A DNA stretch of 61,435 nucleotides, counting the filler, from Collodictyon triciliatum (lineage: Eukaryota), in the NCBI GenBank assembly GCA_043381765.1. It is 9 parts of 9 records of this genome, joined end to end, with 100 filler letters (N's around TTAATTAATTAA, not from the genome) between each part and the next. Parts side by side here need not be neighbours in the genome. Positions count along the whole stretch, not along the records: positions 34,187 to 40,926 come from JBHJMP010004279.1; 8 more parts are not named here. One strand, written 5' to 3'. This document shows, piece by piece, positions 1-61,435 of the stretch. Positions within the stretch are counted from its first letter, which is position 1, and every line of letters begins with the position of its first letter. The position numbers and the translations under genes are program-made. The notes under the pieces are model-generated. The model saw nothing but the letters and a program-made list of their open reading frames with translations, ran no database searches and had not been told where the DNA came from.

Positions 1-27466: not shown

Positions 27467-30400
27467 GTGCAAAGGTTTTTGAAAGTATCAGCCTAGAACC
27501 AAACTCCGCTAACACTGGTAATTTGCCACTTTTTTATCACTTTTTTATCGTCTTATCTTTCTCTGCCTCTCCGTCACTCGAATATGAAATGAAAAATAGA
27601 AAGATAGATAACTAGAACTATCGTTGTACAAATGATAACATACTCATGCATAAATGTTTAGATTCGAGCCAACTACACGTTGTCGAAATTAATGACTCCC
27701 TCGATGAATTTACCAATTTTGAAGGATTTGAGACGGAAAACCAGGTCGGTGGAGAGGGAAACCTCGTCCCAGTTCATATCCCAGAGTCATTGCCCCAGGA
27801 ACCTCCCATCCTGATAGGCTTATCATCTGTCAAATCACACGAAGTCTCCTCTGCGAAAAAGGACATACGCATTGAATCACGTCCTATTGTCGAAGAACCT
27901 TTCTGTTCGGATAATATAGTGCTCCAGGGAAATCGAAATATTCCTATCCAGCATGTTGATGAAGAATTTGCAGATTTTGTTGCCTTTGAAGACGACAGCC
28001 AACCAGCAAAAGCAAACATATTTGAGAGAGTCACACCTAACTCATCTATGATATCTATCTCAAGCGAAAATATTGTATTGAGTCAGATGAATGTACCTTC
28101 AGGCCTTGAATCAAAAGAGGACCCATATTTTGCTCTTAAATCCCTTACAATAGAGACATTAGCGAGTGAGAGTCATTTGACGGAGCCAAAAATTGGAACA
28201 GAGTCACAACAACCAAAAGCAACAGGTCAAATGGATTCAGATAATACAGATGAGTACACATTTGACACAGACTTTGGAGACGAAGAAAGTAACGACCTGG
28301 TTAATGTACCTTTGCCGAGTTCGATATTACCCAATGAAGCATCGCATTCATCGGGGATGCCACAGCAGCCTCCACAAGTTGATATTTCAGCTCAAATCCC
28401 AGCTCAAAAAGCTCAGCCTAACTCCGTCGTACCGATTTTGGATTTTTCACGCATAGAGCCTTTACCCGACGCAAAAAGAAACATTCCGGTATTTTATGAT
28501 TGAATATCATATTTCGACATTTATCTTGTTAGCCCCATATAAAAGACAAAGACAAAGACAAAGACAAAGACAAAGAGTGAAAATAATTGACTTTTTGTAG
28601 ACTGTAGATTCTGAGGCTTCTGTGTCTGATGATGACGAATTTGCTGATTTTGCTACTTACGAAGATGACAATTTTTTACAATTTAACTCAGAAAAGGGTG
28701 ATGGTGAGCATAACGTGCATTACTTATATTATTATTATTATAACGTAAAAAATCATAATCATATTATCTCAGCGAATTTAAGTTGGGACATAAATACCTC
28801 CATGGTATCAGCATTCATCTCTGTTGTGTTTTCCCTAAAAAAGAAAAAACTATTTCTCTAAATTCTAAACAGATATATCAGTTGTGAATCCTTTGGATGA
28901 ACCACAGAAAAGCCATAGCACTGCCCAAATTACAAGTGCAAAGCCTCTCTCAGAAAGCGCCACATTAGAAGCAATCTTTTGCTTCTTGGCTGAACAGGAG
29001 AGATACGAGGAGGCCCTCATGTGTAAATTCCATACAGAGGTTTTTTTTATTTTCTTTTATCATTATTTCTTTCTCTTGTCCTTCCCTTTCAAACAGGATG
29101 CTGGGTGAAATGATATTGCATCCACTTTTTTCATTTATGAAAAGTATATATTCAACTCTTCAAACCACATCAGTAAGACTGAATTTCTCGACTAGGCTGA
29201 GGAGCAATTGAATCATTTGAAGGAAGAATATAAACGGGTGAAAGAAGAGGATTTACTGGAGGAGGCGATTATAATCAGAAATAAGATAAAAGAGAAAGAG
29301 AAGCTCCTTCAGCCACAATCTGTCATTAGCTCTTGGCGACATCCGAATCAAAGTTTCAACATGTCCATTGACAACATGGTTACCAGGATACAGAAGGAAC
29401 GGGGCCCAGTAAGAATTCGAAAAATCGCATGCATACATTTTTGATATGATATTATTCCGGCCATCTTCTTTTTTCTTTTAAAAACAATATTAATAATGCA
29501 ATACTAGTAAGTATCATAATCCGATGCTGACCATCATATTTGGGACTAATAAAATATTTCTACTTGATAGGTAGAGTATTTTCTTGGCTCATACAAAAAG
29601 CAAGCTCTCCAACCAGCATCACTTGACCTTCAACGGGCTATCGAGTCTCAAAAATCAGCTTATTCGTTCATGAGGTTTATTTTGTTTTACGTGTCTGTTT
29701 TAATTTGTACCAAATGTGTACAAACTCTATATAATACCACTTATTATGACAGATATCCTGGGCGTAATAAAAAAAAAACACATCGAATTACATATAGTAT
29801 ATTTCCGTCGATTTTCCAACCTATAATCCGTTTGAGTGGAAAATAATTAATTATATCACTGCAAAAATTTGTTAAAAACAGATATCTGTTGATGACTTCT
29901 GGTTCAAGTAAACCGAAAACACTTGAGCAGCTTAAGATGTTCTCAAAAGCAATCGAAAAGGAAGTTCTACAAAGTTTGGGGATGCTAGATAACCTGTTAG
30001 AAATCACTTCGAGCGTTGTCGAATCTGGATTCAACTTCAAAGAGTTTTGTGATAGCTCCCAAACTGCAAAGGACTTTTTGAAAGGTTTAGTGCTTGTACA
30101 GCCACTCAGCTCACACCAATTTCAATATATATCTCCATATGCATATCCCAGAGTTCTCCGCTCTAAATACAAAAGAAAAAAGAAAAAAAGGGAGTCGCAT
30201 TTAGAAAAGCAATAACTCGTGGTTGTAGGTGTTGTTGTTATTCTGGAGTTGGAACAAAGGGTGCGGAATGCTCTTTCAGTATTCGGCCAAGAAGCATATG
30301 TCCAGAATGAAAAGGCAAAGCGTATTGAAGGGATGTTAACAATCGTTGGGATGGCTGCGGTGAGTTTCATCCTAAAAGTTGCATATGCCTTTGACCATTC

Positions 30401-30670
30401 AGCAGACTGCGATAGCATTCTTGACTTGACCTTCTCAATCATTCCTATCTTGTCTTTCTCTCTCGCTCACGTGTATTTTTTTATAATATTAAGGGGAACG
30501 AGACTGTATGGGACATCAATTCCGTATATTCCTCAAAGGAGAAGCATTGCGTGATTTGCTTGATTCCTGCGCCTGATGCACAAACCCTTAATGATTCCCA
30601 TTATCATGTATCTTGTGCCAATTTCTGGGTTGCCCGTTTATCGCAGCAATTACCCACGCTACCAGAGTAA
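27467..30670 (+). CDS. SYNRG: Synergin-gamma-like AP-1 accessory protein (5' truncated, multi-exon)
   Basis: Acidic disordered region with DEFTNF, EEFADF, DTDFGDE and DDEFADF gamma-ear-type motifs. Last exon reads KHCVICL...HYHVSCANFW, matching the synergin-gamma C-terminal CxxCL...YHxSCANFW. Confidence 0.8.
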
Positions 30671-30968
30671 AAACTCAGATACTTTGCCACGGTTTGCTTG
30701 CCCAAATAAAAATAAAGCACCAAACAAAAATGTGTCACAATAAAGTGATTGGGTCGGGTAATGAAGCTGCATACTCGCTTTACCAACCACAGAGTGATAT
30801 CTTTTCCCCCAAAGTATATAGAAAAAATATCAACAGAGAAATACCATATGACACCATCAAACCCACGTCGTTAAAATAATAGTTGTAAGATATTGATAAT
30901 AGTAAATAATGAATAATTTTAAAGGTGAAAGTCTCTCCATTTATTTCATAGCCCTCATTCCATGCTGG

Positions 30969-33734
30969 CTACACCTCGTTCTTAAAATTTACATTGGCGA
31001 TAAAGAAGCCTGCAATTACCAGGGACTATGAAAGCAAAAGTAATCAGCGTTTATCATGAGCAAAGTATTACACCATTTCAGTAAGATATGACAATATACG
31101 ACGGAAAGAAATCCATACTGTCCCAACCATGTATTCCGTACTGAAGTTTACGTTATTATGCAGAAAGAAATCTGTTTTCCAAAAGGTACATTATCACACC
31201 GAACATATTGAAACACATTGATTTTCCCCATCATTTAGTTCTAATATCATGCAAATATACCACAAACAACAGCCACAGGAATGCTCATGCTGAGACCCAG
31301 AGACGCAAGAAGGGGCGATGTGATAAGAATGGCCCAGAGCCAGAGTATTTCCTGTCAAATCCGTGTCAATGTTGGTGAAGGAGAATGTTTTTTTCAATTT
31401 AATGATTGTTTACTGGATTAAAAAATATACGGATAAAAGAGTCCCGATGAGGCCGTTCAAGAACAAGAATCCGAGAATGTGGGCTGGTGGGAGCTCGAAC
31501 GGTTCAAATCCAGTATAGTGAAGGATTATAAAAAGAGGCCACATCGTCACAGTGCAAGCGAGACCCATGAGCCCTAATAGTTTCATCGGGGTAATAAAGA
31601 AATCGAATAAATAAAAGTGATGGTACTATTATCATCCTCTATTTTATTTATTTATTTATTTATGTTAATTCATTTCTGCTTCTTTTGGTCATCAGTTTAT
31701 TTGCTTATTTACTTTATAAAAAAAATAATACAATAAACATATATACCGAAAAATAGAGTCATAGACGCCTTTTGTTCATTATGGAGCAGCTTTTTCAACA
31801 TCAATGTGTAGACTGCGTATATGACTGCCGATGTTAAGCTTACAACATCACCAATGAAGCTGTCACCCTATATTATCAAGGTTCAACAGTATTTCCTTAA
31901 TCAGGCGATGAAAAAAAAAAGAATATGTAATACATACAGAAAAAAAACATCTATTGATGATGGGGCTTGATGAAAGAAAATAGTTTAGTGGTGAGTTCCA
32001 AATAAAAATGAATCTAATATGAAAGAATGAAGTATATTTACTTCAAATCCGTTTCCATCTTCAAGAGAGACAAGCCCAACACCGGCAACACTGCCATGAT
32101 TAAACAATTACTTTAGAATAATTTTCGATATGAGTTCATGGCAGATTTTACGACGATAATTAAATCAGCGAATATGAACTTAAATGTATGCATGAAAACG
32201 GAGAGCATATTTTGCCTTACGTGGTGATTGCTGATATAACTTTCATAATAGTAATCGTTTCCATGCCGATTATTCGTCCAATGACAAGAACAAACAGGGA
32301 CGAAGTGGAGCTTAATATGGTGTTTGATGCAACGCTGGTCAAAACAAGGCTACTCTCGAGAATTCAAGTGGTTAGTGAAGAACAATACCCTCTTATTTAT
32401 AGCCCACTCATACTTGTTTTTCATCGAATTTCCTTTGAAAAGAAAAAGGAAAGACGTAGAAACCTTGCATTATACGCCCAAATGGACAAGAACCAAACCG
32501 GGGTTATTTTGAGTGCGATAGAGGCAACCTGGAATGCAATATTTCTCGAGCTTAATTGAAAATTTTAAGCTTAATCAATTGATTCCAGTGTGGTTAAACC
32601 CTGAGAATTTATTAAAGAAATATGAAACATATCCTACCACATGAATCGGGTAGGGGGCATCAGGGTCCTCGGACTCGCATTCACCGACGTTTTTTTGTTC
32701 ACCTGTTGAATCACACTATTTAATAATCCAGAACGGCTCAAAATAAGGAAAGCTCATCATTATTGTGTTGGGGAATTATTAGGGGAAAATGGCATATTAG
32801 AAGTATTAGCTCTAGTATCCCACAAAAGCACCTTTATCATCAGATGGAACCAATTTGTATTCCCTCAGAACAGAAGTCATTCTAGTTTATAATATTTTAA
32901 TAATAAAATGAATAGAGAATTTTTCATTTATATATTAAAATTAATTGCGTAATAATAGCAGAGCGAACAGAATGAAATAGGAATTTGTTTTGCGCGAAAA
33001 TTGTGTCGTTCATATGCAGTCTTACCTGATTCCGTTGTATAAATCATTGATATCGTTCCATGATGTCATATGCCTCAATAAAAACAGGCTTAGAAGACTA
33101 TTTGAGAAGTAAGTCAAAAAGAAAGGCTTGCTGAAGTCCTGATTCTCAAATATAAACTACCATTCCAGATATAAGCCCAGTGATAAGACAAAGAGGCCGG
33201 AGAAAACCAACCAAAAGGGGGAATAGCATGAAAAAAAAAAAGAGAGAGAATTAGAATAAAATGCAACAGGGTTTATTATTATATTCAAACACTGTGACCA
33301 TGAATACATTTTGAAAGACATGTACCTGCATCAACTCAGCCGTCAAAACCCAAATCACCACTACAGTCAAAACAAGAAAAACACCGAGTACTTGCTTCCG
33401 AACACTACAAATTCGTTCATTAAACAGAACATAAGTTAACTCCTTGACAATACAACCGGACGCGCTTTCCTCCTTGGATTAAGTTGAACAAAATGAAGAA
33501 AGTGGAAATGAAAGTTAAACGTATAACAGAATGGCTAAACAGTACAGTCTCTTTCAGAAGATTAAGAGTTTATTCTAGAATAGAGGAGAAAATAATTCAC
33601 ACAATTATACGCGTTATTATGGTGAAATAATTTGGCAAATATATTAGTGAGGGGTTCTACATATTACCTATATGGTTTTGATACTATATGCTTGCTATGT
33701 ACCAAGTTGGAATGCAAAGTGATGAGAAATTGAT

Positions 33735-33830
<96 letters not shown>

Positions 33831-34016
33831 AAATTCATGTATGCAATTCAAGATAAGGAAAAAGATGCACCTTTTGACCTCGCCAACAACCCCCTTTTCA
33901 CTCGATTCGTTCCTACTAGCGACGGTTGCTTCCTCTGTATCAGGGAATTCGTCTTTGTCCAAGTCCGTATCGATGGCATTAAGAACCCGCGTGTATTCAA
34001 TCAGAGGACTGGACAT
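30969..34016 (-). CDS. SLC35F5 / Thi74-like DMT (EamA) transporter, multi-exon
   Basis: Exons GVFLVLTVVVIWVLTAELMQ, FSKPFFLTYFSNSLLSLFL, TSVASNTILSSTSSLF, GDVVSLTSAVIYAVYTLMLKK, GFEPFELP, LWAILITSPLLASLGLSMSIPVAV. Start codon uncertain. Confidence 0.88.
33737..33830. repeat. Intronic (GAAA)n microsatellite
   Basis: Direct reading of the sequence. Confidence 0.9.
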
Positions 34017-34186
34017 CTTCCCTGTGCTGGATAGTGATGAGGCAGAAAGCGATAGGGGCAGAAGCCCTGCGTTGGATGGTCCGGTGNNNNNNNNNNNNNN
34101 NNNNNNNNNNNNNNNNNNNNNNNNNNNNNNTTAATTAATTAANNNNNNNNNNNNNNNNNNNNNNNNNNNNNNNNNNNNNNNNNNNN

Positions 34187-34335
34187 AATAAAAAACAATA
34201 AAAAACAATAAAAAACAATAAAAAACAATAAAAAACAATAAAAAACAATAAAAAACAATAAAAAACAATAAATAAACAATAAAAAACAATAAAAAACAAT
34301 AAAAAAACAATAAAAAACAATAAAAAACAAAAACA
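34187..34335. repeat. (AATAAAAAAC)n repeat at segment start
   Basis: Direct reading of the sequence. Confidence 0.9.
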
Positions 34336-34751
34336 AAAATGAAACATTAAAAATGAAAACAATAAAGGCGACTTGTTTCTTCTCTGTGAGTCATATTTTT
34401 GTTTTTTTGTTTGTTTGTTGTGTTGTGTCGTGTGGAGGAAACTATAGGCAAGGTCAATCCATAGAGTTGTGTTATTACCAGTCCGTCATAGCGGGAGAAT
34501 ATCCTCTGTACAATTAAACACGACAAACAACACATAGGCAATCACGTCAGTGGTGTTCAGCTTCAGGGGTACAGTCGCACAACACCGCTCACAGAACTAC
34601 ACAAAGGTCGAAGCAGAGCGGCAGAAAAGCCTTTATTTCATAACTTAAATTCATAAAGAAGGGCGGCGATGAGTATTCTCAACAGAAGGGAGTCAGACTT
34701 GAGTAGTCTATTTTTTTCCCCATTAATTGATGAGTAGGAATCGCACGAACG

Positions 34752-34831
<80 letters not shown>

Positions 34832-35907
34832 GTTTTGCTTCCACTGGTTAGCTGTGTATCAAAAGTTATAGTCGCAGATGATAAGGAAACAATATGAACC
34901 AAAACAAAATAGTGTAATACTTGTTATTTATCAGAATTATAGGCGGAGGATATGAAAAATGATATGGATGGACGGAGAAACACTTTAATGGATGATATAA
35001 GATGTAATAGAAGAGACATAATCTTTTTTTCTCCTTTTTTATATGTATATCCTAAATGCCAGGTATATAAACATATGATAATTGTTATTTTTATTGGTTA
35101 AGGGTTAATGGTACGCCTGATGATGTCGTTGGAAGATAAACCCCAGTCGACCATTCATATGATTGCTGGGCAGATAGGAAACGTTCACTTTATAGTAACT
35201 TTTCATGCACAATTATTATTTGTTATTATATTGGAATATATTTAGCAATTAAAAACACCGCATTTTCTTTCAATATCATCATTTTCCGACATACTACATT
35301 TAATTGCATATGCCATTAGTTTTTGCTTGAATCATAATCATTGTAGAGCACGGCTGTTTTCTCTTGAAAGTAGAACTGCTGAGGGTGAATAGTTTTCTTT
35401 ATCAAGTTTTTAACTTTGATTATAAATGCTGACAATCCCTTGCTGGGTAACGGAAAGGACTCAGACCTTGTAAAAATATACTTAATTCATACATATATTT
35501 ATATTGGTTGTAAAAATAAATTAAACAATCAAAAGGGATTGAATTATGAAAACAAATACATATATCTTATCTATCTATCTATCTTATGCACTTTTTTTAA
35601 AGAGAAAATGACATTAAAAGTGTAGTGATTGCTAACCATGAAGGGGAACATCCTGCAGTTCATGTTATAGAAAAAGTCCATAAATTGATTTTGCTTAATT
35701 ATCTGATTATGAAAAGTCATGCTTTAACGAGGCTGAAAGATTGAATGTGAAACAATTGGAGCCAAAGCGAGATGGAAGACGATAAAAAGGCCATCGGGTC
35801 AAGGCAACAGGATATGAGAGCGACTGACCACAAACCATCTGAAGCACAATCAGGTTTAATTAATCGTCTGGAATAAAATCTTTGAATGTACAATACACAT
35901 GATTGCA

Positions 35908-35989
<82 letters not shown>

Positions 35990-36659
35990 AAATAAGATAA
36001 TGCAAAAAAAAATGCATAAAATGAAGACATAAGCACACAAAATTAAAGAGAGGAGTGATTTGATAATAAAATAAGACCACGCCTTATGTGCATACTTTGC
36101 GGACAATTACGCGAATTAAATTGTGCGGGTCTCTCTTTTCCTGGGGATTCGCTCCACTTTACAGCTCATATTGCTACAAGAATATCAGGCAAGAAGGTGA
36201 TGATTGCTTTGATTGGATATTGAAAAATCTGTTACTATTCCAAGCAAAAAAGAAAAGAGTGGCAAATAGACACAGGACAACCTTGATACGTACCGTTCAA
36301 ATGAAGCAGCAAGACCAATACATAACCAAATAATCCATTTAGCATCAAGGACGTGTGCAACAAAACCAATATCTCGTCCATGCATTATCAATATGTTGTT
36401 CATACTTCAATGAGCTTTCTAAATGTCATATCATTCTGGAAAGGACTAAGCATAGTACATTTGCTTTTGGCAAAGGCTTATGAGGAAATAAATTTGTGAG
36501 CTGAGGAAGACAATCAGGGAAAACTTTGCTTTTGTGGGTGTAGATATCGTGGTTGGTAAACAAAAAAAAAAGTCGAATATAAAAAAATACAACTAGTGAG
36601 GGTGACATAGAGGGAAAAGAAAGTAATCTCATAAGAGACAGAGAAACACTTACACAGGA

Positions 36660-37060
36660 ATGCAAGTAATTTTCAAATAAAGAAACGGGGTGACTTCTTC
36701 GTGAGACATGTCACCAAATATATGCGCTGTTGAATATAATGCATCACTGAATTTCGAATCGCTATTAACGTTACAAAGTTGGCTGTGGACTACAAACTGA
36801 GATTAGACAAGCATGCTTATTTCTCCAGGGATACATACACGTGAAGCAAACCATATGTAGAAACCTAGCATAGAAAAGAATGTCTACACAAAATAAAATC
36901 GAAGAGATTAAACCTGGCCTTGCTTCTCTCATGCAAGCACAAGACCCAGCCTACAGGCCAATGCGCAGTACACAGTTCTTGATTACAGCCCGATTCTCCG
37001 TGCCAAACTGAAACCAGTTAGCGTCCATGCAAACAATGACCATATATTCGATACCAAATC
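36660..37060 (+). mobile_element. Degenerate 3' end of the L1/Tx1-like element, second copy
   Basis: 36900-37035 aligns by eye to 50940-51070, including an identical TCTCATGCAAGCACAAGACCCAG and nearby ACAGGCCAA. Confidence 0.7.
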
Positions 37061-37928
37061 CTTTACTATGTCGCGCAAATTAAAAGGAATATAATAAAAG
37101 ATTGAAAAGCAAAAGAAAAACAAATGAAATTTGATACAAAATCAAAAATAAAACAAATGAAAATAAAACATAACAAGAAACCAAAGAGAAGAAAAGAGAA
37201 ACAAAAGAAAAGAGAACAAAACAAAAAGAATTGCAGTGAACAGGTGAATCTTAAAGAATAAACCGAAACCATTCGCACTATGTCATAAACGCAAACACAT
37301 ACAAAACAACAAAACATTTCGCCGAATAATCACAACAACGACTGCAGATCCAAAAGACAATAGGGCAATCAGTCAGGATATGAACAGCCTTCAAGCCATT
37401 CGATGGATAAAATATAAAACAAAATAAATGCACGCAAAGCGGTTACATCTAGCGCTACAGCCCACCAACATTATGCGCAAGAAAGAAAAGAAAAAACTGT
37501 TCTATCGTTAACTATGTATTATGGAGTTAACGATACAACAAAAACATCGTGTCCATGAAGCTGACTTTGCGACTTGTAACCAAGCGAATAAAAAAAACAA
37601 ATGAAAAATCAAATGAGAGCAGACAGCCTCAGTAGCACAATGATATCCAAAACATAATCATTCTTTTAGCCTGTGATGCATACTCAAGGTCGATTACCAA
37701 ACAAACAGGAGACGTGTCAAGTTTATCGGTAACTGCTGGTAAGGTTAGGTTGGTTGATTTTTTTTTATTTTTTCATCCAACCTCTGCAAACAAGCTAGAA
37801 ATCATCTCCATTCATTTGGTTTGGCGGTCATCGTGATATAAATCACCTATTCTTGTTTTTGCGAAAAAAAGTGTGTATGGAAATGGATGAAAGGGTTGTT
37901 TAGATGGGCTGGATAGCAAACGAGCCAC

Positions 37929-40776
37929 TTATTGGGTCAGCATCATCTGCGCGCTCATCATTTGCTTTTCTGCATCTTCAGTGTGGGGATGGTCTGCACC
38001 ATACACGTGCTCATACACTTCCTTGGCTTTTTGGTAAATGTGCAAGGCCTCTTGGTATTTCTCCTGGTTCATTAGTAGAATACCAATATTGTAGTATGTA
38101 TCCCCAACATTAGGGTGCATTTCTCCAAATACTTTCAGCTTAATTTCGAGTGATTTATGGTAATACTCCAGAGCTTTCTCATGCCTATTATATAATTAGT
38201 AAATTAAGTGATAAATATATAAAGATTGCCAAATTAAACATACTTTCCGAGTTCATCGTAAACGTTTCCAATGTTATTATATGAGGTGGCAACATGAGGG
38301 TGGATTTCTCCTAGCACTTTCAGCTTAATTTCCAGTGACTTGTGGTGGTATTCCAGGGCTTCTGAATGTCTATTAATTAATTAATTAATTAATTAGTTAA
38401 GGGACACATACAAAAATATAGTCAAATAAAATATACTTTCCAAGGTTATAGTAAACAAGTCCAATATTATTATATGAAGTAGCGGCGTCAGGATGTAGTT
38501 CTCCAGATAATTTCAGAGTAATTTCAAGGTCTTTGTGGTAATATTCGAGTGCTTTTTCATTTCTATTAAAAAATAAGTTAATGAAAGGATTCATACGAAT
38601 GTAAAATCTTTTGGATCAAAAAAAACGAAAAAAAAATTGAACATAAAATCAAATAAAATATACTTTCCAAGTTGTCGATAGACGGATCCGATGTTATTAT
38701 ATGAAGCTGCAACATCAGGGTGTATTTCTCCGAAAACTTTCAATCGAATTTCCAGGGACTTGTCATAATATTCCAGAGCTTTTTCATACCTGTTAAATGA
38801 TATCTTAATGAAGGATAAACATAAATACATAAAAAAATATAACTTACTTCCGCAGTTGACGATAAACAATTCCCAGTAGATTCATATTTTTGCTATTCGA
38901 ACCTAATAAATGAACCAAAGTTAGCAACACACCCATAAAATCCAAATCAACTGACCAAACCCTCATCCGTCTCAACAGAGATGCGGTGCTCAAGAATCGG
39001 AATCAAAAAGGCATTCTCTTGTATATGTTGGAAGTACTTAACCAACTCAGAGCCAGCAGAATTCAGTTGCTGTTGTGCATATCCATTAAAATGAATTCAA
39101 TATTGGTACATGTAATTGAGTTTTATCACCTTGGCCAACTCACAATAGACAACTTTGTGGTCATATCCGTTCTTATTCAGCTCTCTCCAGCATTCATAAA
39201 ATTCGAAGCGATAGTTGCCATTCAGCATGCTCACAACAACCTAAAAACTATATTACAACACATGTCACAGTAATAAAAATAAATCAATTTAACCTTTTCA
39301 CTCTTCATAAAGTCCACTAGTTTATTGTATTCGCTCGAAATCCTAAGATTGTGGCATATTTCGGCAACAGCACTCTTGTCTTCAGTGTCAGAGCCGTATT
39401 CATCCAGCAGCCACAATCCATATTCACGTGCCTCATTTTTTGTGTATGCTTCATCCTTAAAGTATCGCTCTTTGATGGATTGCGTGAGCAGCTGGTGAGA
39501 GAATGCATATCTAAGGTAAGAAATTATGATTAGCAATTACGACCATTAAGAAACATATGAATACCCGTATCACCTCCCGTTCCTCACAAAGAGCGAATCC
39601 AGTAAGACAAAGAGAAATGATTTCCTAAAATAAAATAAAAAAATACAATTTATCAAAAGTGATAAGTATGAATCATATGACAGGAATAGATATACCAGAT
39701 CGCATGGTTAATTTGCATATGAATTTGGTTAAGTCGATGCTCCATGTATTTGTCCAGCTCGTTTTCATCAAGACCGATGCGTGACACATAAAGGACACTG
39801 ATGGACAGACGAACAATATCTTTTCCTAAAATTGCATGGATATGTCAATTAAATCATAATGGAAAAAACCACTTCATATGTATCACACAAAACCGTATTT
39901 CTTTTCCCAGCGACTCATCACAAGGTCGAACAAATTGACAACTCCTTTTTTATCCAACATCTCCCGCAATTCACTGTCTACTTTTTCATACACTCCAAAC
40001 ACACGAAGCTCATCTAGCACAATGCGCAGGTACAGTGGATGACCTGTTCTCGTATCCGCAATTAAAAAAATTATACTACAAAATGAAATTATATAAAAAT
40101 ATTCGAATTATATCGCTCACCTGTATGGTCAGAGTCTTTCAGTATCATCTCCATCTGTTTCTCGTTCAAGGTTTTGTTGTAGCGCTTGAAGAACGAGGTA
40201 GCTGCTTGTCTGATTCCGACATCGTCAAGCTTCGACACAGGGATAGCATTCAGCCCTGATGACCTGGCAACCTATTCAAAAGCGATTGGATTAATCCAAA
40301 TGTATTATATTCTCAAAATAAACAACAAACATTGCATGATTCGTGGGTGTCGATGGTTGATGCGACGATGGAGATGTTCTTTGGTGTCTTTTTGGGAAGC
40401 CATTCAAGGTGGTGGACGTGCTTGTTTTGTTCTGAATTGACCAACTGGTTGAATGCATCGATGACCAAGACAACCTGCTGTTTCCTGTATTGATAGGTTA
40501 GTCAGATAGTATATTCAATTAAAAAAAAAAGAGGTTATTGAAATCTACTCGTTTCTTGATGCAAGCTTGAGTATGTAGTCTAGTCCCTTCTTCAAAGCTT
40601 CTTTCCCTGCAACAAGACAAAAAAATGAATGCTTATTTATTTATTATTTATTTATTGAATGAAGAAAATGTAGAAAATGAAATAGCTATCATTTGACATA
40701 TAAACCTTCTTCGGAGTCAAGTTTCAGCTCGATTGCTTCATTTTCAACTAGAATGCGAGCTACACGCTCCACCAAA
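37929..40776 (-). CDS. NACHT/STAND NTPase with C-terminal TPR array (NPHP3/NWD-like), 5' truncated by segment end
   Basis: Open spliced exons give Walker B VVLVIDAFNQL, HLEWLPK..P..I.IVAST, GHPLYLRIVLDELRVFG, SRIGLDENEL and FSHQLL. These are followed by 42-aa TPRs (ALEYYxKxLEIxLKVFGExHPxVAxSYNNIGxVY). Confidence 0.9.
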
Positions 40777-40832
40777 CTATTTAAAAATAGGCGATTAAGA
40801 TGTATAGCTCTAATTTATATAATTGCATTATT

Positions 40833-40926
<94 letters not shown>

Positions 40927-41026
40927 NNNNNNNNNNNNNNNNNNNNNNNNNNNNNNNNNNNNNNNNNNNNTTAATTAATTAANNNNNNNNNNNNNNNNNN
41001 NNNNNNNNNNNNNNNNNNNNNNNNNN

Positions 41027-41128
41027 ACTCACTCACTCACTCACTCACTCACTCACTCACTCACTCACTCACTCACTCACTCACTCACTCACTCACTCAC
41101 TCACTCACTCACTCACTCACTCACTCAC
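41027..41128. repeat. (ACTC)n microsatellite
   Basis: Direct reading of the sequence. Confidence 0.95.
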
Positions 41129-41191
41129 TATCTGTAACACAGCAAGCGCTCCTAACAGAGTTCTCATTAGTCATTTCATCTATACTCTGAG

Positions 41192-44100
41192 ATGGATTTG
41201 GAGCCGCTTTTCTTTCGTCTTCACAGCCGACTTCTCTCGAGTTACACGAGGCTTGTGTCCCACAAATACCGCAGAATGGTCGAGCGAATGGTGTTAGTTC
41301 AAGGCGTCTGCCTTTTGTTGCTCCTGTTTGTGCTACACATGCGCTTCGTTGTGGAGGTTTTCATTTTCACTTCTTTGTCTGAAAGTATGGTATACATATT
41401 TGGCTACCTTTGATGATGTAAGAATAATTGTTTATATTGTAATTTTATTTTATCTCTCTTCATTTCATTCCATCCTGCACAAAATTGAAAGGAAGAATAA
41501 AAAAAAATCTCTCTTCATTTCATTCGTTCATTACGCTCTCAAAAATTAAACCTATTCCTTTATTTAATATAATTTTTTTTAGCCTGGTTGTGCGACTATA
41601 TTATCCAAATTTGACTCTGAAGAAGTAGATGTATACCAAGTTCAGGTACTATTACAAATAAATGGCCAATATTTTTATTCCTCACACTTATTCATCTCAA
41701 AAATACCAATAATTATACATAAAACTTTTCACTGTGTTTCGAATATCTTTACCCATCTTTCCTTTCTTTTTTTTTTGATGCACTTGGGAGTTCAGACTCT
41801 TTTTTACACTAGTACTCAGTTTTTTTCTTTAACATTTTGAACGAATGCATTTAATCTAAGATTCAAGCTCTTTGGCTGAAAATGAAGCGATCTATCAGAA
41901 AGGAACTGGAGCTCGTTCACACTTTGCAGAGTCAGATTGCTTCATATGAATCGGTACGCTTCAAGCTTTTTTTGAAGTTTTAAATCAATATGTTAAGTGT
42001 TTAATTAATTTGTATTAATGTAATATAATTTACTTTCCATACACTTGGATAGCCTCTGTCCTTACAGGACAAAACATTCTATGAAGACAAAGACGGTTTT
42101 TCATCGGGTGAATTTTTGAATCATCATATACCACATACTCAAATCATACATAACTGATTGCCGTTTTCCCTACTGCGCATCATTTTTCGTTAATGTGAAG
42201 TCTAATGAAGCATATATAAAAAATATCAGCATATTCCTCCTTTTACATGTGAGGAGAGTTCATCCCTGACCACTTTTTTATGATTATTATTATGTATGTT
42301 CATGGATATTCGTAGGCAATCAACCGGATTGGCTCAATGATCCACTTTACATTTACTCCAGAGAAAAAGGATTCTTAGAATTAAATCACCACATCAGAAG
42401 ATCACACGAAATCTTAACTGCGAATTTGACCCTGACCTCACATAATGAATGTCTCGGTGGGCCGTAAGAAATTTGTTTTCAATATCGATTGGTCAGGGTC
42501 AAGTAATGCTATACCAACCGACTCACTCATCATAGGCTCCTCCAGGCTCTTATTGAAATTTTTGTAGGATATGGTATGATTTCAACCTCGCAGAAAAAAA
42601 GCCCCCTCGAACTAACTTACGATATGAATTGAAGAGCAAAGTCAAGGATAGTGTCATCTTGATGATACGGAACCCTCTCTTAAGAATTTTTTTCTTTTTA
42701 ACACATTTCCTGTAGATACTATCATTTTGAATGCTTTCACTCAACACACGAAAGGAGTTGGATATGTTTTAAATCTGCATATATATGAGTTCTTTGATCT
42801 GTCACATCGATATACTACCACGGTATATGAAGGGCCAGCTGGTTCGTTTCTTTTACACATTTATATTATTCATTCCCAAAATTTTATCTTAAAGAAACTA
42901 ACAGCGAATGGTGCACATATTATAAATTCTGCTGGTTTTTTTATCTAAGGGTTTGCTAACATCCGGCATTACACTCCTTATCTTTAAGACTTTGTTGTTC
43001 AGAAAATCGGAATCATCATAACATCGTTGTTTTTGTTTTTCACCGCATCGACTTTGGTGTCCCTTTGCCTAAGAGAAGCGCAATTTAGAGTGTTCCAATT
43101 CACATGTACTCGAAACTGATATCATCTAATCATCCACTCCATCAATGTTGTAGTGTTTAACAATCGTGTCAATATTTTCGATTCTTCAATGTCTATTCCT
43201 GCTTAGATTGCTTTGAATCGAATAAAGGAAAAAAAAATTCCTGCTTAGATTGCTGATAAATGACAATAATTCTATTCGTTCAATCCCTGTCTTTATCGAT
43301 TCCATGTTTCAAGTATAAATACCCAATTAAACTGTTTTTTTCTCCGTTTTTATATATAGTTCAGCTCCAATATTTCACCAGACATCGTCTTCCGTGTGGG
43401 CGATTAATCATGTCTCACATTGTGAAGTCCTTGGTCTTTGTTTTGGTGTGCTTTTCTTGGAAATAAATGAATCAAATTTGAAGTAAAGTGTCTTCAACTA
43501 CCAGCTCATCCCTTCCTGTACCATAGAACGATATAATGAATGATTTTTTTTATATCCTCCGCCAGGTTTTGATAGGCATTCTGTTTTTCTTCGCCGAGTT
43601 TCTCGAAGACCAAGTCCTTGCTATCATGCTGCTGGCAAATTGTTGGGTCTGCGAGCTATTTTCCATAATCTGGTTGGCGATTATTAATTAATAATTGTAT
43701 ACTATGCTTCTTTTATGTTAATTGTTTCATTTCAGTATGCCTTAATAATCCTTTTTTTCTTCTAGTATTCACTAACTTGCACATTATCTATTTCACAAAT
43801 AATGATAATTAAATATCGCGTGTCGTTAATAGTGTCCGAACAGAATCTTCAGTGCGCTTCTTTCCTCGCTTTTTCTTGCTCTACTTCTTGCTCTTTCACA
43901 TATACTACTTTTCGTTTCCTTTTGGCTTTACATACTTGGCCTTCATTACAATGGGCGTGTTTGTGCAGCATTCTGTCCTCTACTTTACCAACCACCACGA
44001 AATCCCGGCGCTCCACTATGGCCTCATCTCGCAAGATACACCACGATTTCCTTTCACAGAATATGCGGCCCACCCAGACCAGCACCAACAACAGCACCAC

Positions 44101-44244
44101 CAAAGTGGACATCAGAGTCAAAATCGCCAACAAGAACTCGAATCGGAGCAAAACACCCCGCGAAATCCGCCTCCGTTGTCCTTTGATGACACGAGGTCCT
44201 TTGGAGAGCGTATCCACGGCTCCCAGATTCCGAATATGTGGTGA
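41192..44244 (+). CDS. TMEM259: Membralin (TMEM259), multi-exon
   Basis: MDLEPLFFRLHSRL...LHMRFVVEPGC, DPLYIYSREKGFLEL, FVGYDTIILN, SLFLFFTASTLVSLCLREAQ, IGILFFFAEFLEDQ, RFFPRFFLLYFLLFHIYYFSFPFGF and HEIPAL are membralin-family motifs. Confidence 0.92.
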
Positions 44245-44425
44245 TACCCAAGCGGCGTAATATACACAGTAGCGTCAACACCACTTTATTTTCTACATGT
44301 ATCCTTTTCACTTTTTCTCTTAAAAAAAAAAAGAAGAAGCTTCGTCTGGCTCCAGTATAAACCGATGTCTTTTCTTTACATTCTTTTACATGCTTTTTCT
44401 TGGTTTATGATATCTAGCGTGTTTA

Positions 44426-44795
44426 TTATATAGAAAACTTGAGTTTCCATTGTTGCAACTGTGTTTTGAAGTCTGCACACAGTTTGGTGATGAGTTTCCA
44501 CATCCCAATTTGCCAAAACCCTTTCGGCTGCATGAACATGTCCGCCCACCACTTCATGGTCAGTGATATCCATGCGGTTTTGGGTGTGATGAGTCCAACG
44601 CCTCCTTCTGTGGGTGGCTTAATAAGTGTTTTGATTTTGTATTGCTGTCTCTTTGTTGTGGTGAAGGTGCGGCATATGCTCTCCAGTGTGTCGAGATGCT
44701 TTTGTGGTAGGTGAGAGCCCTTCATGTTGTGGATGAGGGTCGATAGCATGAGTTGGTTCCATAGCCTCGCTTTTCCGATGTCTGACAGATGGTAT
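44426..44795 (-). mobile_element. L1/Tx1-like non-LTR retrotransposon ORF2 fragment (post-RT region)
   Basis: HLSDIGKARLWNQLMLSTLIH...LIKPPTEGGVGLITP..AW..LTMKWW matches the LS-x2-GK-x2-L-xN and P-x2-EGGLG...KW motifs that follow the RT core in L1/Tx1 elements. Confidence 0.82.
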
Positions 44796-44864
44796 CTATA
44801 AAAAGGATCATATGATGATTAATTAATCAAAATAAAGCTATTTAATAAAACGAAAATGTCTCAC

Positions 44865-47689
44865 CTGTATCCTAAGCCAGCCATAACTATCCCAACTTTC
44901 TTCATGTTCATGGTCTCGTAATAACGAATGAAAAATGATTGGGCAACATCCTTTCATCACCTTCGGTCAACTTTGTGGCAGGTATGGGCTCCAACCCACT
45001 TTTCTTATAAGGATTATGATAGATTTATTTAACTTCCCAAATCATGTTTACCAACAATATAAAAATATCCGAAAATTAAATAAACCCTAAATACCGTGCA
45101 AGACTCATGGGTATCAATGGTGGACACAACCACGGTAAGTTTTGATGGTGTTCTACAGGCAACCAGGTCAGCAGATGTGAGGCTTTCTTGAAACTAGTGA
45201 ATTTGAGTGGTGGCATCGATGAGATATCCACACTTCTCGTCTTTATAAAAAGTATTTCATATTCCCCATTTACCCTTTATTCATTTCAAGGTATTTAATT
45301 CCCACTTAATCATGAAAAAAATAAACAAGGAAGATTTAAAATTCATACAAGTATTACTTGTTTCACTCCGGAATCATTTTAAGAGAGCCTAAAGTCCCAT
45401 TTATATAGTCTGGAGGAAATTAAAGTAAAATTATAGTAAAATACGATCTTTCAAATTAAAAATAGAAAGTATAGCCAAATTAACATTCTAATCACCCGTC
45501 TCCAGCTTCGTTCGTCCAATAAAGTTGACAGAGTTTGTGACCAAAGTCCATAAGCGATTCGAAGCACTAAATAATAAGTTTGAATCAAAAACCATATATC
45601 ATTTAATAAAACTTTTTTAAATTTAATAAATGAAAGTAACTAATTTTTTCCCGCAGTTGTTGAGATAGGTGCATCCGACAAAATGGAAAAGTCATTAAGC
45701 TTAGAATGTTTCACTACTTCAAGGTCACTTGCTGTAGCAACTATGAGCGATGACTTTCCAACCCCTAGACTCGGCAGCAAGAACGGTTATTTTGGACTTC
45801 TTCACATTGAGCTGATTCATATACTGGTAAAATGATTGGTAGAAAATAAAAAGATATTTTTGGTCATTTTGATTACTCATTCTTCATTTCAACTTACTTG
45901 TCCCGTGATGGTCTTGAGAAGCTCCTTTCTTCCGCCAAACCCAGACAGTCTATGCATCTCGAACTGGTGCTGCGCTTGGTTTTTTGGGTCATCAACTAAC
46001 GGTTAGTTATTTGAACAAAATATAGATGTAATATGTATCTATAATCAATATTGAAATTTGTAAAAACAATTAAAAACTATCCACTATTCCCAAAGTCACG
46101 CTCGATGGTGTAGATGAGATGATAAGTCACAAAGTCCGAATAATCCTTCGCACCTTGGTATAAAACATGCCCGAACTTGGCCTTGACGTTCCCTTTGAGC
46201 TCCTCCTGCTTTTTACGCTAAAATATGATAAATTTTAATTGAATTAATTTTATCATTATATGATTACCAGAAAATATAAGCATCATAAATTCTATCGATT
46301 CTTTACATCTTCTTTGCTTTCAACTTTGGATAGCTTTCTTTCTTCATCGCTCTAAGCTTGTTGGACGGCATAGTGCACATCAAGGAGATAAAATAAGGCA
46401 AAACTCCATGCTGGTTTGCCAATAAGATGTAAGTGTTGAATCGTAGCATGTTTTTTGATTAGGATAATGATTTAATTTTTAAAATTATTCATGATAAGAA
46501 AATAAAAATCATTGTTTTGATTTAACCTCGTATTCAGCCACACTCAATCCGTAATTAGGTTATGAGAGGGAATGGGCCATTGGTTTTGCTGCGCCATTCC
46601 ACCAGCATCCTTCATGGCAGCATCGGCTTGGTTTTCAGTATTTCATCAAGGCGGGCTTGTTTGTTCAGCTCGGGTTTGCTTTGGTCAGTAATTCAGCTTA
46701 TAAACACACCGAGAGAGCACACAAAGTATGGGTATTTTCCGATGGAGTCCAAACAGCAAATCGCTGCCTTGGAATGCAATAAGAAGAAATTGAAGTTTAT
46801 TATTTTATGAAATGCTACATATTCTTAAAATATTCAAAATATAGTATTTATAATATTGTGATTACCCATCCCTCACTACTGTCCACAGATGTCAGTCTCC
46901 AGTGCAAGTCAATAAAGACAAGGTCCAGTCCCTTCGATTTTGCAAGCCCCTTCAATCTTATATTAAGATAAAACTGTTAGAAAAATAAAAGTATCAAATT
47001 ATCAATCATGTTTTCATTATTATAAAAATATATTTTACTAACTCAGGGGCTCCATTCTTGAAGAACTCGTCTCTTTCTTGCTGCATGTCACGGAAAGTCG
47101 AGGAAAGGAAAACACGGATGACACGCTCATCAAAGACAATGAGTGGCAATGGTGTCGATGTCACGTATATTTGTGGAGCCGGATTCCACTTCTTGTATTG
47201 CCTCTCATTCAGGTCTTCACGAGCAAGATTCGTCTGATTTGAAATGGAGATCATATTTCACAAAATGGAATGTATTTGTATATTTTATTCATTTTTAATT
47301 AATTATTAATTGACTTGTCAAGAAGTATGCAAGTGCGGATGAGCGCGATAGAGCCTTTTTTCTTCCAAACCAAGACCTGCACCAATATTTAAATTTAATT
47401 TAGTTGATTTATTGATATCAAATAAATTAATAATAAAATAGTCATAAAAAAAGATAAATCGAATCTGAACCATGAAACGGAAATGGGGGCTTTGCTCTTT
47501 CGTAGAGTTTCTTGGCAATATCGTACCTCTCACGGCATTTTTTCTACAATTTTTAAGGATTGGAAACTATATTCCATCATTGTTCAAAAAACAAATAAAA
47601 AAATTAAAAGATGGTTTTTATAACCCCAAGACTTCCCAAATGGCCAACATTTTGTCCAATTAGATATCGAATGATTGCATGGAGCAAAT
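44865..47689 (-). pseudogene. DUF4062-NACHT pseudogene, paralog of the 37929-40776 gene
   Basis: RVIRVFLSSTFRDMQQERD, FIDLHW and CLDSI.KYPYFVCSLG (DUF4062); FGGRKELL; Walker A AES-GVGKSSL broken by a +1 frameshift (about 45765). In-frame stops at 46693-46695 and 46352-46354. Shares STIDTHESC and intron positions with the other copy. Confidence 0.85.
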
Positions 47690-47864
47690 CTGCAAGAATA
47701 TTTATATGTCACTCGCTCATACAAAATAAATCGATTATATATGAAAAAATCCAAAAATAGTTCTNNNNNNNNNNNNNNNNNNNNNNNNNNNNNNNNNNNN
47801 NNNNNNNNTTAATTAATTAANNNNNNNNNNNNNNNNNNNNNNNNNNNNNNNNNNNNNNNNNNNN

Positions 47865-49156
47865 ATGACCTCTAAGGAGGCAGGCGGGTGTGGTTTGCTG
47901 GGTGCCATTATGCTGTTTCCCGATTCTGTTACCGAGTTGGCTTGGGCTTCCCTTTCCTCGGCGTCCTTTTAATTTTTTAAAGGTGAGCTTGGTGAGATAT
48001 TATCGGCTTGAGGAGGTTGGCAATCTTGGAGGCATGCGATGTTTCCTCCACTTCCTTGAAGCCATTCCACGATTGATATTGCTTTCTCTATGTTCATTGG
48101 CGAACTTGATGCACTTTCGGGAAAATTTCCTGGTGTTTCGTCCATCATTTCGATATCCATTTCTTGATTTTGGGGCCGCTCCTGAACCTTTGTCTTGATT
48201 GAGACTTCGAGCACTTCATCCATGGGTGTCTTGTCACGATTTCTCCCTCTGGCATTAGAAGACGAAACGCCTTGCCTTTGGCCTTGTTTGTGGGCTCTGG
48301 GCTTGTTTTGCACAGACGATTCCTGCGCGTTTGGCCAGTCTTTAGCGCTGAAGTCGGGTATTTTTGTGTTGAAGCCTGAGAAGCGAGTGGCGGCGTTTTG
48401 TTTGTTGGTGGCCGCTTGATTGGTGGAAATCGGCTTGGCAGTAGCAGTTCTTCTTTGTGGTTTGACCTTTTGTGTCATTCCCTTCTTTGTTGGGGAGAGT
48501 TGATGGGATGTCAGACTCTTTGAGGGCGCGTATCTCCACGCGACAGCGCCTACCATGAATGACGACAAAGGTAGGTATTTTCCCCATTTCTTCCTGTTCT
48601 TTGTCATAAGTAACGAGTGCATCATTCATGCATATTCCTCCAGGCTTTGTCCAGTTGACTTTGATTGGGTGAAGTATTCGCTGCAGGATTCGAAAATGTC
48701 AGTCCAGTTTACCTCCAGCGGTATGTTAGACAGGTGCGCAACCTTTGTGACAGTTTTTGCTGGCATGGGGGTATAAAGGTGGTTGAGGAGCTTAAACGAC
48801 CCCTCCTTAATGAAGGCAGCCGCGTTTTCTCTTCTTATGAAGGCGATTCTGAGTCCGAGGGCAGGGCTGTCCACCATAAGTGTACGTCCTTCTCGTAGCA
48901 CTTTCGGGCTTCCATTACAGCACGTAGTTGCTTGCACATATTACTACGGTTTGCGAAAGAGAGAACAGGCCATTGCTTGCCCCGAAGGCGGACAAAGCAG
49001 TCGTCGTCTATGAAGAGTTCGTTCTCAATCACACTTTTATAATTGTGGTACGTCAGCCACGAATGATCGATCGGGAGGTTCTATTTCCCGAAGCAAGCTC
49101 GACGATGCACGAGGCTGACTGGCGCCGGCGTCGCGCCTGGTCTGACTGAAGTCCAT
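47865..49156 (-). mobile_element. L1/Tx1-like element 5' part: decayed ORF1 and possible start of APE endonuclease
   Basis: Intronless GC-richer block with frameshifts. Contains RRM-like VAHLSNIPLEV and IPTFVVIHGRRCRV, a basic low-complexity tail, then IVEWLQ...NIACLQD resembling the APE IxCLQE motif. Runs off the segment end. Confidence 0.6.
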
Positions 49157-50503
49157 CGATGGTTGAATTAAACCAGCTGAGATCGAAGATCATACAAAGC
49201 CAACAATGCACTAGCCATGGCATATAATGAAATAACGTTTTGTATGAATATATTAAAAATGTATGATGTGCTTATTTGGTTCAAATGTATTAATCTTGCA
49301 CGATACCTGAATCATCACTTTACAACAATATGTCATAGATGTAAGATAGTCTTGCACTGTTGGTATTATTTATCGTATGCATGCTTATGAAAGCAATCAA
49401 ATATTTATTTCATAATTACAAAAGAGTTACTAACAATATTGGCAATAACATGTTCAAATTGATTTTTTACGATATTTTTTTAATTTTTGATTGATGCGAT
49501 TAATTTTTCATGAAAAAGTATATCGATATGTTGATTGTAACATGTTGCTTATATACAGTATTCAAGTCCGAGTGGGTATTAAAAAGGTAAATCAGATTAT
49601 ACATCTATAAAATCCTCGATAAAAAGAAACCAAGCTATCCATACAGTGAGCACCCCTCCAAAAAGTCATATGAGTTGGATGTCTATTAAAAATTTTCATG
49701 TGACTGTGTTTATACATATTGAACACAATATTTAGTTATTAAGCTATTCACCATTATAAACTTCAACATCTGCATTAATCAAGAAAAAAAACCTTCAAAA
49801 TTAGCCTGTTTAGAGGTTATGCCCGCAGGGAAAACCTTTTCTACGGATTTATTTTCTCGATATAATACTGTAGAAAAACACCAAATAAAATCGCGCATTA
49901 ATATATATATTGGTAGACAAATGGATGGATAATAGCGTCAAACAAATATGAGCTCTATGACCTAAAAACAAGAGTTAAAAAAGAAATACAAGTGATTAGC
50001 GAAGAAGCGAAGCATATCAGACGTGTTTTTTTGGAGATTGCAAAGCAAAAGCAGAGTCAATTTCTTATTTTTTGCTTTATTGTTATTTGCCCAGTCGCGT
50101 TGCACACAAATATTTATGATACAAAAAAGTAGAAAGTAAAAAAAAATGGTATGTGTTTCCAGAAGCTTTAGATTTATGAATATAACAGAACTGTGTTCAA
50201 TCCGTCTTGATGGAGCACACGACTGAATGGATGCCACTGAATGCTACCTATCACTGGACATATACCATAAGACATAATGTTGTTTTGGATATACACTACT
50301 AGGCGGGGTGGCATAACATTCGACCCATGCTCGTTCATTATTTTTTCACATGCCGAAGTCAAGCCAAAACAAAATAATATGGTCGATATCATACAGAGTG
50401 GACCATTTGCTTTTTTTTATATTTTTTGTTATGGTATGGTTTGCATTTATTTTGTTTTGGTAATGTTTTCGGCTGCTTAATGTCATCTCATCAATAGAGA
50501 GCT

Positions 50504-51124
50504 ATGGATAGGCACACGCGCGACAAAAGCTGGCAAAGTCTCGCAACAATGCATATGAGCAGCAACAGTGGTGAATCCATTGAGCACACATTTGTGCAAT
50601 GTCCCGTCGCTCAAAACCTGTGCGAAACAGCCGGTGAGATTCTTCGACTGACACTCAAGACGGCTGCGGCTGTTGGCTCAATCCAGGCAATGTTTGGGCC
50701 TCTGTAACAACTGCGTCCAGATGCGAAAACATTCTGGGCAGTGACGCGAGGCCATTTGCTATGGACTATGTGTATAGCGCGCATATACTCACGTAAGGCA
50801 AGATTCAACAACCAGCCACCCATTCCTGATAGCAGGATGGATGACATCAAACAAATCTCTTTCCTCAATAGCTTTCTTCGCCACCTGCACGTTCTTTATT
50901 ACTCCGACCCTTTGAGAAGAGACACGTGGAAAGAAGCTGAGAAAGAGATTCAACCTCGCCTTGTATTTCTCATGCAAGCACAAGACCCAGAACACAGGCC
51001 AAACCGCAGGATGCAATTCCTGATTATCAACTACTTAGCCACCCGGCCACCAGGTAGCGTTAGTGCAAAAGAAGGCTGGCACCTTGGAGACAGGAACTCC
51101 ATCTCCATACACAAAGAAAAATAA
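50504..51124 (+). mobile_element. L1/Tx1-like element ORF2 3' end (zf-RVT-type cysteine motif), 5' truncated
   Basis: ESIEHTFVQCPVAQ (ExxxHxFxxC) followed by LLWTMCIAR..RF; one in-frame stop at about 50705. Confidence 0.75.
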
Positions 51125-54100
51125 ACAGGATAAAAATGGCAAAGAATGACCCAGTAAGATGGGTTTAGAAGCAAAGTAAATTGGCTTTGAATTCGACTTT
51201 GTGGAAAAATAAGTTAATCGAACGCGATGGATTCTTTGAACGATGCATTTAAACAAAGCTTTGCATCAAATGGTGGAACGAGTTTACTCAGGAAATAGGT
51301 TTTAGTGCGTCAGCACAGTTCATATACATATATTTATCACGGGCAAAAGGCATTCAATCAAACAAAAAAAAAATCAAGTACAGCATTATATCCAAATGGA
51401 AAGTTCTTTTTTTTTTTAAATAAAATTAGCGACTTTCACATGTTGCGTCTACTAGTTACGCATTTATCGTCTGATTTAAATCAGTCGCGACACTTGGACT
51501 TTGCCGGAAGCTAGGCCTCGCATTGAATCCAAGTCAGGGCCTTTGGTAGTTACAGCTTTTAAGGATTGTATGTAGAAGCTCGACCCACAATAGATATATT
51601 TAGATGAGTCATGAGTTTTGTTTCTATACTACACCGACCTGCATGTGAATCAAAAACGCGTTCGTGCTTTCAACCAAGGCGCAAAAACTAGGGCGGGCTG
51701 TAGAATCATAATAAAACACTTTCTTTAAACAAAATATAAAAGGAAAAATCAATTTGCCACATTGACCTCAACGACAGTGTGAGATCAGTAACTTAAAAAA
51801 AATTCTTAACAGTGATCTAATAAATTATTATTTTTACAGAATATCCAATAATATCATATATTTCTTTTGAAAAGTTTAAAAAAAAGTAATATTATAGCAT
51901 AAACCTTTTGCTTTGTGTTGGATTTTGTAAGCCATTATAATAAGTAAAGATACTCGAAAGGCCCGCGTCAATTAACCCCGCATCAAATATCAGCCTTTTC
52001 AAAAAAAACATACATTAAAAAAGAAACGGTATTCATCTTCGGTGATGTGTTTGATCAATAAACTATTGAAAAAAAGAAAGAAAAGAAGTAAAAAGTAACA
52101 AGCTAGCAAACTAGACTTTGGATTCCAATAGCGATATGTGCCAGCAGTGCTTTCAAGAGCAACAACAATCAGTGAAATATATCAAAGTGCTTTGATTTAC
52201 TGGTTTTTTAGATCGCGGACTGCATTCCCTTTTCATCAGATATATGATTGGATATTGTCGATATGTGGGCTCATTTGATGCGCACGATGTGCTTTTCTCT
52301 TCAACTAATACAATGCAATGTTCTGGTGTTTTTGTGTTTTGATATATGAATGTGAAAGTTAATGATAATGTACTTTCCATAGGTACGCTTTTTATTATGT
52401 GCAGTTGTAATATTTCCCTTCTGTTCAAAGGCCGTTACTAAACAAAAAAAGAATCGACTAAGAATTGATAATGTGACCGAAGTGATAGATTGGTTGCAGT
52501 ATTGGATATCATATCTATTCCAAGCTATTCACTTTGAAGACAATCACTAACCCGCTTATTCAGATATCCAAGACACTAGCCCCATTTTTTCCCCTTTGCT
52601 CCGTCCATCACTTTCCTATGATTTTTTGCTTTGGATTTTTCTGCGCGACTAGAGTTTGTAATAAGAAAACTAAATTTACTTATGTCTTTTCTTTTTCTTC
52701 CAAACTCCGACTCATTTTCGATGTAAACAAACCAAAAAAAAAAAAAAAACCGGCTCACTTGTGTATAAACAGATCACTCAACCAACACATTTCCACCAAC
52801 GAAAGCACACAGACAGCCAAGAAAAAAAAGCCAAAGACCAGCACAATACAACTGATCTATCGAATCCCTTTTGCGTGGACACTCATTATTTTTAACAAAA
52901 CAAAAAAAAAAACCACCGATCAACATAAGGTCAAGCAAACTGAATAATACAACATGAAAACATACCTTTATTTTCTTTTTTTTTTACAAAAAGCGGAGGT
53001 TTATACCCAAGCAAGTCTTTTACCTATGTCAGAAAGTCAGAAGACTTTATCGAGAAGAATAGGGTAGTCTATCAAAAGCTGGCAAAAAAAAAAAGAAACA
53101 AGAACGGGCCAAAGATGAGTCCCTTCAACAAAACTTCATGTGATTGGCTCTAGTCTTGCCCAGCATAACCCCTGTGTTATGTTGCGCACGAACCGACCAA
53201 AACTCAAAACCCATGAAAACTTATCTACATACCCAAAGAACAATAAATTCGACTATTCCTCCTTCCTGCGGAGGTTATAGGGCCCTTATCATTACAACTA
53301 TTCGCGAGCCAAGGAGAGCTGGCATCTTCCGGATTTCCGAGCCTTTCTGTTGCAAAACATTGTTGGCCACGCATTCACACTATATGAAATACCTTAGATT
53401 CTTTTTTTATTTTTTTATCGAAGCTTTAGCTGACTATTCAATTCGCTGTTACTAAGAATTTTAAGTGAATTCTATTCCAATCTCATGCAGTTTGTGATGC
53501 TTTCTAGGAGCTTCGGGGCGATTGACTCTCTGGTTGCTCTGCCCACAGTAAGATCACTTTGATGGAGATCCTTCAAACGTAGACTTTAAGAACGTCTCTT
53601 AGATATTGGATTATCTTTCAGGTTGGTTTTTGATCTGCTTGCTTTTCTCTTCTCAACTCGACCTTTATCATGGGATTCGCCTATTGATGGAAAAAATAAA
53701 TCCCTCGTTTATACATATTTTCCTTTATTCGATACAAGTGAATGAAGGGGGGTTTAAGAAATTTTACAGGACGCCGTAGTTGTTGCATGTTGGTTGAAAG
53801 CAGTGACATGTGTCGGTTAAGGGGTTCAGGCCAGCAGCGTGTGGAATCTGGATTTGTGGCTCGTTAATATACAACCGATAGGGTCGAGAATAGTTGCAAC
53901 CTTCAAGAGGTGCGACTACCAAGGGCTATGACTTCAATTTGATCAGAGGCCAAATTCTCCCTGGAGCGAAAGTGCACGCGACTACCCTGCTCTCCTTTCC
54001 GATCATGTTCCTTTATATTCGTTCATTCTATTCGACTCCAAATTCAATACCCTTGACTTATATATGTCTAATATTTAACAGAGAACATACAACAGCCGGC

Positions 54101-54700
54101 AAACCAGCATAACTTCTCCAGCATAGGCATTAGCGAAACCGGCAAGAATATTGTATATTATTTTTTGCAGACTCCGAAGAAATGTTCCTTTATTTTTTGA
54201 ATCAGCAACTACAGTATTACTCAAAATTTTGGAAACATAATTAATGAATTATCCATTCTAATAGTCCGAAGATATTCATCCGTTCAACTTGACTCCTTGA
54301 ATCTCAAAATTATACTTTAATCAACCAGATTCAGTTATGACACATGTTTGGGAAAATCTCTACAGGTATTTTTATGACTAAATAAACGCTAGATTCTGAT
54401 ACTTAACATCTCAGTTAATTTTTACCTTTACTTTTCATAAGGCGTAAATGATATTGAATGATGTATGAATTAAGAATAGCCAAATTGGAAAAATCAATCA
54501 TGAGTTAATTTCAACAATATTAAAGGGGGTTTCATTGATACAAAAAAAATATCTATATGATTAATACAATATTTTCGACCTTTTTTTTTATTCTTCCATT
54601 NNNNNNNNNNNNNNNNNNNNNNNNNNNNNNNNNNNNNNNNNNNNTTAATTAATTAANNNNNNNNNNNNNNNNNNNNNNNNNNNNNNNNNNNNNNNNNNNN

Positions 54701-54855
54701 TATTTATTTTTATTATTTATTTTTATTATTTATTTTTATTATTTATTTTTATTATTTATTTTTATTATTTATTTTTATTATTTATTTTTATTATTTATTA
54801 TTTATTATTTATTATTTATTATTTATTATTTATTATTTATTATTTATTATTTATT
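54701..54855. repeat. (TTATTTATTT/TTATTTA)n AT-rich repeat at segment start
   Basis: Direct reading of the sequence. Confidence 0.85.
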
Positions 54856-54893
54856 GTGAGTAAATTAGAGTAAAGATACTAAACTATGTACAG

Positions 54894-56713
54894 AAAATCC
54901 GATCCAAATTATTCAGAAGAAGATGTCACACGAACAAGAAAGACATACGAAGAAAAGGTTCCTTGAGATGTCTTTTTTTCTTTTTCTTTTTTTTTCTTTG
55001 TTTTCTTTGTTTTCTTTGTTTTCTTTGTTTTCTTTGTTTTTTGTTTTTGTTTTTGTTTTTGTTTTTGTTTTTGTTTTCTTTTTATTTGTTTGTTTTTTAA
55101 GATTATCCATAAAGGAGTTTCAAGAAAAAAATAATTCAAGAAAATTCTTAAAGATTACAAAACTTGAGAAATCGATTCGACATCATGAATCTGAGTATTC
55201 AAAGCTTGCATCGATTAGCTCCAAAAATAAAGAGAGAATTTCTCATTTACAAGTATGCAATTAAGTTCTGGATATTTATTTTTCCTAGGCATGCGAATAG
55301 CCATAATCTTGTCTAATCATGAATATTTAGGTATCTTCTCATTTGTAACATGTAATATCTAATACTGATTAATCTCGTTCTTATGAAACAGAAAGAGCTT
55401 GATGACATGAAGAAACAAAGAGTGAGATGGTTTATTTGGTTCATCTTTAAATGCACCCTATAATATCGTTTATTGTTATAGTTTTGATTCCATGTTCTTC
55501 CCAATTAAAATGTTTCAGGTTCAGTACATGAAAAAATTTCAAGAGGAATCTAGCGGAAGAAAGAAAGATAGTATTGTCTATAACAAGGTGTTAATCTTTA
55601 TGATTTTTTTCATTTACAACCTGCCAGGTAAAAAGAATAATAAACTGATACGAATTGGCGATATACTCCCCACACACATTATAATGCACATCAATTTAAT
55701 TTACTAAGCTGCTCACTACATATCTTTTGACTAGAAAATCCGAAAACTCTTGTCAGACGACGCTAAAAAAGTCTCGATTATTAAGAAGTTAGAAGAACAA
55801 AGAAGCAAACAACAATTAGTAATTCAGGTCTTTTTTTTATCATTCCCATGGCCACGCTTTTATTTTATTATTGCTATTTTACTATTGCTATTTTGTTTTT
55901 TTTTTTATGATTTTTTGGATTTTTTAATTTTTTTTGTAAGGAAATATGATGAACGTAGCCATGTTTTTTTGTTTACCTCAGTAACTACGCATAATAAATC
56001 AAACCACTTGGAGGTTTTTTCTTTCAGTATCAATATTTAACGGACCCTTTTTTTTTAAAATTTGGATCAACTATGAATAAGAGAAAAATACGTTGTAGAG
56101 AAGAAATGAAGAACTTGCATCGTTGCACAGAAGAAGCAGGGTTAGGATCACCGAAAAAGGGAGCTTAAAAATTTCAGAACAGAAGGCCATCTACTCCTTT
56201 AAAGAATTTGAGAATATGATCGAGCGGTAAACAGCATACCTTCTCCTTTTCCGATTATGTTTTTATTTTATCTCTTTTTTTAATCGTGTTCAGCGATCAT
56301 CAATATGAGCATATCATGTAAAATTTGTTTGATAAAGATTTAATTGTAATATTGTTTATATGTATGAATATATAAAAAGGTCTTTGGAGTCTAGCCTCCA
56401 AAGAACCCTACTTGCGCAACAACTCCGAGAGGATATTCGAATTAGAGGTCGCGTTGCTTCTGAAATTCAGAGATGCAAGTCTGTATACTCTCTTCAAAGA
56501 GAGTCGTATACCTCACCCCTTCAAGAAGATAGGTATTTAAAAAATAGCATACTTATGAAGTTTATCATAAGTTTAGTTACCAAATTAAAATTGTATAGCG
56601 GGAAGGAAGACGAATCTTTGGATGATCGGGTTGAGGCTCTCGAGTGTGAGCTGTCGTACAGAAATCAGCAGATCGAACAGATTCAAGTCAATACATCTGA
56701 CACTAACATATTC

Positions 56714-56808
<95 letters not shown>

Positions 56809-59800
56809 GGAATTTTCATACAGATTAATTTTATGGTAAAATGTGAACTCAAAAAGAATTTTTATCAGAATATGATATCCGGAATACCAAACGATGAAGA
56901 GCTGCTCAACATTCTTGACAGTGTCTCTGAGTCTATGAGCAAGAGCATGTGCACCAAATTATATCGACAGATCGTTACAGAGCGAGTCCATATCGACCAA
57001 GCGAGCAAGCAAATTCAAACCCTCCAGCGCGAGTTATCTCTAGCAAAAGAAAAAGTGTTCGATGCCGAGGAGGCAAGTATATTGTACGCAAATGTGTGAA
57101 AGCCTATTGCTTAAAGTTGCATGGTACTTCTATGTTTTCTTGATAGTACGTCTTTATTTTTATTTCAGTATTTTACCTTTTAAATTTTGGCTCTTTTTTT
57201 TTACATCAAATGGCCTCGTCTCTTTCATCACAAGTGTCGTATTATCAAATAGACTATCCACCAAATGAGACTTAAGTGCGATATCACCGTGCTTGGAATG
57301 GTCAGGGAGCAACAAGATAAATCAGTTATTCTTGCTACGAGACTGGAGTCTTCAATTCCGGAGTCCCAGGTATCGACATCATCTAAGCTGATAACACCCA
57401 TAAATTCCATATCGAATTAAAGGGTAGATGGTAGCTTATTTTGAATGCAAGAGCATCAGTTCGTCTATTTTGAATTTACCGTATTGTTACAATCGCATTA
57501 TAGGTTGAGGTTGTAAAAAAAGAAATCAAATCTCTATACAAATACCAGGTAATGACGCTGCATAGTTTTGATATTGTGTCTTCGCTATCTTCTTCCTTTT
57601 TAAAAAAAAAAAATCTAAGGGTACCGCATGTAGAAAAAATTGAAAAAGATTCATGAGGAGAAGCAACTGGAAGTGTCTGTTGAACAGAATCAGAGACAGC
57701 ACGACATAAAAATTCTATCGACAGAAAATGCAAAATTGCAAGAGAAATTTGCAGAGATAACAAAGGTTTTTCAATATTCTGAATGGAATAAGCACTCCTT
57801 TCAATATAAAAAAAACCAAAAATTAGAAATCAATCGGAATATCCATTGATTTTATTGTGTCCTAACCATGCAGGAATTCGAAGTTCTTAAGCAAAGGAGT
57901 AAAAAAAAGCCTGAATTGACTCCTCGTCCTCACGAAGTCCCTGTTGAGGATATTGGTACAGATGGATTAAGTAATGAAGATGATGATGGCGATTTTATTG
58001 TGTCAACACCAGGAACTACCCCGATACGCGTGGTAAAAGTGGATTTAGAGAATGATGGTTCTGATGGAGAGCATCAATCACCCATCGTTTCGAACACAGA
58101 AAAGTATCTGACCGTTTACAATTGATTTTTTTTTCTTTTTCTATTCTTTCCCTTTTTCATAACTCACTTTTGATTTGACATTTAATCAAACGAAGCTTAT
58201 TTTCGTTCATGTCTTATGGCCATAAAGGCTAATATCTGTATTTCGAGATGTATAGTCTTACCACCAATTACGTTTTTTTTTTTTATTCTCACTAATTAAA
58301 AAAAAAAATAGCCCTGGTCCCACAAATGTCTTTACAAGGCTTACGGACCGCGGCAGCTTTACGGGGATTCATAGAGAAATTCATTCAACCGGTGTACCTC
58401 AAAAGAGAGATGGTACCATCTCACATACAAACACAAAGTCAGAATTCGTCGAAAATTGTCTCTTCAAAGGGTACTTTAAAAAAAGAACTAAATAATTGTC
58501 GCAAAAATTTCTTAATGTGATGGGATTGGGAAAATATCATATCTCTTTTGGCCGCTGATTTCAGTTATCGCATTTATTACAATCCCCTTTTATATTTTAT
58601 TTATGAAACCCCCAGGTATCAATTTGAGGCAGCCGAGAAATCAGTGAATCATCATGATGGGATTATCACCCACATCAGTGCAGCAGAGAATGCTATCTAT
58701 ACAGCATCCAATGACAAAAAGATCTTTTGCTGTGATATCCAAAGACCAAATTTGAGGACAAAAGTTGTGGAGCATTCTGATTTAATTCGGTCTGTTTGCT
58801 TCAATAAAAAAAAAAAAAATTGAATTATTTGATTTATCGATGTACATTGGCTATATCACACTCCATCTCACGTAATAGGAAACCTTGTCTATTTTTTTAA
58901 AAAAAAAAACCATCATTCTTTTTTATTGATGAGGAAGCTATTATCTCCATTTCGCTTCAGGTCGATGATTACAGTATCCAAAGCACAAACCCTCGGCGAC
59001 AGGTCAGATTGTTATAGTCCTGCTGCGGATTTACTTGTATATGGTTCTAAGGATAAAACAATACGAATTTTTGACCTTAAATCTGGACAAGCCGTCCATA
59101 CGCTACAAGGACACCGCGGAGAGGTCAGGCTTATTAGATGGACGAGGGGGGGTTACAATATACTTTCATTATTATAAAAATTGCAGTAATAAGGTTTAGA
59201 AGACCCAAAATTGAGGGTTTAGTATTGTAATCTACTCTGATTATTTAATTTTAAAGTATAATGACGATTACAAAGGTCACTTCGCTTCTATTCACTGGCT
59301 CTAAAAGCGGAATTGAAACTCTCATAAGTGGTGGAGAGGACGCCTGTATTCGAGTTTGGGATATAAGAATGCTGCACGCACCAAAGCAAAAGTAGTCACT
59401 AAAAAAAAAAACCGAATAATATATCGCATAGTTTGGTTTCAGTCTTTCAATAGATAATCTTTGGCGATTGCATGTGATATATAGAATACTATCTGGACAT
59501 CGAGGTTCAATATTCTCTTTAAAGATGTCAGAGGATGAAGAAATTTTATACAGCGCATCGCGTGACCACTACGTACGCTCGTGGGGCTTGGCAGACGCTC
59601 GTCATTCAGAATCACGCATGTTTGAACCGCCTCATTATGATAGGTTCTTGTCTTATTCACATAAACCGACGTCGTTTGCTATGTGCTATGCGAGTTTTTA
59701 CACAAGAATCGAGTGTTTTTTTTTGTTAGAAAAAAAAAGTCAAGAGTACGTAGTTAATTTACTATAGAAGATATGATAATATTGTTTAAAGACCCCGCTC

Positions 59801-60379
59801 ACAATTATCAATAATGCCTTCTGAACTCGATTATGTTTCATTTTAGTGTTAGTGCACTCTCCCTGGTCGGAAACAAGCTTTATAGTGGCTCTCGCGATGG
59901 AACCATAAATACTTGGTCTTTGCCAGACGGCTCCAAATCAAAAGCCCAAAAAGCGCATGCTGACTGGGTTCAAGCCCTCGTTTCCATCCCATCGGCAAAC
60001 ATATTGGTTAGTGCGTGTAGAGACAAAGAGGTAAGTTAATGCTTTGAATAATATATTCTTTCAGTTTCTATTTGTATCTATGTTTGTTTATTCTTTTCGG
60101 TAATTAATGTTCGTATTGCCCAACGAGCGGATGTATCCATCTACTTTGCAAATTTTCACTAGAAAAAGAAATCACATAACTCTACTGCAAATTTATTTAT
60201 TTTGTATTTATATTTTGGATCATTAGATTCGATTATGGTCTACAACAAATTGGGAATTTTCCACTCTGGTCGGTCATACGAGCAGTGTTAACTGTCTGTC
60301 TGTCTCTAAATCGTTTGTGGCGAGTGGAGGTTCCGATCGTTCCTTGATTATATGGCGATTCAGAGAGAAATCTTTTTGA
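54894..60379 (+). CDS. Kinesin-4 KIF21-like protein: coiled-coil stalk and C-terminal WD40 propeller (motor exons not in this segment)
   Basis: Stalk YEEKITKLE...KELDDMKKQRVQYMKKFQEES...IKKLEEQRSKQQLVIQRK resembles KIF4/KIF21. About 7 WD repeats follow (GSKDKTIRIFD, GHRGEV, GGEDACIRVWD, ASRDHYVRSW, EPPHYD, GSRDGTINTWS, AHADWVQAL, GGSDRSLIIWR*). Confidence 0.8.
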
Positions 60380-60677
60380 AATAAAACCAAGAAGAGGCTG
60401 CGTCTGTATCATCGGTTCCTTTGAAAATGTCATTATATGCAGATCCATTTTTCTTCAGCGCACTATGTTTTTCATTTGTATATTCGTAAGAAAACCAGAT
60501 GCGCGGATATAATACCAATTTCCCGATAACCCCCTTCATACCTTCCGAATTGGCCGCGTAGAAAAGAATGTGAATCATCTTTGAGAATCTCCCACCATAT
60601 AAAAATGAATCAGCCATTCGATCATATGTGATAAGCGGACAAAGAAAAATAATGGGACTGTGATTTTCTGTTGTATC

Positions 60678-60770
60678 TTTGATTTTTCTTTGATTTTTCT
60701 TTGATTTTTCTTTGATTTTTCTTTGATTTTTCTTTGATTTTTCTTTGATTTTTCTTTGATTTTTCTTTGA
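60678..60770. repeat. (TTTGATTTTTC)n minisatellite
   Basis: Tandem 11-bp unit. Confidence 0.9.
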
Positions 60771-61435
60771 ATGTGAGACGCATCTTCTACGAAAGATATT
60801 ATTGTTAATCTGTATTAATATACACAAGAAACTATGGAATTCCCCTAGGTAACTCACAGAAATGTAAAGCATCATAAATCTGAAGCATTTTATATACATT
60901 CGAATATTAATATATGGGCAAGCCGCACAAAAAGCACAAAAAACCGAAATCAAGAACTAAACACTCCTCCCTAACATACTATTGTCCACATATAGATATT
61001 GTTAGGAACAAATTATGTATATCCACACGAACACACAATATAAATTCCACATATGTTGCAGACCACACAAAGCCGAGATTCCAATCAGAGTTTCCTGCAC
61101 AACAGCATCACAGGCGCATGTGTTTGATGAATCAGCCACGAATGAGAACAGCTGATCATCACTTCAAGGCAGGCGGTTCAACGGGTGAGTGTGAGTGAAA
61201 GAGAAAGAGAGCAAACCCTAGCAACCCAGAAAAGTGTAATTGATAGAAGTTTTTCTCTGCAGTTCTATCTCTTCCCTTTCTCTTGCCCTCTTTTCTCCCT
61301 CCCTCCCCACCTTTTTTTCCCTATCGCGCAAGGAACGCGACTGTCGTGCGGGTCACGTTTTACGAAAATAAGGAACTTGGTTTTGCTCCGTGTGGCTCTT
61401 CAACGCGCTTTTAACGTCACGCAGCTAGATCAGCT

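Follow-up and report, generated by a model that had tools for sequence, protein, structure and literature searches.

A truncated, probable DUF4062-NACHT-TPR gene of Collodictyon triciliatum whose repeat exons appear to stem from an old duplication

The minus strand of one short scaffold of Collodictyon triciliatum (JBHJMP010004279.1, assembly GCA_043381765.1) probably carries a protist gene for a DUF4062(NIR)-NACHT-TPR STAND NTPase of the TTC41/NPHP3-like branch, cut down to its 3′ two thirds, with a repeat arm derived from old exon duplication. The predicted product is supported as a STAND NTPase of NACHT type followed by KLC-type 42-aa TPRs, i.e. an NLR-like architecture. What the locus itself displays looks like exon duplication of an ordinary kind and of old date, in a gene that is truncated. 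The scaffold is part of the window, which is the whole stretch of DNA that was analysed (61,435 nucleotides, 9 parts joined end to end).

The gene and its limits on the scaffold

The gene model is an open frame of 629 codons in 15 exons, at 40775-37929 on the minus strand, closed by a TAA at 37931-37929. All 14 introns are GT-AG and 53-101 nt long. The genome is AT-rich, with introns of ~60 nt. A ciliate genetic code (the frame stays open for 38 codons past the TAA) was rejected, as 0 of the 629 codons are TAA or TAG. The scaffold that carries the gene is ~6.7 kb long, terminates in a poly(A/T) run of ~87 nt and ends at position 40926, where the 5′ third of the gene is cut off. This upstream break coincides with an assembly linker and is not a biological one. 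The gene is incomplete, its back two thirds being present on the scaffold. An animal (rotifer-like) origin was rejected in view of the Diphylleia relatives described below; a ubiquitin fragment in the window also differs from the invariant ubiquitin sequence of animals. The features of the gene are the following, all exons being those of the gene model.

40927-41026, no strand: linker between scaffolds, N44-TTAATTAATTAA-N44, which removes the 5′ third of the gene
40706-40775, minus: first exon on the scaffold, region between Walker A and B of the NTPase, 5′ border putative; RNA joint 40605->40705 (skips 99, CT..AC)
40549-40606, minus: exon 2; RNA joints
40331-40484, minus: exon 3, Walker B region (VVLVIDAFNQL ... 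IVASTID); weak Pfam NACHT match, aligns to the Walker B region of the L002, L005 and L007 ORFs
40121-40271, minus: exon 4
39894-40043, minus: exon 5, with the conserved helical motif HPLYLRIVLDELRVFGVYEK; query of the homologue searches
39696-39825, minus: exon 6; RNA joint 39824->39893 (skips 68, CT..AC)
39574-39624, minus: exon 7
39294-39510, minus: exon 8, helical linker region
39130-39240, minus: exon 9; RNA joint 39069->39130 (skips 60, CT..AC)
38961-39069, minus: exon 10; RNA joint 38899->38958 (skips 58, cut +3)
38848-38902, minus: exon 11, part of a repeat unit with helix A of the first TPR, closing within the split Lys codon that the cassettes share
38664-38789, minus: TPR cassette exon 1, 126 nt, phase 2-2; Pfam TPR_12, E 1.5e-10
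38437-38562, minus: TPR cassette exon 2, 126 nt, phase 2-2; Pfam TPR_12, E 1.1e-6
38244-38369, minus: TPR cassette exon 3, 126 nt, phase 2-2, absent from one RNA junction type; Pfam TPR_10, E 9.6e-9
37929-38184, minus: last exon, fourth repeat unit fused to the capping TPR, with the stop TAA; Pfam TPR_10, E 5.2e-17

The RNA evidence consists of assembled contigs from two public runs, X2 and X8, presumed to be RNA and coded as other organisms; of the sequencing runs listed for the stretch, none was on record as RNA and none shared half or more of its words. Contigs matching the locus number 159 in X2 and 141 in X8, at 88-100% identity, and 34 of the 159 are 99-100% identical to it. Among 15 of the 28 joints, at least 4 of the 14 predicted introns are matched exactly by spliced contigs in X2 and X8, as CT..AC on the plus strand, and a fifth is matched approximately.

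Relatives of the product and a second family member

The term NLR-like, which the sequence-only reading had used for this gene, is borne out by homology over ~600 residues to DUF4062(NIR)-NACHT/NPHP3_N-TPR proteins. Relatives of the spliced product are Diphylleia rotans transcripts, at 38-48% identity, and intronless metagenome ORFs, with whole-protein E values of 2e-33 to 5e-57. In blastp, the D. rotans protein P0111 scores 533 bits, with 42.7% identity in 668 columns; residues 1-616 of the product correspond to its residues 331-998, so that the alignment begins inside its matches to NACHT (286-446) and NPHP3_N (280-390). The intronless ORF of locus L005 aligns with E 5e-57 (residues 38-613 against 347-931). 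Exon 5, taken as query, found 26 metagenome loci and 87 representative proteins at E<=1e-3. Against 24 intronless metagenome ORFs its identity is 37-51%. The exon-intron layout of the gene recurs in one metagenome contig, L001, where the query exon reaches 80% aa identity and the overall nt identity is 69.6%. Among the best 20 of the 87 representatives, the nearest named relatives are D. rotans transcripts, 9 of the 20 are distinct D. rotans Trinity genes, and none is an animal protein. Word-index protein searches returned no matches for exon 39294-39509, one match for the HPLYL exon, and only generic TPR proteins (26-52% identity) for the last exon.

Pfam models matching the homologues are DUF4062, NACHT, NPHP3_N, NPHP3_hel, TPR_NPHP3, TPR_12 and TPR_10. 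Full-length homologues are built of DUF4062, NACHT/NPHP3_N, an NPHP3 helical domain and 5-6 KLC-type TPRs, and their P-loop is GESGxGKS. All four TPR-type Diphylleia homologues and all three metagenome ORFs scanned have the N-terminal DUF4062. NPHP3_hel passes in L005 (46.1 bits against a cutoff of 27.9), and TPR_NPHP3 in L005, L007, P0111 and P0119. On the gene itself, the last exon reaches 34 bits against the TPR_NPHP3 cutoff of 100, the Walker B exon alone gives NACHT with E 0.0047 (17.2 bits against a cutoff of 26.7), and the C-terminal superstructure-forming repeats are present, TPR_10 or TPR_12 matching four exons with E 5e-17 to 1e-6. No match to NB-ARC (PF00931) was found in the gene's exons or in the 8 homologues scanned. 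PADLOC and NCBIfam profiles gave only generic TPR or weak Avs matches. As the P-loop and any N-terminal effector are absent from the scaffold, the full architecture is deduced from the relatives: the missing ~330 N-terminal residues would carry the P-loop and a NIR/DUF4062 effector domain, like the homologues and the paralogue on the neighbouring block.

A second, diverged member of the family was detected on the next scaffold block, in three pieces.

47033-47140, minus: DUF4062/NIR N-terminal motif (VIRVFLSSTFRDMQQERDEF) of the second member; matched by three metagenome ORFs in tblastn (E 3e-5 to 2.8e-4); Pfam DUF4062 E 3.3e-4, 21.2 bits, under the 24.7 cutoff
45643-45786, minus: second gene, open frame with P-loop-like GVGKSS; the piece alone gives no Pfam match
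44882-45154, minus: second gene, Walker-B/STIDTHES region, 31% identical to residues 75-138 of the first gene

This second gene appears degenerate, with pieces in different frames followed by a long, unassigned open frame. Together with the RNA contigs at graded identity and at least 9 Diphylleia Trinity genes, it hints at a multi-copy family.

The same homologies raise an alternative which we regard as unlikely, though it has to be taken seriously: the gene product might be an NPHP3/TTC41-type scaffold or regulator outside immunity, for instance a cilium-associated one in a flagellate, the exon pattern being a duplication fossil that plays no part in recognising foreign molecules. NPHP3 is known as a ciliary protein, not an immune one, and in non-immune repeat proteins, too, duplication of exons in tandem commonly leaves a single repeat on each symmetric exon. 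The nephrocystin-3-named models (NPHP3_N, NPHP3_hel, TPR_NPHP3) do match the homologues, and the repeats are under purifying selection (see below). In the cited part of the source, mammalian NIR-NLR-like proteins have no demonstrated immune role, and NADase activity was lacking in several (bioRxiv 10.64898/2026.09.04.749371). A family of many copies, however, with its 9 or more Diphylleia genes and two members on the 9 random ~6.7-kb scaffolds of the window, is atypical of a housekeeping scaffold with a single function, and outside the eukaryotes the closest relatives are DUF4062-STAND-TPR ORFs like those shown to work in phage defence.

The 126-nt exons and their history

The TPR arm is laid out as a partial unit, three exons of 126 nt, and a further 126-nt unit fused to the cap. 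The three minus-strand exons 38789-38664, 38562-38437 and 38369-38244 are exactly 126 nt each, preceded by AG and followed by GT, and they lie symmetrically between introns of the same phase at the G-K junction, as had been read from the sequence: the phase is 2, the Lys codon being split after its second base. Each cassette opens with the third base of this codon and closes with AA, and cassettes 1 to 3 translate as K-YEKALEYYDKSLEIRLKVFGEIHPDVAASYNNIGSVYRQLG, K-NEKALEYYHKDLEITLKLSGELHPDAATSYNNIGLVYYNLG and K-HSEALEYHHKSLEIKLKVLGEIHPHVATSYNNIGNVYDELG, respectively. Their symmetry means that a unit can be lost, gained or skipped without a change of frame. The introns at the common repeat position are four, not three; the extra one, 38847-38790, is of phase 2, in the same Lys codon, and precedes cassette 1. 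All four sit at this Lys codon of the A-B turn. The claim of one TPR per exon holds for the 42-aa repeat period and not for the structural TPR: in each cassette exon, positions 18-42 of the Pfam TPR_10 profile are followed by positions 1-16, meaning that an exon runs from helix B of one TPR through the linker to helix A of the following TPR.

Sequence comparison of the introns that follow the cassettes gave:

38563-38663, minus: intron after cassette 1, 101 nt, starts GTATATTTTATTTGA
38370-38436, minus: intron after cassette 2, 67 nt, starts GTATATTTTATTTGA
38185-38243, minus: intron after cassette 3, 59 nt, starts GTATGTTTAATTTGG

The first two introns thus share their initial 15 nt, as announced, and the exon-intron junctions of cassettes 1 and 2 are identical over 23 nt. 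The gene's other 11 donors have only GT in common, so this shared start is not a general donor consensus. Equal cassette length and phase, the 23-nt identical junction and the identity of the units within the gene (57-71% aa, 65-74% nt) agree with the proposed duplication of an exon+intron unit. Compared with 19 units from four Diphylleia proteins, the units of this gene reach at most 57% identity. Given that the four units are closer to each other than to any Diphylleia unit, and that intron starts are common, the TPR arm probably grew by tandem duplication of the exon+intron unit in this lineage. Pairwise Nei-Gojobori estimates between the three cassettes gave a dS of 1.06-1.58 and a dN/dS of 0.14-0.18, or 0.10-0.18 with the fourth unit included (five unit pairs with finite dS), on four units of 41 codons in which dS is saturated. 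The duplication would then be old (dS >= 1), and the units appear to have been under purifying selection since.

A second alternative, which we find improbable, is that the symmetric one-repeat exons actively vary the surface of a non-self sensor by skipping, gain, loss or shuffling, as has been proposed for the Ectocarpus NB-ARC-TPR genes. With four phase-2 introns at the same site, any cassette could be removed or added in frame, and the number of full units does vary within the family (4 in this gene against 6 in P0111). In the RNA contigs, the joint 38183->38436 (cut +1, CT..AC) skips 252 nt, i.e. an intron, cassette 3 and an intron. It occurs in one contig each in X2 and X8, close variants one letter longer being also present, and its anchors of 24-26 nt tell the repeats of this gene apart, with 7 and 9 mismatches in 26. 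A joint that goes back 182 in X8, and in-register jumps between cassettes, were also seen. The 252-nt joint connects cassette 2 to the last exon in frame, and is to that extent compatible with the exon skipping that had been predicted, but a one-unit-shorter paralogue or orthologue could yield the same junction and cannot be told apart from skipping, X2 and X8 being coded as other organisms and containing many paralogous assembled contigs. Among Diphylleia isoforms (90% clusters), 0 of 8 pairs had an internal indel: all were simple truncations, with no 42-aa indels.

Signs of a surface diversified by gain, loss or shuffling of exons are likewise absent at the locus. There are just three cassettes, their dS is at least 1, and the 57-71% unit identity is to be set against more than 85% in the concertedly evolving repeats of fungal NLRs. 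A relaxed tblastn (E up to 50) found no further TPR units in the window, the best off-gene match reaching E 0.16 across 18 aa. TPR exons that are relics, inactivated or on the opposite strand did not turn up in the window, introns included, and the TPR-arm introns, at 58-101 nt, are too short to contain a relic TPR exon. The variable positions named for the cassettes (NNIG-S/L/N/I; VY-RQ/YN/DE) are present as listed. They map to TPR positions 9, 12 and 13, which lie on the concave face, but these are the most variable ones in TPR proteins of every kind (PMC1261162), and do not constitute specific evidence of immune diversification. We conclude that in-frame change of units would be a latent property of this locus, and that its active diversification is not supported.

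A broader scenario, in which a diphyllatean-like lineage expanded a NIR-NACHT-TPR family, and in-frame cassette skipping or unequal exchange between paralogues yields receptor variants as a second, independent invention of the exon cassettes proposed for brown algae, seems to us quite improbable. Finally, a dead fragment, i.e. a pseudogene on a short unplaced scaffold, as the missing 5′ third, the terminal poly(A/T) run and the apparently degenerate neighbour might suggest, is hardly credible given 629 codons over 15 exons without a stop, splice sites that are all intact, a dN/dS of 0.10-0.18, X2 spliced contigs at 99-100% identity, and a 5′ loss that falls at an assembly linker.

Predicted function and comparison with known systems

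If the gene encodes, as we favour, a NIR-NACHT-TPR STAND NTPase, its mode of action may be modelled on STAND/NLR-like proteins and the bacterial DUF4062-Avs proteins. The concave face of the TPR solenoid would bind a ligand, binding would relieve autoinhibition, the NACHT module would oligomerise upon nucleotide binding, and the N-terminal effector, an NADase in the tested bacterial and TEP1 NIR domains, would be activated. In the cited part of bioRxiv 10.64898/2026.09.04.749371, DUF4062/NIR is the NADase effector of bacterial Avs-type defence proteins and stands at the N-terminus of many eukaryotic NLR-like proteins; NADase activity was not seen for the NIR domains of human NWD1, NWD2 and NPHP3, which means that the effector chemistry need not apply to this gene. 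A non-self sensing role of the predicted receptor is conjecture.

Should the cassette layout be general in the family, the design of NLR-like sensors with a single repeat on each symmetric exon would have had two or more origins. These would lie in eukaryotic supergroups unrelated to each other and on distinct STAND clades, NB-ARC for the brown algae and NACHT for the present gene. The family would then offer a tractable test case of whether splicing or exon exchange diversifies innate receptors in protists. It would also extend the DUF4062/NIR-STAND-TPR proteins, recently linked to antiphage NAD+ depletion in bacteria, by a eukaryotic branch that is multi-copy and rich in introns. Were the cassettes in active use, an exon-cassette receptor design would exist on the NACHT/NADase branch that bacterial antiphage proteins share.

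The homologues have the same DUF4062-STAND-TPR layout as the eukaryotic NIR(DUF4062)-NLR-like proteins (TTC41, NPHP3, NWD1/2, TEP1), for which the cited part of the source does not mention an exon-per-repeat structure (bioRxiv 10.64898/2026.09.04.749371). Like the TTC41/NPHP3 type, they carry an N-terminal DUF4062, a STAND module of NACHT type, a helical domain of NPHP3 type, and TPRs; the N-terminus of the present gene is missing. Bacterial STAND-TPR proteins of the DUF4062-Avs2 type show the same domain order, but this eukaryotic gene has 14 introns. The PADLOC Avs1-4 models do not place the homologues: the best scores were 15.9 bits for Avs2 and 14.8 bits for Avs1b, the Avs2 one coming from L007 (E 5.8e-4), with no Avs2 match for L002, L005, P0111 or P0115.

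With the fungal NLRs of Dyrka et al. 2014 (PMC4986451), the gene shares a NACHT or NB-ARC module, KLC-type TPR_10 repeats, and a concave face on which the variable sites lie. As described in the cited part of that paper, the fungal repeats have more than 85% mutual identity, repeat-number polymorphism and concerted evolution, unlike the 57-71% identity and dS >= 1 found here, and a one-repeat-per-exon layout is not among the features given for them (PMC4986451).

The arrangement of TPRs in 126-nt exons is already known from brown-algal receptor candidates, and the parallel with Ectocarpus drawn by the sequence-only reading is apt: the cited part of Zambounis et al. 2012 (PMC3341825) reports 124 TPR exons of 126 nt, or 42 aa, in 13 NB-ARC loci of a multi-copy family proposed as candidate receptors. 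In both cases a STAND NTPase is followed by 42-aa TPRs with one repeat period per 126-nt exon, and the exon border lies at the G-K-Y turn, the Ectocarpus search motif starting with GKYxEA (PMC3341825). The border seems offset by a few bases, being within the Lys codon here and before the Gly in the Ectocarpus motif (PMC3341825). The two further differ in NTPase type (NACHT/NPHP3_N against NB-ARC), in cassette number (3 against a mean of ~9.5 per locus; PMC3341825) and in inactivated TPR exons within introns, of which none was found here. Inactivated or extra exons of this kind, and an exon order scrambled between recent paralogues, characterise the Ectocarpus type. The AT-rich genome with its ~60-nt introns is also unlike that of Ectocarpus, and the nearest relatives of the present gene are diphyllatean, not stramenopile.

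Gene model and cassette exons

The gene studied was extended upstream from its TPR exons, giving 15 exons on the minus strand (40775-37929) separated by 14 GT-AG introns, 53-101 nt long. The exons form one open frame of 629 codons, closed by a TAA at 37931-37929. Three of them, referred to here as cassettes, are the following:

38789-38664, minus strand: cassette 1, 126 nt, bounded by AG and GT
38562-38437, minus strand: cassette 2, 126 nt, bounded by AG and GT
38369-38244, minus strand: cassette 3, 126 nt, bounded by AG and GT

Every cassette opens with the third base of a Lys codon and closes with its first two, and the exon borders bear out the claim of the sequence-only reading that three 126-nt TPR exons are flanked by introns of equal phase at one and the same G-K junction. 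The cassettes match TPR_10/TPR_12, and in the Pfam register each spans helix B of one TPR through helix A of the next. A fourth intron (38847-38790) occupies the same repeat position as the cassette introns, and the last exon is a fourth repeat unit joined to a capping unit. That two introns start identically was also confirmed: those following cassettes 1 and 2 have their first 15 nt in common, and the identity reaches 23 nt across the exon-intron junction (CTTGGAAA then GTATATTTTATTTGA; 38414-38444 and 38641-38671, minus strand), while the remaining donors of the gene have only GT in common.

Past the TAA, the frame stays open for 38 codons, up to a TGA (37812-37928, minus strand). A ciliate-type code was considered and rejected: TAA and TAG are absent from the 629 coding codons, and this open run is therefore taken as chance.

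Splicing was examined in two public sequencing runs (X2 and X8), flagged 'RNA?' and assigned to other organisms, the reads being seen as assembled contigs. Among the 15 joints displayed of a total of 28, four predicted introns are skipped precisely (joints 38899/38958, 39069/39130, 39824/39893 and 40605/40705), each bounded by CT..AC as read on the plus strand. One more intron, the fifth, fits a joint to within one base, and one unspliced contig was also present. In addition, a metagenome contig (L001) contains a relative with matching exon-intron layout, with 80% identity in the query exon and an overall DNA identity of 69.6%.

Protein family and setting in the window

Exons taken singly were of little use for placing the family; the Walker-B exon scored 17.2 bits for NACHT, under the Pfam cutoff. 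A search with the most conserved exon (HPLYLRIVLDELRVFGVYEK...) yielded 26 metagenome loci and 87 representative proteins. Three intronless ORFs of 931-1199 aa carry DUF4062, NACHT/NPHP3_N/AAA_16, NPHP3_hel and TPR_NPHP3/TPR_12. When the top 20 representatives were looked up, 9 proved to be distinct Trinity genes from Diphylleia rotans, a freshwater protist, and the others unnamed metagenome proteins. Four TPR-type Diphylleia proteins share the DUF4062-NACHT-TPR layout, and a fifth carries WD40 arrays in addition. The spliced product aligned with one Diphylleia protein (P0111; 42.7% identity, 668 columns, 533 bits) and with the ORF of a metagenome locus (L005; E 5e-57). Both alignments begin at about residue 331-347 of the relative, meaning that ∼330 N-terminal residues, comprising DUF4062 and the P-loop, have been lost where the scaffold stops. 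The relatives were not claimed by the PADLOC Avs models. We conclude that the gene, which is truncated, belongs to a multi-copy NIR-NACHT-TPR family, NIR being the new name of DUF4062. According to a preprint (bioRxiv 10.64898/2026.09.04.749371), NIR acts in bacterial Avs-type defence proteins as an NADase effector and is N-terminal in many eukaryotic NLR-like proteins (TTC41, NWD1/2 and TEP1 among others), NPHP3 being only marginally among them.

Another family member was found on the next block:

44882-47140, minus strand: second, diverged member (DUF4062-like motif at its start; P-loop GVGKSS; Walker-B/STIDTHES region)

Its Walker-B/STIDTHES region is 31% identical to that of the gene studied. 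This copy may be degenerate, because its pieces occupy different frames. Directly downstream, overlapping long open frames of 116-164 aa lie on both strands (43766-44818); Pfam gave no match in any long open frame of this cluster. One frame (44429-44818) may resemble the C-terminal part of a non-LTR retrotransposon ORF2.

The window is divided into blocks by 8 identical linkers:

6749-6848, 13555-13654, 20401-20500, 27245-27344, 34087-34186, 40927-41026, 47765-47864 and 54601-54700: 100 bases each (44 N, TTAATTAATTAA, 44 N)

The first block (6748 bases) is cut by the window start, and the later ones measure 6706, 6746, 6744, 6742, 6740, 6738, 6736 and at least 6735 bases, dropping by exactly 2 bases each from 6746 to 6736, with 6706 as the one outlier. 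The window looks like unplaced short scaffolds ordered by length and concatenated, so that adjacency across linkers is uninformative on genome order. The scaffold of the gene studied (34187-40926) terminates at its linker in a poly(A/T) run of ∼87 nt (40840-40926), and the next one starts with about 27 units of a (GAGT)n microsatellite (41027-41135); these flanking repeats probably mark the site of an assembly break.

Other coding features in the window are:

1376-3800, plus strand: EF-hand exon (E 1.7e-6), then mitochondrial-carrier exons (Mito_carr E 7.7e-11)
9535-9663, minus strand: C-terminal 43 residues of ubiquitin (Pfam E 1.2e-16), adjoining an 897-N gap
23312-23836, minus strand: HMG-box exon (E 8.2e-11), in a different block from the gene studied
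58833-59767, plus strand: two WD40-repeat exons, in a different block from the gene studied

The first probably encodes a calcium-binding mitochondrial carrier. The ubiquitin fragment differs at two positions from the invariant animal sequence, which hints at a source other than an animal.

History and use of the repeats

Identity among the gene's four units is 57-71%, against at most 57% to any of the 19 units from four Diphylleia proteins, which are less alike among themselves. Together with equal exon length, equal phase and the common intron start, this identity supports a duplication of the exon plus intron unit within this lineage. The duplication is old: compared in pairs, the three cassettes have a dS of 1.06-1.58, and dS relative to the fourth unit is saturated; dN/dS among units is 0.10-0.18. 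With a synonymous divergence of about 1.6 between cassettes 1 and 2, the identical 23-nt junction was unexpected; local gene conversion or a constraint imposed by splicing may account for it. No additional TPR units, relics or opposite-strand copies were found in the window.

Unit positions 36, 39 and 40 vary most; in the Pfam register they are TPR positions 9, 12 and 13, which face the concave ligand side, and which vary most in TPR proteins at large (PMC1261162). In one type of joint, seen in both X2 and X8, cassette 2 runs directly into the last exon, and 252 nt with canonical ends are skipped. Its 24-26-nt anchors have 7 and 9 mismatches to alternative repeats of the gene, so that a misplaced constitutive junction is excluded. 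The joint may equally well stem from a paralogue or orthologue with one fewer unit, as the runs belong to other organisms, are seen as assemblies, and hold many related contigs of graded identity (159 aligned in X2 and 141 in X8, from below 90% to above 99%). Internal indels were absent in 8 Diphylleia isoform pairs. The proposal that in-frame variation of the cassettes diversifies a non-self sensor is possible, but not supported at this locus, where the units are few, old and conserved, and have left no relics.

Comparison with known systems

In fungal NLRs, the repeats undergoing diversification share more than 85% identity (PMC4986451), unlike the 57-71% of the units studied here. For the NB-ARC-TPR genes of Ectocarpus, 124 TPR exons of 126 nt are described at 13 loci, with relic exons in introns (PMC3341825). 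Compared to that description, our gene has the same exon design, but its NTPase is of the NACHT type, its cassettes are few, and its units are old and conserved, without relics. The layout with one repeat per exon is a known design, found here in a new lineage and in a different STAND clade.
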